From: an uncultured bacterium
GTDB taxonomy: Bacteria; Babelota; Babeliae; Babelales; Babelaceae
Direction: 5' to 3'
DNA length: 64,000 nt
NCBI GenBank assembly: GCA_963713855.1
Contig: OY970209.1
Span: 768,001-832,000 of the forward strand
Part shown: positions 1 through 64,000 of the stretch, piece by piece
How positions within the stretch are numbered: the stretch's first letter is position 1
Layout of the letters: each line of letters starts with the position of its first letter
Position numbers and translations under genes: made by a program
Notes under the pieces: generated by a model
Told to the model about the DNA's origin: nothing
The model's database searches: none
Seen by the model: the letters and a program-made list of their open reading frames with translations, nothing else

Positions 1-777
1 CTCCTCATGATTTAGCCCGGCAAGCTCAAATTCTGTTACCTGGCTGTTGAGAAAGCATCGCAACATTACGAGAAAATCAACAGTCATAGAGCCAAAAAGC
101 TGCATGACTTCTAGAAACGAAGACAAAAAATGGTATATCACGCTGATTGATTCTTCATCAGTATAAGACAAACGTATCTGTCCCGCTGTGGTGACAATTG
201 CGATCAGAGAATAAAGCCAGGTAGATTCATCGATTGAGGCACCGTTTTTAAAAAGCAGCTTAAGCAATTTCCTTATGTGCGCGGCTTGATCGGCGTAGTC
301 TTGGGATTTAGTCCCCCTGGCCATCGATCCAATTATAACATGTGCAAAAACTTTAAATGGATTCCATTTAGGCCCTAATGGAGAGCTTGCGGTTGCGTCA
401 ACTCCGCTAGCAAGAAGTAACTTAAGTGCTTCGTAGTGCCCTGCCCGGGCAGCTAAAAAGAAAAGCATGCTTAGTATATCTGTCCAGCCTCTTTCTATAG
501 CTATATGAATGCTCTGCATGTGCTTATTGGTTAGCGTGGCTGACAGATCGTGAGCTTGGATGATGCGTATGGCCTCTTTTTTATCTTCGCTTTCAAGAGC
601 CTCTAGAAGCTTACGTCCTAAATCAGCTGATGACAGAGCGCCCGCGTTCTGATTTCCCTTTTTCTTTTCTTGGCCTGGTGCACCTTGCTCCTGGTTTTTT
701 TCTTCCATTGCTAAGAGTTTGTCAGGTATGAGCCCTAAAATGCAGATAAGGGCTATAAAAAGGCAAGCATTTTTCAT
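1..777 (-). CDS. Secreted ankyrin-repeat protein, 3'-truncated by window edge; paralog of 954..2639
   Basis: Not in ORF track. Manual translation from ATG at 777: MKNACLFIALICILGLIPDKLLAMEE...LGRKLLEALESEDKKEAIRIIQAHD...LAARAGHYEALKLLLASGVDA...LLKLLFKNGASIDESTW, open to position 1 and collinear with the neighbouring protein. Confidence 0.85.
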   Translation of the reverse strand, partial: MKNACLFIALICILGLIPDKLLAMEEKNQEQGAPGQEKKKGNQNAGALSSADLGRKLLEALESEDKKEAIRIIQAHDLSATLTNKHMQSIHIAIERGWTDILSMLFFLAARAGHYEALKLLLASGVDATASSPLGPKWNPFKVFAHVIIGSMARGTKSQDYADQAAHIRKLLKLLFKNGASIDESTWLYSLIAIVTTAGQIRLSYTDEESISVIYHFLSSFLEVMQLFGSMTVDFLVMLRCFLNSQVTEFELAGLNHEE

Positions 778-953
778 TGAACGATGTCCCTTGTATCTCT
801 ATAAGATCATGAGACTAGCATTAGAAAATAAGAGGGTCTAGCGGGTTTTAGTGCTTTTGAGTGCAAAAAAGTGTGTGATCAATAAATAAAAGGGGAAGGA
901 ATGTATCCTTCCCCATACAAGTTGGTAGCAGTAATGATATGATAGCTAATTCA

Positions 954-2639
954 TTATAGCCTACCAAAACTGGCAAGTTCAGTAATAAGGGAACGTATTT
1001 CCATAGGCATTTGGTTAAAATTTGTCGGATGAGGAATGGCACCGGTTAATGTTGTGGCGATTTGAGATTCTTCAGTTTCATCGGCGTCGAAATGGTGAAA
1101 AATGCGGTTTAGCACACGTCTCTGGAGCAAAAAATCTCGCAGTGAGCGCCTAATAGCTCGAAAAGTGTCATTAGGCTGTTGACGTTCAAATGCTGCAAGC
1201 ATTTGCCCTGGTTCTCTTACATTAAGCTCGACATTTTCGCGCATTCCTATAGCAAGGATACGGCTGACGGTAGGAAGGTGTCCTCCAATTGATGCGTGAA
1301 AAAGTGCTCTATTGAGAGCATCGAGCCAGATAGGGTCACGAATGTTTTTGATATTTGCAGACTCGTATATCCAGTCAAAGCAGTCAACACGGCCCGCCGC
1401 TGCGGCGTAAACTAATGCGGATGCAAACATATCTTTAGTTACTGGTGCTAAACTGCGTTCAAAAATTTCTTCCATTATATCGGGCCTACCTAAGGATGCT
1501 GCTAATTCAAACAACATGGTACAATGTAGGTTATCAAGAATTAAAGGTGCTTCCAAACTCGTATCGCAGTTGGTATATGAAGTAGCTCCTATTTTAGCGG
1601 CTTTATCGAGCAACCATTCCATTCTAACGGTAACTGGCAGAGTATTTCCTTTATCATCAACTACTTCGATACCGAACTGAGTAGCATCTTCAGTTGAAAG
1701 TGGGCCAGCGACAAGATCATGCGATAGGAAACAAGAAAGAAATATAAAAGTCTCATGATTGGTTAAGGCAAATAGGCGTGTTCCTGAAGGTTGCAAATAG
1801 AAGATCTTTAGTAATATATCAAGATCGATGCGCTTGTCGCTAAAGAGTTTCATACGCTCTAAAAAAGATTTTAGTAAGCGATATATATTAGATACTGTAT
1901 GGGTGTCCAGTCCATTAACAACAACTAATTCATTACCAATAAGGCTTCTGGCTGCTGCTACAATGAATGTAATGGCATAGTTCCAGCTTTTCTCATCGAA
2001 GGAAGCACCGCATGTAAAGAGTAGCTTTAATACGTTCTCCATGTCTGCGGCTTCTTGCTCATAGTTTCCAGACTTGAGCGCCCTTAAAAGTGCACCAGTC
2101 ACGACAATACCGAGAGCATTGGTAGGCTTTGTTCTCGTTATGCCATTAACTGATTTGACCGTTTTGTTCATTGTTGACGTTGCATCCGCACCGTTATTTA
2201 ACAGGAATGCTATGCAGTCATGACGAACTCTGGAAGCTGCAAAATGAAGGGGACGAGAGCCATCCTCGCTGGCGGCATCGATGCTTGCACCTCTTTCAAG
2301 AAGGATTTTTAGAATCTCAAGATAACCTCGACCGGCGGCTAGGTGAACGGCCGATCGCCCCGCGTCGTCAGTAATGGTGACATCGGTCTCGTGATCTTGA
2401 AGGATCCTTAAAGCTAGTTTACGATTCCCTCTTTTGAGTGCAATTAAGAGATTTCTTCCGTAAAATGCTGGATCTTTCTTGGTGTCGGTGCTCTTTGGTT
2501 TTTGCTTTGTGTCACTTTTCTGATCTTCAAGATCATAAAGTTTTCGCTTACCGTCGCCTATGGCAGAAAGCGTGCTAGGTAATCCTAGGCAAAACGCACA
2601 GGTAAGAGTTGCAAAAAATAAGCTGTTTTTCATTAACAA
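954..2639 (-). CDS. Secreted ankyrin-repeat protein with C-terminal F-box-like motif (likely start 2633)
   Basis: Signal peptide; ankyrin repeats GRSAVHLAAGRGYLEILKILLERGA and GSRPLHFAASRVRHDCIAFLLNNGAD; ends QMPMEIRSLITELA. Confidence 0.85.
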   Translation of the reverse strand: MLMKNSLFFATLTCAFCLGLPSTLSAIGDGKRKLYDLEDQKSDTKQKPKSTDTKKDPAFYGRNLLIALKRGNRKLALRILQDHETDVTITDDAGRSAVHLAAGRGYLEILKILLERGASIDAASEDGSRPLHFAASRVRHDCIAFLLNNGADATSTMNKTVKSVNGITRTKPTNALGIVVTGALLRALKSGNYEQEAADMENVLKLLFTCGASFDEKSWNYAITFIVAAARSLIGNELVVVNGLDTHTVSNIYRLLKSFLERMKLFSDKRIDLDILLKIFYLQPSGTRLFALTNHETFIFLSCFLSHDLVAGPLSTEDATQFGIEVVDDKGNTLPVTVRMEWLLDKAAKIGATSYTNCDTSLEAPLILDNLHCTMLFELAASLGRPDIMEEIFERSLAPVTKDMFASALVYAAAAGRVDCFDWIYESANIKNIRDPIWLDALNRALFHASIGGHLPTVSRILAIGMRENVELNVREPGQMLAAFERQQPNDTFRAIRRSLRDFLLQRRVLNRIFHHFDADETEESQIATTLTGAIPHPTNFNQMPMEIRSLITELASFGRL

Positions 2640-2848
2640 AATGCCTTTCTAAAGTTAGTGGGCGAGTACTTTAAATAAAAAAAGATCCTATCTTGAGGAC
2701 CTTTTTTGATAAAGAATGTTTCCACCTTAAAGACTAAACTAATTTAATAATATTTCAAGATTGTATTAATAAATAGTTTTTGGTTCGCTATTTTTCTCTT
2801 TTGAAGTACCGATTTTTTTGAATAGCTTTGCGGACTTTAAGCCTTTTT

Positions 2849-3475
2849 TTACTCTGTAACGTGTTCTTTTTTGAGGTACACTTTGACGCCGATGCCTATG
2901 AGAGCTATAAGTCCTAGCAAAAGGCCAATAAGTTTGAGTAAATCACTTAAAGAGGCCCATGACTGCATAAGGCCTGTAAGGAGTGTCAAGGTGCCACCCA
3001 TGATAAACCCTATTTCAAGTGGAAGCACTGGGATGAAAAATGCACCTAAGAATGCAAACAAAGCGATGATGATGGCTATGTAAAGATGAGTTTTTAGTGG
3101 AACTTCATTAACGCGCTTATATGTTGTATTTCTACTCTCACGTGCAACTTCGATGTTATTTCTCAATGTTGCAAGCTTTGATTCAAGAGCATTGACTTCT
3201 TTATCTATCTCTATGCTTTGTGCTGGTTGCTGTGTGCTGACGATTTTTTGAGTAATTTTTAATTCCCGAAGCTCTTCATCTGCTTCTCTCCTTTGTTTTT
3301 CTAAGTCTTTGCAGTTCACGCCTTTGTACTCGCACTGAATATCGTCATATGCGACAGTTGGTTTGATGACGCGGGCTAAAAGGTAAGCGACAAAAGGAAG
3401 TAGAAGTCCGATTGCGATGCTTAAAGTTATATCTCTTACAAGTGCAGCAAGTGTATGCGTCTTTCTAAGATCCAT
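2849..3475 (-). CDS. Membrane protein with coiled-coil loop
   Basis: N-terminal TM helix, heptad-rich centre, about three C-terminal TM helices. Confidence 0.7.
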   Translation of the reverse strand: MDLRKTHTLAALVRDITLSIAIGLLLPFVAYLLARVIKPTVAYDDIQCEYKGVNCKDLEKQRREADEELRELKITQKIVSTQQPAQSIEIDKEVNALESKLATLRNNIEVARESRNTTYKRVNEVPLKTHLYIAIIIALFAFLGAFFIPVLPLEIGFIMGGTLTLLTGLMQSWASLSDLLKLIGLLLGLIALIGIGVKVYLKKEHVTE

Positions 3476-3704
3476 AATTATACCTTTCTTATATGATCAA
3501 TTTCATCGCAACTAAAACTATTGAGCGTCTATTCTTATCATCTGGATGGGTCAAGTATACGCTCCAGTTTATCTTTTGCCAAGATATATGAACGATTTGG
3601 TTTTTATAAGGAACAGTAAGTTTGATGCTTGTAATAGATGTATTGGTATTCTCTGAAAATTTGCATAAACTAGGTAGGCAGTTTTAAAATGCAAGAGAAT
3701 AGTC

Positions 3705-4850
3705 ATGATTTTTTCACCGCAGCCAGCAGTTGTTTACATTATTACAAAGCTTGAACTTGGTGGAGCGCAAAAAGTATGCCTTGCCCTTTTTAAAGAGCTT
3801 CAAAAACGAAATGGAATTGTGTATCTCATCACCGGCAATGAAGGTGAGCTTGTTGATCAAGTGAAGGATTTACCGAACGTTTTTCTTCTTAAAAGCCTCA
3901 AACGCGAGGTGCGTTTTTTTTCTCTATTTTCAGAGGTTAAAACATTTTTTTCGATGATGCGCATTTTGCGTAACCTTAAAAAGAAACATGCAGATATCGT
4001 CGTTCATACTCATGGCTCAAAGGCTGGTGCATTGGGTCGATTTGCAGCATTTTTTGCCGGTATAAAAAAGAGAGTACATACGATCCATGGCTTTCCTTTT
4101 CATGGGCATATGAGCTTTCCCGTCTGGTTTGCACTCTATTCGATAGAGGTTTTGTGTGCTCCGTTGACGACGCATTATATTTGCGTATCTAATGCTGATG
4201 TCCAAACGGGGATTAAAAAAGTACCCTTTTTTAAAGAAAAGTTCTCGCTTATACGTGCAGCTGTAGATATTGAGCACTTTTTTATACCAGCTCGTCAAAC
4301 AAGTGCTTTTCCAGATCGTGGGAAACCTTTCATTTTTGGAACAATTGCTTGCTTTAAAAAGCAAAAAAATATTTTTGATACGCTCAAAGCTTTTCAACAT
4401 GCTCATGAACAAAATCGCTATGTTCGCCTTGAAATAATAGGAGATGGTAGGCTACGACCTGCAATTGAAATATGGATTAAAGAGCACAATTTGCATAGCG
4501 TTGTCACGCTCCATGGTTGGCAACATGACGTTAAACCCTTTTTAAATAGCTGGCATGCCTTTGTGTTAACTTCTTTATGGGAGGGTCTTCCTTGTGCGCT
4601 TATTGAAGCTCGGCTGAGTAAATTGCCTATTTTATGCTACGATACTGGCGGTGTTCGTGACGTTATTTATCATGGAGTTAACGGATTTGTCTATCCCCAG
4701 TATGAATGGAAACAGCTTGCTCGCGGGATGCTTTCTCTGGCTTCGGATGAGCTTTTGTTTATAGCACTTCGCCATTACCCAGATAACCTTACTGATTTTG
4801 GTCTGACTACGATGATACACAAACATGAACAACTGTATTCGGTGCTTTAG
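3705..4850 (+). CDS. GT4-family glycosyltransferase
   Basis: ITKLELGGAQ at N-terminus, VHTH, SLWEGLPCALIEA (EX7E motif). Confidence 0.9.
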   Translation: MIFSPQPAVVYIITKLELGGAQKVCLALFKELQKRNGIVYLITGNEGELVDQVKDLPNVFLLKSLKREVRFFSLFSEVKTFFSMMRILRNLKKKHADIVVHTHGSKAGALGRFAAFFAGIKKRVHTIHGFPFHGHMSFPVWFALYSIEVLCAPLTTHYICVSNADVQTGIKKVPFFKEKFSLIRAAVDIEHFFIPARQTSAFPDRGKPFIFGTIACFKKQKNIFDTLKAFQHAHEQNRYVRLEIIGDGRLRPAIEIWIKEHNLHSVVTLHGWQHDVKPFLNSWHAFVLTSLWEGLPCALIEARLSKLPILCYDTGGVRDVIYHGVNGFVYPQYEWKQLARGMLSLASDELLFIALRHYPDNLTDFGLTTMIHKHEQLYSVL

Positions 4851-4892
4851 AGCTTATTTATTGTTTAATATTGCTTATTATTTTAACTCTTG

Positions 4893-6044
4893 TTAAAAAT
4901 GGTATGAAAAGCCAAGCCAAGCTGTGTAAGTGTTAGATGTTCTTAGGGGTACAAATCCATACGATGCTCCAACGTTAAGAGAAAAAGGATAGGCAGTTTC
5001 TTTTAAGGTGAAGCTGTATTGTCCGTAAAGCGTGTGGCGAGTGTAAGAATCCAATAATCTCTTTTTTGCAAGATCTACGTGTTTTTTAGGTACAAGAACA
5101 AAGTAAGGATTGAAAGACAGCCTTGGGTTATAGCCTAATTCTACAGAATGGTTGTCTTTTGTATATGCGAGGGCGGCGAGAAAATCAACTATCGTTCCAA
5201 CATCGTTTTTTTGATTGAAATAGTTATACGGTAATTTATGAATTGCGTACCCTATTTCTTTATCAAGAAGGTAATGCTGAAAACCTTTTAAAGTACTAAA
5301 GCGCTCAAATTGATGAATCAAGCGTGCATTTACTTTGACGGCTGCGTTTTCACCGCTCACATTGCTAACCCAAAAAGTGTACAGCGTATCAAGTCCCGTG
5401 CCCAGTGACACATGGAACTTATGTTCTAGCTTTATTGGTTCGGTAAGATTTATTTCTTTTAATTGTTCTCTAGTGTAACAAGGCAGTATGGAAAGACCAG
5501 TCAATCCATAAAGGCTTACAAAGCTGTATGGCGTACGTATAAAATCATATCCAACGCTAAAAAGCCCACTGTTAAAACCAAAATCTGCTGTTGAGGTATT
5601 TAAAGAGGTGTTATTTGTCAAACTTCTACCAAACGTATTTGCTTGTTCGCATAAAGTGAGTGTTGAGTCGCCTGTTATATCATTAAGCTCGTATACATCC
5701 GATAGATAGTCCGAAAAATGTGTTATCGGTGCACTAACACTACTATGTGAAGACTGCCCGGCGAGGGCAATAGTCGCTTCTAGCCATAGCGCATGCAAGG
5801 AATACCTTAAAGTTCCAATACCACCTGCGATACAGCTTTCATAACTCATGCGGTGCGCATTGTCTTTGGTGTAAAAGAAGAAGGGAGCCATAGATGCGCT
5901 AAATGTATACGCTTCAGGTTGAGGCAAAACGCTTTCTAGTGCATTTCTCAAAACCAAATCATAAGCAATTGGCCTTGCGTATATCGTAATATAAATGTTT
6001 GGAATCAGTAGGCCAATTATAAGAAGCTTTTTTAGAAAGATCAT
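4893..6044 (-). CDS. Exported protein, probable outer-membrane beta-barrel
   Basis: Signal peptide; alternating amphipathic strands; C-terminal WLGFSYHF resembles a BAM beta-signal. Confidence 0.6.
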   Translation of the reverse strand: MIFLKKLLIIGLLIPNIYITIYARPIAYDLVLRNALESVLPQPEAYTFSASMAPFFFYTKDNAHRMSYESCIAGGIGTLRYSLHALWLEATIALAGQSSHSSVSAPITHFSDYLSDVYELNDITGDSTLTLCEQANTFGRSLTNNTSLNTSTADFGFNSGLFSVGYDFIRTPYSFVSLYGLTGLSILPCYTREQLKEINLTEPIKLEHKFHVSLGTGLDTLYTFWVSNVSGENAAVKVNARLIHQFERFSTLKGFQHYLLDKEIGYAIHKLPYNYFNQKNDVGTIVDFLAALAYTKDNHSVELGYNPRLSFNPYFVLVPKKHVDLAKKRLLDSYTRHTLYGQYSFTLKETAYPFSLNVGASYGFVPLRTSNTYTAWLGFSYHF

Positions 6045-6171
6045 TCTTTTCCTGTTACAAAGATTGTGTCAGGTAAAGTATAGAGATAAAAAAATTACTT
6101 TCAATAATTTAAAAGCAATTATTAGTTTGAGAAATGATATTTTAAAATGAAATGTATAGTGTTATTAGTGA

Positions 6172-6900
6172 CTACTTTGCTGTAGTGCGCTTAGTGCGGG
6201 GTTTTGAATAAAGATAGTCGTCTTCGATACGTTCAAGTGGTGCTAAGGTTTTATAGGTGTTCCAGCTTGTCCGAACAATGGGTGGTGGATTAAAGCGATG
6301 TTTCCAAACAAATAAGCGTGTTTTAGGATCTCCGGGGCTACCGCTTCCAAAATCTCCGTAGCGTTCTTTATAATCCTCATACTGCTTATCTGATGAATAT
6401 TTTGCCAAAATCGATGCAGCGCCAACGACTGTGTATGTTTCATCTGCACGGTGCTCGGGTACTATATGAGCATCAAGTATATTTTTTTTATCGAACACAA
6501 TGCTTAAAGGGAGTGTCGAACTATTGGCTAAAAACTCATAGCGCTCACGAAATTTTTTCTCAGAAGTTTCCCAGTTATCGACATATATGAATTCAGGAAC
6601 GCTTTCTTGCAGATCGCTTATAATCTTGAATACGGTCAACATTTCCCACTCATTAAGATTAAAGCTTTTGTTATCGATCATTGCCGGTGTAAGCTGTTGA
6701 ATGCTGATAGTAAGCGCAGTTTCTTGAATAATCGCAGCAAGCTGGTCTCTTTTTTTCCTTGCTACGAGTTTACTATCTTTGACCCCTAAACGCTTCCATT
6801 TTTTTATCGTTTTTTCATCCGCTACAACACCCGCTACAAAAATGCTCCCAATGCAGGGACACTTTGTCGCATCGTCTATGCCAGCTACTATCTTACTCAT
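6172..6900 (-). CDS. rnhB: Ribonuclease HII, archaeal/eukaryotic-like, atypical motifs
   Basis: GIDD..., GVKDSK, YVD, EHRADETYTVVGAASILAK, GDFGSGSPGDPKT, IVRTSW. Confidence 0.85.
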   Translation of the reverse strand: MSKIVAGIDDATKCPCIGSIFVAGVVADEKTIKKWKRLGVKDSKLVARKKRDQLAAIIQETALTISIQQLTPAMIDNKSFNLNEWEMLTVFKIISDLQESVPEFIYVDNWETSEKKFRERYEFLANSSTLPLSIVFDKKNILDAHIVPEHRADETYTVVGAASILAKYSSDKQYEDYKERYGDFGSGSPGDPKTRLFVWKHRFNPPPIVRTSWNTYKTLAPLERIEDDYLYSKPRTKRTTAK

Positions 6901-7054
6901 GAATCCTCGGCAGCATGTTCATTAATTCAATTATATAATTTTCAAATTCCATAAGCAAATAATTTCTCTTGCGGGCTCCTATATGTTCGATTTAGTTTGC
7001 ATGGTATACTAGCTCATTAATAAAAACTGGTATCTTTTTCTCAAAAAGGCTTAT

Positions 7055-7972
7055 TTGATGGTTTACAAGGATATTCTGCATGCTATAGGTAATACGCCTT
7101 TGATAGAGCTCGATCTTGGTACACCGGCAACCATTTACGCAAAGCTTGAATATCTGAATCCGGGTGGCAGCATCAAAGATCGTACCGCCTTATATATGAT
7201 CGAAAAAGCTGAGCGCGATGGCACGTTAAAACCGGGTGGAACTATCATTGAAGCATCATCGGGAAACCAGGGAATAGGCGCTGCGCTTATTGGAGCGGCT
7301 AAAGGCTATAGAGTTATTATTACAGCTTCCCAGAAGATAAGTACGGAAAAAGTAGATACCTTGCGAGCGTATGGGGCCGAGGTACAGCAATACCCGCCAA
7401 CGAGCTCATTTTCAGATCCAGATAATTATTATAATAAAGCACTTTCATTACACCGATCAACTCCAAACTCATTCATGCTTAATCAATACTTTAACCTTGA
7501 TAATAGTGAAGCCCATTATCACTTGACGGGGCCTGAGATTTGGAAACAGACAAAAGGGCACATTACTCATTTTTGTACGGGCGCTGGCTCTGGTGGCACG
7601 GTAAGCGGGGCTGGAAGGTACTTAAAGGAGCAAAACCCTTCTATTAAAGTGATTGCAGTGGATGCGTTAAATTCTTATCGGACTACCAAAGGAAACCCGA
7701 AGCCGTATAAAATAGAAGGCTTTGGTATAGATTATGATTCTCCGCTTATTGATAGTAAGATCATTGATGAATTTCTTCCAGTTTCAGATACTGATGCTTT
7801 TGACATGTTAAAGCGTTTGGCTCGAAAGCACGGTCTTTTAGTGGGCCCCACAAGCGGTGCTGTAGCGCATGCGGTCTTTCAGTACGCCCAAAACCTGACA
7901 CCAAATGACACTATTGTGACACTCTTTACCGACTCGGGAAGAGCATATCTTACAAAAGGCTTTTATAGTTAA
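7055..7972 (+). CDS. PLP-dependent cysteine synthase / cystathionine beta-synthase family
   Basis: IGNTPL, KLEYLNPGGSIKDR (PLP lysine), SSGN, GAGSGGT. Confidence 0.92.
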   Translation: MMVYKDILHAIGNTPLIELDLGTPATIYAKLEYLNPGGSIKDRTALYMIEKAERDGTLKPGGTIIEASSGNQGIGAALIGAAKGYRVIITASQKISTEKVDTLRAYGAEVQQYPPTSSFSDPDNYYNKALSLHRSTPNSFMLNQYFNLDNSEAHYHLTGPEIWKQTKGHITHFCTGAGSGGTVSGAGRYLKEQNPSIKVIAVDALNSYRTTKGNPKPYKIEGFGIDYDSPLIDSKIIDEFLPVSDTDAFDMLKRLARKHGLLVGPTSGAVAHAVFQYAQNLTPNDTIVTLFTDSGRAYLTKGFYS

Positions 7973-9012
7973 AGCTGAATAGTGCTTTCAACTTGTGGAT
8001 AAGGTGCTATGAGCGTACGCGGAATAACGTTAAGCGTTTGTCCAATTTTTAAGCAAGCAAGGCTCCTGTTTTCAAGATGTGGCATATACGCTTTCCACCA
8101 AGCTTGTAAGCGCTTTATCGGATCAAGCGGTTTATCTATTCCTAAATGATATGCTCCCCAGTGCATGGGAACGAATGCTCGTGCACCAAGATCAAGAAAT
8201 GCTTGCGCGGCTTCTTCGGCATTAACATGTGAGCAGTACATAAGCTCACGCGGTTCACAGGGCCCTATCGGCATAAGTGCCACATCGATGGATGGATATC
8301 GCTCAGCAATAGCTTTAAAATGGCTGCCATAAGCAGTATCGCCCGCAAAATAGACTGAGCTTGTTCCGTAGGTGTGTCCTTCGATCATCCATCCGCCCCA
8401 CAAAGAGCGATTATGATCAAAAAAACCGCGGCGTGACCAGTGAACAGCGGGTACAAAAGTACAATGAAGTGTGTCGGAGAGCGCTAACCGGTCCCACCAC
8501 ATACACTCATGGACGCGCTCAAATCCGCGAGCGCTAAACCAACGCTTATCACCATGGGGAACTAAGAATAGTGGGTTAAAGCGTTCTTTAAGCACATGAA
8601 GAGAATAGGCGTCCATGTGGTCAGGGTGGTTATGGGAAAGAAGGACCGCGTCAATGGGTGGAAGGCGGTCTATGGTAATACCTGGTGGTGTGAGTCGCTG
8701 AAATCGAAGAAAATAGCAGAGATTTCCAAAGATGGGATCAGTCAAAATTGTTTTGCCGCCTATGGTGATGAGAAAAGTCGAGTGGCCAATCCATGTAACA
8801 TGCGTCTCACGCGTTAAAAAAGCGGGTGGTGGTAAAGGGGAATGATCTAGAACCCAGGTTTTAAGCTCTTTTGTATCAAAGGTCCTTGATGATAACATTA
8901 AGCGAACAAACGCGCGTACAGCCCTCCAAAACGTATTTTTAGTTTTTTCTCCAGGATAACTTGCAAAACGGTCTTTGTGCACATGCGGAAAATGCCACCT
9001 GTTCTGAGCCAT
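7969..9012 (-). CDS. MBL-fold hydrolase, NAPE-PLD/RomA-like
   Basis: TWIGHSTF, ILTDP, SHNHPDHMD, YFAGDTAY, PMHWG. Confidence 0.9.
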   Translation of the reverse strand: MAQNRWHFPHVHKDRFASYPGEKTKNTFWRAVRAFVRLMLSSRTFDTKELKTWVLDHSPLPPPAFLTRETHVTWIGHSTFLITIGGKTILTDPIFGNLCYFLRFQRLTPPGITIDRLPPIDAVLLSHNHPDHMDAYSLHVLKERFNPLFLVPHGDKRWFSARGFERVHECMWWDRLALSDTLHCTFVPAVHWSRRGFFDHNRSLWGGWMIEGHTYGTSSVYFAGDTAYGSHFKAIAERYPSIDVALMPIGPCEPRELMYCSHVNAEEAAQAFLDLGARAFVPMHWGAYHLGIDKPLDPIKRLQAWWKAYMPHLENRSLACLKIGQTLNVIPRTLIAPYPQVESTIQL

Positions 9013-9137
9013 AGTTGTTACTTTTTACTTTTGATAAGCAGTTTAAGGGTGGTATACTAAACACTAATGCTACCCTACTTTGAGCAAAATATCAAAAAGA
9101 GTCTCGAATGTTTTTCTTATTGCAGTAAGGCCTTTCC

Positions 9138-9473
9138 ATGATTGAATATCAAGACTTTTCAAAGGTGAAGATATGCGTAGGCACTATCACACAAGTTGAA
9201 CCATTCCCAGAGGCAAGAAAACCTGCCTATAAGCTTCTTATAGATTTTGGTTTACAAATTGGCACAAAAAGATCTTCAGCGCAAATTACAGAGCACTACC
9301 CAGATCCTCAAAAGCTTATTGGAAAGCAGATTTTAGCAGTCGTTAACTTTCCGCCAAAGCAGATTGGGCCTTTTGTTTCAGAGGTCTTAACGCTTGGTCT
9401 TCCTGATGATCGAAAGACAGTTGTACTTGTAGGTCCAGATAGCAAGGTGCCAAATGGGAGTCAGCTTTTTTAG
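9138..9473 (+). CDS. csaA: tRNA-binding protein / export chaperone CsaA
   Basis: FPEARKPAYKL, SSAQIT, VVNFPPKQIGPFVSEVLTLG. Confidence 0.92.
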   Translation: MIEYQDFSKVKICVGTITQVEPFPEARKPAYKLLIDFGLQIGTKRSSAQITEHYPDPQKLIGKQILAVVNFPPKQIGPFVSEVLTLGLPDDRKTVVLVGPDSKVPNGSQLF

Positions 9474-9558
9474 GGTAGCGGCTTTTAATTAAGAATGTCT
9501 GTAGTTCTGCATTTAACTGATAAGTCAAAGCTTGTTAAAGTTATAGATAATTGTTGTT

Positions 9559-10926
9559 TCACGCAATCAAACGATTTAGTTCACCAATAAGATAAAAAGG
9601 TATAGATCTGAGTTGGTAATGGACATTGTTGCCCTGAGTGTCTTTGATATTTATCTCCGATAATTCTGGCAGATTGGAATTAATACGGATGGCTTTAGAA
9701 AGACCCTTTAGGTACATAAATCGATGTAATGATTTCAGCGTTCCCGATTTTCCAGCTTTTACTTCGATGGGAATAACATGAGTGCCACTTTGAATAACAT
9801 AGTCAATTTCTGCGTCTCTGCCCCTTTCCGTGCTTAGCCAATAATAGAGAGCGGGCTCTTGATAAAAAGGATATATAGTCCTTAATAGTTGTCCCGCGAC
9901 TTGCTCGGCAATACCTCCTTTATTAATTAAATCTAACTCATTCACTGATTCGAGTTCATTGAGTGAAAGCCCTAAATCAGCTGAACAAAGTCCGACATCG
10001 ATAAGGATGGCTTTTGTATATTGTTTGAGGAGTTGAGATGCGAGGGGTACGCCGTTTGAAGCAGAAGCACGAACTAGATGACATAATTTTGCTTGAGATA
10101 AGAGGTCTAAGGCTTCTTTTATTTGTGTGCTTCGCACGTTTGCATTTACCTTGCTGAAAACAATTTTTTTTCCTAAGTGTTGCGGTATTGCAGTTAAAAC
10201 CTCGTTTAGAAGAGCTGAAGGAATTCGAGGACTATATTTACCAAAATCGTTGCGATACGTTTGTATGATGTCGTGATGTATTTGACTTACGTCTGAAGGT
10301 GAATGATTATTAATCCAACTTAGAACTGCAGCTGGCATTCCTCCAACGATGACATATTCCTTGAAAAGGTTAATGAGTTTTTCATGGCTCACTTCAGCTA
10401 TTGCGCTGTCCCACGTGAATTCTTTTAAATGAGTTGCGAGTACATCCTTCTTTTGAGCGAGCAGAAATTCTTCAAATGAAAATGGCTCTAGATATAGGAA
10501 GCTTACTCGGCCAACAGGCATGCTTAATTCCTGCTTGCCAAGAACGAATTCTAAGAGTGAGCCAGCAGCAATGACCGGAAGATGTGGCATGTCTTCCGAA
10601 AACCAGCGCAACTTGGCTAATAGTTCTGGAGCTTCCTGTATTTCATCTATAAATAGGAGAGTGTCTCTTGCGTCAATTGCTGTATCAAAGGCGCCTTCTA
10701 GCCGCTTTAGAATTACGGTAGGCTCATTTGAAGAGAAAGCAGTGGCTAACTTTGGATATTTTTCTAAATTAACCTCTATAAGCTTTTTTCTTGTAGACTG
10801 TGCAAAATGTCGAACAAGCCAAGTTTTTCCAACTTGGCGCGCACCTCGGATAATGAGAGGTTTTCGATTATCAGATGTAAGCCATTTATCTAAAAAGGCC
10901 ATGGCTGTTCTACGCATCGCAAGCAC
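9559..10926 (-). CDS. AAA ATPase with DUF4143-type C-terminal PD-(D/E)xK domain
   Basis: Walker A GARQVGKT, Walker B LLFIDEIQ, GGMP, EIDYVI...PIEVK. Confidence 0.9.
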   Translation of the reverse strand: MLAMRRTAMAFLDKWLTSDNRKPLIIRGARQVGKTWLVRHFAQSTRKKLIEVNLEKYPKLATAFSSNEPTVILKRLEGAFDTAIDARDTLLFIDEIQEAPELLAKLRWFSEDMPHLPVIAAGSLLEFVLGKQELSMPVGRVSFLYLEPFSFEEFLLAQKKDVLATHLKEFTWDSAIAEVSHEKLINLFKEYVIVGGMPAAVLSWINNHSPSDVSQIHHDIIQTYRNDFGKYSPRIPSALLNEVLTAIPQHLGKKIVFSKVNANVRSTQIKEALDLLSQAKLCHLVRASASNGVPLASQLLKQYTKAILIDVGLCSADLGLSLNELESVNELDLINKGGIAEQVAGQLLRTIYPFYQEPALYYWLSTERGRDAEIDYVIQSGTHVIPIEVKAGKSGTLKSLHRFMYLKGLSKAIRINSNLPELSEINIKDTQGNNVHYQLRSIPFYLIGELNRLIA

Positions 10927-11093
10927 CTTTTTTATTTCATCTTAACAGTCTGTCAGGTCAAAATCAACAAAAAGAATACCATGTTTTTACAAAAATCCGC
11001 AAAAAGAAGGCCTTCTTTTTGAGTTAACAGCTTAGGGTTCATCGTCATTCATTTGACCGACAAACCGATTGAGTCTAGTTATATTTTGTGTGC

Positions 11094-11771
11094 TTAAATG
11101 CTTTCGGCTAAGAAAGCTATTTTTCTTAACGTAGCTTTAAAAGCTCTCGTAGATGAAAACAGAATGCTTGAAATTCCGCACATGGCCGCGGCTTCCACGT
11201 TAACTCTTTTATCATCAACAAACAGAATGTGTTTTCGTTCATGACCTTGATTTTTTACGTGAGTAAGAAATTTTTCATAAAAGCAAAGACGAGGTTTTTG
11301 GCAATATTCCAGTGCTTTAGTGGGTATAAAAATGCCATCAAAAAGTGAAAACACATCTGGATATTTAGCGCTAAGAGCTGCATGCATTTTTTCCCCGATG
11401 TTTGATAGGACGTACAATTTTACGCCGTGTTGTTTTAAAGCCTGTATGACCTCTAGCATTGCAATGTCAGGTTTTTGCTCATTTTCTAATGCGAGCAAAT
11501 GTTTGCCAAAAAGAGCTAATTTGGGGTGCTTTTCAACAAGACGCTCATAGACGTCATCCCCAACATTTGTCGTTTTTCGAATGTTAGATAGGTTTTTCCA
11601 TAAAATTGGATTACAAAGAAGTTTTAATGCTTGCACTTTGTGTGGAAAACGTGTCAGAGACAGCGTTATATCGATAAATGAGCGGTGAAAGATAACTTTG
11701 TGGAGGTCAAATGCGCAAAGGAGCTCGTGGGGGTAAATAGAAGAAAGGTGTGGCCCGAATATATTATGCAC
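11094..11771 (-). CDS. HAD-superfamily hydrolase
   Basis: FDLHKV motif I, LSN motif II, KP, FVDD...NV motif IV. Confidence 0.8.
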   Translation of the reverse strand: MHNIFGPHLSSIYPHELLCAFDLHKVIFHRSFIDITLSLTRFPHKVQALKLLCNPILWKNLSNIRKTTNVGDDVYERLVEKHPKLALFGKHLLALENEQKPDIAMLEVIQALKQHGVKLYVLSNIGEKMHAALSAKYPDVFSLFDGIFIPTKALEYCQKPRLCFYEKFLTHVKNQGHERKHILFVDDKRVNVEAAAMCGISSILFSSTRAFKATLRKIAFLAESI

Positions 11772-11772
11772 G

Positions 11773-12441
11773 TCAAACCTGGCTAAGGATCTTTTTGATG
11801 TTTATTTCAGTGTAACAGTTGATGATGGCATCGGCTTTTTTTAATGCGAGTGGATTACCGCCGGTATTAATACCGATACAGTACATACCAGCTCCTTTAG
11901 CAGCTTGTACACCAAAGGCTGAATCCTCAATCGCTATGCAAAGCTCAGGTTTATAACCTAATTCTTTTGCAGCATGCATGTAGAGGGCAGGGTCAGGCTT
12001 TGGGGTATAATTTACAGCCGATACGCCATAGATATGCTTGCCAAAAAACTGGCGTAAGTTAAGTATCTCATCAGTGAGCCTGATGGTATGATCATCAGCA
12101 TTGGTTGCTATTGCTTTATCAAGATTAAACGTGCAAATGGCCTTATGAAATTCTTTAAACCCTTTGATATAGACGATGCCTTGTTTGTAGAGAGAAATAG
12201 CTATTAAACGCCCTTCTCGAGCGAGATCTTCAGGAGACTCCTTGAGGTTTGCAAGCTCTTTGATTGCAATGCAACTTTTTTGAAAGGTCAGACCATGGGT
12301 TCTGCTGTCAAGCTCGGTTCGTAATTCGGGGGTATAGCATATACCCCGGCTTTCAATAAGGATCTGGTTGGTCTGTTTCCAGATACGATCAGTATCAACA
12401 ATTGTACCATCCAAATCAAAAATAATTGCTTTATATTTCAT
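11773..12441 (-). CDS. HAD phosphatase (beta-PGM/CbbY-like)
   Basis: IFDLDGTIVD, ATN, KPDP, IEDS..GVQAAKGAGM. Confidence 0.9.
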   Translation of the reverse strand: MKYKAIIFDLDGTIVDTDRIWKQTNQILIESRGICYTPELRTELDSRTHGLTFQKSCIAIKELANLKESPEDLAREGRLIAISLYKQGIVYIKGFKEFHKAICTFNLDKAIATNADDHTIRLTDEILNLRQFFGKHIYGVSAVNYTPKPDPALYMHAAKELGYKPELCIAIEDSAFGVQAAKGAGMYCIGINTGGNPLALKKADAIINCYTEINIKKILSQV

Positions 12442-12535
12442 ACTTTATTCCTTACTTTGATTGGATTAAACTATACGATAGTATGCAATTGGTCTCAAGC
12501 TTTTTTTATGAGAGCGCTTATTACACTCCTAAGGT

Positions 12536-13255
12536 ATGTCTATGCTTAAGTACTTTAACCGCGCATTACCCTTTACTCTCTGCTGGCTTACAGGAGAGCT
12601 TTTAACGTTTTTTAAGATGCACTTTATTATTGGTTCTTGGACAGCGTTCTTTTCCGCCTCGCATTCTTTTACCCCATTGGTTGGCTACCACGGTGGTACA
12701 AAGGCCTCCTTAATCTATTTCAGTTTAAGAACCCTTTCTAAGGTGGGTGTATCGGGAAAAGTCTCAAGCCTTTTAGTAGTATATCATCTGCCAACTCTGT
12801 TGGGAAGCCTTTATAGCTCGTGGACAAGGCCGTCCCAAACTAACCTATTATTAAGAGTCCTTTCAAGCCTAATATCTGGAGTATGCATTGTTCTTTTTGG
12901 GCTACATCCTGTCGGCTATCAGGCTTTATTCTATACTTCATTATGGATTTTTCCTCTCGTGATGGCTTTTGTCAAAACCGAGCACTTCTTTTTGCACGCC
13001 CTTGCAAGCACGTTGACGGTACATGCGGTAGGCTCAGTGCTCTGGCTCTATACCCATACGCTTACACCAGAAATCTGGCTTGCCCTTATTCCTATTGCAG
13101 CTATCGAGCGAGTTCTTTTCGCGCTTGGCGCTGTTGGTCTTAATATGCTGTATGGGGAGCTTCCTTACGTGTTGGCTATGCTCGAATCAGCTTTACCATC
13201 AACTAAGCGACCTATTGCCCTTTTGACGCGCTTCAAAGAGAGTATTTATGAATAA
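12536..13255 (+). CDS. Multi-pass membrane protein, possibly ECF S-component-like
   Basis: About 6-7 hydrophobic helices; overlaps uppS start; family assignment is tentative. Confidence 0.55.
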   Translation: MSMLKYFNRALPFTLCWLTGELLTFFKMHFIIGSWTAFFSASHSFTPLVGYHGGTKASLIYFSLRTLSKVGVSGKVSSLLVVYHLPTLLGSLYSSWTRPSQTNLLLRVLSSLISGVCIVLFGLHPVGYQALFYTSLWIFPLVMAFVKTEHFFLHALASTLTVHAVGSVLWLYTHTLTPEIWLALIPIAAIERVLFALGAVGLNMLYGELPYVLAMLESALPSTKRPIALLTRFKESIYE

Positions 13256-14045
13256 GGGCCTACTTTTTGCGTGCTTTATAGTTGTTGTGAGCATCTACAT
13301 TTTGTCTCAGGGATGGCATGCATTCTCTAAGAGAGATGATGCGATGTTGCCATCTATTAAGCACTTGGGTGTTATAATGGATGGCAATCGACGATGGGCC
13401 AAAAAATCGGGGCTTTCTCCCTGGATTGGCCACCGTAAAGGGGTCGAACCGGTAAAGGCCACAATTAGTTTTTGCTTAAAGCACAATATCCCCTATTTGA
13501 CGCTTTACGCATTTTCGCTTGAAAATTTTAAGCGGTCTCAGCAAGAGCTTGATTTCTTATTCAATACGCTTGCCCAAGAAATTGCAAGCAAGGAGCTTGG
13601 CGAGCTTTTTGAGCAAGGTATTAAAGTGCGGTTTATTGGAGATAGAAGCCTTTTTCCTAGTCAGCTTGTTCCAATCATCAACGATATTGAGGAAAAAACT
13701 GCGGGTGGTACGCGCATGGAACTTACCATTTTGTTTTGTTATGGTGGTCGGCAAGAACTTTTTGAAGCTGCAAAAAAGCTTGCCCATGAGGTTAAAGAGG
13801 GAAGAGTAGATAGTTCGATGATAACTCAAAAAGACTTTGAAGCTTGCTTATGGACGGGCAATTTGCCAACACCGGAACTTATCATAAGAACCGGTGGAAT
13901 GTGTCGACTGAGCAATTTTTTGCCGTATCAAGCCGCTTATAGCGAACTCTACTTTCTTAAATGCTTCTGGCCCGATATTACGGAAGATCATCTTATAGAT
14001 GCATTACTTTGGCTTAAAGATAGACCGAGAAACTTTGGTGCCTGA
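13248..14045 (+). CDS. uppS: Undecaprenyl diphosphate synthase with N-terminal hydrophobic extension
   Basis: HLGVIMDGNRRWAK, YAFSLENFKR, YGGR, IRTGG..RLSNFL. Confidence 0.95.
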   Translation: MNKGLLFACFIVVVSIYILSQGWHAFSKRDDAMLPSIKHLGVIMDGNRRWAKKSGLSPWIGHRKGVEPVKATISFCLKHNIPYLTLYAFSLENFKRSQQELDFLFNTLAQEIASKELGELFEQGIKVRFIGDRSLFPSQLVPIINDIEEKTAGGTRMELTILFCYGGRQELFEAAKKLAHEVKEGRVDSSMITQKDFEACLWTGNLPTPELIIRTGGMCRLSNFLPYQAAYSELYFLKCFWPDITEDHLIDALLWLKDRPRNFGA

Positions 14046-14202
14046 AATCCAGCAAACATGTTTTTGCAGATGGCTGCGGGACTTGGTTCCAGATTTCGTT
14101 GTGCTATACAGAAATAAGGGCATTTATAGGAATGAACTCCATTAGATGCCCCTGAATAAATTAAGATTCGTATCTTGAGTCAGATATAACTTATATTAGT
14201 AA

Positions 14203-14610
14203 CTAACTGCGTAATTTAATTTCTCTTTCTAAACGTGCTTTGTATGATTGTCCTCGTTGCCATAAATAACAGGACAAAGTGCCTAATACCAAAATACTCA
14301 GAGTAGTCGGTGCCGCCATAAGTATATGTAGCACTCTTTGAAACTCCGCATCACCTAACACACGTACGAGTTGGCCTTCTTGTGTCTGAGCATTAATTAT
14401 TTCCCCAGCAGCAATAGCTTCGAGTTGCTCTTTTGTTAAAGTCACAGTTCCACCCTCTCTTACATGTGGGATTTGGAGGAAGGAGGTTGCACTTTCTATC
14501 AGGGCTTGCCAATCATAAGACTTTTCCTGGGAAAGCGGCTCAGCAGAAAAAGTTGCTTGCTGTATTGCAAATAAAACAAACAAAGAACAAGCTAGTAAAA
14601 TTTTATTCAT
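14203..14610 (-). CDS. Exported protein with C-terminal TM anchor
   Basis: Signal peptide MNKILLACSLFVLFA; C-terminal hydrophobic helix then basic tail. Confidence 0.65.
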   Translation of the reverse strand: MNKILLACSLFVLFAIQQATFSAEPLSQEKSYDWQALIESATSFLQIPHVREGGTVTLTKEQLEAIAAGEIINAQTQEGQLVRVLGDAEFQRVLHILMAAPTTLSILVLGTLSCYLWQRGQSYKARLEREIKLRS

Positions 14611-14722
14611 GTATTTTCCCTCGTCTATCTTCATTTAATGTACATTTTAACATTCTCAAATAATGCCGTTTAAAACAAAAAAAGTCAATTAGAAGCTTTC
14701 TTTGAGTGTAGTTCGTATAAAC

Positions 14723-15502
14723 TTAGAGCTTTTTATATGCCCAGGAAGAGTTGTCGGGTTTTGTGGCTTTTTCAGTCAACTGAAGTTGAATGATGGGCGG
14801 TTTTTCAAAATCTATAAAAGAGCCTGCAAGAGGTTGCTGAGCAGTGACCATGTGTTCTTGGTTTTGAGTATCCACGTGGGGTAGGCTGCGACCATCTTTA
14901 TCTTTGCAATACGCTTCAAAGCGAAGGCCTTCGTCCTTTAAAAAACTGCTGACCAATCCGTATGGCTTATTGCATAGGGATGGCATAAGTCGTATAGGTG
15001 ATCTGCCTGATGAAATATAGAGAATGAGTGTTTTATGTTCCATAGGCGCATGTGCTATCGGGTATTGCGCAATGCAGCGGCCTACAGGATAAGTATTGCT
15101 CTGGCAGTTGTACATTTTTAGACGAATCCCAAGGTCACGTGCTTGTTTTGCAATAGCTTGGGCATCAAGATTTTGAAAGTTTGGTGCGCTTCTAAGTGGT
15201 GGCTTTTTAGAAATAATTATACCGACTGGCTGGTAGAGCTTAAGCTTTTGGCCAGGCTGTGGATGTTGGCTTATAATGGTGCCATCGGGAAGTGCTGGCT
15301 CTTCAACACAATCTATAATTCGCAACTTTATTGGATACTTAAGAAGGGTAGATAAAGCATCTTTAAGAGATTGACCCTGGAGTGCTGGAGCTTGAAAGGT
15401 TTCTGGGCCCATAAGGCCTAAGATACTATAATAGCCAGCTATAAAAAAGAAAAATGGTAAAGTCCAGAGGCAACTTTGTGAAAAGGATTTTAGGGTTGTC
15501 AA
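14723..15502 (-). CDS. PASTA-domain membrane protein
   Basis: TM helix then three PASTA-like repeats (APALQGQSL...GTIISQHPQPG, APNFQNL...AQYP, MPSL...VTAQQPLAG). Start moved to TTG at 15502 because the longer ORF overlaps rnpB. Confidence 0.8.
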   Translation of the reverse strand: MTTLKSFSQSCLWTLPFFFFIAGYYSILGLMGPETFQAPALQGQSLKDALSTLLKYPIKLRIIDCVEEPALPDGTIISQHPQPGQKLKLYQPVGIIISKKPPLRSAPNFQNLDAQAIAKQARDLGIRLKMYNCQSNTYPVGRCIAQYPIAHAPMEHKTLILYISSGRSPIRLMPSLCNKPYGLVSSFLKDEGLRFEAYCKDKDGRSLPHVDTQNQEHMVTAQQPLAGSFIDFEKPPIIQLQLTEKATKPDNSSWAYKKL

Positions 15503-15846
15503 GACGCACCGTAGACTGTAAGCCGGATTCTGTGCTGCTTTCAGGGCAGCGGCAACCATTAATCTAGGCGATATACCCGTGTGTTAGCAGAACGAGCAAC
15601 TTCCACACTGCTTTATCTTGCTCCCGATGGGGTTTTTCCTCTGCTTCAATTACTTGAAGCAGCCGTGTGCTCTTACCACACGTTTTCACCCTTACTAGCG
15701 GTAAAGCTAGCGGTTATTTTCTGTGACACTATCCGTAGCTCTAGGCCCCCTGGGTTTACCCCAGGCATCGTGCTCGTTAGGAGTCCGGACTTTCCTCAAA
15801 ATGCCCTCGAAAAGTGCATTCCGCGATTGCCCGTCTACTGTACGCC
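15503..15846 (-). ncRNA. rnpB: RNase P RNA
   Basis: Minus strand contains GAGGAAAGTCCGGACTCC, AGTGTCACAGAAAA, AAGGGTGAAA..GGTAAGAGC and ACAGAATCCGGCTTA; ends pair as P1 (GTAGAC/GTCTAC). Confidence 0.96.
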
Positions 15847-15921
15847 CTGATGTCTACTAGAATATCAAATGCGGAAAATTCTGTCTAGAAAGGACGTCAC
15901 AAAGCCCGGAAAATGAATCTA

Positions 15922-16274
15922 TCTAGCTTCTAACGCCTTGATAGTATACTATGCTGATAATAGTTGTAAAAAGTTTGCAATAAAGAATGTGCCTGACCAG
16001 CTATCATAGCTGAAAATGCAACGATATGCAGCAGTAAAAAAAGCTTATAAACGCAAATACGAGCGCTAGACTCCTGAAGAACTTGTCTTAAAAAAAGAGC
16101 GCTCATACCACTTTCGCGACAAAAAGAGTATCTCTGAAATTTGCTGGAAAACCGGTCATGTAGGCTAGAGCTAAAGGGCAAAAGCCAGTTAGAGCATAGA
16201 GCATACGCGAATCTGAAAACCAAAGTACTACGTGATACTTAATGAGAATATGAAGTCTAGAGGAATTTGCCTAG
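15922..16274 (-). repeat. Copy A: decayed 3' part of membrane gene 20409..20834
   Basis: Collinear with 17184..17536 and 20408..20733; still encodes SGMSALFLRQVLQES; contains indels. Confidence 0.9.
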
Positions 16275-16353
16275 ATTTCGTAGACACAATCTGCTAAATG
16301 AGGTGTTAAACCGGTAATGCACAAAGCTTTATTTGAAAAAGCACGGTTTAAAA

Positions 16354-16707
16354 TCACCGTCGCTTTCCAGCGAATTCTCCGTCTTTTACGTTGTTAACAT
16401 GAAGAGTGCGTTTTTTGCTGATTGGCTTTGGAGTAATAGCAATAGTTACTTGGTGATCAAGTCGACTTAAGAACTTCAGTAGTCTTTCTATCGAAAAACC
16501 AGAAAATTTACCTTTCAATAGAGCAGAAACTTTTGGCTGGTCAATTTTAAGGATTTCACCTACAGCCTTTTGAGTAATGCATTTTTCGCGAATTATGCTA
16601 TTGATTTTACTTACTAATTTTGCTTTTAGTAGAAGCTGGTCTGCATTAGCCAAGCCTAAATCAGCAAAAACATTACCAGAACTTTCTTCAAATTCAATCT
16701 TTTTCAT
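16354..16707 (-). CDS. XRE-family HTH antitoxin (HigA-like)
   Basis: SSGNVFADLG, TQKAVGEILKIDQPKVSALLKG.FSGFSIERL; overlaps toxin stop. Confidence 0.9.
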   Translation of the reverse strand: MKKIEFEESSGNVFADLGLANADQLLLKAKLVSKINSIIREKCITQKAVGEILKIDQPKVSALLKGKFSGFSIERLLKFLSRLDHQVTIAITPKPISKKRTLHVNNVKDGEFAGKRR

Positions 16708-17069
16708 CGCGGTTCCTTTTTATGTTGTTTATGAAGTCCCTCTGCATCTCTGAGTCTTTTCTTTATAAGCTCGATCTCGGATAAGGGTGTCTCAATGTTA
16801 TGTTTTGACTTCTTTTGAAAAGCGTGAAGAACATACACTATACCGTGAAGTTTTAAGGTGTATATGGTTCGATATGTGCCGGCTTCATCATATTCGATAA
16901 TTTCTAAAATACCTGCTGATGCAAAGCCTTTTAAAACTTTTGCATGTTCGTGTTTGTTTCCCTCTTGTGCCAAGAAAAGCGCATAACCCACGTCTTTTTG
17001 GACTTTCCTGGGAAATTTCTTAAGGTCTTTCTTGCTCGAACCTATCCATCTTAGAGATTTTGGAGTCAT
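16704..17069 (-). CDS. RelE/ParE-family toxin (HigB/Gp49-like)
   Basis: WIGSSKKDLKKFP, GTYRTIY, VYVLHAFQKKS; toxin-first gene order. Confidence 0.9.
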   Translation of the reverse strand: MTPKSLRWIGSSKKDLKKFPRKVQKDVGYALFLAQEGNKHEHAKVLKGFASAGILEIIEYDEAGTYRTIYTLKLHGIVYVLHAFQKKSKHNIETPLSEIELIKKRLRDAEGLHKQHKKEPR

Positions 17070-17121
17070 ATTAATTCCTTTTTATTAATATGCCAAATTT
17101 GGCCTGATTTTTCAAGCTACT

Positions 17122-17536
17122 AAAGCGTGAAGAAGGTAAAATACGTAAAACGAAGATTACGATTCTAGAATAAACTCAGCCATTCTAGTCTTTGACGCCT
17201 TATAGTACACTATGCTGATAATAGTTGTAAAAAGTTTGCAATAAAGAATGTGCTTGACCAGCTATCATAGCTGAAAATGCAACGGTATGCAGCAGTAAAA
17301 AAAGCTTATAAACACAAATACGAGAGCTTTAGACTCCTGAAGAACTTGTCTTAAAAAAAGAGCGCTCATACCACTTTCGCGACAAAAAGAGTATCTCTGA
17401 AATTGCTGCAGATCCGGTCATATAGGCTGAAGCTAAAGGATAAAAGCCACTTAGCGCATAGAGCATGCGTTAATCTGAAAACCAAAGTACTGCGTGATAG
17501 TTAATAAGGATATGAAGTCTAGAGGAATTTGCCTAG
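17122..17536 (-). repeat. Copy B: decayed 3' part and downstream flank of gene 20409..20834
   Basis: Matches 20346..20733; shares terminal ATATGAAGTCTAGAGGAATTTGCCTAG with copy A. Confidence 0.9.
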
Positions 17537-17649
17537 TTTTCTGCGGGAGATTTTTGGGCATGCTCTGTTTATCGTTTCATTGACCAAAAAATTAGGTGTG
17601 TTAGAGTCTTTAGATCTTAATACAATAAAAATTCGGTTGAGGATTTTTC

Positions 17650-19965
17650 ATGATTTCTAAACGCGGCATTTCCATTTACATTCATCTAACATTAACCTTG
17701 TTTTTCGTGCCAGGCTCAGTAGCTCATGCCGTTTGTCCACTACTATCAGGTATCAGTTACACATTGCCTTCTGGTTCTACAACTCCTGCATCAGTGTCAT
17801 TTTTACCAAATGGCTTATATCTGGCTACCGCTAATTATAATACAAATAATGTGACAGTATTTAGCGTAGGAACGGGAGGAGTACTGAGTGCAGGTACATC
17901 GTATCCTTTGCCTGGCGGTTCTGCAAATCCCTTTTCAGTGGAATTTTCACCAAATGGCGCATACCTTGCTACAGCTAATACCAATTCAAATAATGTGACG
18001 GTATTTAATGTAGGAACGGGAGGAGTACTGAGTGCAAGCACATCATATCCTTTGCCTGCTGGTTCTACCAATCCCTATACCGTGGAATTTTCACCAAATG
18101 GCGCATACCTTGCTACAGCTAATTCTACTTCAAATAATGTAACAGTATTTAGCGTAGGGGCAGGAGGTGTATTGAGTGCAGGTATATCATATTCTTTGCC
18201 CGCTGGCGCTACCGGTCCCTTCGCAGCAGTATTTTCGCCAAATGGCGCATACCTTGCTTCAGTCAATGCAAGTTCAAATAATGTAACAGTATTTAGCGTA
18301 GGGGCAGGAGGTGTACTCAGTGCAGGTATATCGTATCCTTTGCCTTCTGGTTCTGGAACTCCCGAATCAATATCATTTTCGCCAAATAGCTTGTATTTGG
18401 TTACTGGTAATCGCAGCTCAAATGATGTGACAATATTCAGCGTGGGAACGGGAGGAGTACTGAACGCCGGTACCTCATACCCCCTACCCTCGGGTTCTAC
18501 AGCGCCCCAGTCAGTAGCATTTTCTCCAAGTGGTTCATATGTTGCTATTGGTAATTATACTTCAAGTAATGTATCGATATTTAGTGTAGGAACGGGAGGA
18601 GCGCTGACTGGAGGCACTTCGTATCTTGTACCTTCTGGTGCTACACCTCGAAGAGTGTTATTTTCACCAAATAACTCATACCTTGCTATTGCCAATGATA
18701 GTTCAAATTTTGTAACACTTTTTACGATTGTTTGTCCTAGCCTATCTTCTAGTTCAGGAACTTCATATCCCTTATCGTCCGGCTCTTTTGAGCCCGATTC
18801 GGTAGCATTTTCACCAAATGGATTATTTCTTGCTACAGCAAATTATAAATCGAGCGACGTAACCATTTTTGGGGTCAATTCTACTAATATACAAGATCCG
18901 CTTACTCTAGGAACTTCTTATCCGCTACCAGGAAATTCAACAAACCCTTCTTCTCTTGCCTTTTCTTTCGATAATTCATATGTAGCAACAGCCAATAGCG
19001 ACTCAAATGATGTTACCCTGTTTAAAGTAGCATCTGGACAATTAACAGGGGCTAAGTCATACGCATTACCAACAGGATCTACTAATCCAGCTTCAGTAGA
19101 ATTTTCGCCTGACGGTTCTTATCTAGCTGTGGCTACAACTAACTCAAATAACGTAATCATATTTAACATTGCTGGAGGTTCTTTGACGGGAGCAACTTCG
19201 TATGCATTGCCGGTTGAGTCTTCAAATCCAACTGCAGTAACATTTACATCAGATGGTACATATCTCGCAACAGCTAATGCTGGCTCTAATGACATAACCC
19301 TCTTTCAAGTAGTTGGTGGGGTATTAAATAATGGCATATCTGAACCATTGCCAGCAGGATCAAAACAGCCCCGATCGTTAGTCTTTTTACCCAATCTAAA
19401 TGGCGAGCTATTTCTTGCCACGAGTAATAGCGGTTCAAACGATATTACGATCTTTACTATAAACGCAGGCACATTCAGTGGGTCAATATCGCATCCATTA
19501 CCGCAGGGAGATCTCTATCCTCAAGAATTGGCAATCTCATCGAATGGTGTCTATCTTGCAACTGCAAATAGCGGATCAAATAGTATTACGGTATTTACTC
19601 TTGCTCAAGATATCTTAGGTAACGGTAATACTTCTTATTCCTTGCCTGGCAATTCTACGGATTGCATGGCCATAGCGTTTTCACAGGACTCTGGAGGAAC
19701 TACATTCATTGCCACAGCCAACCTTGCCACAAGTGACGTCTCACTATTCCCAATACTGGGCAGCCAGGGTGCTGGTACAGGAGATGGTGGCAGTAGTCTT
19801 CCGATTGGTGTTATTGTAGGAACAACCGTGGGGATTCCCGTAGGTCTTGGAGTTTTAGCTGTGGGAGCAAGCATTGCTGGTTTTTTGTTTTATAAATACT
19901 TGCACAGACATCATGCTGGCAGCGTTAATTTTGGAGGCGAAACTGACGTTTCGTCGACCCTTTAA
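17650..19965 (+). CDS. Membrane-anchored double 7-bladed beta-propeller protein
   Basis: Signal peptide; 14 repeats of about 48 aa (SYxLPxGSxxPxSVxFSPxGxYLATANxxSNxVTVF); C-terminal TM helix and short tail. Confidence 0.9.
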   Translation: MISKRGISIYIHLTLTLFFVPGSVAHAVCPLLSGISYTLPSGSTTPASVSFLPNGLYLATANYNTNNVTVFSVGTGGVLSAGTSYPLPGGSANPFSVEFSPNGAYLATANTNSNNVTVFNVGTGGVLSASTSYPLPAGSTNPYTVEFSPNGAYLATANSTSNNVTVFSVGAGGVLSAGISYSLPAGATGPFAAVFSPNGAYLASVNASSNNVTVFSVGAGGVLSAGISYPLPSGSGTPESISFSPNSLYLVTGNRSSNDVTIFSVGTGGVLNAGTSYPLPSGSTAPQSVAFSPSGSYVAIGNYTSSNVSIFSVGTGGALTGGTSYLVPSGATPRRVLFSPNNSYLAIANDSSNFVTLFTIVCPSLSSSSGTSYPLSSGSFEPDSVAFSPNGLFLATANYKSSDVTIFGVNSTNIQDPLTLGTSYPLPGNSTNPSSLAFSFDNSYVATANSDSNDVTLFKVASGQLTGAKSYALPTGSTNPASVEFSPDGSYLAVATTNSNNVIIFNIAGGSLTGATSYALPVESSNPTAVTFTSDGTYLATANAGSNDITLFQVVGGVLNNGISEPLPAGSKQPRSLVFLPNLNGELFLATSNSGSNDITIFTINAGTFSGSISHPLPQGDLYPQELAISSNGVYLATANSGSNSITVFTLAQDILGNGNTSYSLPGNSTDCMAIAFSQDSGGTTFIATANLATSDVSLFPILGSQGAGTGDGGSSLPIGVIVGTTVGIPVGLGVLAVGASIAGFLFYKYLHRHHAGSVNFGGETDVSSTL

Positions 19966-20272
19966 AATCGATGAAGACGCACTATTCGCACTCTCCCACA
20001 TATTACGTTGAAATACATTAAACTTCCATTATTAATTGGCATTTGTCAACCATCCTTTTAAACTTCACCTTTTACAAAAGCGCGGAGCTTATAAGGGTAG
20101 AAAAAATTGCTTAACTCCTGAAAAAGTTAAGGTACTATAAAGAGTGGGCTCGAGCACGAGGCTGGGCTTTATGGAAGGCTTTGATTACACTTGTTCCGTT
20201 AAAACTCATGACAAGCAAAGCAGCACTAAAACAGTTTCACGTTATACATGAAATTGTTAATGAACATACATT

Positions 20273-20358
20273 ATCTCTGAGTCTTTTCTTTATAAGCTCG
20301 ATCTCGGATAACGGTGTCTCAATGTTGTTTTTTGACTTCTTTTGAAAAGCGTGAAGAA
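20273..20358 (-). pseudogene. 86-bp fragment of the RelE/HigB toxin gene
   Basis: Near-identical to 16746..16831. Confidence 0.9.
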
Positions 20359-20408
20359 GGTAAAATACGTAAAACGAAGATTACGATTCTAGAATAGACT
20401 CAGCCATT

Positions 20409-20834
20409 CTAGTCTTTGACGCCTTGATAGTATACTATGCTGACAATGGTTAAAAAGTTTCCAATTAAGAATGCGCTTGACCAGCTATATGAGCTAGAAA
20501 ATGCAACGGTATGAAGAAGTAAAAAAAAGCTTATAAACACAGATACGAGAGCTTTAGACTCCTGAAGAACCTGTCTTAAAAAAAGAGCACTCATACCGCT
20601 TCCCGACAAAAAGAGAATCTCTAAAATTGCTGCAGATCCGGTCATATAGGCTAAAGCTAAGGGGAAAAATCCACTTAGAGCATAGAGCATACGCGAGTCT
20701 GAAAACCAAAGTACTGCGTGATAGTTAATAAGGGTAGGAAAAATGAGTCTATATCCCGTCCATCCTGTCACGATAAGATCGGTCATAAGGCATCCCAGGG
20801 ATAAGAAAACTCTACGTTTCCAGCGGCTCTCCAT
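20409..20834 (-). CDS. Small multi-pass membrane protein; intact source of repeat copies A and B
   Basis: Hydrophobic ORF; start placed at ATG 20834 (MESRWK) to avoid overlap with divergent hflX. Confidence 0.6.
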   Translation of the reverse strand: MESRWKRRVFLSLGCLMTDLIVTGWTGYRLIFPTLINYHAVLWFSDSRMLYALSGFFPLALAYMTGSAAILEILFLSGSGMSALFLRQVLQESKALVSVFISFFLLLHTVAFSSSYSWSSAFLIGNFLTIVSIVYYQGVKD

Positions 20835-20920
20835 GCTTGTACCTATTTTTTGCGCTATGAATAACCAGTATATCAGTGTATGATGGTATAAGAGTACTTT
20901 CAAAAAATCACTTAAGCAAT

Positions 20921-22048
20921 ATGAAAAAACAAGCCACATCAGTGTTGCAACACCCACGTACCCTTATTGTTGGTGTGCAGGCACCGTATAATCCCATCAA
21001 AGACATCAATTCCTATTTTGAGGAATTCAAAAACCTTGTACACTCAAGCGGTAGGGAATTCGACTTTGAGTTTTTCATTAAGTTACGAGCTATTGATACC
21101 GGTTATTTTCTTACGAAAGGTAAGCTTGACGAGCTTACTGCATTTTGTGCTCAGAAAGACGTTGAAGTCATTATCTTTTCCGAAGCGCTTTCAGCTATGC
21201 AAGAGCGCAATTTGGAGGATGCTCTCCATTGTCCTATCATTGATCGTACACTTCTCATTCTTGAGATTTTTGAAAAAGGCGCAACATCTGCTGAGGGCAA
21301 AAAACAGGTTGCTCTTGCTCGACTAGAGTTTGATAAAACTCGACTCGCAGGCCGCGGTGTTTCGATGTCACAGCAAACCGGTCGAATTGGTGTGCGTGGA
21401 CCGGGTGAAACGCAAAAAGAAAAAGAGACGCAGCATATTGAACGTCTTGCAGTAAAACTTAAAAGAGATCTGGAAAGGCTTGAACAAATTCGTCATACCC
21501 AGCGCCAAGGACGCCTTCAAAGTGGATTGCCACAGTTATGCATAATCGGGTACACAAACGCAGGTAAATCAACAATTCTTAATGCACTAACTAAAAGTGA
21601 AGTACTTGCTGAGAATAAACTTTTTTCAACGCTTGATACCTCAACGCGTGAACTGTATCTCGATAATAAAAAGCAAGCACTCATCTCTGACACGGTTGGA
21701 TTTATTCAGCAGCTGCCGCATCACTTAGTGAATGCTTTTAAGTCTACGCTTTCAGAGCTTGAGTATGCCGATCTTTTACTTCACGTTGTTGATATAGCTG
21801 ATCCTAATTGGCAAGAGCATTGTCTTACGGTGCATAGTGTCTTAGAGGAGCTTGAAATCGATAAGCCAATGCTTTATGTGTTTAACAAGATTGATAAAAT
21901 TGATACGACTCCGCTCGCATTAGCTCTTCAAAAGTATAAACCACACGTGCTTGTCTCAGCTAAAGAGGGAGCATTAAGCCAGCTTACAGATTATTTAAAA
22001 GTATGGCTTGCTGATTGGAAAGCCCTCAGAAAGCCAAATCCTAAGTAG
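20921..22048 (+). CDS. hflX: Ribosome-associated GTPase HflX
   Basis: IIDRTLLILEIF, GPGETQKE, GYTNAGKST, LFSTLD, DTVGFI, NKID; start ATG 20921 preferred. Confidence 0.96.
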   Translation: MKKQATSVLQHPRTLIVGVQAPYNPIKDINSYFEEFKNLVHSSGREFDFEFFIKLRAIDTGYFLTKGKLDELTAFCAQKDVEVIIFSEALSAMQERNLEDALHCPIIDRTLLILEIFEKGATSAEGKKQVALARLEFDKTRLAGRGVSMSQQTGRIGVRGPGETQKEKETQHIERLAVKLKRDLERLEQIRHTQRQGRLQSGLPQLCIIGYTNAGKSTILNALTKSEVLAENKLFSTLDTSTRELYLDNKKQALISDTVGFIQQLPHHLVNAFKSTLSELEYADLLLHVVDIADPNWQEHCLTVHSVLEELEIDKPMLYVFNKIDKIDTTPLALALQKYKPHVLVSAKEGALSQLTDYLKVWLADWKALRKPNPK

Positions 22049-25000
22049 TGCCTATAGGTTGATATCCCCAGCTTTTAAGAATGCTATCAACGTTATCCTG
22101 GTAGGTAGAGATAAGATTTTTTGTATGACTATTAAGAACATCTCTGAATGCATCAGTAAGTGTTGTATCATTCCACGGTGAGGCTTTATTGACAGTACCT
22201 GCTTGATCTTGGATAAGCTTATCAAGCGCGACCATGTCTGCGACCTGATTATGATACGAATCAATGAGCTGTTGACCCAGTTCTTTTATCTGTTCATCTG
22301 TCATTTTTTCGTCACCTTGCTTGGTACCTCCAAAGAAACTCCAAATTGAACCAAGGGCATTAGAAAACTTACTAAACGCTTGTTTAACGGAGCTTGTTTC
22401 TTTTTCAGCTATCTTGGCCATGATTGTGATAGTAATACGAGAAAGAATCTGGTTATGTACCATTTGAGCTTGTAAAGCGTCCCTTCGAGTATCGATCATG
22501 AAACGATAGGCTTGAGTGATTCTTCTTTTTGCTAGCCAACGATTAAGAAAGAAGCGCTCATTAAGGTTTTGTTCCATTTTTTTGAATGCGGCTTCAACTT
22601 CAACTGCACGTGCGTTAGGTTCAAGCCCCAATAGAACATAAAGCTGATCACGAGCTTTATCAGCTGTAGCAACTTTGTCATCAACTTGTTTCTTGTAATC
22701 TACTGCGTTATCAACAAGCTTGGTAAGATCGGTTGAAACAAGTTTCTTCATACCCTTCATTGCACGGTTCCAGACGTCCGTATTTTGTGGTAGTTCTTCC
22801 GGTTTATATCCTGCTGCGATCATTTGCTGTCTCAGGGCTTCACGTGAAGCTGGATTTGGCTTTAGTTGTTCAGAAAGGACGTATAAGCTTGCGGCAGTAC
22901 CAAGACCCGAGAAAATGCCGCCAATGTCAGAAAAAATCCCGCCTCCAAAACTACCGATGGTTGTGCCAAGAACAGCACCTATGGGCCCACCAACGGCGGT
23001 ACCAACCACACCTCCCAACATTGGAGAGCCATAGCCAATGGCGATTTTTGTGGTAAAGAACGCAAGAATACCTGCAGGGAGTATACTGTACCATGCGCCA
23101 GCGGATCCCGCCAGTCTTGCCTTCTGAATACTAGTTTTCCAGCGTAGCGATAAGCTTACGAGTCCGCCGTTGACGACATTTTTAATTTCTTTGTAGAGCG
23201 TTTTAAACTCTTCAAGAGCAGTAGCGTTTGTAATTTTTACTGCGTCATCAAAACCATATAGTATGGCAATATTTTCTACCATAGCTGTTAGCCCAGCTTG
23301 TTCACGGGCAGCTGCTTGTTCTTCTGGAGGCAGATCAGCAATCTTGGCTTCCCGTTCTATAACACCTTCAAAATGAGGATCAGCGCTTTCTTTATTAGTT
23401 GACTCAGCTCTCTGGACAGCTAAAACGTCACTGATTCCTTGCAGAGTCGTTCTTGCGTCAAATTGTTCAGGTGGAGGCGGATTTATAAAGGGTGACGTAT
23501 CGACAACACGTGCAGCCGCGTCTTCTAATGTTCTTTCCGTCACAAAATTATTGCGATAGACCCATCTGAGTATTCTTATTTGATCTTCAGGTATAAAACT
23601 AGTGAGTTGATACGCTTCAGCTATTTCAATAGGCCTTCCATTAAGATACATTTTAGGATCGGGCTGCTTTCCTTCGGGATTGTTTTTGCGGTATGCATCA
23701 AATTGTTGGGTGCGCCCTTCAAGCTGCCTGCAAAGTACGGAAATGCTAGCAAGATAGAAACCCTTGTCGGTGGTTCTATAACGCTGCACCTCTTGCCCAT
23801 CAACGGTTTCAGTTACTTCCTCAGCGAATTTGTTTGCGATTAATTGGTCTAAAATAGGTTTATCTACTCTATCTAGGTCCTGAGAATATTGCTCTATGAA
23901 TTGACCTACTTCAATAAGGTCATGGTCTTTGCCAGAGATGCTCATTTTTGGTTCACGAAGTAAGCCAGTAAGCTGCCCTAAAGCATCTTGCTGAGACTTC
24001 ATAACCTCAAGCCTGTCCGTGAATATTGGCTCATCGTAGTTCAGTTGATCTGGTAAGGCTGAAGCAGTGCTCATCAAGCTTATGTTTGCCTGTTTAACTT
24101 GATCAGCCGTGGCTTCAGTATTTAAGAAATTTTTGTAATTTTCTGCAGTTTCTAGGATGTTTGACCAGGCTTTTACCTGTCCATCGACTCTCTCGAATAA
24201 TATAACCATTGGCTCGGGCAAAGCGTGCTCGGTCATGGCATCAAGCGATTTACTCATCTCATCAAGCGTTGTTCGTAACTCGCCTATGGTGTCTAATGTT
24301 GTAGCTTGTAGTTGAGGAAGTGTTTCTTCTAATTGAGTTTTTAATTTTGCGAGCTGCTCAACGTTTGCCGTAATAGCTTCTTTGCGATCACCAAGTGCTT
24401 TGGTTAGCTTTGCGGAAAGGCTGTCTAATAGTGCTTTATCAGAAGCCGGAATTAAATCTTCATAACTTAATGTTGTATCCTTAATGGGTGGACTCTCTAA
24501 ATCTGCGTAAGCTTGTTCAAGTTTGCCGTAAAGGTCTTTGAGCTCTTTTGGATCTTGCGTTTTACTAATACGGTCCAGAATATCAGTAACGTTTCGATCA
24601 ATGTTTGCTAACATATCTTCAGGTAAAGCAGGTAAAGCTCCAAGAGCGAAGTCTGCTTTTTGTATGTCTTCAGCTTTACTAAATTCAGGGGCCAAGGATT
24701 TTGTTATTTGCGCATTTTTTACTAGATATTTTTTAATGGTGCTTGTTAGTGTTCGTAAATCACTTTGATTTTGTTTGTTTGCGGGTAAGCCTTGTTGAGC
24801 TTCTGCAAAGTCTTTGAGTCGAGTAATCCTTTGAGCAGCTGCTGTTTGTGCTTCAATTCCTTTCGAACCCTGCCTATATTTTTGACTAAAGTCTAAGTAC
24901 TGTTTTAATTGATCAGCTTGCTTACTATAACTATCTACATAAGATTTTTGAGCATTTGCAGCAGCTGATGAAAGAGTGCTAGTTGAGGCATGAGAATTCA

Positions 25001-26414
25001 ATGTGGATACCACAGCAGTGTCTAAAGTTGCAAGTAATGCTTGAGCGCTTCCTGGTAATTGTTCGAAAAGTTTTTGACCTGCCTTATCTTGAGTCATGGC
25101 TACCAATGAGCTAAAGGCTTCTTGAGGCGGCAAAGAAAGAGCTTTTTGAGCAAGATTATCTATCGCTTTGCTAACACCCTCTTGGCTTTTTTGTAAATCA
25201 GATTGAGATAAACTTAGGCCGGTCGTGCTATCAGTATAGCGAGTAGCAATAGCGCTAAACGCTTCAGTAGGATTATCGCTTAAAGGCGTGTTTGCAAGGT
25301 AATCTGAAAGTTTTTTAGCGACTGAAGACTCAGCTTCTGCTTTAAGAGCCGGGGTCACTCTACTAAGAATCGTGTTAGCTAGGTTATTGAATGCTTGTGG
25401 TGTTTGGTTATTCAAATCGGTTTTCGTAAAATAGTCGATCATTTTTTTTGAGAGCATAGTAGTAACAGCTTGCGAAACCTCTTTAGGAAAAAAATGAGGA
25501 TCGAAGGCTGTTGTAATAGCTTGCTCTAAACTGCCTCCAGAAAGAGCATCAAGCACAGCCTGTGGGGTATCGCCAACTCTTCCGGAATCAACGAGGCTTC
25601 CTAAGTGATCACTTATTTTTTGTAGAACAACCTTCTCCAAAGTAGTTTTATAGGCTCCAGGCATTTCCTCGATGAGCTCCATAAGCTTACGGTGGCTATC
25701 AAACTCAAGCGCAACACTTCTTTCTGGTGGAAATGTGACAGATTTAATAACAGTTTCTAGCTTATTGGTAAGAGCATCCATGACACGATTGTAATCGCGA
25801 GTGCTTTCACCTGAAGTAAAGTAGTTTCCGCTTCGCATATTGTTCGCTAACGTTGCAATGTTCGTGAGTGCTTCAACACCGTCAAAAGTAGTAAAATTTT
25901 CCGTTGGAGTTTTTTGGATGATATCGATTAAGCGATCAGCTCTTTGCTCAGGAGTTACATCAGTAAAAAGAGGTCCCCCTCTGCCCCAGATTCTTCCCGG
26001 CCTTTCCGAGAAAGTGTTAAATTCTTTCTGCCAATCAGCAAGATCTGTGGCGGCAAGAATTTGTTGTTCGGTAACAGTCGTTGTAACTGTGATGGGACCA
26101 CCCTCCTGGCCCGTACCACCAGTAGTGCCGTCGCCTATTTTGGGAACTGAAGCGAGCTCTTGTTCGACTATAGTAATTTGCTGTACAACCGCTTGTTCTT
26201 TCTGTTGAATATTTTGAACTGTTTGCGTATCTCCACGCTGTTGGGCAGCAAGCTGTTCTTCTTCAAGTTGCTTTTTTTGTTCTTCGAGCTGTGTTCTTTG
26301 CTCTTCCAGCTTTTCTGTGTCTTCAACTGGATTGCCTTCAGGCTCACCATCTTGAGCGATCATCACGCTAATACAAAATGCACTTATAAGAACTACATAG
26401 CTTAACTTCTTCAT
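22041..26414 (-). CDS. Large secreted helical protein with glycine-zipper hydrophobic region and J-like domain
   Basis: Signal peptide, Q/E coiled coil, GGVVGTAVGGPIGAVLGTTIG, LYVLLGLEPNA...AFKKM...ITQAYRFM. Confidence 0.75.
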   Translation of the reverse strand: MKKLSYVVLISAFCISVMIAQDGEPEGNPVEDTEKLEEQRTQLEEQKKQLEEEQLAAQQRGDTQTVQNIQQKEQAVVQQITIVEQELASVPKIGDGTTGGTGQEGGPITVTTTVTEQQILAATDLADWQKEFNTFSERPGRIWGRGGPLFTDVTPEQRADRLIDIIQKTPTENFTTFDGVEALTNIATLANNMRSGNYFTSGESTRDYNRVMDALTNKLETVIKSVTFPPERSVALEFDSHRKLMELIEEMPGAYKTTLEKVVLQKISDHLGSLVDSGRVGDTPQAVLDALSGGSLEQAITTAFDPHFFPKEVSQAVTTMLSKKMIDYFTKTDLNNQTPQAFNNLANTILSRVTPALKAEAESSVAKKLSDYLANTPLSDNPTEAFSAIATRYTDSTTGLSLSQSDLQKSQEGVSKAIDNLAQKALSLPPQEAFSSLVAMTQDKAGQKLFEQLPGSAQALLATLDTAVVSTLNSHASTSTLSSAAANAQKSYVDSYSKQADQLKQYLDFSQKYRQGSKGIEAQTAAAQRITRLKDFAEAQQGLPANKQNQSDLRTLTSTIKKYLVKNAQITKSLAPEFSKAEDIQKADFALGALPALPEDMLANIDRNVTDILDRISKTQDPKELKDLYGKLEQAYADLESPPIKDTTLSYEDLIPASDKALLDSLSAKLTKALGDRKEAITANVEQLAKLKTQLEETLPQLQATTLDTIGELRTTLDEMSKSLDAMTEHALPEPMVILFERVDGQVKAWSNILETAENYKNFLNTEATADQVKQANISLMSTASALPDQLNYDEPIFTDRLEVMKSQQDALGQLTGLLREPKMSISGKDHDLIEVGQFIEQYSQDLDRVDKPILDQLIANKFAEEVTETVDGQEVQRYRTTDKGFYLASISVLCRQLEGRTQQFDAYRKNNPEGKQPDPKMYLNGRPIEIAEAYQLTSFIPEDQIRILRWVYRNNFVTERTLEDAAARVVDTSPFINPPPPEQFDARTTLQGISDVLAVQRAESTNKESADPHFEGVIEREAKIADLPPEEQAAAREQAGLTAMVENIAILYGFDDAVKITNATALEEFKTLYKEIKNVVNGGLVSLSLRWKTSIQKARLAGSAGAWYSILPAGILAFFTTKIAIGYGSPMLGGVVGTAVGGPIGAVLGTTIGSFGGGIFSDIGGIFSGLGTAASLYVLSEQLKPNPASREALRQQMIAAGYKPEELPQNTDVWNRAMKGMKKLVSTDLTKLVDNAVDYKKQVDDKVATADKARDQLYVLLGLEPNARAVEVEAAFKKMEQNLNERFFLNRWLAKRRITQAYRFMIDTRRDALQAQMVHNQILSRITITIMAKIAEKETSSVKQAFSKFSNALGSIWSFFGGTKQGDEKMTDEQIKELGQQLIDSYHNQVADMVALDKLIQDQAGTVNKASPWNDTTLTDAFRDVLNSHTKNLISTYQDNVDSILKSWGYQPIGTT

Positions 26415-26656
26415 TACCAGCTACCTTATATAACTTCATTTTTGTTTTATTATATCTTTTTTATATTCTAAATAGCAATATAAATATGAATTCATCAGGT
26501 AGCTTGATATAATTAATAAGGTCAATTAATGCCCGTTATTAGTCCCGTTTACTAAGAGGTGCTTTTAAGGACCCCGTTATCGGTTTTTGCCCATACAAAA
26601 AAAAGAGGAACGTATTTAACGTTCCTCTTAATTAAATTAGCCGAGTATGTAAGTAC

Positions 26657-27565
26657 TTAGGAACCCGATAAGTAGCGTACCAAATTTGCTAGACCACTAG
26701 TCGCACGTCCGAGCAAGCTGCTTTGGCTAGCTGCGCGTGCTCCTGCTACAAGAGCGGCTGCTTGAGCAGCTCTTGGATAAGAAGAATCCGACGCGACCAT
26801 GTCAGCAGTTCTGCCCACACCATCAACTACGTTTGGATTGGCTCCACGAGCTAGCAATAGTTGTACCATCTCAACTTCGCCACGGTAAGCTGCATAAAAA
26901 AGTGCAGTCCAGCCACTGTTGTCCTGGTCATCGATGTTAGCAACAGCACCTAAGTCCAAAAGCAAATTGACTATGCTCTCCGGCGCATGAAGAACGGCAA
27001 ACTGCAGAGGAGTTTGGCCCTCACGATCTGGCCTGTTGATAATTTGTTTGTCTTTTTGAACGAGGAACTCGATTATTTTTTCTCTGCCTTCGTGATCATA
27101 TCTAATCGCCTCAAAAAATGGCGCGATATGATGAGTAGCGCCTCGAAGATAGAGGTTTGCCCCTCTAGCTAACAATTCATTAATGAGAGTAAAAGGCTCG
27201 TTTTCATCTATAGCAACCAATAAAGGTGTCGACAGATCTCGATTTGAGGTATAGGTGAATTGAACATCTCGCGGGTGTGCGAGAGCTATGGCGACTGCTT
27301 TGTCGCTCTCGTCGGGAGTTACGTAGTTAATTAGACGTGGATTAGCTCGCAGCCGAACATCATCAATTCTCCCATCAATTAATTGATTAATTATTTGGTA
27401 CCCGTTCTCGTGATCTTCTTTAGTCCACTTTGTTTCTTCACTACTTTCATCGCCGCTTGACTCGTCTCCAGATCCGGTTTCCATGCCTATAAGGCTTACA
27501 GGAGAGCCTAGAGCAAAGATCAAGAGCAAGCTCAGGAGGCTTCCCTTATTTTTGATTAATTCCAT
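26657..27565 (-). CDS. Secreted ankyrin-repeat protein
   Basis: Signal peptide; GQTPLQFAV, GWTALFYAAYRGEVEMVQLLLARGANPN. Confidence 0.9.
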   Translation of the reverse strand: MELIKNKGSLLSLLLIFALGSPVSLIGMETGSGDESSGDESSEETKWTKEDHENGYQIINQLIDGRIDDVRLRANPRLINYVTPDESDKAVAIALAHPRDVQFTYTSNRDLSTPLLVAIDENEPFTLINELLARGANLYLRGATHHIAPFFEAIRYDHEGREKIIEFLVQKDKQIINRPDREGQTPLQFAVLHAPESIVNLLLDLGAVANIDDQDNSGWTALFYAAYRGEVEMVQLLLARGANPNVVDGVGRTADMVASDSSYPRAAQAAALVAGARAASQSSLLGRATSGLANLVRYLSGS

Positions 27566-27857
27566 AAAAATCCCTTAATTTTTATATAACAGAAAATATT
27601 ATTATTACTAAAATAGCACTTTTTATTAAAAATAGGCAAGCAGTTTGTGGTCAGTGAGCGCTATTTCAATCAATGTAGCAGCTTTTAAATAAAAATCACC
27701 CCCAGATAAAAATATCCATGGAAAGGCCTCAAGATGCTGCAAAGCTTTTAGAGAGAATCTTGAGTAAAAGGCATTTTGCAGTACCGCCTTGATGAGTAAG
27801 AGAAAAGGCCAAGAAAGCCGGTCTATTAAAGTCGGCTTTCTCGCTGGATTAGTAAAA

Positions 27858-28730
27858 TTAGCCCTCAGGAAGGGACTCTGTTAGGTGACTCGACGATCTG
27901 GCTTGTATTATCCGAGCTGCAAGTTCGGCTGAACCATGTTCATCTGGAACTAGTGATACTTCATAGGGTCTCCTGCCATCTCTAGCTGCGATGTTTGGAT
28001 CTGCTGCGTGGTCTAGGAGCAGGATTAGAGTTTCGAATGATGAAGGGCTGGGGTTGTGGACGAGATAGTGTAATGCGGCCCATCCATTTGCATCCTGAGC
28101 ATTAACTTCAGCGCCTAGTCTTAGAAGTTCTTCAACAAATGATGTTGCGACACCGAGCTGAAGGGCAAATTGTAAAGGAGTTTGGCCAGCTCGTCCAGGG
28201 GTATTTATTAGATCTCCACCCCTATTAGCAAGAAATTGAATGAGCTCTACATCGAGTCGACAGCGGTGAATAGCCTCTATGAAAGGGAGTAACTGATTAC
28301 TGCTTCCAGGTTGTAGAGGATCAACATCTCTTTCTAAAAGGTCAGTCATGAGGGCAAGGTGTTCAGAAGTTGAGCCAAGGGCGGCTAACAATGGAGTGGA
28401 AGTGTCATCAACTAAAAACTGTATTCTTGAGGGATCGATGAAATAAAGGATTCTTTCAGTGTCTACAATTGGACTTCTGTAATTAATAAGGTTGGGATGC
28501 TGGTCTAGCAAGGCTAATGCTTGAGCACGATCAAGACGTCGAATGGCAGCGAGCAATTCTTCGCCGATTGCGTTAGGTTCGCCAGTTTGCCTCGTCTTAT
28601 CCCATTTAAGTTCTTCTTCTTTTTCGTCCTTCTCTGAGCCTTTGTGCATGCATACAAGGCTAGCGGATGAGCCTAGAGCCAAGATAAGAAACAAACCAGG
28701 AAAAAATCCCTTAGTTTTGATCAATTGCAT
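27858..28730 (-). CDS. Secreted ankyrin-repeat protein, tandem paralog of 26657..27565
   Basis: MQLIKTKG aligns with MELIKNKG; shared STPLL, GQTPLQFA, GWxAL. Confidence 0.9.
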   Translation of the reverse strand: MQLIKTKGFFPGLFLILALGSSASLVCMHKGSEKDEKEEELKWDKTRQTGEPNAIGEELLAAIRRLDRAQALALLDQHPNLINYRSPIVDTERILYFIDPSRIQFLVDDTSTPLLAALGSTSEHLALMTDLLERDVDPLQPGSSNQLLPFIEAIHRCRLDVELIQFLANRGGDLINTPGRAGQTPLQFALQLGVATSFVEELLRLGAEVNAQDANGWAALHYLVHNPSPSSFETLILLLDHAADPNIAARDGRRPYEVSLVPDEHGSAELAARIIQARSSSHLTESLPEG

Positions 28731-28802
28731 AAAAAAGCCTTTTGACACATAGCAAAACAGGGTGGCAAAAACTACCACCCTGCTCATTTTAAAAAAAACG
28801 TA

Positions 28803-29183
28803 TTATTCCTTGCTTAGTTCTCGAAGAGCTTCTTCAAGAAGTTGAAGGTCAGCCTCTGAAAATTCCTCAAAAGCGTCTTTCTCTGCGCTTTCAGAGCCAC
28901 TTAATACTTCATCAAGATTTGCATCTTCTTTAGCAGTTTCGGTTGTGGCAGCTTTTTCTTGAACTTCATTTTTGCAGCTTGATACCTGAGGCGCATCTTT
29001 TTGCGAAGATGGTGCATTTGCAGCTTTAGCTTTTTCAAGCTCTTCTTTAGCTACTGGTTTTTGTTTAAGCCCATTAGGCGCAATTGGCTGTTGTTGAGTG
29101 CAGTCTTTGCACGTTGAAGCATCTAATTGTTGGCCTACCAATACTAAAGCAAGCACTAGGCCCATTTGAGTGTACAATTTCAT
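28803..29183 (-). CDS. Small exported acidic protein
   Basis: AAGGAG RBS, signal peptide, CKDC, acidic tail. Confidence 0.7.
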   Translation of the reverse strand: MKLYTQMGLVLALVLVGQQLDASTCKDCTQQQPIAPNGLKQKPVAKEELEKAKAANAPSSQKDAPQVSSCKNEVQEKAATTETAKEDANLDEVLSGSESAEKDAFEEFSEADLQLLEEALRELSKE

Positions 29184-29544
29184 AGTGATCTCCTTATACA
29201 AATGGAGTTATGATAGCTAATTGGTTAAAGAATAATACAATACAGGAAAATATTTTTTAATAAGCACATAATCCAAGCGTAGCATATAAAAAAAATTTTA
29301 CTAGTCTTCAATATTTGAGCCCAAAGCTGGCAAAGGTCTGCTAAAAGATCTAACCTTTAGGACAAGTATCGACAAGTAATATCATTACAAAAAGGGATTA
29401 CCCGAAGGACTTGATTAACGTTATAAGTTGATGCTTGCAAAGTGAAAAGAGGGTTGCCGGATATAGTTTGCCGGTATTGCGTTATGGCGATATTTTTTTT
29501 AGAGTATGCTATACGGTAGTTTACTTTATAAAGGAGAGTGACAA

Positions 29545-29919
29545 ATGAACGGAGCACCTTATTACAGAGCGCATACAGTTTGGCTCATGTTAAAAATTAC
29601 GTATGGGTTGTTATTTGTAGCGGCCGGTATTGATAAATATTTTAACATGTTGACAAGGTGGGGCCACTATCTTAGTCCAATTATAGTGCGCATGCTTCCT
29701 GTATCCGTCGTACATTTCATGTACGCTATTGGGGCTTTTGAGATCGTTATCGGGCTTCTTATCCTAACAAACTGGACTAAACAAGGTGCTTATTTAGCAA
29801 CGGCTTGGCTATTGGTTATTGCAGCCGGTCTTCTAACTATGCGTATGTTTTATGATATTGCTGTTAGCGATATAGTGATGGCTGTAGGAGCTTATGCTCT
29901 AGCTCTTTTAAGTGCTTAG
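29545..29919 (+). CDS. DoxX-like membrane protein
   Basis: AGIDKYFN.LT.W..YL, GAFEIVIG, YDIAV.DI. Confidence 0.8.
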   Translation: MNGAPYYRAHTVWLMLKITYGLLFVAAGIDKYFNMLTRWGHYLSPIIVRMLPVSVVHFMYAIGAFEIVIGLLILTNWTKQGAYLATAWLLVIAAGLLTMRMFYDIAVSDIVMAVGAYALALLSA

Positions 29920-30072
29920 TATATCTATTTAGCACCATAGGAATCCATACTCTTTTTTTACAGAAGCTTTCTTGCTTTTAGTAAAGTTGTTTTTTGCTCT
30001 TTTTCTTCGAGCTATAGTAAGTTTTTGTTCCAGAATAGTAGGCTCGTTATAGTACACCACAAAGAGACGACT

Positions 30073-30957
30073 ATGACGTGCTTTACTTTTACTCATACAA
30101 ATACCTTAAGTAAGTATCAAAAAGCTCTAGAAAAATTTGAGACCCAGTTCATATATCATTTTTGGGAAGGCTCTTTTACGCTTTCTCATGGCAGAGAGTA
30201 TAGCGCATTTGGACATTTTGTAGGCGATCCTTCATTTATCCTCGTTGAGCACGATGGCCTTTTGGTTGCCTGCTTGGCCCTTATTAAAAAAAATGTTTCT
30301 TTTGGCGGGCGCGAATATAGTGCTCTTTACATTGGTGATTTGAAGATAGATCCCGCCTATCAAATGACCGGCTTAGCTCACGAATTGTATAAGTACACCT
30401 CAAGAATTATAGAAACTCATAAAGATCTTAGCAAAAGCGAGTTGACGTATTTTGTCGCTATTCAGCTTAAGCATGGTGGAGATTTTACAAGCATCAAACA
30501 TGAAGGATCGCCTCTTGAGCTTTTTACCGATTTTGGGTCGGCGGATCTTTTTTTAAGCCCGCCGGAAGCTCTTTCAACCATTGAAATAAGCGAGCTTGAG
30601 GAAGAAATACAAGAGTCTGAGATGCTCAACCTTTCACCAGGTAATCAAGGACCACTGGTTGACTTACGCGGTATTAAAGATTTTATCTATCAAGGAAAGA
30701 GCCTTCAAAGTGTGCATGTCGCATTAGGAACCTCATGTAACGGTACTGTGCTTGAAAAACTTAAAGCAGCTGGTCAAAAAGCATTAAAGTCATACACAGA
30801 GTGTTGTTTTGCCATCGATACTCGCCGCTCACGTTTGTTGGAATACCTTCAAAAATATACTATTTTGCCCAAAACTCGCATAAAAATGTATGGCATCGAA
30901 AATGCTGACTTAAAGCATGCCTGGAAGGCTTTTGCAGTGGGAACATATGAACTTTAA
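30073..30957 (+). CDS. GNAT-family acetyltransferase-like protein
   Basis: ALYIGDLKIDPAYQMTGLAHELY (motif A); ATG 30073 preferred. Confidence 0.7.
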   Translation: MTCFTFTHTNTLSKYQKALEKFETQFIYHFWEGSFTLSHGREYSAFGHFVGDPSFILVEHDGLLVACLALIKKNVSFGGREYSALYIGDLKIDPAYQMTGLAHELYKYTSRIIETHKDLSKSELTYFVAIQLKHGGDFTSIKHEGSPLELFTDFGSADLFLSPPEALSTIEISELEEEIQESEMLNLSPGNQGPLVDLRGIKDFIYQGKSLQSVHVALGTSCNGTVLEKLKAAGQKALKSYTECCFAIDTRRSRLLEYLQKYTILPKTRIKMYGIENADLKHAWKAFAVGTYEL

Positions 30958-31143
30958 AGCACAATTAGTAGCTTTATGAAATAGCTAATTTGTGTATTAA
31001 AAATCAAAACTACCTCCATTAAAGCATAGTAAAAAAATGAGTCAATATTACATTAATACAACTACAAAAACTCGAGGCTAAAACTCTAAATTGTGCTTGC
31101 CATAATAAAAGATTAGTGGCAGATTAGTGCCAGCTCCTTTTTT

Positions 31144-32220
31144 ATGATAGGGCAGGCTATGGTAAGTCCTCAGTTTACTCTTTCATCATTAGTAGAAGAA
31201 GTAAAGCGTATTGAAAAACTCACCAAAGAAATACATTCTTTTCGTCTTACGCCTTCCTTGTTAACCTCGCTCAGACAAAACGCTTGGTCTGATTCAGTTT
31301 ATTATGGCAGTAATCCCGCAGGTACTGGCTTTACAAAAGAAGCTATGATGAGCGTGTTAAGGTCTGATGAGGACTATTTGATGCCTGAAAATAACGAACG
31401 CGTCATTTGTGCTTACGATTCGGCACTCAGTTATGTCGAAAAGATTGCTTTGACGACCGTGTCACCTTTAACGTCTGATACTGTTCAAAAATTGCATGGC
31501 ATACTGACTGCTAAAGTACCTAAAAGCCGTATAAGCACATACCGTGAAACCGATGAGCCTGTGCGTGATCCTAAAACCTATTCAATACTCTATAGACCTG
31601 CAAGAGCTCAAGACATAAGTCGTCTTATGGATCAGCTTTTAATGTGGATAGTTTACTCCCTTAAAACCCCTTTTTTTTGCCCTTTTATAGCCGGCATTGT
31701 TCATAAGCAGATACAAGCCATTCGGCCTTTTACTGATGGGAATCGTCGCCTTGCTTGCCTTTTAGCTCGCTTTATTCTTTTAAGAACACCTTATGATTGT
31801 AAGGGAATGTACGCTCTTGAAGCATACTATGCTCAAGATCTTAAGCGCTATTACGCTGCCTTGGGCCTTACAGCAGTCTATCAAGTGTACGCAGATCATA
31901 CTGAATGGCTCCGTTATTTTTCTCAAGGTATCATTTTAGCAACAAGCTCACTCAAAAAGCAGCTTGAACAAGAAGTCCCTAAAAGGAATGTCTTAGTGTT
32001 ACCCGCTCGAAGGCTTGATGCGTACCAATGTAAAGCTCTTGATCTTTTTAAGCTTAAGGAGGCAGTTACTGCCTACGAGATAAAAGACCTTTTTCACCTT
32101 AAAACGCATACAGCACGCGCTTTATGTTTGCAATGGGTACATGATGGCTTTTTCGAATTTGAGCAATCTTCAAAGAAAAAACGTTCGTACAAATTAGCTA
32201 CCTTTAGTGTCAATTTATAG
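31144..32220 (+). CDS. Fic-domain protein with C-terminal HTH, degenerate active site
   Basis: IRPFTDGNRRLA against canonical HPFxDGNGRxxR; VQKLHGIL, YR, TEWLRYF; wHTH-like C-terminus. Confidence 0.85.
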   Translation: MIGQAMVSPQFTLSSLVEEVKRIEKLTKEIHSFRLTPSLLTSLRQNAWSDSVYYGSNPAGTGFTKEAMMSVLRSDEDYLMPENNERVICAYDSALSYVEKIALTTVSPLTSDTVQKLHGILTAKVPKSRISTYRETDEPVRDPKTYSILYRPARAQDISRLMDQLLMWIVYSLKTPFFCPFIAGIVHKQIQAIRPFTDGNRRLACLLARFILLRTPYDCKGMYALEAYYAQDLKRYYAALGLTAVYQVYADHTEWLRYFSQGIILATSSLKKQLEQEVPKRNVLVLPARRLDAYQCKALDLFKLKEAVTAYEIKDLFHLKTHTARALCLQWVHDGFFEFEQSSKKKRSYKLATFSVNL

Positions 32221-32391
32221 TTAGCTTAAAGACTAGCTCTTTTTTGAAACCTTTGTCGTATATGGTGAATGGATTTAGTTGTCGATTGCATGGTTTTATC
32301 TATACTATCTTAAGTTTTTTTTTGCTTATGGAAAAATGTGCTTGAAGTGTTTTTTTGGGATTTCTCTATAGCTTTTTCGAAAGGGCTTCTT

Positions 32392-33674
32392 ATGATTAAG
32401 TCTCATTTGTTACTTATACCTTTTTTTGTAGCATCCTCGTTCTTTTCTGTGGCTTTTTCCGGAAAGACTCTTGACGATGCTCTTCTCAAATCAGTGCAAA
32501 AATCCACAATACCAATGTAGCTCGAGATCTGATTTCCTTAGGTGCTCGAGTTGACTCACCTGATATTGTCGAACTTATTGGCGATGCGGTCGGCGAAGGA
32601 GCAACCGAGCATGCCTTATTACGCATCGAGGCTGCTGCACCAGAGGCTCTCAATGCATATCCTTACGCACCCATAGTATGCAGTGGCCAATGGTTTGATT
32701 GTTCTCGTCAAGGAAAAAGTTTAAGCATTCTTGAGTTTGCTCAAAAAATGGGAGATGATAGAGTGGTAGAAGCTCTTAAACTAGCCGGTGCCACTGCTTC
32801 TATCGATCAGACTGTACGGAACACCAATTTGTTTTATGATACTCTCGCAGCAAAAGGATACAGGGGTGCTCAGGAACTTGTCGATCAAGGAATTTATCCA
32901 ACTTTTCCGCTCAGAAAATTGGACGACGTAAAAAGACCTATTGGACTAGCTAAAGAGTGTGGCCATGAAATGATAGGACAAATTCTTAAACTACAAAAAT
33001 ACGATGTAAATAAAGCGCTGAGCTATGTTATATCGCCTGGAGGTACCAACGATCTCGAACATGTTGAATTCTTTCTCGCACATGGCGCTAGTCACACTTC
33101 CAAAACTAGAAAGGCTCTGTTAGATCACAAGATAAGAGGCTTTCAGGCTTCGCTTTCAGACTTGGAAGAATATGTTACCTCAAAAGATGATATTCCCGAA
33201 GATGCTCTGTCACACATGTTGACGCATAAACTTGAAGATCAAGCGCTATTTCTTATCAGCAAGGGTGCAAAGGTTACTGAAAAGCACCTGAAAGGGGCTT
33301 TAAATGCGGAGCTTACGTCAGTCGCGTTAGCGCTTCTTGAGGCCGGTGTTAAGCCAAAAGAAAAGCACCTTAAGCAGATTATTAAGCGGGAATCTCCTTC
33401 ATCTGGTCATATTCAATATCTAAATCCTCCAGCTGAACTTTTTTCTGAGCTCATTGAATATGGAGCACCAGTAACACCGGACGTACTTGTTACCCTAATT
33501 GAATCCGTACGCGAAAAACAGCTTATCGAAATTGCTCTGAAGGCTCGTCAGAACAAAGTTGATGATCTGTCAGCCGACCAAAAAGCTGCCGTGCTTGTTT
33601 GGGCAATGAGTAATGATGAAATACTTGGTCAAAAGGGTAATGATGAGATACTTGCTCAAAAATTGATTCAGTAG
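32392..33674 (+). pseudogene. Frameshifted secreted ankyrin-like protein
   Basis: Signal-peptide ORF from 32392 stops at 32520; the -1 frame (IHNTNVARDLISLGARVD...) is open and continuous with ORF 32748..33674. Confidence 0.75.
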
Positions 33675-33768
33675 ATTGTTGAGGAGGGAGTACAAACTCC
33701 CTCCTTTCATTTTTAACGTATGAGTTTTTGCTGTATACTGATAGATATCCCTATTTATACGAGTATTC

Positions 33769-35961
33769 ATGCGTAATAATACTGAAAAATTCGATCTATT
33801 TTGCCAAAAAAACCTTAATCCTGAGCAGCGACACATTGTAAAGGAAGAGAATGGTATACTTGTGGTGCATGCAGGGGCGGGCTCTGGAAAAACGCGTACT
33901 ATCACTGCTCGTATTATGCACCTTATGCTCCATCATGGGGTGCCCTTTCATGCTCTTATAGCGCTTACGTTTACCAATAAAGCCGCTCGAGAAATGCGTG
34001 AGCGGGTTACCCATTTTTTGGAAAATCCACATGATGTACCATTTATCGGTACTTTTCATGGGTATTGTCTTCATTTTTTGCGTAGCCACAGAGAGTTTTT
34101 AGATATTCCTGATTTTTCTATTCTTGATAGTGACGATCAAGAAAAGCTTATTAAGAGCATCATAGCTCGCTACAGTCTTTCAAAGCATACAACGTCCAGA
34201 CAGTTAGGCTCCTTGTTTTCGCGTATTAAAAATAATGCGTTAACTGGTGTAATTAATTTTCAAGAGATTCCTGATCCGCTTTTAAGAGACGCGTTTTACG
34301 TGTATGAAAGAGAAAAAACGCTTTCTCGATGTCTGGATTTTGATGATCTTCTCTTATCGACTTTGCGTATGTTTAAAAAAGAACCCGCGTTGAAAGTTCG
34401 CCATCAAGAACGCATACGCCATATCCTTGTTGATGAGTACCAAGATACGAATCAGGTACAACATGCGCTTGTTAAAGAAATGAGTTTTAATAGCAAAGGT
34501 GAATGCACGGTTGGATCTTTATGCGTCGTCGGGGATGAGGATCAATCGATATACTCGTGGCGCGGCGCAATAGCAAGTATGATGGTAAGCTTTAAAAATG
34601 AGTTTCCCCAAAGCACATCGCATGCGCTTGAACAAAACTATAGGTCAGCGCAGTCTATTTTAGATACGGCTAACCAGTTGATACAGCATAATACGCAGAG
34701 AAAACAGAAAAATTTATGGTCAACGCTTGATGGATCTGATCGTGTTAGGCTTCTTACCTGTGCGTCCGCGTTTCAGGAAGGACAAGCGCTTGTAGCTCTT
34801 AGTCAACACTATCAGTCGATAGGCATACCGCTCAAAAATATTGCCGTTCTTTACCGATCGCATTACCAATCGCGTTCTTTGGAAGAAGCTCTGGTACGGC
34901 ACTCTATTGCATATACCATTTTAGGTGGTGTTCAGTTTTACGACCGTCAAGAAGTTAAGGACCTTTTAGCGTACCTAAAACTGACGGTCAATCCTTATGA
35001 TCGTATGGCCTTTAGCCGAGCAATTAATATGCCAGCACGTGGGCTTGGTGATAAATTCGTGGAACTCTTTTTTGAAGTTTGGGAAAGTCAGGCGCATTTG
35101 GATTTTAAAGCTATAAGTGAGCTTCTTATTGAGCGCGGGTTGTTACCAGCTTTAAAGCAAGAAGCTTTAAAGTCATTCTTAGGGCTTTTTGAAGATGTAG
35201 GACAAAAAACACCGGGTGATCTGCTTGAACATTTTGCAAAGGCTATCGGTTACCAATCATATTTGCTTGCGGCGTATGAAACAGAGGAGGCTCAAGAGCG
35301 GTTTGCTAACGTTAAAGAGCTTATTGGTGCTGTTCGTTCACGCTATGAGCTCGGGGTGACAACTGCAGAGCAGCTTCTTGAAGAAATTGCTCTTTTGCAG
35401 GAATATAAGACTGCCCGCGCGGATACCGATCATATAAGCCTTATGACGCTCCATGCCGCTAAGGGTCTTGAGTTTGATACCGTTATGATAGCTGGAGTTG
35501 AAGAAGGTATCCTTCCAAGTGGCCACGCTTCAGCTGACGCTGACGCGGTTGAAGAGGAACGCAGGCTCTTATACGTGGGTATTACGAGGGCTCAAAAAAG
35601 ATTACTATTAACTTGTACACGTTTTCGCTCAACATATAAGCAACTAAGCGAACAACGCCCTTCCCGCTTTATTAAAGAGCTTTCACCACTATCAATTCAT
35701 GAGAGTTCACAGTGGAACTTGTCACAACTTCATGCCTACTTCAGGCAGTGGTTACAGCCACAACCAACACCAGAAGCAATACCCCGGAATCACACAACGT
35801 CTACGTCCTCCTGGAATATTAATCAGACAGTGTACCATGCGACCTTCGGTCGAGGCATCGTTGAGAATGTGGAAGAAAAGGGAACAGGTCACATCTACTT
35901 GACCGTACGCTTTTCGGACTGTACAAAAAAAATTGCAGCGAGCTTTGTTACCAGTAACTAA
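33769..35961 (+). CDS. uvrD: UvrD/PcrA DNA helicase
   Basis: AGAGSGKT, TFTNKAA, LVDEYQDTN, VGDEDQSIYSWRGA, LEQNYRS, MTLHAAKGLEF, EEERRLLYVGITRA. Confidence 0.96.
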   Translation: MRNNTEKFDLFCQKNLNPEQRHIVKEENGILVVHAGAGSGKTRTITARIMHLMLHHGVPFHALIALTFTNKAAREMRERVTHFLENPHDVPFIGTFHGYCLHFLRSHREFLDIPDFSILDSDDQEKLIKSIIARYSLSKHTTSRQLGSLFSRIKNNALTGVINFQEIPDPLLRDAFYVYEREKTLSRCLDFDDLLLSTLRMFKKEPALKVRHQERIRHILVDEYQDTNQVQHALVKEMSFNSKGECTVGSLCVVGDEDQSIYSWRGAIASMMVSFKNEFPQSTSHALEQNYRSAQSILDTANQLIQHNTQRKQKNLWSTLDGSDRVRLLTCASAFQEGQALVALSQHYQSIGIPLKNIAVLYRSHYQSRSLEEALVRHSIAYTILGGVQFYDRQEVKDLLAYLKLTVNPYDRMAFSRAINMPARGLGDKFVELFFEVWESQAHLDFKAISELLIERGLLPALKQEALKSFLGLFEDVGQKTPGDLLEHFAKAIGYQSYLLAAYETEEAQERFANVKELIGAVRSRYELGVTTAEQLLEEIALLQEYKTARADTDHISLMTLHAAKGLEFDTVMIAGVEEGILPSGHASADADAVEEERRLLYVGITRAQKRLLLTCTRFRSTYKQLSEQRPSRFIKELSPLSIHESSQWNLSQLHAYFRQWLQPQPTPEAIPRNHTTSTSSWNINQTVYHATFGRGIVENVEEKGTGHIYLTVRFSDCTKKIAASFVTSN

Positions 35962-36084
35962 GATCAATCAAAACAGAGTCACAGACTAACTATTTATATT
36001 TTTTTAATTGACAATTGTTGAATAATTGTGCTACAAATGTGCTACTGAATGTGATTGACGTAACTGTTAGCAAAAGGAGATGGT

Positions 36085-36882
36085 ATGAAGAAAGTATTAG
36101 CGTTTGCGTTACTATTAGGTGCAGCAAACTTACAAGGTGTTGGCGAGCCTAGATTTGTCAGTTCTACTGCAGGTGGTCAGATCATGAGTGAGGATACCCC
36201 AGTCTGTGTACAGAAAAACATTTTACCTGAGGAAATTGCTAAGGTAATAGTAGAATTTAGCGATAAAAACGTATCTGTACCAGGCAGAATAATTGATATG
36301 TTTAATAAGCTGCATGCTGAAAAGCTATCTGCTGCGGAAAAAATGTTTAACGAGTTAGCTCGTAATGTGGCGATTGATGGAACATCTGTTGGTCTTTTAT
36401 ACAATAAAGCTTCCCAACAAGCGGGAGATCTTGCAGAAACTTTGGTTAAGCTTTCCAAAATAAAATCTAGCGCAATCAAAATTACCATGAGCGATATTCA
36501 CGATATGTTTGCACTTAAGGCGGCAAGCTACCGCTTGATGGCTAGCAAACTTAATAGCTTGTCCCATGAGACAGATGATCAAGAAGTAAGCAATATTCTC
36601 ATGAAGATGGCTAAACACAAACTTGAAATGAGTCAAGATATAGATTCGGCTATCGCTCTTGCTTACGCTCACCCAACTCCAGGTGAAAAGAAAGGCTTTA
36701 ATCTACACTTCAGCTTTGGCGCAAGGCCAGATATAACTGAAAGTACATCGCATGAGGAAAGCCCCCAAATGACAGGAAGCATCTCACACGAGGGAAGCCC
36801 GTTTATGCCTGGAAGCACATCACACGAGGGAAGTTCATCCATGACTGGAAGAACGGGTTATGAGTCAAGAGAAGCATCTTAA
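36085..36882 (+). CDS. Secreted helical protein with C-terminal 12-aa repeats
   Basis: AAGGAG RBS, signal peptide; paralog of 37042..37671. Confidence 0.8.
   Translation: MKKVLAFALLLGAANLQGVGEPRFVSSTAGGQIMSEDTPVCVQKNILPEEIAKVIVEFSDKNVSVPGRIIDMFNKLHAEKLSAAEKMFNELARNVAIDGTSVGLLYNKASQQAGDLAETLVKLSKIKSSAIKITMSDIHDMFALKAASYRLMASKLNSLSHETDDQEVSNILMKMAKHKLEMSQDIDSAIALAYAHPTPGEKKGFNLHFSFGARPDITESTSHEESPQMTGSISHEGSPFMPGSTSHEGSSSMTGRTGYESREAS
36742..36849 (+). repeat. 3 x 36-bp tandem coding repeat
   Basis: STSHEESPQMTG / SISHEGSPFMPG / STSHEGSSSMTG. Confidence 0.9.
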
Positions 36883-37041
36883 ACCTTTTTCCCGGGCTTA
36901 TTTGACGTAAGCCTGGGATTTTTTATGCTCAGGCGAATCATATCCATCTGGAAAAGTTATACTATTTTTATTTTTTAAATATTGACAATCTAAAATTGAA
37001 TATGTTAAAAGTAACTATATAGTGTCACCCAAGGAGAGAGC

Positions 37042-37671
37042 ATGAAAAAATATATAGGATATCTGTTCTTATTTGTTCCAGTTGCGACTTTGCAGGCTCA
37101 AGTAAAACCTGCAGCTAGTAGGCCTGTAACGTCAGCGGAAAAGGGCGAAAAAGAAGCTTTTAAGCCTGAATCTGTTGCCAAGGTAATTGCAGAATTTAAA
37201 GATAAGAAAATTACCGTACCTTATGCTTTTGTCAATAAATGGAACCAGCTACAAGCTGACATGCTTCGTCAAAAAGCCAAAGAGTTTCGTGAAATGGCGC
37301 CAAATACTGAGCATCCAAAGCTCTATCAGATGCTTGCACGAAGAACGAGAATGCTTTCAAAATTTATGCGTAGGCCAAAGCTTAAATTAACTAAAGATAT
37401 TCAAATGACAGCACATCCGCGTGATTGGTTAGAGCTTGTAGTAAGAAAGCAGGAATTACTTTCTCAAAAATACGCGTTTATGGCAAAGCAGACGAGTGAT
37501 GAAGAGGTTAAATCTATCCTTGAAAGCCTGTCAAAAAGATTTCAACATAAGTCCGATTTACTAAAAGAAGCATTAGCGATGAAGGAAGAGCCTACAACAC
37601 ATCCTTTGGAAATAGGACCGGCCAGGATCAGAACGGTAGAGGGTACACAATTGCCCCAAAAAACTAAATAA
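37042..37671 (+). CDS. Secreted helical protein, paralog of 36085..36882
   Basis: PESVAKVIAEFKDKKITVP vs PEEIAKVIVEFSDKNVSVP; TSDEEVKSIL vs TDDQEVSNIL. Confidence 0.8.
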   Translation: MKKYIGYLFLFVPVATLQAQVKPAASRPVTSAEKGEKEAFKPESVAKVIAEFKDKKITVPYAFVNKWNQLQADMLRQKAKEFREMAPNTEHPKLYQMLARRTRMLSKFMRRPKLKLTKDIQMTAHPRDWLELVVRKQELLSQKYAFMAKQTSDEEVKSILESLSKRFQHKSDLLKEALAMKEEPTTHPLEIGPARIRTVEGTQLPQKTK

Positions 37672-37833
37672 CTTTTAAAAGACCTTCGATAGCCTTTTTG
37701 TAAGGCAATCATCCTTTGCCCGGGCAGCTTTTTAGTGTTATCCGTAAAGCCCGGGCGCTTTTTTTGTAATAAGTACAGAATAGTGGCAAGAAAACAGCAG
37801 GTCTTACATTTTAGGCGTCAGTCGATGCTAATC

Positions 37834-37869
37834 AAAAGAGTCCCTACAGAAATGTAGGGACTCTTTTTT
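37834..37869. terminator. Bidirectional intrinsic terminator
   Basis: AAAAGAGTCCCTACA-GAAA-TGTAGGGACTCTTTT between convergent genes. Confidence 0.85.
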
Positions 37870-37892
37870 ACGAAGATACATTATACGCGGAT

Positions 37893-38378
37893 TTAATGAA
37901 CTTCTATTTCTGCAACTTCTCGAGCTTTAGCAGTTTCGCAAGGAGTAAGATCTCGTCTTTTCATTTCGATGTTCTTTAAAGACTCTTTGTGTACTTCAAT
38001 TGCGTTTTCAGTATCATTGAGTTCTTGTTCAAGTGTTCTAATGCGACGCTCGAGCGATCTTTTTTGGCTTAAAAGCTCATCAAGTTCTGCTTGCAGTCTT
38101 GCTTGAGCACGATCGAGCTTACTAAAATGATAACGATGTGTTGGTACATGATGTACTTCTTTGACAATTACTTCTTTGACCGGCCTTCGGTAATGCCTTG
38201 AGCTTGAGCCATTAGAAATAGCGTTGCCAAAAATAGTTCCAAAAGTACTTCCGATGCCTGAACCTATAGCTGTGGCAGCAACGTCTGAAGCAAAATCACC
38301 TGATCCCGCTTTTAAGACAGGAGCTGCAAAGAGCATCGAAGCGCCAAGCACTAGGAAAAATATACGTGATTGAAACAT
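37893..38378 (-). CDS. Exported glycine-zipper / coiled-coil protein
   Basis: Signal peptide, GSGIGSTFGTIFG, C-terminal heptads. Confidence 0.7.
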   Translation of the reverse strand: MFQSRIFFLVLGASMLFAAPVLKAGSGDFASDVAATAIGSGIGSTFGTIFGNAISNGSSSRHYRRPVKEVIVKEVHHVPTHRYHFSKLDRAQARLQAELDELLSQKRSLERRIRTLEQELNDTENAIEVHKESLKNIEMKRRDLTPCETAKAREVAEIEVH

Positions 38379-38445
38379 AATGTTCTCCTAAACGGATTAA
38401 TATTCTGACTTAAGTATGAAGTCAAAAAGAGAAAAAATCAACAAC

Positions 38446-39846
38446 TTATTGATTATTTGTATTTTGTGCTATATCTGCAAACTTATTTATTTTTCCAGCA
38501 CCAAGGAGTAAAATGAGGTCATCTTGGTCGGTCACGTGCTCAAGTGCTCTTTTCAAGGTGCTAAAATCTTCATGATGGGGGACGTACTCAATATGGGTTG
38601 CAGCTTGAGCTTTAAGCTCAGTCACAAAACGGCTACTTTGTATAGTGGGTATAGGTGCCTCGCTTGCTGCGTATATGTCGGTAATAAGTAATACATCGAT
38701 TGGATGACTTTTAAGTACGTCTATAAAATCCTGCCAAAGGTGGTACATACGTGTGTAGCGGTGGGGCTGAAACACTACAATAAGCTTTTTCTTAGCTCTT
38801 TTACGCGCAACCAAGAGTGTATGATGTATTTCCACAGGGTGGTGCCCATAATCATCAAAAAGCTCGGCACCTTTATAAAGACCTTTATAGCTAAAACGAC
38901 GGTCGACTCCTTTAAAGGTTGAAAGGCTATGAGCAATGGTGTCAAAAGGAATGGTAAGTGCTTGGCCAACGGCGACAGCAGCAAGAGCATTCAGCACATT
39001 GTGCTTACCCGGCATTTTGAAGGTAAATGAGCCGAGTAATGTGTTGGTACGTTTATGCCACACTTTGCAGCGCGATTCGTCGGCCATGAGCTCAATGTCC
39101 TGGGCATACACATCTGCGTCTTTAGTTGAGCCGTAGGTAATGACGCGTGTATGTTTCAAGGGTAACAGTGATCGCGTAGGTACATCATCATGGCACATAA
39201 CTGCAAAACCGTAAAAAGGGATGTGTGCTAAAAACGTCTTGAAGGTTTCTTTAATATCATCAAGATCTTTGTAAGCATCCATGTGTTCGCGATCTATATT
39301 GGTAACAACGGCGATTGTTGGCTGCAGCTTTACGAGCGTTCGATCGCTTTCATCTGCTTCTGCTACAAGAAAATCTCCTTTTCCAAAGTGCGCATTTGTA
39401 GAAATGCTTTTCAGGTGACCTCCGATGATGACTGTAGGATCAAAATGAGCTTCCATTAGCATATGTGCAATGAGCGATGTCGTTGTTGTTTTTCCGTGCG
39501 CGCCAGCTATAGCAATACTGTATTTCATGCGCATGAGCTCTGCAAGCATAAGTGCGCGAGGGATGGTAGGAATGCCACGTTCTTGCGCTTTTACGATTTC
39601 TGGATGATTATGCTTGACGTCTGACGAATAGACGAGGATATCGATTGATGTGTCAGCGCAGTATGGCGTATTATTGCCTTGGTAAATGGCACACCCAAGA
39701 GCCGCAAGGTCCCTGCTACTTTTTTGCTCAATATCAAGGTCGCAGCCAGAGATGTAATAGCCTTGGTATTTGAGGATTTTAGCAATGCCACTCATGCCAA
39801 TGCCGCCTATACCAACAAAATGGATGTGCGTTTTTTTATTATACAT
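38446..39846 (-). CDS. murC: UDP-N-acetylmuramate--L-alanine ligase
   Basis: HFVGIGGIGMSGIA, GAHGKTTTT, EADESD, DDYGHHP, FQPHRY. Confidence 0.97.
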   Translation of the reverse strand: MYNKKTHIHFVGIGGIGMSGIAKILKYQGYYISGCDLDIEQKSSRDLAALGCAIYQGNNTPYCADTSIDILVYSSDVKHNHPEIVKAQERGIPTIPRALMLAELMRMKYSIAIAGAHGKTTTTSLIAHMLMEAHFDPTVIIGGHLKSISTNAHFGKGDFLVAEADESDRTLVKLQPTIAVVTNIDREHMDAYKDLDDIKETFKTFLAHIPFYGFAVMCHDDVPTRSLLPLKHTRVITYGSTKDADVYAQDIELMADESRCKVWHKRTNTLLGSFTFKMPGKHNVLNALAAVAVGQALTIPFDTIAHSLSTFKGVDRRFSYKGLYKGAELFDDYGHHPVEIHHTLLVARKRAKKKLIVVFQPHRYTRMYHLWQDFIDVLKSHPIDVLLITDIYAASEAPIPTIQSSRFVTELKAQAATHIEYVPHHEDFSTLKRALEHVTDQDDLILLLGAGKINKFADIAQNTNNQ

Positions 39847-39939
39847 ACCTGCTCATACACGTTAAAACAATTATAGCTTTCATTTGCGTAAGAATGAGTA
39901 TACCATAAGCTTTATCAAAGCACTTTTGCGACGTGTACA

Positions 39940-40869
39940 TCAAGCTTTTTTCTCTCTAGGCAAAACTGAATTAAGAAGGTAGTAGCCATCTTTGTTACGC
40001 CTTAGCGCGCTTGGCTCTTCGATACGCTCTAAAAGATAGGGGATTTTTTTAAAAAAACGCGGGAAGGTAAAACTGGTATGTCCAACAGACCTCTTTCCAC
40101 ATTTGATTTCTACTTCAACTATATGATCGCCTGGAGCTGCAAATACTCGTTGTGAAAAGAACTTTGATGGAGAGCATCCCATTTCACTTGCGCTATAAAG
40201 ACCCTGCGGATCCAATATCTGAATAAGGTCTTTCGAGCCAAAAAGGTGATAGATTTTTTTGAATGCATTTTTATGAGCATAGTCTTGCGTGGCCTCTTGT
40301 ATGGGGCAACAGAGCAAAATGAGCCTGTCTACCAAAGGTTTTTGTACTTGATCCTTTGGAATAAAACTACCCATACCTAAAGCTACATTACCTCCGTGGC
40401 TTACGGTAATGATGGTTAGCGGTGTATTTTTATAAGTCGGATTTTGACGAAGTGCTTTGAGAAGTTCGTAAAGCTGTGCAGATGCTTGATGTCTTGTCGT
40501 AAAGCTTAGCTTGCCGCTCCATCCAAAAAGGTAGATATTGTCGTAGGGAAATTGTTTTGGATCGCTACAACTTAAGCTTTGAGCACAACGTGCTTTCAAG
40601 TAAAAGCTTGAGACATCCGCTGCTTTATGTAAACCCGGAGGAGTAAAAACATGGTACCTCAATAAAGGGACCGTAGCTAAAAGAAGCGGTGGGAGCCTTG
40701 TGCCATGAATAATGATGGTAATCGGCTTTGTAGGATCGGGCGCGAAGAATAACGTTTCCTGGCGAGGCTTTTTGACATGATAGCGGTGTTTCATTTTTTG
40801 TGGCACGCAACCACCTAGGAATGTCACGATTATGAGTATACAACGGGTTCTGGCTGAAAATGTGCGCAT
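39940..40869 (-). CDS. Putative alpha/beta-hydrolase lipoprotein
   Basis: FLGGC lipobox-like, IIIHGT, FGWSGKLS, TVSHGG nucleophile elbow; ATG 40869 preferred. Confidence 0.7.
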   Translation of the reverse strand: MRTFSARTRCILIIVTFLGGCVPQKMKHRYHVKKPRQETLFFAPDPTKPITIIIHGTRLPPLLLATVPLLRYHVFTPPGLHKAADVSSFYLKARCAQSLSCSDPKQFPYDNIYLFGWSGKLSFTTRHQASAQLYELLKALRQNPTYKNTPLTIITVSHGGNVALGMGSFIPKDQVQKPLVDRLILLCCPIQEATQDYAHKNAFKKIYHLFGSKDLIQILDPQGLYSASEMGCSPSKFFSQRVFAAPGDHIVEVEIKCGKRSVGHTSFTFPRFFKKIPYLLERIEEPSALRRNKDGYYLLNSVLPREKKA

Positions 40870-41009
40870 ATGTGTACCATGAAATTTATCTAGGTATTTT
40901 TTTATACACTTATATAATTGCGCTTTTTTTACAAAAAAACAAGGTTTAGGTTTAGTATTTGGCCATTTTAGTAGTGTCGCTAAATAGTAAGCCAAAGAGA
41001 AATAGGCGA

Positions 41010-41264
41010 CTACGCGGCTAGCGGCAGGACATCGTCCTGCACCTGTTGCTTGTTATGTGTGTTACATACTTATTGTGTATGAGATAGACCGGAAAATCCG
41101 GTCTATCTCATTAGTCATATTTACCAGAAAGGGAACTCCTTTCTGGTAAATTAAACTTACATAAAAAGTTTAAGCAGGGTGTGGGTCAAGGGTCATAAAG
41201 CCTGAGTCCAGGCTTATGAGCCCTTTCATAGAGTCAATACTATGACTCTTATGATGCCGCGTAG
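41010..41264. ncRNA. Unassigned multi-stem structured element (candidate ncRNA)
   Basis: 9-bp closing helix enclosing at least six hairpins, including perfect 15-bp and 14-bp stems; no ORF of 60 aa or more. Confidence 0.55.
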
Positions 41265-41320
41265 GCGTATACTTCCCTCATTTTTATTTCAGGACAGCAC
41301 CTAGCATTTTTTAAAACGAC

Positions 41321-41689
41321 TTACTCCCCGTACGAAAGAAGGATTTCTTTAAGGCGCTTTAGTTGTTTTTTGAGCATGCTTATTTGATTATGCAAACCTT
41401 GCTCAGGCACAGGCTCCTTTTGGATAGAAGATTGTCCTTCTATAGTTGGGGTCTTTTTAAACACACGTGTTCCAAGGTGTTCTTTTGCACCTGCGATAGT
41501 ATATTTCTTATCGTAGAGTAGTTCCTTGATGAGCAAAAATTTATTCATCTCGTAAGATGTATAATAACGCTGGCCGCCTTCCGAACGGTGAGGCCGAATG
41601 CCAAATTGCTTTTCCCAAAACCTGACGACAAAACTTTCAACACCAAGCTCATGGGCTATTTCACCTATTCTAAAAGTTTTACGCGCCAT
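41321..41689 (-). CDS. MerR-family transcriptional regulator
   Basis: FRIGEIA..LGVESFVVRFWEKQF.IRP.RSEGGQRYY, YTIAGAK; AAAGGAG RBS before ATG 41689. Confidence 0.9.
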   Translation of the reverse strand: MARKTFRIGEIAHELGVESFVVRFWEKQFGIRPHRSEGGQRYYTSYEMNKFLLIKELLYDKKYTIAGAKEHLGTRVFKKTPTIEGQSSIQKEPVPEQGLHNQISMLKKQLKRLKEILLSYGE

Positions 41690-41943
41690 CTTCACGACAA
41701 CTCCTTTTTTCCTTGATTGTATATTTTTATAGCGTTTCTTTTGATTCAAGACAAGAGTCAATTCACATTTGCCCCAAGTTGATTAAATCGAATTAGTGGG
41801 GTAAACTAACACTAATACTCATAAAAGTGTATAGATGTCCGCCTTTTAACAGCAGCTGATACTATCTTCTATTACGCAGTATTACAGGTGCATGTACTCT
41901 TTAAGAATTTGCTATTTTTACTACCCTAGAAAGGCACTGCCGA

Positions 41944-43458
41944 ATGAAGTTTAAAGATTTGATTATTCCTTTAGCTTTGTCTCTTATTACCGTATGGGCC
42001 ATCCAATTTTTCTTTATCAAAGATGGGGACAAGAGTGATTCACAGCCTCGTCCTGGTCAAAGTTTTGTAGCTCCAACGCAGCAAGAAATGACAAAGCCGC
42101 TTCAAACTACTTTTGCTTTTACGCCTGAAGGGCATAAAGGCATACTTACTCAAGTGGATACCGAGTATGGGGTGGCTACTTTCTCAGAAGCAGGAGCTGT
42201 GCTTGATGAGCTGAGTTTTAAGCGCATTTTGAGTGGAAAAGAACGGGTGCTTACGCCTATTGGCCCTTCTTTAAAATACCCTGCATTTTCTCTCGCTTTT
42301 GGCCCTGTAACGCCCTCAGAATATACGCTTGTTCATCGTGATGATACGAATGAAACTATCCGTTTAAAGTATGAAGCGCAATCACCTCAAGGAACAATTA
42401 GCAAAGAATTTGTAGTGCATCGTACGCTACCTAAGATTGATGTACTGATTAGTATTGATCCCCATGGCCAGGAAGTGCAGCCCCGTCTTTTTATTCCTGC
42501 ACCTTCAGTTTCTGAGGCTGATGTAGATTATCCTCCTAAAGGTCTTGTGTATACAGATCGCCAGCGTCTACAAAAGCAAAAGATTCAGCAACTGACGAAT
42601 CAATTCTGGTTTGCACCTGCGCTTTTTGGTGCTGAAGATCGCTATTTTATTAATGCACTTGTGTCCGATCCTGACAATTTCACGCGAAGAGGTTATTATA
42701 CAGCCGATCAACCTATTGCATTCGTTCTTGAAGGGCCTACTATAAAGCAAGCTCAAACGTGGAATCTTTCATTTTACCTTGGTCCTAAAGATGCCCATAG
42801 CATGGATGCGGTTGATAAGCGTTTAAACGCGGCCCTTGATTATGGTTGGCTATCGCCGCTTGTTAAAGTGATGCTTACTGCTTTAAAATTCCTTTATAAG
42901 TACGTTAATAATTATGGCTGGGCGATCATTCTTTTAACTCTTATTATACGCCTTTTACTGCTGCCTATAACATTAAAAGGCTCAAGCCCAAAACTACAAG
43001 AAAGGCAAAAAGAGTATCAACGCAAAATGCAATATATTGAGCAGAAATTTAAGAATGATCCTGATGCACTTACACGTGAGCGGTTGGAGCTGACTCGTAA
43101 GTATGGTCTACCTGATATGCTTATTCGATTGCCACAGCTTTTGCAGATACCTATTTTGCTTGGACTTAACCGATTGCTATCAAGCTCTGTAGAGCTCTAT
43201 CAGGCTCCTTTTGTTGGTTGGATAACTGATCTATCGGCGCGAGATCCTTACTATATTCTTCCGATCTTGGCTGGTGCTGGTCTTCTTATACAAGCTATGG
43301 TTGATTCTGATATTCGTAAAGGTGTTACAATGCTTCTTGTAGCAGCTTTGATTGTAGCTTTTACGGCTCATTTATCAGCCGGTTTGACGCTTTATTTGTG
43401 TGCTAATGCTTGGCTTAGCTTAGCGCAGTCCTACCTGCAAAAGGTTTTTAAAGTATGA
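41944..43458 (+). CDS. yidC: Membrane protein insertase YidC
   Basis: N-terminal TM, periplasmic domain, LDYGW, NYGWAIILLT, QIP, WITDLSARDPYYILP. Confidence 0.93.
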   Translation: MKFKDLIIPLALSLITVWAIQFFFIKDGDKSDSQPRPGQSFVAPTQQEMTKPLQTTFAFTPEGHKGILTQVDTEYGVATFSEAGAVLDELSFKRILSGKERVLTPIGPSLKYPAFSLAFGPVTPSEYTLVHRDDTNETIRLKYEAQSPQGTISKEFVVHRTLPKIDVLISIDPHGQEVQPRLFIPAPSVSEADVDYPPKGLVYTDRQRLQKQKIQQLTNQFWFAPALFGAEDRYFINALVSDPDNFTRRGYYTADQPIAFVLEGPTIKQAQTWNLSFYLGPKDAHSMDAVDKRLNAALDYGWLSPLVKVMLTALKFLYKYVNNYGWAIILLTLIIRLLLLPITLKGSSPKLQERQKEYQRKMQYIEQKFKNDPDALTRERLELTRKYGLPDMLIRLPQLLQIPILLGLNRLLSSSVELYQAPFVGWITDLSARDPYYILPILAGAGLLIQAMVDSDIRKGVTMLLVAALIVAFTAHLSAGLTLYLCANAWLSLAQSYLQKVFKV

Positions 43459-44054
43459 TCAATAAGTTGCCGACGTTGTTGCAGCTTTTAAAGGAGTTGC
43501 AGCAAGTCCCTTATCTGGCCTCTAAGCATATTTACCGCGTTGCAAATCACTTTTTAGAAATGGATGAGCGGCGTCTAGAGCAGTTTTGTACGGCAATTTC
43601 ACAAGCTCAGCAACGTCTTAAAAAATGTGCCGTCTGTTGGACTTGGCAAGAGATCGATAAAGCCTGTATATTTTGTAGTAACCCGAAACGCGATCAAAAA
43701 ACAATCTGTGTTGTAGAAACATGGTATGACGTTTGGGCAATTGAAAAGACAGAAAGCTATCAAGGAGCTTACCATGTGCTTGGTGGCTCGATCTGTCCGC
43801 TTGAAGGGCTAGGTCCTGAAGATTTAACCATTTACCAGCTTAGCGAACGTGTGAAGGAAGGTACTCAAGAACTTATACTCGCATTGAGTCAAACGCCTGA
43901 AGGAGAAGCAACCGGCGCTTATATTGCAAGAAAGCTTCAGGGTATGAAAATACAAATTACCTGTTTAGCGCGAGGCATGCCAGTCGGATCAGCCCTTGAA
44001 ACATTGGATCGCCTTACGCTTCATAAGGCACTAAATGAACGTAGACCTTTTTAA
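43455..44054 (+). CDS. recR: Recombination protein RecR
   Basis: C4 zinc finger, RD..TICVVE, YHVLGG.I.PLEG.GPEDL, TPEGEAT, LARGMPVG. Confidence 0.95.
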   Translation: MINKLPTLLQLLKELQQVPYLASKHIYRVANHFLEMDERRLEQFCTAISQAQQRLKKCAVCWTWQEIDKACIFCSNPKRDQKTICVVETWYDVWAIEKTESYQGAYHVLGGSICPLEGLGPEDLTIYQLSERVKEGTQELILALSQTPEGEATGAYIARKLQGMKIQITCLARGMPVGSALETLDRLTLHKALNERRPF

Positions 44055-44069
44055 AACGAGGAGATACTT

Positions 44070-44180
44070 ATGAAGAAACAACTCTTTTTTGTATTCATAC
44101 TAGTGTGCTTAACTATTCTTTGTCCAGATTGTAGAGGCACTACGCCTGACAATCAAATATCTCACACTTGCTTAGTCTGA
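44070..44180 (+). CDS. Putative 36-aa Cys-containing small protein
   Basis: GAGGAG RBS; MKKQLFFVFILVCLTILCPDCRGTTPDNQISHTCLV; terminator follows. Confidence 0.5.
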   Translation: MKKQLFFVFILVCLTILCPDCRGTTPDNQISHTCLV

Positions 44181-44191
44181 TTACGATATAT

Positions 44192-44221
44192 AAAAGGCTT
44201 ACAACATCTGTAAGCCTTTTT
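44192..44221 (+). terminator. Intrinsic terminator
   Basis: AAAAGGCTTACA-acatc-TGTAAGCCTTTTT. Confidence 0.8.
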
Positions 44222-44238
44222 AAATCTTCAAACAAAAT

Positions 44239-44913
44239 ATGACCAAACAATTTGTTATAGAGCTGCAAAAATCTTTCATCGAAGCGGCAGATAGCAAGAC
44301 CGCACAATCGCAATCAGCTTATATGCGAAATCAGTTTGCTTTTCTTGGGCTGCCAAAGCCTAAAAGAGCACTTTTACAAAAGCTTCTTTTTAAGAAGTAC
44401 ACTATCGCGAATGAGCACGATTTAAAAGAAGCAATTCTTTTGCTGTGGGATTTGGACGCTCGTGAGTTTCAATATGTTGCAGTTGATTTAGCCATTAAAT
44501 ACAAAAAACTTTTTTCTCCCACAAGCATCAGTTTTTTTAAAACTCTTATTATGAAAAAGTCTTGGTGGGATACCGTTGATCACCTTGCTATTAAACTTGT
44601 TGGTTTTTTAGCTAGTAAGCATCATCACCTTCTGCCTGCGCTCAAAGATTGGGCCAAAGATGATTGTATGTGGGTGAGAAGAACGGCGCTTTTATTTCAA
44701 ATACAGTGGAAGAAAAACACGCTTGAGGAAGTGCTTTTTGGGCACTGCCAGTCTTTAATGCACGAAAAAGAGTTCTTTATACGCAAAGCAATTGGTTGGT
44801 CACTAAGACAATATTCAAAAGTAAGTCCGCAGGCTGTAAAACGATTTATAGACTTACATCGCGCTCATTTAAGCCCACTTGCTATTAAAGAGGGTTACAA
44901 GTACCTAAAATAA
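44239..44913 (+). CDS. DNA alkylation repair protein (AlkD-like)
   Basis: AYMRNQF.FLG, REFQY, KSWWDTVD, EFFIRKAIGWSLRQYSK. Confidence 0.92.
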   Translation: MTKQFVIELQKSFIEAADSKTAQSQSAYMRNQFAFLGLPKPKRALLQKLLFKKYTIANEHDLKEAILLLWDLDAREFQYVAVDLAIKYKKLFSPTSISFFKTLIMKKSWWDTVDHLAIKLVGFLASKHHHLLPALKDWAKDDCMWVRRTALLFQIQWKKNTLEEVLFGHCQSLMHEKEFFIRKAIGWSLRQYSKVSPQAVKRFIDLHRAHLSPLAIKEGYKYLK

Positions 44914-44990
44914 AACTCTCGTAATTGCTTACGCGAGTAGCGCTAAAGCCCGCGGCTTACATCTCGCTTTTCCATTGATTTGATCACCTT

Positions 44991-45273
44991 GAATTGGTTG
45001 TGGTTGATCGGTTCTACCCTTCGTCTAAATAATGCCATAAATGTCTTGCTATCAATGATATGCTATCGATAAAAGAAAGAACATGAACCTGTCCTTACTG
45101 CTCTTCCTTTCTTGCGAGAGATCTGAATGCAGCAATATAGAAAGGCAAAGAGTTGGCACAGAAGAGATAGGTCTATCTCCCTGTCTCATAACTTAGGAAG
45201 CGTCAGACTATCCAAGATAGCTGCTTCCGTTTGAAGTTAGAATTCCTCGACTTCAGTCGTGGGAGTATTTCAA
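44991..45273 (+). mobile_element. tnpB: IS200/IS605 remnant: tnpB 3' pseudogene plus omega-RNA/right-end region
   Basis: Frame from 44991 reads ELVVVDRFYPSSK*CHKC...LSIKERT*TCPYCSSFLARDLNAAI* (TnpB zinc finger and RuvC-III); then TTCCTCGACTTCAGTCGTGGGAG hairpin and terminal TTCAA. Confidence 0.85.
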
Positions 45274-45287
45274 GAACCTAAACCGGC

Positions 45288-45348
45288 ATATTTTGTCAAG
45301 CTAAAGAACCTCGCGAAATAGCATTTGTTTCGGGGGGTTCTTTCATTA
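45288..45348 (+). repeat. Palindromic ~60-bp repeat, copy 1
   Basis: Similar to 46712..46772; stem AAAGAACC...GGTTCTTT. Confidence 0.75.
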
Positions 45349-45504
45349 CATAGGATAACTCCACCAACCCGATTTGACAGGAGCTTGGAGTAGCAGTAAG
45401 GTTTATTTCGACAGAAATCATTGTTTAGCACACATAAGAAATATTCGTCCTTGGAGCTCACGAATATTGGCAATAAACGATAAGACTCATAAAGGAAAAA
45501 GTCA

Positions 45505-46698
45505 ATGAAGATCGCTACTATTTGTATCACAATCTTATCTATGCTCATGCACATACAAATGAAAGCTATGTGCGGAACATCCTACGCTTTACCCTCTGGG
45601 TCAACTTCTCCGGATGCGATAGCATATGCGCCATCAGGGAATTATCTTGCTACTGCTAGTCGCTACTCAGATAATGTTACGGTATTTACCGTAGGAGCAG
45701 GGGGAGTGTTGAGCGCAGGAACATCCTATGCTTTACCTACTGGTTCTACTAGCCCTTTCTCAGTAGCATTTTCGCCATCAGGCAATTATCTTGTTACTGC
45801 AAATTTTAACTCAAGTGATGTCACGGTTTTTGCGGTAGGGACAGGGGGAGCATTAAGTGGTGGAGCATCCTATGCTTTACCTTCCGGTTCTGCTAATCCT
45901 GCTTCAGTAGCATTTTCGCCATCAGGCAATTATCTTGCTACTGCTAATCTTAACTCAAGTGATGTCACGGTATTTACGGTGGGGGCAGGGGGAGTATTGA
46001 GTGGAGGAACATCTTATGCTTTACCTTCTGGTTCTATTTATGCTCAGTCAGTAGCATTCTCGCCATCAGGCAATTATCTTGCTACTGCTAATTATACCTC
46101 AAATGATATCACAGTATTTACGGTAGGGGCAGGAGGAGTATTAAGTGGAGGAACATCCTATGCTTTACCGTCTGGTTCATACGGTCTTTGGTCAATAGCA
46201 TTTGCACCATCAGGTAATTACGTCGCTACAGTTAATAATAACTCAAGTATTGTCACGGTATTTACGGTAGGTTCGGGGGGAGTATTAAGTGGTGGAACAT
46301 CGTATGGTTTACCATCAGGTTCCACGGCTCCTCGCTCAGTAGTATTCTCGCCAACAGGCAATTATCTCGCTACCGCTAATTACGGCTCAAATGATGTCAC
46401 GGTTTTTGCAGTAGGGACAGGGGGAGCATTAAGTGGTGGAGCATCCTATGCTTTGCCTTCCGGTTCTACTTCTACTTTCTCAGTAGCATATGCGCCATCA
46501 GGTAATTATCTTGCTACTGCTAATATTAACTCAAATGATGTAACGGTTTTTACTGCCCAGTGTTCAACAACAAGTACCACTACCACCACAACTCCGCCAA
46601 CAACAACGTCAACAACAACGTCAACATCTGCTGCCAGCACTTTAAACAGCTTTATTATTTCGGGTTTATCATTTTTACGCGATAATAAAGACGAATAA
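45505..46698 (+). CDS. Secreted single 7-bladed beta-propeller with Ser/Thr stalk
   Basis: Signal peptide; seven 48-aa (144-bp) repeats; STTSTTTTTTPPTTTSTTTSTS stalk. Confidence 0.9.
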   Translation: MKIATICITILSMLMHIQMKAMCGTSYALPSGSTSPDAIAYAPSGNYLATASRYSDNVTVFTVGAGGVLSAGTSYALPTGSTSPFSVAFSPSGNYLVTANFNSSDVTVFAVGTGGALSGGASYALPSGSANPASVAFSPSGNYLATANLNSSDVTVFTVGAGGVLSGGTSYALPSGSIYAQSVAFSPSGNYLATANYTSNDITVFTVGAGGVLSGGTSYALPSGSYGLWSIAFAPSGNYVATVNNNSSIVTVFTVGSGGVLSGGTSYGLPSGSTAPRSVVFSPTGNYLATANYGSNDVTVFAVGTGGALSGGASYALPSGSTSTFSVAYAPSGNYLATANINSNDVTVFTAQCSTTSTTTTTTPPTTTSTTTSTSAASTLNSFIISGLSFLRDNKDE

Positions 46699-46711
46699 AG
46701 CCATTTTTTGG

Positions 46712-46772
46712 ATATTTTATCAAGCTCACTAACCCCCGAAATAGCAGTCGTTTTCCGGGGGTTAGTTTATTA
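46712..46772 (+). repeat. Palindromic ~60-bp repeat, copy 2 (possibly also a terminator)
   Basis: Stem ACTAACCCCCG...CGGGGGTTAGT; similar to 45288..45348. Confidence 0.75.
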
Positions 46773-47469
46773 TGCACGATTTTTAAAATGTGTTCTAATA
46801 ATTTTTCAGAAGGGTAAGCGTGCCTTGATTGAGCCTGTTCCAGCCGAGCGATCGAGGGTCGATGTAAGCATAATCCAATTCGATATAGCCACCGTTTCAA
46901 TGCCAAAACAATAAGAACACTGATCCACTTTTTGAAAAAGGCGGCTTAGGCTCTATTTTTTGCCTCAAGTATGATTTCTTCGATGGAAAGAGGTTGTGCA
47001 GCGGCGAGTGAAGGAACTGAGCATGAAACTATTTTTGCTTGAACCTGAACGGGATACAACGCAATGGTTTGTTCGAGTGCCTCAATTTTTATCTCGTTGG
47101 CTGACCGACGCGAAGATCTATTACTCTTCTGCGGAATTAAAAGCTGCTTTAATAAAGAGTCAGCTTGTTAATAAGAAAGAGTAGTTCTTTTGAATGCTGG
47201 TCGCTAAAGCTTGGATTTTTTTTTACGTTGAATCGAGGCAGAAACAGCGTTGATCATGCTCACTTGAGTTCTTGTCTAGTAAAGTCATTATAGCTTATTT
47301 CAAAGGCAACTAAGAAAAATTCGCCGAGACTAAAGGTATGCTTGCGGTGATTGAGGTTGCATAAGTTTACCTTGGGAGCATACGATGTGCCAGCAATCAA
47401 TTTACAATATACAGTTATTGTATAATTCGCTATTATAACTATTGTTTGGCTTAAAGATTAGGACTCAAT

Positions 47470-48171
47470 GTGCTAAAAAAACTTATTTTTTACGCTCTGT
47501 TAGGTAGTTTTTTACTTCCTTTTAATGAGGGTTTTGGATTCAGTTCATTTCAAAGCTCTCACACGCAAGGGCTGTGCTTTGTTTTGGATAGTGTGCATGT
47601 GGTACAGATTGGGCGACCCGAAGAAAAAACATACGCGATAGCTCTTGGTAAAGAAGTCAAAGGGGTACAGGGAAGTTTTCTTGATGAAGCTACTCTTAAG
47701 CTCTATCTCCTGGTTGCGCTTAATGATGAGCAAAGTCAAAATTACTGGGAAAGCGATCTAAGCACCATAATGGCAAATTTTAAGCAAAGTATGAAAGAGA
47801 GCCCAGATCATCCTCTTATTATGAGATGCGAGCAAAGAGAAGGGCTCTTTTATAGAATTTGGTATGCGCTCTTCGAGGACCGAACGAGCATCGAAGCATT
47901 TTCCAGTGACTGTTCGGCTCAGTGGATATCATTATCCGAAGACCTAATGAAAGTTGGAAAAGTATCTTTTCCGAAAGAGCCCCCTGCAGAACTTATTGAA
48001 TCTCAAAAGTCCTTTGATTCAACCGTAGGTACTATAAAAGAAGAATTGGTATCGTTAGAAGAAGAAGCGAAATTCCTACTCCCGGTTGCTGATTTTGTTA
48101 AAACTTATGGTGATAATGGCTCATTTATAGAATTTCTAGATTACGAAAATAACACCGCAAGTAATGAATAA
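47470..48171 (+). CDS. Exported hypothetical protein
   Basis: 233-aa ORF with signal-peptide-like N-terminus. Confidence 0.65.
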   Translation: MLKKLIFYALLGSFLLPFNEGFGFSSFQSSHTQGLCFVLDSVHVVQIGRPEEKTYAIALGKEVKGVQGSFLDEATLKLYLLVALNDEQSQNYWESDLSTIMANFKQSMKESPDHPLIMRCEQREGLFYRIWYALFEDRTSIEAFSSDCSAQWISLSEDLMKVGKVSFPKEPPAELIESQKSFDSTVGTIKEELVSLEEEAKFLLPVADFVKTYGDNGSFIEFLDYENNTASNE

Positions 48172-48390
48172 AAGCTAATGAACTTCGGCAGGTTAGCCAG
48201 AGCTAAGGACCTGCAATCTAATATCATCCGCTAAGCCATACCGGGCGTAGGCGCGAAAGCTCTCGCTTCCGTTTTTTAGAAACCACTAAAAGTACAGGTG
48301 TCGTAATAGGATAAGATTGAGTTATTCTATGCCATGAAGTATTGTAGTATGTGTACCTATTTTATAAGGCTTTTCTAACGAAATACGATT

Positions 48391-49701
48391 ATGGCACAGC
48401 AAAAACAAAAGACAAGTTTTCTTTCTCGTCGTCAGCATCTTATTGAAAAAATTAAGGCTCAGCATCCTCACATAACTAAGGGATGCGTGCTTGTGATCTC
48501 AAATTTTGAGTGTGAACGTTTAGAATTTAGGGCTGAAAGCTCTTTTTACTACTTAACTGGTATTCAAGAGCCAGCAGCTTTTCTTTTAATCGATCTAGAT
48601 GGAAAAACTGATCTGTATCTTCCCTCCTACGCTACTAAAAGGGCTGAATGGATCGCAAATCCTTTAATACTTGAGTCAGTGTTACCAGCGGATATGGGCA
48701 TTGAAAAGCTCTTGCCTTTGGGTGAGACGGTTAAAGGGTATAGCTTTCCTCTGCTTTTTTCTCAGGGCTCTGTAAAAAATCTTATAGAACGCATGAATTC
48801 ATATATTAATGCTGGCGGAACGGTATTTACGCTTAAAGATGAAAAACCAACACACTATGTAGAACAGAAAGTCACGCTTGAGCGACTTATAAGCGTCGTG
48901 CCAAAACTTGGTGAGCATTTGGTAGATATTTCTCCGCTTGTGGCACATATGAGGCGCAAAAAGTCGCATGATGAGATTGAGCTTATGTACAAAGCTGTTG
49001 AAGTGACCGTTGTAGCGCAAGAGGGAGCTGCAGCCTCTCTTGAAGAGTCAAGCAAAGAGTATGAAATACAAGCGGGTATCGAATATATTTTTCGTGAATC
49101 CGGTGCTCGTCCTGCATTTCCAACGATTGTCGCTACAGGAAGCAATAGCGTCATTCTCCATTATACACCCTCTGGTAGAGCCATGAGGAATGGGGAACTA
49201 GTGCTTGTAGATATTGGTGCAGAGGTGGGTATGTATTGCGCAGACATCACGCGCACTTATCCCGTGTCTGGCGCATTTACTAAAAGGCAGAAAGAAGTAT
49301 ACCAGGCGGTGCTTGATACACAGGAATACGTTGCAAGTTTGGCGGCTCCTGGATATTGGATAAGAAATGATGCCCAGAAAGATAAGTCATTGCACCATTT
49401 GGCGCTCTCATTTCTAGAAAAAAAAGGATACGGCCGCTATTTTGCTCATAATATTGGCCATTTTCTAGGGCTTGATGTTCATGACGTTGGAGACATCAAC
49501 CAACCACTCGAGCAGGGCGATGTTATAACTATTGAACCGGGTATTTATATTCCTGAGGAAAAACTAGGTATTCGCATCGAGGACGACTACTGGATAATCA
49601 AGGATGGTTGTATTTGCTTAAGCCAGGACCTTCCCAAAGATATCGACTCAATCGAAGCTCTTGCAAGCATCGACCTCTTGAGTGAAGACGAAGATGAATA
49701 A
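48391..49701 (+). CDS. pepP: Xaa-Pro aminopeptidase
   Basis: FYYLTG, ILHY, DIGAE...DITRT, H.IGHFLGLDVHD, TIEPGIY, GIRIEDD. Confidence 0.94.
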   Translation: MAQQKQKTSFLSRRQHLIEKIKAQHPHITKGCVLVISNFECERLEFRAESSFYYLTGIQEPAAFLLIDLDGKTDLYLPSYATKRAEWIANPLILESVLPADMGIEKLLPLGETVKGYSFPLLFSQGSVKNLIERMNSYINAGGTVFTLKDEKPTHYVEQKVTLERLISVVPKLGEHLVDISPLVAHMRRKKSHDEIELMYKAVEVTVVAQEGAAASLEESSKEYEIQAGIEYIFRESGARPAFPTIVATGSNSVILHYTPSGRAMRNGELVLVDIGAEVGMYCADITRTYPVSGAFTKRQKEVYQAVLDTQEYVASLAAPGYWIRNDAQKDKSLHHLALSFLEKKGYGRYFAHNIGHFLGLDVHDVGDINQPLEQGDVITIEPGIYIPEEKLGIRIEDDYWIIKDGCICLSQDLPKDIDSIEALASIDLLSEDEDE

Positions 49702-49787
49702 AGCTATATCGAGAGTTTGCCAATCAAACAACTAGTTTCACCCGATTTTTATTGACTGATATATACTATTGTGTAATCTAAGTTATT

Positions 49788-50858
49788 ATGATTTTTTATA
49801 TTAGTAAGGAAATGCGAATGATAGTCCGTTTTGCCATTCTGAATCTTTTATTGTTGCTCACGTTTAATGCTTTTTCGGAAGTCGTAGTACGTCCCTATGA
49901 TCCTCAGCGCGATTATGATGCGGTAACAGAACTATGCCAAAGATATTGGCAAGAGCTAGGTGAAATGGAAGAAACCTGTTCCACCTCATTTGCGGATGAA
50001 ATGTATACGCTGTCTTCTCCTCAAATGGCTAGTAAGGCAGATACTTTTGCTAAAGTAGTTGACTCAGACGGTGTGACCGTCGGATTTGCAATGTATCGAG
50101 CTCCACTTAGACAAGGGTTGGTTCTTTTTGACTCGCTGGTTAAAAACTTTTGGCAACTTGCAAAATATGACAGACAAGAAATCGCTTTACTAGATGAAAA
50201 AATGGCCCATCTTTATTATATAGCGGTTCACCCGGATCATCAAAAAAAGGGGTATGCAAAATTGCTCTTGGATACCATAGGTGCTGACTTGAAAGAAAAG
50301 GGTTATATAACTCTCTTGTCGCAGGTTGAGAAAAATAACCCCCAAGCGATGCGTTGGCATGAAAAACAAGGTTTTAAGAGGCACATATCAGAAGCTGCTT
50401 ATAGTATTGTTGAAGAGGTGTCTCGTCTTACCTCTCAATCTCTTGACCGTGAGCTATTTCATTTGGATTTTGTAGAGAGAGAACCTGACGCATTTTTGCG
50501 CATGGATCTTGCAAGCTGCATAAAAAAGTTAGAGAATAAGCTCGAAAAAACAGCCTCTGAAAAATGGTCACTCAATAGCTTACAAATAGCTTTTTCGCGC
50601 CATATTGCGAACCGCTTTTCTCCTACTATTTCTTGGCCACCTGATGTGATCCAAAAGATAGCTCGGCGTTACCTTCAAGCTCTCGATCGCCAAGATACGT
50701 ATAAGTTTGCTGCGCATCTTCTCAAATTACCTTCTTTGCCTAAGAAAGAACGAGCTCTCGTGACTCAAATCCTAGATACTATGGATAGTAATGAGTATAA
50801 GATTCATTCACCTGAAGACCTTAAGAAATTCGATTTTCTTAACGATATAGCTTTTTAA
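49788..50858 (+). CDS. GNAT acetyltransferase with signal peptide and extra C-terminal domain (likely start 49818)
   Basis: LYYIAVHPDHQKKGYAKLLL, NPQAMRWHEKQGF; N-terminal LNLLLLLTFNAFS. Confidence 0.8.
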   Translation: MIFYISKEMRMIVRFAILNLLLLLTFNAFSEVVVRPYDPQRDYDAVTELCQRYWQELGEMEETCSTSFADEMYTLSSPQMASKADTFAKVVDSDGVTVGFAMYRAPLRQGLVLFDSLVKNFWQLAKYDRQEIALLDEKMAHLYYIAVHPDHQKKGYAKLLLDTIGADLKEKGYITLLSQVEKNNPQAMRWHEKQGFKRHISEAAYSIVEEVSRLTSQSLDRELFHLDFVEREPDAFLRMDLASCIKKLENKLEKTASEKWSLNSLQIAFSRHIANRFSPTISWPPDVIQKIARRYLQALDRQDTYKFAAHLLKLPSLPKKERALVTQILDTMDSNEYKIHSPEDLKKFDFLNDIAF

Positions 50859-50866
50859 AGCCAAAA

Positions 50867-50904
50867 GAAAAGAGAAAAGGAGCAAGAACTCCTTTTCTCT
50901 TTTC
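50867..50904. terminator. Bidirectional intrinsic terminator
   Basis: 16-bp stem GAAAAGAGAAAAGGAG / CTCCTTTTCTCTTTTC between convergent genes. Confidence 0.85.
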
Positions 50905-50921
50905 GCTCGTTTTATTTCATC

Positions 50922-51605
50922 TTAAGCATCGGATGATTTGCTTTTAAAGTTTCTGGCATTTTGCATCGATTTTTCAGATTCTGGCATAGTGCTTTTTTGT
51001 GGCGCCATAGCTCCAGGTGCTGGGATAAGCTCTTTCCATGCGGAATTTCTATCAATCATGCTTATATTTTTTGCAAACTCCTCTAATTTTTGAAGGAACG
51101 CTCGCCCCAGTGCAACCATTTCTTTTGCTGCCGGTGCAATGCCGCCTAATAAAGATGCATAATGAGGGTCATCAAATGTTTGTGTCATAACGTTTGCGTA
51201 ATGCGTAATAAAAGGCTCGCTTAAGCGCAAGCTCATATAAGTGTCATGACCCATTTTCTTTATTTTTTGCATCAATGATCCCACCATCGGGGCTATTTTC
51301 TGATAGGCTGGATCACGAACCAAGCTAGCCAGGTTACCTTTATGTTTTCTTACAAGATCGAGAACTTGCATAATTTCTTGTGCCTGTTCCATTTCTACAT
51401 TGAATGGCATTCCTCGCATTCCCGCCATTAATGGCATGGAGCCTGTGCCAAGATTTTTGCGCATAAAAGGCTTTGTTCGAGGCCTTAACAGTGATCGAAT
51501 GCGTTCGCCTTTTTTTGAATGTTGCAAGGCTTCTTGAGTCTCGGGCTGCGCGGTCAAAATAGAACTTGCTAAAAGTATAAGGGAAAGAAATACTACCTTA
51601 TTCAT
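50922..51605 (-). CDS. Secreted hypothetical protein, Met-rich
   Basis: AAGGAG RBS, signal peptide. Confidence 0.7.
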   Translation of the reverse strand: MNKVVFLSLILLASSILTAQPETQEALQHSKKGERIRSLLRPRTKPFMRKNLGTGSMPLMAGMRGMPFNVEMEQAQEIMQVLDLVRKHKGNLASLVRDPAYQKIAPMVGSLMQKIKKMGHDTYMSLRLSEPFITHYANVMTQTFDDPHYASLLGGIAPAAKEMVALGRAFLQKLEEFAKNISMIDRNSAWKELIPAPGAMAPQKSTMPESEKSMQNARNFKSKSSDA

Positions 51606-51743
51606 GCTACTCCTTTTGTTTATTTAACAGTAATCTGATCTTAGGAAAAAGAAGTTACGAAAGTCAATCTTTCTTATTATGAATTTATTTGTTGCGTACA
51701 TAAGGGTAAAAAAGCAGTTAATTATAAAATAGGAGCGTTCACT

Positions 51744-52772
51744 ATGGGCTTGAAACGGCTTACCGTACTTGTTATTGGCGGAGCAGGTTATATTGGTTCC
51801 CACGTTGGATGGCTCTGTGTGTCTCAGGGGTATCGGGTTATCATGCTTGATAACGTGAGTGCCAAAACGCGCTATGATTATCCTTGGGCCTTGTGTATAA
51901 AGGGTAACTATGGCGATAGAGCTCTATTGGAGAGCATTTTTAAAGAGTCTGACATTCAAGTGGTCGTACACTGTGCGGCGTATACCCAAGTTCAAGATTC
52001 TGTGACTCGACCCATAGCTTATTATGAAAATAATGTTTCCCATTTTTCAACATTGCTTGATGTTCTATCAAAGCTTAAGACGATGCCCTATTTTCTTTTT
52101 TCTTCCAGCGCAGCTGTCTATGGTGCAACAATGCGCGCATCCATTTCAGAGGATGCTCCTTTAGCTCCGATAAGCCCTTATGGCCGTACTAAACTGATTG
52201 GCGAATGGATGCTTGAAGATTGCAGAAGGGCATATGGCCTGCGATATGTTGCTTTTCGCTACTTTAATGTTGCGGGTGCTCACCCGCAAGAAGGTCTTTT
52301 CGAAGAGCATGTTCCTGAATCCCACCTTATACCGCTTGTATTAAAGGCACTGCGTCAAAAAAGTGCCTTTACCATTTTTGGTACGAATTACCAAACAAAT
52401 GACGGAACAGCTATTCGCGATTATGTACACGTGTTGGATGTTGCTCGCGCGCATGCCATGGCAATAGATTACCTTCAAAAAGGCGGTATGTCTGACGTTT
52501 TTAACATAGGCTCTCAAAGAGGGACTTCTGTGCTTGAAATCATCGCCGAAGCTGAAAAAATAGCCCAATCTAAACTTGGCTGGCGTGCAGGGCCCATGCG
52601 TGCTGGTGATCCTGCCAGTTTGGTTTCTAACTGCGAGAAGGCTGTTCAAAATTTGGGGTGGGTACCCCAAATGAGCACTTTAGAGCTACTTTTAGAAAGT
52701 GCATGGCGGTCATCTGACCCACTTAGCGGTTTAAACGAGAGCGTACGTGAACAAGGCCGATGCACAAGCTAA
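51744..52772 (+). CDS. galE: UDP-glucose 4-epimerase
   Basis: GGAGYIGSH, FSSSAAVYG, PYGRTK, RYFNVAGA, DGTAIRDYVHV. Confidence 0.95.
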   Translation: MGLKRLTVLVIGGAGYIGSHVGWLCVSQGYRVIMLDNVSAKTRYDYPWALCIKGNYGDRALLESIFKESDIQVVVHCAAYTQVQDSVTRPIAYYENNVSHFSTLLDVLSKLKTMPYFLFSSSAAVYGATMRASISEDAPLAPISPYGRTKLIGEWMLEDCRRAYGLRYVAFRYFNVAGAHPQEGLFEEHVPESHLIPLVLKALRQKSAFTIFGTNYQTNDGTAIRDYVHVLDVARAHAMAIDYLQKGGMSDVFNIGSQRGTSVLEIIAEAEKIAQSKLGWRAGPMRAGDPASLVSNCEKAVQNLGWVPQMSTLELLLESAWRSSDPLSGLNESVREQGRCTS

Positions 52773-54330
52773 TGCCGATAGCCAAGGAGACCCCTATTTG
52801 AAGGCTTAATGGAGATTTATTTAGTATGCCAGCGCATATGAATGCCGCGATAGAGCCAAGAATAGGAATAACGGCGTAGTTAGCTTGTGTAGTTACGTGG
52901 TCTAGGTGGTATGCTTGAGCACTTGTTGAAGCTATAACCATCGCATCTGTAATTGGTGAAACGTGGCTTCCCGCTATTGCGCCTGATATGAGTGCGCCGA
53001 CTACTGGAACGACACCGTACACATAAGTACTCGCTATCGGTGGAGCACCTAGAACATTAACAATGAGGGGCAAAGCGAGTGGTGTCAGAATCATGATCGC
53101 TCCCCATGCTGAGCCTGTGCTTGCAGTTGTAAGTGCTGTTGTTAGAAAGACCACGAGCGGGATGAGAGCTAGGCTTACGGTATGCGATAATAATTTTGCT
53201 ACGTACTCACCAGTATGCAGATCGTCTTTGAGTACGGCTGACAGGGTCCACGCAAGAAGAAGGATTAGCAGAGAGTTTTTCATGAGGTCAAAGCCTTGCC
53301 TACTTAACCTTATAAGTTTTAGGGGCTCTACGCCTTCCAAAAGCATGCGAAGAACGCTTACTGCAAGGGCAATCGCTCCTGCTGCGCAGAGCGCTAAAAC
53401 GCTATTGCCACTCATGAAAGCGTCAACAAGCGTTTGTTTGCCTCCAAAGGGAATCCAGCCGCCTGTATAAAGAATAAGCGTAGCGCATACTACGATAAAT
53501 GCTATAAGCGGCAATACTATGTCGAGCGGTGAACCCACCTTCTCGCCGTCAGCGATAGATCGTTTTGCTAAAGGTATTTTACCGCCAAATAGATTGCCAT
53601 CTATGTTGGCTTGCTCTTCATGGCGCTTCATAAGGCCAAATGAGGCGCCGCTCCACGTTATGTACCAGGCCGTAAAAATACTCAGTACGGGATAAAAGAG
53701 AAACGGGATAACTCCTATGTAAAGGCGAAAAGGGTGAATGACCATGAGCGATTTTGGCATGAGTGTCTTGTGAATACCTGCGGCTTCTAATTGAGTAAGA
53801 ATCATTCCGACCCAGCTGCTTGCCGGAACGAGGACTGCTAAAGGTGCGCTTACTGAATTTAGAAGATATGCAAGCTTTGCTCGTGGTACCTTAAAGTGAT
53901 CAGTAACAGGTCTCATGATTGAGCCCACCATAAGCGCGTTTAGGTAGTCGTCGACAAAGAATAAACAGGATAACCCCAAAGAGGTCAACTGGGCTTGGCG
54001 GGCCGTTTTTAGGCGATGCAGTAATCGCTTTGTATAAACGTGGAGCCCCCCGCTATGGGTCATACATTCGATAAGGACTCCTAAAAAAATAAGAAACCCG
54101 AACATGAATATTTTGTCATATCGGCCGGTTTGATAGGCTAAGTCAGGTAGGCCAGTTTGGTCTAAAATGCGCACCACTGCTAGATAAAAGGCCTTCCAGA
54201 GCGAAAAGTTACTTGCTATAAAAGTTGCTGATAGAATACCACCTGCTAGAGAGAGCAGCACATTGCGGGTTGTTAGGGCCAAGATGAAAATTAAAAGGGG
54301 TGGAAGTAATACTATTGCGCCAGTGTCCAT
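52723..54330 (-). CDS. NhaC-family transporter
   Basis: LLPPLL...LTTRNV, FFVDDYLN.L.VG, STGSAWG, GSHVSPITD, HVTTQ; ATG 54330 preferred. Confidence 0.88.
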   Translation of the reverse strand: MDTGAIVLLPPLLIFILALTTRNVLLSLAGGILSATFIASNFSLWKAFYLAVVRILDQTGLPDLAYQTGRYDKIFMFGFLIFLGVLIECMTHSGGLHVYTKRLLHRLKTARQAQLTSLGLSCLFFVDDYLNALMVGSIMRPVTDHFKVPRAKLAYLLNSVSAPLAVLVPASSWVGMILTQLEAAGIHKTLMPKSLMVIHPFRLYIGVIPFLFYPVLSIFTAWYITWSGASFGLMKRHEEQANIDGNLFGGKIPLAKRSIADGEKVGSPLDIVLPLIAFIVVCATLILYTGGWIPFGGKQTLVDAFMSGNSVLALCAAGAIALAVSVLRMLLEGVEPLKLIRLSRQGFDLMKNSLLILLLAWTLSAVLKDDLHTGEYVAKLLSHTVSLALIPLVVFLTTALTTASTGSAWGAIMILTPLALPLIVNVLGAPPIASTYVYGVVPVVGALISGAIAGSHVSPITDAMVIASTSAQAYHLDHVTTQANYAVIPILGSIAAFICAGILNKSPLSLQIGVSLAIGISLCIGLVHVRSRLNR

Positions 54331-54468
54331 AGATTGAAACTCGCTTCTTGTGTTGACCAAGTTGACCAATTATGCTTTTTGCTTTACTATTGTAACATAT
54401 ATCTAGGATATAAAGATATCCAATAGACAAGTTTTTTGTAAGCATGGAGCGCATTCAAGGTAAAACAT

Positions 54469-54891
54469 ATGAGTATGAATAAGATTTTTTTTCTTCGCAC
54501 TGAGGATAGAGTACCCGCTTGGCGCTTAATTGATGCCTCTGGCCAAATTGTAGGTCGCCTTGCTACGCAGATTGCTGATACTTTAAGAGGCAAAAATAAA
54601 GCTGCTTATACCCCGCATTGTGACGCAGGTGATTATGTTGTGGTTATTAATGCTGAAAAAATAGTCTTTACCGGCGATAAGATGCGCGATAAAGAGTATG
54701 TTTGGCATACGGGCTATATCGGCGGCCAGAAAAAGCTAACAGCACGCCAAGTGATGGACAAAGCACCTGAGCGCATTCTTATGCACGCCGTCAAAGGCAT
54801 GCTTGGCTCGAGTAAGCTGGCTCGTGCACAGCTTAAAAAACTGCGCATTTATAAGGGCTCCTTACATCCCCATGAAGCTCAAGTAGCTTAA
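54469..54891 (+). CDS. rplM: 50S ribosomal protein L13
   Basis: W.LIDA.G..VGRLA, LRGK.K..YTPH.D.GDYVVVINAEK, HTGYIGG, AVKGML, HPHEAQ. Confidence 0.98.
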   Translation: MSMNKIFFLRTEDRVPAWRLIDASGQIVGRLATQIADTLRGKNKAAYTPHCDAGDYVVVINAEKIVFTGDKMRDKEYVWHTGYIGGQKKLTARQVMDKAPERILMHAVKGMLGSSKLARAQLKKLRIYKGSLHPHEAQVA

Positions 54892-54905
54892 AAAAGAGTT
54901 TTTAG

Positions 54906-54941
54906 ATATTAAAGGCAGGTCACTGGACCTGCCTTTAATAT
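54906..54941. terminator. Intrinsic terminator after rplM
   Basis: 16-bp stem ATATTAAAGGCAGGTC-actg-GACCTGCCTTTAATAT. Confidence 0.85.
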
Positions 54942-54943
54942 TG

Positions 54944-55129
54944 CTATATGGGAGGAATTGGTCCCTTGCGATTGAAGAGTTTCATGACAAATGAAAGCGC
55001 GAAAAGGGCAAGGAAGATAAAGAAAACAATCTTTGCCATTCCGCTAGCTGTAGCAGCAATACCGGTAAACCCAAGTACACCTGCTATAATAGCTATAATA
55101 AGAAATATAAGTGCCCAATCAAGCATCAT
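54944..55129 (-). CDS. DUF1328 (YtjA-like) small membrane protein
   Basis: [24 protein letters not shown]...AKIVFFIFL. Confidence 0.9.
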
Positions 55130-55541
55130 TAGGTGTTCTCCTTTATAAAGTACCTAGCTTAAGGTGTAAACTATTTATACTATATTAGTCAATAGTTTTA
55201 GCCATGCGGTGTCAATCACTATCAAATCTAACATCTAGTAAATTGCTCGTCCTACGAGCTAAAAGAGCTTTTTTTACCTTTTTTACCTGCTTTAACGTTT
55301 AGACTTTTTTTGAAAGCTTAATGTCGAACGCAAAACACGGCTTTGCGCGAATGGAGAAAACGCGTTGACAAGCAAGGTAAAGGATGGTAGGTTTTCGAAG
55401 GCCAAAAAAGCCACTCAAACATCAAGAATAATAAGAAGGTTTAAGTCAAAGATCGTTTTTTAGTAACGATTTGATCGATGACCATTACTGCAGATGCATG
55501 TCGAGCTGAAGCTGACGGTTTTTGTGGGAGGAATGTGGAAA

Positions 55542-57830
55542 ATGACTCTTTCAAGAGCTCTAATTTATCGGTATACTTTTTTGTTCTCTTTACTATTATC
55601 GTTAAGCTGTGCCGGGTGCCCGTCGTTATCTGGAAACAGCTATCCATTACCTTCTGGCTCTACCCCATATCAAGCTGCATTTTCACCAAACGGTTTATAT
55701 ATCGCTGTCGCTAACGGTGCTTCAAGTAATGTTACGGTATTTACCGTGGGCACTGGAGGAGCTCTTAGTAATGGCATCTCATACGCATTGCCTGGTGGCT
55801 CGGCCCAGCCAGATTGGTTGGCCTTTTCTGCTGACGGAAAGTATTTGGCGACGTCAAATTTTCTCTCAAATGATGTGACGATATTTACTGTAGGGACGGA
55901 TGGAACCTTAAGTAATGGTATATCTTATCCATTGCCGGGCGGTTCCGTTAATCCTTTTTCAATAGCATTTTCTCCAAATGGATCCTACTTGGCCACTGCT
56001 AATTTCAATGGGTCCAATAATGTAACAATATTTAGTGTAGGAGCGGGAGGTGTTCTGAGTGCCGGGACTTCCTACCCATTGCCCGGAGGGTCGTCCCTTG
56101 CTCGATCGATTGCGTTTTCGCCGTCAGGTAATAATCTTATCTGCGTCAATCAAAATTCTAATGATGTAACAGTCTTTAATGTTGGCACTGGTGGTGTTTT
56201 AAGCGGAGCAACATCGTATCCACTGCCATCGGGTGCAGCTGCTCCTCTTACCGCAGCATTCTCACCAGATGGAAACTATCTAGCTGTCTCAAACTTCAAT
56301 TCAGCTAACGTCACCGTATTCACTGTTGGATCTGGCGGAGCTTTAAGTGGGGGAGTTTCTTATGCGGTGCCGTCAGGCTCAATGAATCCGCAGGGTGCTG
56401 CATTTTCACCTAACGGGGCTTATTTTGTTTGCTCGAATGTAGGCTCAAATGACGTGACTATATTTAGCGTGTCCGCAGGCGGTATATTGACCAATGGAGC
56501 ATCGTACGCTTTACCTTCTGGTAGCCTTTATCCAGCAGCCGTGGCATTCTCCCCAAACGGTTTTTATCTTGTCACTGCTAATTATAGTTCAAGCAATACC
56601 ACGCTTATGATGCTTGAATGTCCAAACCAGTCGGTGCCTTTGGGTTCAGGAAATTCATATTCGTTACCAGCGGGATCGGTGCAACCCATTTCTGTAACGT
56701 TTTCAGATGATGGATCATACCTTGCCTCTGCAAACTATAAATCAAATGATATAACCCTTTTTCCTCTTAGCCAAAGCAATAACTTGATAACGTTTGGAAG
56801 CGGTACTTCCTATGCCCTTCCAACGAATTCATCGAGTCCCTCTTTCGTTGCTTTTTCGCATAGTACAGCATACTTAGCGACAGCAAATAGCCAGTCAAAT
56901 GACGTTACTTTGTTCAAGATAACAGCAGGACAATTGGTAGGTGGAACCTCATATCCATTACCTCTAAATGCTACGAATCCTGCCGCGCTTGAATTTTCCC
57001 CTGATGATTCTTATTTAGCCGTTGCTGTAAGAAACTCTCATAATGTAATCGTATTTCCGGTCGCAGGAGGGTCGTTATCGGGAGCGACTATGTTTACGCT
57101 GCCTCTTAACTCTTTTAATCCATCATCGATCGCTTTTACGCCTGATGGCATGTATCTGGCTACAGCGAATAGTGGTTCAAACGATGTTACGCTCTTTAAG
57201 TTTTCTAATGGCATACTAAGTGGTGTGAGATCTCAGTCCTTGCCAAACGGATCGCGGCAACCACAGTCATTAGTTTTTTTACCCGAAGCTTCCGGTAATG
57301 TGCTTCTTTTGACTTGTAATAGCGCCTCAAATGACGTGACCCTTTTCAAGTTGGATGCAGGATCGATTGCTAATGGAACATCATACCCTCTGCCTTCAGG
57401 TGACTTCAATCCTCAAGCAATTACAGGCTCATCGGACGGATCTCATTGTGCTACTGCGAACAGTGGTTCGAATGACATCACCCTCTTTACAATTATAGGT
57501 GGCTCTCTTAGTCAGGGTACATCGTATGCCTTACCAGGTACTTCTACCGATTGCGTAGGGATAGCATTTTCAGAAGATGGGACCTCTGTTGCGACAGCAA
57601 ATTTTGGATCAAATGATGTGTCACTTATTCCAATCATAAGTGGCGGAGGTGGATCTGACTCTCTGCCATTAGGCGTCATTATAGGTACCACAGTGGGTGT
57701 TCCGTTAAGTATCGGTTTCTTGGTGATAGTAGGTGGGACGGTCTCGTGCTTGCTTTATAAGTATTTACATTATTACAGACATAAAGGCACTGTTAATTTT
57801 AGCGGTGATGAGCTTTCTAACACCCTTTGA
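55542..57830 (+). CDS. Membrane-anchored double 7-bladed beta-propeller, paralog of 17650..19965
   Basis: GGAGGA RBS before ATG 55542; 14 blades; TM segment LPLGVIIGTTVGVP; tail YKYLH...VNF...TL. Confidence 0.9.
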   Translation: MTLSRALIYRYTFLFSLLLSLSCAGCPSLSGNSYPLPSGSTPYQAAFSPNGLYIAVANGASSNVTVFTVGTGGALSNGISYALPGGSAQPDWLAFSADGKYLATSNFLSNDVTIFTVGTDGTLSNGISYPLPGGSVNPFSIAFSPNGSYLATANFNGSNNVTIFSVGAGGVLSAGTSYPLPGGSSLARSIAFSPSGNNLICVNQNSNDVTVFNVGTGGVLSGATSYPLPSGAAAPLTAAFSPDGNYLAVSNFNSANVTVFTVGSGGALSGGVSYAVPSGSMNPQGAAFSPNGAYFVCSNVGSNDVTIFSVSAGGILTNGASYALPSGSLYPAAVAFSPNGFYLVTANYSSSNTTLMMLECPNQSVPLGSGNSYSLPAGSVQPISVTFSDDGSYLASANYKSNDITLFPLSQSNNLITFGSGTSYALPTNSSSPSFVAFSHSTAYLATANSQSNDVTLFKITAGQLVGGTSYPLPLNATNPAALEFSPDDSYLAVAVRNSHNVIVFPVAGGSLSGATMFTLPLNSFNPSSIAFTPDGMYLATANSGSNDVTLFKFSNGILSGVRSQSLPNGSRQPQSLVFLPEASGNVLLLTCNSASNDVTLFKLDAGSIANGTSYPLPSGDFNPQAITGSSDGSHCATANSGSNDITLFTIIGGSLSQGTSYALPGTSTDCVGIAFSEDGTSVATANFGSNDVSLIPIISGGGGSDSLPLGVIIGTTVGVPLSIGFLVIVGGTVSCLLYKYLHYYRHKGTVNFSGDELSNTL

Positions 57831-58053
57831 AATAGCACAATCTTCCATCGTTTTCCAATCAATGCTCCCTCAAAATTCCATAAGTGTGATGCTAATGAGC
57901 CAAGAACTTTAGTAAAATCTGGTTTTATAGAAAACTTCCCGTTAATTGTTTTCCTCGAGTAGTATAGAACCCCATCGTGGTTTAAGTATTGACTTATTTG
58001 GCCTTTTTGCCTAATGCTAATAAGAGTCGATATTTGCTAATTGATGGAAAGAC

Positions 58054-59232
58054 ATGAAATATAGCACGTTTTTTGGCGTAGTAGTAATTGCATTTGTAGT
58101 TGGTTGTTCATTCACTGGGCAAGAGCCAGAGGATTTTTTTCAAAAGCTGTTAAGCCATGCAGACATCAAAATTAACGGTGATAGGCCCTGGGATATTACG
58201 GTGCACAACAACGAACTCTATGCGCGCGTATTACGTGATGGCTCTCTAGGCCTTGGTGAAGCTTACATGGATGGTTGGTGGGACTGCCCTTCGTTGGATG
58301 AGTTCTTCTTTCGTGTATTGCGAGCCCGTATGGATGAAAAAATGAGCTGGAATTGGCCGACCTTATTTATGTTTTTAAAGGCCAAGCTTCTTAATTTGCA
58401 AACATCAAATCGTGCTTTTGAGGTTGGTCAAAAACACTACGATTTAGGGAATGACCTTTTTGAGCGTATGCTTGATAAGCGGCTTGTGTATTCGTGTGGG
58501 TATTGGGACGGTGTTGCAGACCTTGATCTTGCACAGGAAAAAAAACTCGATCTTATTTGCCGTAAGCTTAATTTAGAGCCGGGCATGACGGTGCTTGATA
58601 TCGGTTGCGGGTGGGCCAGTTTTGCCTGTTACGCTGCTCAAAAATACGGTGTACACGTGACTGGTGTGACAATCTCAAAAGAGCAAGTTTTATATGCACA
58701 AGAACTTTGCAGGGGACTTCCAGTCGAGATACGCTTACAGGACTATAGAGAGATTCAAGGTACTTTTGACCGCGTTGTGAGTGTTGGCATGTTCGAGCAT
58801 GTTGGTCACAAAAATTATACTGAATTTATGAAAGTTGTTTCGCGATGCCTTAAAGATGATGGCCTTGCGTTACTCCATACTATTGGAAACAACGTAACAA
58901 CCAATACACCAGACACTTGGATTACGAAATATATTTTTCCTAACGGTGCTTTGCCATCTATGACGCAGATAAGTAGCGCTATAGAGGGATTTTTTATCAT
59001 GGAAGACTGGCATAACTTTGGTGCAGATTATGATAGAACGCTTATGGCATGGTTTGATCGTTTTAATGAGGCGTGGCCCTCGCTTAGTAAAAAGTATGAC
59101 GATCGTTTTTATCGTATGTGGAAATATTACTTGCTCTCATGTGCGGGCCTCTTTAGAGCTCGTGCAGCTCAGCTTTGGCAACTCGTTTTATCTAAAAATG
59201 GTCTTTTAGGGGGTTATAAATCCCCTCGTTAG
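58054..59232 (+). CDS. cfa: Cyclopropane fatty-acyl-phospholipid synthase
   Basis: GSLGLGEAYMDGWW, HYDLGNDLF, YSCGYW, LDIGCGW, SVGMFEHVG, YIFP, RMWKYYL. Confidence 0.95.
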   Translation: MKYSTFFGVVVIAFVVGCSFTGQEPEDFFQKLLSHADIKINGDRPWDITVHNNELYARVLRDGSLGLGEAYMDGWWDCPSLDEFFFRVLRARMDEKMSWNWPTLFMFLKAKLLNLQTSNRAFEVGQKHYDLGNDLFERMLDKRLVYSCGYWDGVADLDLAQEKKLDLICRKLNLEPGMTVLDIGCGWASFACYAAQKYGVHVTGVTISKEQVLYAQELCRGLPVEIRLQDYREIQGTFDRVVSVGMFEHVGHKNYTEFMKVVSRCLKDDGLALLHTIGNNVTTNTPDTWITKYIFPNGALPSMTQISSAIEGFFIMEDWHNFGADYDRTLMAWFDRFNEAWPSLSKKYDDRFYRMWKYYLLSCAGLFRARAAQLWQLVLSKNGLLGGYKSPR

Positions 59233-59299
59233 ATTGACTTTTAAAATCTACTAATGGTAGCGTAGGCCTGATGTTTATTTTTGAAAAAAAGGAAGAACA

Positions 59300-60097
59300 A
59301 TGAGGCAGTATGCTTTTTGGGGTATGGTACATCTTGCATGTACTTTAGCACATGGCGGTTTTACGGTTGATGAAAAAGATCTTTCAAGATCGCTCAAGGG
59401 CTTTTCACGAGAACAGGTCGATAAAGCAATAATTGAGATAGAAAAACGAGAAGCAAAGTTTTCAGCAGATGCTTCTTGGATGTACTATCCAGAGATTGCA
59501 AAACTCATTAAGCAAATTAAGCCGCTACCTGGAAAAAAGCTCCAGGGTGCTGAAATAGGTGTACTTTACGGCGGAAATACCGAATGGTTGCTTGATAATG
59601 CTGAACCTGATCTTCTAGGAAAGATTTATAGCATAGACTCGTACGATAGAGACTTTTTTAAAGATGCTGCACTCGCAGAAGTTTTGTACCTTAAAACGAG
59701 AAAAAAATTACAAAGGTTTGGTAAGCGCTGTGAGCTTATGCGTCTGTCTTCCCAAACTGCAATGACTAGGTTTGGCGATCAGTCCTTGGATTTTGTTTTT
59801 ATAGACGGTGACCATTCTTATGATGCTGTGCGCAACGATCTCAAATGGATTCACAAAGTGCGCGCAGACGGGCTTTTAATTGGTGACGATTATCATAAAT
59901 CGACATCTGGTGTGATACGAGCTGTAGATGAGTTTTGTAAAAAAAATCACTACAAGCTTAATCGTGCTGGTAACGATAACAGAATTTGGTGGATACAAAA
60001 GACGGCACAAGTAAAGCAAGTAAAGCACCACAAAAACAAACATCAATCAAAAAAGAAAAAAGAAAAAACGAAGCCCGGTTGCGGTTGCAACAAATAA
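59300..60097 (+). CDS. Class I SAM-dependent methyltransferase with basic, Cys-containing tail
   Basis: GAEIGVLYG, YSID, LDFVFIDGDHSY, GDDY. Confidence 0.85.
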   Translation: MRQYAFWGMVHLACTLAHGGFTVDEKDLSRSLKGFSREQVDKAIIEIEKREAKFSADASWMYYPEIAKLIKQIKPLPGKKLQGAEIGVLYGGNTEWLLDNAEPDLLGKIYSIDSYDRDFFKDAALAEVLYLKTRKKLQRFGKRCELMRLSSQTAMTRFGDQSLDFVFIDGDHSYDAVRNDLKWIHKVRADGLLIGDDYHKSTSGVIRAVDEFCKKNHYKLNRAGNDNRIWWIQKTAQVKQVKHHKNKHQSKKKKEKTKPGCGCNK

Positions 60098-60338
60098 TAG
60101 AATAGAGCTCCAATTTCTTGAGGGTAGAAGTATAAGAACTTCTACCCTTTTTTACTTTAAAATGCTCGATGCCGTACTATATCAAACCTCATTTTAAGGT
60201 ATTACTATTAAAATCTCTGAATGGTATTTCGTGTAAAGAGATTTGCATTTTTTATTCGATGAATAAAGGCCACATTTGCAATATTATATCTCATTAGTAA
60301 AATAATTATGGGAAATAATTTTTTTTGGTAATCGTCTG

Positions 60339-62336
60339 TTGAACGGAGATTTTAGGATGTTTACAATAACTCGCATGCTTGCTTTATGGATGGGCTTTTT
60401 AGGTTGCATGACATTTGGTATGGAAGAAACTCCAAGCGGGTTGACTCCCCCATCGCTAGGGCTCGGCAAGTATGAGCCGGAGGAGAGAATTCCCCGGTTT
60501 ATAACTGAGCCCGACACTGCTCTATTATTTCATCTATGGTGTGTTCAAAGGGATGAGATGGTTATCGATGTTGACTTTACTGAATGGCTTATTAAAAATG
60601 GATATATAGACCCAGTCACACGTCTTGGACCTTTGGGGCAAACTCCTGCGCACTATGCCCTTATTTTGGCTCAAGATTCGTTTCAAGTTCTTTCTCAACT
60701 GCGTGATAGGGGGGAATCCTTACAAACTCCGGACAGGCTTGGCAGGCTGCCGATACATTATGCAGCATTTTATAACTTGAGAATGGTTATGGGTATTCTA
60801 GTACCTGAAGGCTCAGATAACGCGACTGTTAGCGGAGTTATCAATGCAGTAGATAAAGAGGGAAGAACGCCATTATTCTATGCCGCGCAAGGCGGCGCCA
60901 CATCAGTCATCTTGTATTTAACGTTTAATCACAGTCGCAATCTTTTACTTAATCTGAGAGATCCTCAGGGTGCATCGGTGATGCACTATGGTATGTTGAG
61001 CCGCAACGTGGAAACAGTTCTTTATTTAAGCAAACTTTTTTCAGAGATGCCAAAAGAAGATGCTCAAGGCAGAACACCAGTGCATTACGCGGCTTTTGTC
61101 GGATTTACAGATTTATTTGAATCTCTTGCTGACGTTGAAGAAGAACGGAGCGGGTTTCCAGGCGTAGATCCGTGCGATCGCGATAAGAAAGGCAACACTA
61201 TTTTTCATTACGCAGCACTTAAAAGCGAGGGGCATCTAATTGTCAGAGAGTCTCCCATAGGTAATAATAACAATGACCTTTTTGTGCCAAATAATGATGG
61301 GGAAATTCCTGCTTTTGTAGCTTTAGAAAATGGCTGGGCGGACTTGGCAGATGCTCTATTTAGAGAACAGCTTTCAGCGGGAAGTTTAGGGAATGTAGAA
61401 AAATTACTAGCTTATGGCATGGATATCTCGGAGCTTCAAGATGTGAAAGAAGGAAATAAATCAACAAGCCTGGTCGATTTATATTTGCGCCCAGACGCTA
61501 ATATTAACTATGTGAGAGAATTTTTTTCATGGGGAATTAATTGGCGACATAGAAAAGAGCTTGACAGGGAATTATTGCGGGCTTTTTCCGATCTTGAGCT
61601 TGAATACACTCAGCTTAACAATGAAGAATTGCCCTTCTGGCAATTGCCGTTATGGTGCCTGCCCTGTTTTTATGAGCAAAGAGAAAGAGCAATTGAGGCA
61701 CAAATTCGTCACACTCGAGATTATGTTAATAGTCCAAACGCGGAGATTAGACAATACGTAAGTCGTCTTATAAGTGAAACCTTATTAATAGCAATGGCTT
61801 ATGGCCACGAAAGTCTCGTTGAACAGATTCTAGCTTTAGTAAGCGATAGGGATGATAAAGGGAACGTAAGGTATTATGTCGATCGGGGTGTTCTGAGTAA
61901 CCTTTTTTTGAGGAGTGTTTTGGCTTCGCCGGAGGCTCTGTCAGCTATGTACAATCGTATAGCGACCCTTTTAAATGAAGAAGAACTGAAAAATTTAGTA
62001 GATAGAGCGTTTTTCATAGCATTCGGTCAACGTCGATTTAATAGTTTGGTATTTGCGATTGAACACGGAGCACATATCCCCGATAGAATCCGTTTGCATA
62101 ACAGACTACTCATCGTGCGACCTACTGATAATGCTCAAGAAGAACTACAATCAACGCCTGATGATTACGACCGCATGCTCGTCTTTCTAAGAAACTTGGG
62201 GACTAACTATCGAACGATGCTTTTGGTCAATCAACGGCTTGCTAGCGTTAACAATGCACAGCCGCTGCCAACGGAACTTATACTCTTCATCATGGGTCTT
62301 TATATGTACGGCTTTTTCAATAACCATAGCTTATAG
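60339..62336 (+). CDS. Secreted ankyrin-repeat protein with C-terminal F-box-like motif (likely start 60357)
   Basis: GQTPAHYA, GRLPIHYAA, GRTPLFYAA, GRTPVHYAA, GNTIFHYAA; ends LPTELILFIM. Confidence 0.88.
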   Translation: MNGDFRMFTITRMLALWMGFLGCMTFGMEETPSGLTPPSLGLGKYEPEERIPRFITEPDTALLFHLWCVQRDEMVIDVDFTEWLIKNGYIDPVTRLGPLGQTPAHYALILAQDSFQVLSQLRDRGESLQTPDRLGRLPIHYAAFYNLRMVMGILVPEGSDNATVSGVINAVDKEGRTPLFYAAQGGATSVILYLTFNHSRNLLLNLRDPQGASVMHYGMLSRNVETVLYLSKLFSEMPKEDAQGRTPVHYAAFVGFTDLFESLADVEEERSGFPGVDPCDRDKKGNTIFHYAALKSEGHLIVRESPIGNNNNDLFVPNNDGEIPAFVALENGWADLADALFREQLSAGSLGNVEKLLAYGMDISELQDVKEGNKSTSLVDLYLRPDANINYVREFFSWGINWRHRKELDRELLRAFSDLELEYTQLNNEELPFWQLPLWCLPCFYEQRERAIEAQIRHTRDYVNSPNAEIRQYVSRLISETLLIAMAYGHESLVEQILALVSDRDDKGNVRYYVDRGVLSNLFLRSVLASPEALSAMYNRIATLLNEEELKNLVDRAFFIAFGQRRFNSLVFAIEHGAHIPDRIRLHNRLLIVRPTDNAQEELQSTPDDYDRMLVFLRNLGTNYRTMLLVNQRLASVNNAQPLPTELILFIMGLYMYGFFNNHSL

Positions 62337-62368
62337 AAAACAGGGGGCTTTAGGCCCCCTTTAATAAT

Positions 62369-63493
62369 TTAAAAGAACAGAGAACGTATATCTTTATAGC
62401 TTAAGAATAAAAATAGGAAAAGAACTAATATCCAGCTTGCGTAGTGAATACCGAGTCGAATGGCGTCAGGTAAAGATCTTCCGATCACTGCTTCAATAGA
62501 ATAAAAGAGAATCTGTCCTCCATCTAAGATTGGAAGTGGTAGCAGATTTAGGATTGCTAAATTGACGCTAATAAGGATAAGGATAAGAAGCCATACTTTA
62601 AAGCCTTGTTGTGCGCTTTTAGTAATTTGAGAGATGATGCTTACAGGACCACCTAACCCTTCAGTCGATCTCGTTTTAAAGAGTGACGTAAATGCTTTTA
62701 TGGTCATAACAATGAGAGAATTTGTAGCGGTAACACCGGATCTTAGAGCTTGCATGAAAGACTGTGCAGGAACTTCCTTATTTGAAAATCGTACATCTAT
62801 TTTGCCAATTGTTGAGCTTCCTTCTAAGGCGGGTTGTATCTTGACTGGTAATGTCAAGTGTTGATCTTTGCGTTGTATACCAAACATTATTTCTTGGCCA
62901 GGCGATGAGCGGATTGTCTGAAGTAGAAGCATGCGATCATTATGAAGAGGTTGATTATTTACGCTTGTAATGATATCACCGGCTTGTATGCCAGCGGCTT
63001 TGGCAGCGCCGCCGTCAATGACCGTTTCTACTCTTGTCGTCGTATTAATCTGATAGAGCGAAAGACCAACTTTAGGAAGACCCAGAGCAAATAAGAGAAT
63101 GAAGCTTACGTAGGCAAAAATGAGATTGAAAAGTATTCCGCCTAATAGAATGAGGAGTTTTTGATAATAGGGTTTTGCAGCAAAAGATCTTTCATCTTGC
63201 CTGTACGCCTCTTTTTGATCGCCTTGACCTACCTCAGCCATGCCCGCCATTTCTACGTAACCACCAAGAGGTATTGCTGACACTTTAAAAAGCGTGCCGC
63301 TGATTCTTTTCTGAATTAATGTTGGCCCCATTCCGAGCGAAAATGAAGGTACATCCACACCGAAAAATTTGGCAAAAAAGAAATGGCCGAGTTCATGGAA
63401 CCCAATTAGAAGGCCGATACCGACGATACCGGTAAAGATGTAATAAAAGGTGCTCAAAAGGGAAAAAATGTTTGATGTATTTGGTATTGCCAT
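62369..63493 (-). CDS. rseP: RIP metalloprotease RseP
   Basis: HELGH, FSLGMGP, IPLGGYV, PDZ domain, NLLPLPILDGG. Confidence 0.95.
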   Translation of the reverse strand: MAIPNTSNIFSLLSTFYYIFTGIVGIGLLIGFHELGHFFFAKFFGVDVPSFSLGMGPTLIQKRISGTLFKVSAIPLGGYVEMAGMAEVGQGDQKEAYRQDERSFAAKPYYQKLLILLGGILFNLIFAYVSFILLFALGLPKVGLSLYQINTTTRVETVIDGGAAKAAGIQAGDIITSVNNQPLHNDRMLLLQTIRSSPGQEIMFGIQRKDQHLTLPVKIQPALEGSSTIGKIDVRFSNKEVPAQSFMQALRSGVTATNSLIVMTIKAFTSLFKTRSTEGLGGPVSIISQITKSAQQGFKVWLLILILISVNLAILNLLPLPILDGGQILFYSIEAVIGRSLPDAIRLGIHYASWILVLFLFLFLSYKDIRSLFF

Positions 63494-63956
63494 GCCAAAG
63501 CTCCTTGCAAATAGTGCGGCTTTAAAATTTGCTTTATTGGATAGTCTAGCACACTTCTATCAAACAGGTACAGGTATTTATGACGTAATAGCTGAGAGCT
63601 TTAACGTACTTGATTTTTTATAAAGGAAGGATTTCAACACCCGAAAGAGTATTACTCAACAATTGCTTGCCGCGAGTTGAGAGGCATCGCCAAAATGGAT
63701 AAAAACCAATATTTTAGTTTTATTGCGTATCCTCGTTGAACTTTGGACTGATTTCGATATAGATAACCGTTGATTTAGGGCAAATCAAACATCGTAGCTA
63801 TAGCAAATAGTACTAATTAAAGAGATTTAGAATGTGCTTTTCTTTATTAGCTTGGCAGCATATGCCTAACGATTACTAATCTGGGACTATGAGCAACTGT
63901 TGACCTATTTAATCTAATTATTATAGTATAATGGAAATAAAATGAAGGAGTTTGAA

Positions 63957-64000
63957 ATGCTAAGAATAATGGGTATCGTTTCTATTTTATCGATGACTCT
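63957..64000 (+). CDS. Start of a probable exported protein, truncated by window edge
   Basis: AAGGAG RBS then MLRIMGIVSILSMT. Confidence 0.45.
   Translation, partial: MLRIMGIVSILSMT

Follow-up and report, generated by a model that had tools for sequence, protein, structure and literature searches.

The structured DNA between a merR-family gene and a hydrolase-like gene in the analyzed window (the whole stretch of 64,000 nucleotides) forms the core of a non-coding repeat of 331 bp at 40971-41301. With a probability of roughly 0.7, judged from sequence comparison, this repeat is a now-immobile MITE in which an IS5/IS427-type insertion sequence (IS) has lost its transposase and holds, between its two termini, captured "head + hairpin" repeats arranged as an inverted pair. 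The original prediction had described a single structure of ~255 nt at this position. The fold stands, but it is not unique, because the host genome (1.52 Mb, a single contig, 91% complete) carries 21 copies, and the real element is larger, extending to a TA dinucleotide on either side. The features of the window copy and its neighbors are as follows.

39940..40869, minus strand: downstream neighbor gene whose product is likely exported and resembles a hydrolase only in a motif; its probable start is at 40869
40969..40970, no strand: TA, left copy of a putative 2-bp target duplication, from the sequence and the YTAG at element ends
40971..41006, minus strand: outer end A, a decayed IS5/IS427-type right end, from the match of the end and of the encoded C terminus to an IS in a same-genus genome (G001)
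41007..41023, plus strand: left "head," a mini-hairpin of 4 bp whose middle base varies; it is one of the two arms of the inner inverted repeat enclosing the core
41024..41043, plus strand: left end hairpin followed by ACC; head and hairpin together form the widespread repeat unit
41044..41078, plus strand: T-rich linker, 9% divergence among copies
41079..41111, no strand: hairpin H2, a perfect 15-bp stem whose loop occurs in both orientations among copies
41119..41151, no strand: hairpin H3, a perfect 14-bp stem whose loop flips among copies
41152..41187, plus strand: A-rich linker with the poorly conserved TAAACTT stem; it runs into what is left of the right head + hairpin unit
41188..41225, no strand: optional hairpin module R1, closed in 12 of the 21 copies
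41226..41254, no strand: optional hairpin module R2; of the 21 copies, 9 have it at the right end and 2 at the left
41256..41267, minus strand: right head, the other arm of the inner inverted repeat
41268..41301, minus strand: outer end B, a decayed IS5/IS427-type left end, from a profile match to the IS end in G001 (E = 1e-3 over that genome)
41302..41303, no strand: TA, right copy of the putative target duplication, from the sequence
41321..41761, minus strand: merR-family neighbor gene outside the element (MerR_1, E = 1.6e-17)

Every stem named in the original prediction was found where it had been placed. The pairs 41010-41018/41256-41264 and 41024-41030/41034-41040, the 15-bp and 14-bp stems of H2 and H3, and TAAACTT/AAGTTTA are perfect reverse complements, and the stems at 41188-41225 and 41226-41254 are present with a 1-nt bulge in each. 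Among copies, the left head diverges by only 2.5%, and the adjacent end hairpin has a loop insert of ~62 nt in four of them. The predicted folding energy of the plus strand as RNA was -128.5 kcal/mol (z = -12.5); the minus strand as RNA (z = -12.2) and the plus strand as DNA (z = -14.4) bore out the expectation that the region folds on either strand, and in each case 0 of 200 shuffles folded as well as the real sequence. The merR assignment of one neighbor was likewise upheld. The gene on the other side exists, but its description as a hydrolase depends on an SHGG motif that we take to be hydrolase-like; there was no Pfam match at 1e-3, and the sole hit was DUF7379 at E = 0.21. The TTG start listed for this gene at 40995 falls within end A and is likely false, the ATG at 40869 being the probable start.

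A BLAST search of the host genome recovered 21 dispersed loci with 81 to 100% identity, one of them truncated. The cores range from 213 to 313 bp (including one truncated copy), and the longest stop-free stretch is 47 codons. By crude gene calls, no copy lies within a long open reading frame (ORF), and two overlap short, probably spurious ones. In every copy, a hairpin core lies between inverted "heads" of 12 to 13 bp, followed by two different outer ends, A and B. The dispersed copies, the IS5/IS427-type ends, and the TA flanks support the alternative in the original prediction of a non-autonomous mobile element or structured single-stranded DNA (ssDNA), to which the present analysis adds the outer IS ends, the number of copies, and the two orientations of the core described below. 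Profiles of the A and B ends gave no convincing match in the host genome beyond these loci (best stray, E = 1.6); thus, the genome contains neither an empty A-B scar nor an autonomous copy. YTAG was present at the expected distance at 25/38 ends, compared with a background of 5.9%. The window copy has TA on both sides, a putative target duplication. The genes flanking 19 insertion sites were sought in G001; they are adjacent there for three sites, and the head motif is absent from all three. The merR gene of the window copy had no match in G001. At one locus orthologous to a host copy (G001:C2 ∼703.7 to 704.1k, corresponding to host 405.8k), the sequence is also palindromic but different, and it lacks the head motif. 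Divergence from the majority sequence was 24 to 26% in the distal terminal inverted repeats (TIRs), 8 to 10% in the core linkers, and 1 to 6% in the stems and heads, which suggests that the element interior has been homogenized or self-corrected. As a separate observation, 16 of the 21 copies lie less than 400 kb from the predicted origin (P = 0.047).

The outer ends connect the element to the IS5 family. Among 260 other genomes of the phylum, only G001 matched the terminal repeat pattern exactly; with two mismatches allowed, matches across the same genomes were at the control level. The G001 match is the start of an 809-bp element that has TA flanks and two ORFs (DUF4096 and DDE_Tnp_1). The IS427 group is described as 832 to 865 bp long, with two ORFs and mostly 2-bp direct repeats (PMC3281130; members include IS1248 and ISPaes1), so the G001 relative resembles that group while being slightly short. 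End A matches the right end of this IS, and the minus strand at 41006-40980 encodes PISLWLTI-stop, similar to the C terminus of the G001 transposase (SILLWLKN-stop). End B matches the left end over ∼25 bp; because it differs past that point, the G001 IS is a relative rather than the parent. Unlike IS427 members, the host element has no transposase, and no IS5/IS427-type transposase was found in the 91% complete host genome by tblastn at E ≤ 1 or with the PF13340 profile. Since no transposase was found and the ends are ∼25% decayed, the element is likely an immobile MITE, and the family is likely no longer mobile. Metagenome scans returned 0 matches for end A and one weak locus for the G001 transposase.

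The core occurs in two orientations relative to the outer ends. Its left end faces A in 13 copies (A-L) and B in 8 (B-L). With the origin and terminus placed from GC skew only (skew minimum at 395.6 kb), 19 of 21 cores are oriented with the replichore (P = 2e-4), one of these 19 lying 0.5 kb from the skew maximum, whereas the ends are so oriented in 13 of 21 (P = 0.38). Only 53% of host genes are on the leading strand. Neighboring genes were rejected as the cause of core orientation, as the strand of the flanking genes agrees in just 13 and 9 of the 21 copies. Replichore bias is reported for IS200/IS605 elements and is small for most IS5 subgroups (PMC3971601), so the bias belongs to the core and not to the IS5 ends. 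Core-like elements in G001 showed a weak bias (21/31, P = 0.07; 20/31 by local skew, P = 0.15), and single head + hairpin units in five distant genomes showed none (48/89 neighbors on the same strand, P = 0.53). None of the top 25 KOPS-like skewed 8-mers occurs in the window core.

Several features of the copies suggest rearrangement at the DNA level. The hairpin loops occur as reverse complements of one another, and module R2 has been duplicated to the opposite, left end in its two left-end copies. Two copies 306 kb apart, at 1197k (B-L) and 1503k (A-L), have identical middles (151/151 bases); in 190 pairwise comparisons of middle sequences, the next-best pair had 9 differences and the median was 21. 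The identical pair could be an assembly artefact. Taken together, the flipped loops, the copied hairpin, and the shared 151-bp middle point to DNA-level inversion and gene conversion, as far as sequence comparison can indicate.

We propose that the composite would have been carried into YTAR sites, in either orientation at random, by an IS5 transposase that was later lost. The core may then have been reshaped as DNA, with template switching or recombination at the inverted heads and hairpins producing flips of loops and of whole cores, and with gene conversion between copies contributing. If one core orientation were favored relative to the replication fork, copies that landed the opposite way would have been flipped or overwritten. 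Any effect of the element on RNA, such as stopping read-through or stabilizing transcripts, would be secondary.

A version of the MITE model that dispenses with post-insertion flipping has perhaps a modest chance of being correct. Two master isomers, A-L and B-L, would both have spread, and fork-opposed cores would have been lost by deletion or selection. This accounts equally well for the alignment of 19/21 cores with the fork, and it is in keeping with the weak clustering of B ends by isomer (P = 0.044) and with the lack of A-A or B-B hybrid ends among the copies. The tree of copies is nearly a star, with strong support for 0/17 branches, so that each isomer may still have had a single origin. 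Core sequences, in contrast, did not cluster by isomer (permutation P = 0.49; seven changes on a poorly resolved tree). Weighing against two masters are also the identical middle shared across isomers and the fact that the same copies show inversions at the scale of loops and copying from one end to the other. No linkage was detected between A, B, and core variants (Mantel P = 0.35 to 0.94).

The core itself belongs to a second repeat family, being an inverted pair of the head + hairpin repeat. Approximately 31 core-like elements were counted in G001, outside the last 12.8 kb of contig C1; they have the same two core ends, other inner hairpins, and no IS5 ends. The right ends of many carry short tandem (ATTCR)n tails of variable length outside the head. 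At ∼692.3k, 701.3k, and 733.7k of G001:C2, a larger subfamily of head-bounded elements (400 to 500 bp) contains extra hairpins; a hammerhead candidate in these, a hammerhead-like CTGATGAG word without the following GAAA, was rejected by eye. The head pattern is present in 5/41 genomes of the bacterial family including the host, that is, in 4/40 others, where it occurs without IS ends, and head-bounded elements were found in G008, G063, and G064. Across one genome per species, 75/142 head matches among those listed continue into the same hairpin (with some loci overlapping), and the named records include Clostridia, deltaproteobacteria, Planctomycetota, Chloroflexaceae, and Acidiferrales. Five deltaproteobacterial metagenome-assembled genomes each have 10 to 49 copies of the head and hairpin start, mostly as single units, with 0 matches to reversed-pattern controls.

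The search for a mobilizer of this unit covered the 41 family genomes, in which IS5 DUF4096 was found in 12, Y1 in 12, reverse transcriptase (RT) in 7, and GIY-YIG in 40, the last mostly as a long UvrC-like frame. None of IS5, Y1, RT, or small GIY-YIG genes tracked the five head-bearing genomes. There was no Y1 transposase in the host genome or G063, and six inspected Y1 loci of G001 and G003 lacked the head. Many family relatives have up to approximately nine short stand-alone GIY-YIG genes, while in the host, G063, and G064 the long UvrC-like gene is the only one; 0 of 30 GIY-YIG loci checked carried the head, and the published SRM motif was absent from them. In other phyla, ORFs beside the unit (Pfam results for 98 of 130 ORF references) were housekeeping genes, with no transposase among them. 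Viral contigs gave 0 matches and phages none; one plasmid match (E = 0.8) was attributed to chance.

A broader possibility, which we advance tentatively and think more apt to be wrong than right, is that the core is a member of an undescribed, multiphylum group of head + hairpin signals that work as ssDNA and are moved by an unknown mobilizer, and that it acts here as a self-orienting cassette within IS5 ends, flipping at its own heads during replication, without a recombinase, until it faces the fork. If so, selfish DNA would record, and perhaps use, replication polarity.

The host may instead have kept the copies as bidirectional transcription stops, mRNA-stabilizing ends, or replication-linked ssDNA signals, which we consider doubtful. 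By crude gene calls, 10/21 copies lie between convergent genes, compared with 19% of gaps (P = 0.003), and 5/21, including the window copy, lie between co-directional genes, compared with 62%; the stems are also better conserved than the linkers. Purifying selection against insertions would, however, also deplete copies within operons, and stem conservation is accounted for by the self-correction of palindromes. The absence of the element from 3/3 comparable orthologous sites and the lack of a terminator-like site in 40800-42000 likewise disfavor retention for host use.

It is less likely still that the core itself is what moves, as a REPIN-like ssDNA element that some unknown mobilizer inserted independently, in fork orientation, into older IS5 scars. 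The core-like pairs without IS ends in G001, the head-bounded elements in three further genomes, and the far lower decay of the core than of the ends would fit such an order of events, as would a fork bias typical of ssDNA transposons (IS200/IS605; PMC3971601). The host genome, on the other hand, has no empty A-B scar and no core lacking outer ends, and neither the candidate mobilizers of the family genomes, with Y1 missing from the host and G063, nor the 98 ORFs scanned next to the unit in other phyla supplied an enzyme that accompanies it.

The original prediction also raised the possibility of a novel non-coding RNA (ncRNA), and comparison among copies does not support it. Its statement that no familiar RNA signature is present held: Rfam gave 14 matches for 40800-41500 up to E = 10, all below the gathering score, and nothing at 14 related loci, and ARAGORN found no tRNA or tmRNA in the window. 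Its view of the stems as mostly Watson-Crick and strand symmetric also holds across copies and favors its own ssDNA or mobile-element alternative. Among 587 ungapped cells in H2 and H3, 564 were Watson-Crick, 4 were G-T, 6 were A-C, and 13 were other mismatches. H3 has more than one Watson-Crick pair type at 7/14 pairs, and double changes that preserve pairing occur at 7/14 pairs in H3 and 2/15 in H2. Self-correction of palindromes yields both stem conservation and pairing-preserving double changes. Stems so nearly pure in Watson-Crick pairing speak against a dedicated RNA. The strand-specific covariation with G-U tolerance that such an RNA would display was not seen in the main stems. The helix of the proposed second junction is moderately kept across copies only (71 Watson-Crick and 15 G-T of 103 cells) and is alone in leaning to G-T, with 15 G-T and 3 A-C cells on the plus strand. 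The TAAACTT/AAGTTTA stem, although perfect in the window copy, is poorly kept (97/142 ungapped cells Watson-Crick). The plus strand folds better in 16/20 cores, and shuffles of the window copy show the same lead, which stems from composition. An independently transcribed, multicopy novel ncRNA is therefore very improbable: the folding z-scores of about -12, the double changes, the junction helix, and a fork co-orientation also expected of transcribed units would suit it, but the two strands fold alike, the loops invert freely, the modules are optional, 40800-42000 contains no sigma-70-type site, no Rfam family matches, and the element is missing from all three syntenic sites that could be compared in G001.

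The preferred reading, a MITE with a captured core, was compared with known systems. Like bacterial MITEs of the Correia (CREE) type, the element is small, multicopy, and without an ORF, with terminal repeats resembling those of an intact IS, TA flanks, and a strong predicted fold. It differs in that its length slightly exceeds the 30 to 300 bp quoted with the MITE definition in PMC4133298, its ends are its least conserved part, and its core is a second repeat family that is fork polarized and occurs in two orientations. With REP doublets, REPINs, and BIMEs, as represented in PMC3116915 and PMC3733652, it shares an intergenic, multicopy distribution, a structured spacer flanked by an inverted pair of short palindromes, the occurrence of heads in tandem in relatives, and enrichment between convergent genes; REP dimers inside larger palindromes are also reported in the latter source. 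Unlike those repeats, it has no terminal GTAG/CGTC tag abutting a stem (its GTAG is in the head loop on one strand, with no stem after it), its arms are asymmetric, IS5 ends lie outside them, and the host genome has no RAYT/Y1 gene. End hairpins and replichore-biased orientation recall IS200/IS605 elements (PMC3971601), whereas the putative TA duplication and TIRs are of the DDE type, the host has no Y1 transposase, and the head bears no relation to the IS200 ends found in G001. The NTS/SRM repeats of Ssn nucleases, as described in PMC11893778, are similar as dispersed ssDNA hairpin repeats of host-associated bacteria; the SRM pattern published there had 0 matches in the 21 cores, the host has no small GIY-YIG gene, and identity with this system was rejected because neither the SRM consensus nor a flanked ssn gene accompanies the cores. 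In sum, the element lacks the defining features of REP/RAYT and SRM repeats and of any Rfam family. Having the other testable features of a MITE and a putative target duplication, it is likely a fossil of MITE-like kind whose ends are of the IS427 type and whose core resembles a REPIN.

In the literature searched (mostly open-access papers, without supplements), there was no account of this element family and nothing on such repeats in its phylum, and the head + hairpin motif had no match in a relevant paper. The nested build and the fork-polarized, two-way core set the element apart from plain MITEs. With random ends and polarized cores in the same 21 insertions, the family lends itself to a clean test, set up by nature, of whether inversion at short inverted repeats depends on the fork, and the analysis removes a false novel ncRNA candidate and draws attention to head + hairpin as a widespread, apparently undescribed repeat unit.

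Other repeats were observed elsewhere in the window. At the gathering score, the only Rfam match in the whole window is the RNase P RNA gene (15503-15842). Just past it, at 15.9 to 20.7 kb, are three direct copies of a stretch of several hundred bases, spaced ∼1.26 and 3.2 kb apart. Three genes, at 17.7 to 19.7, 45.5 to 46.7, and 55.6 to 57.6 kb, consist of 48-residue (144-bp) repeats that appear beta-propeller-like by eye.
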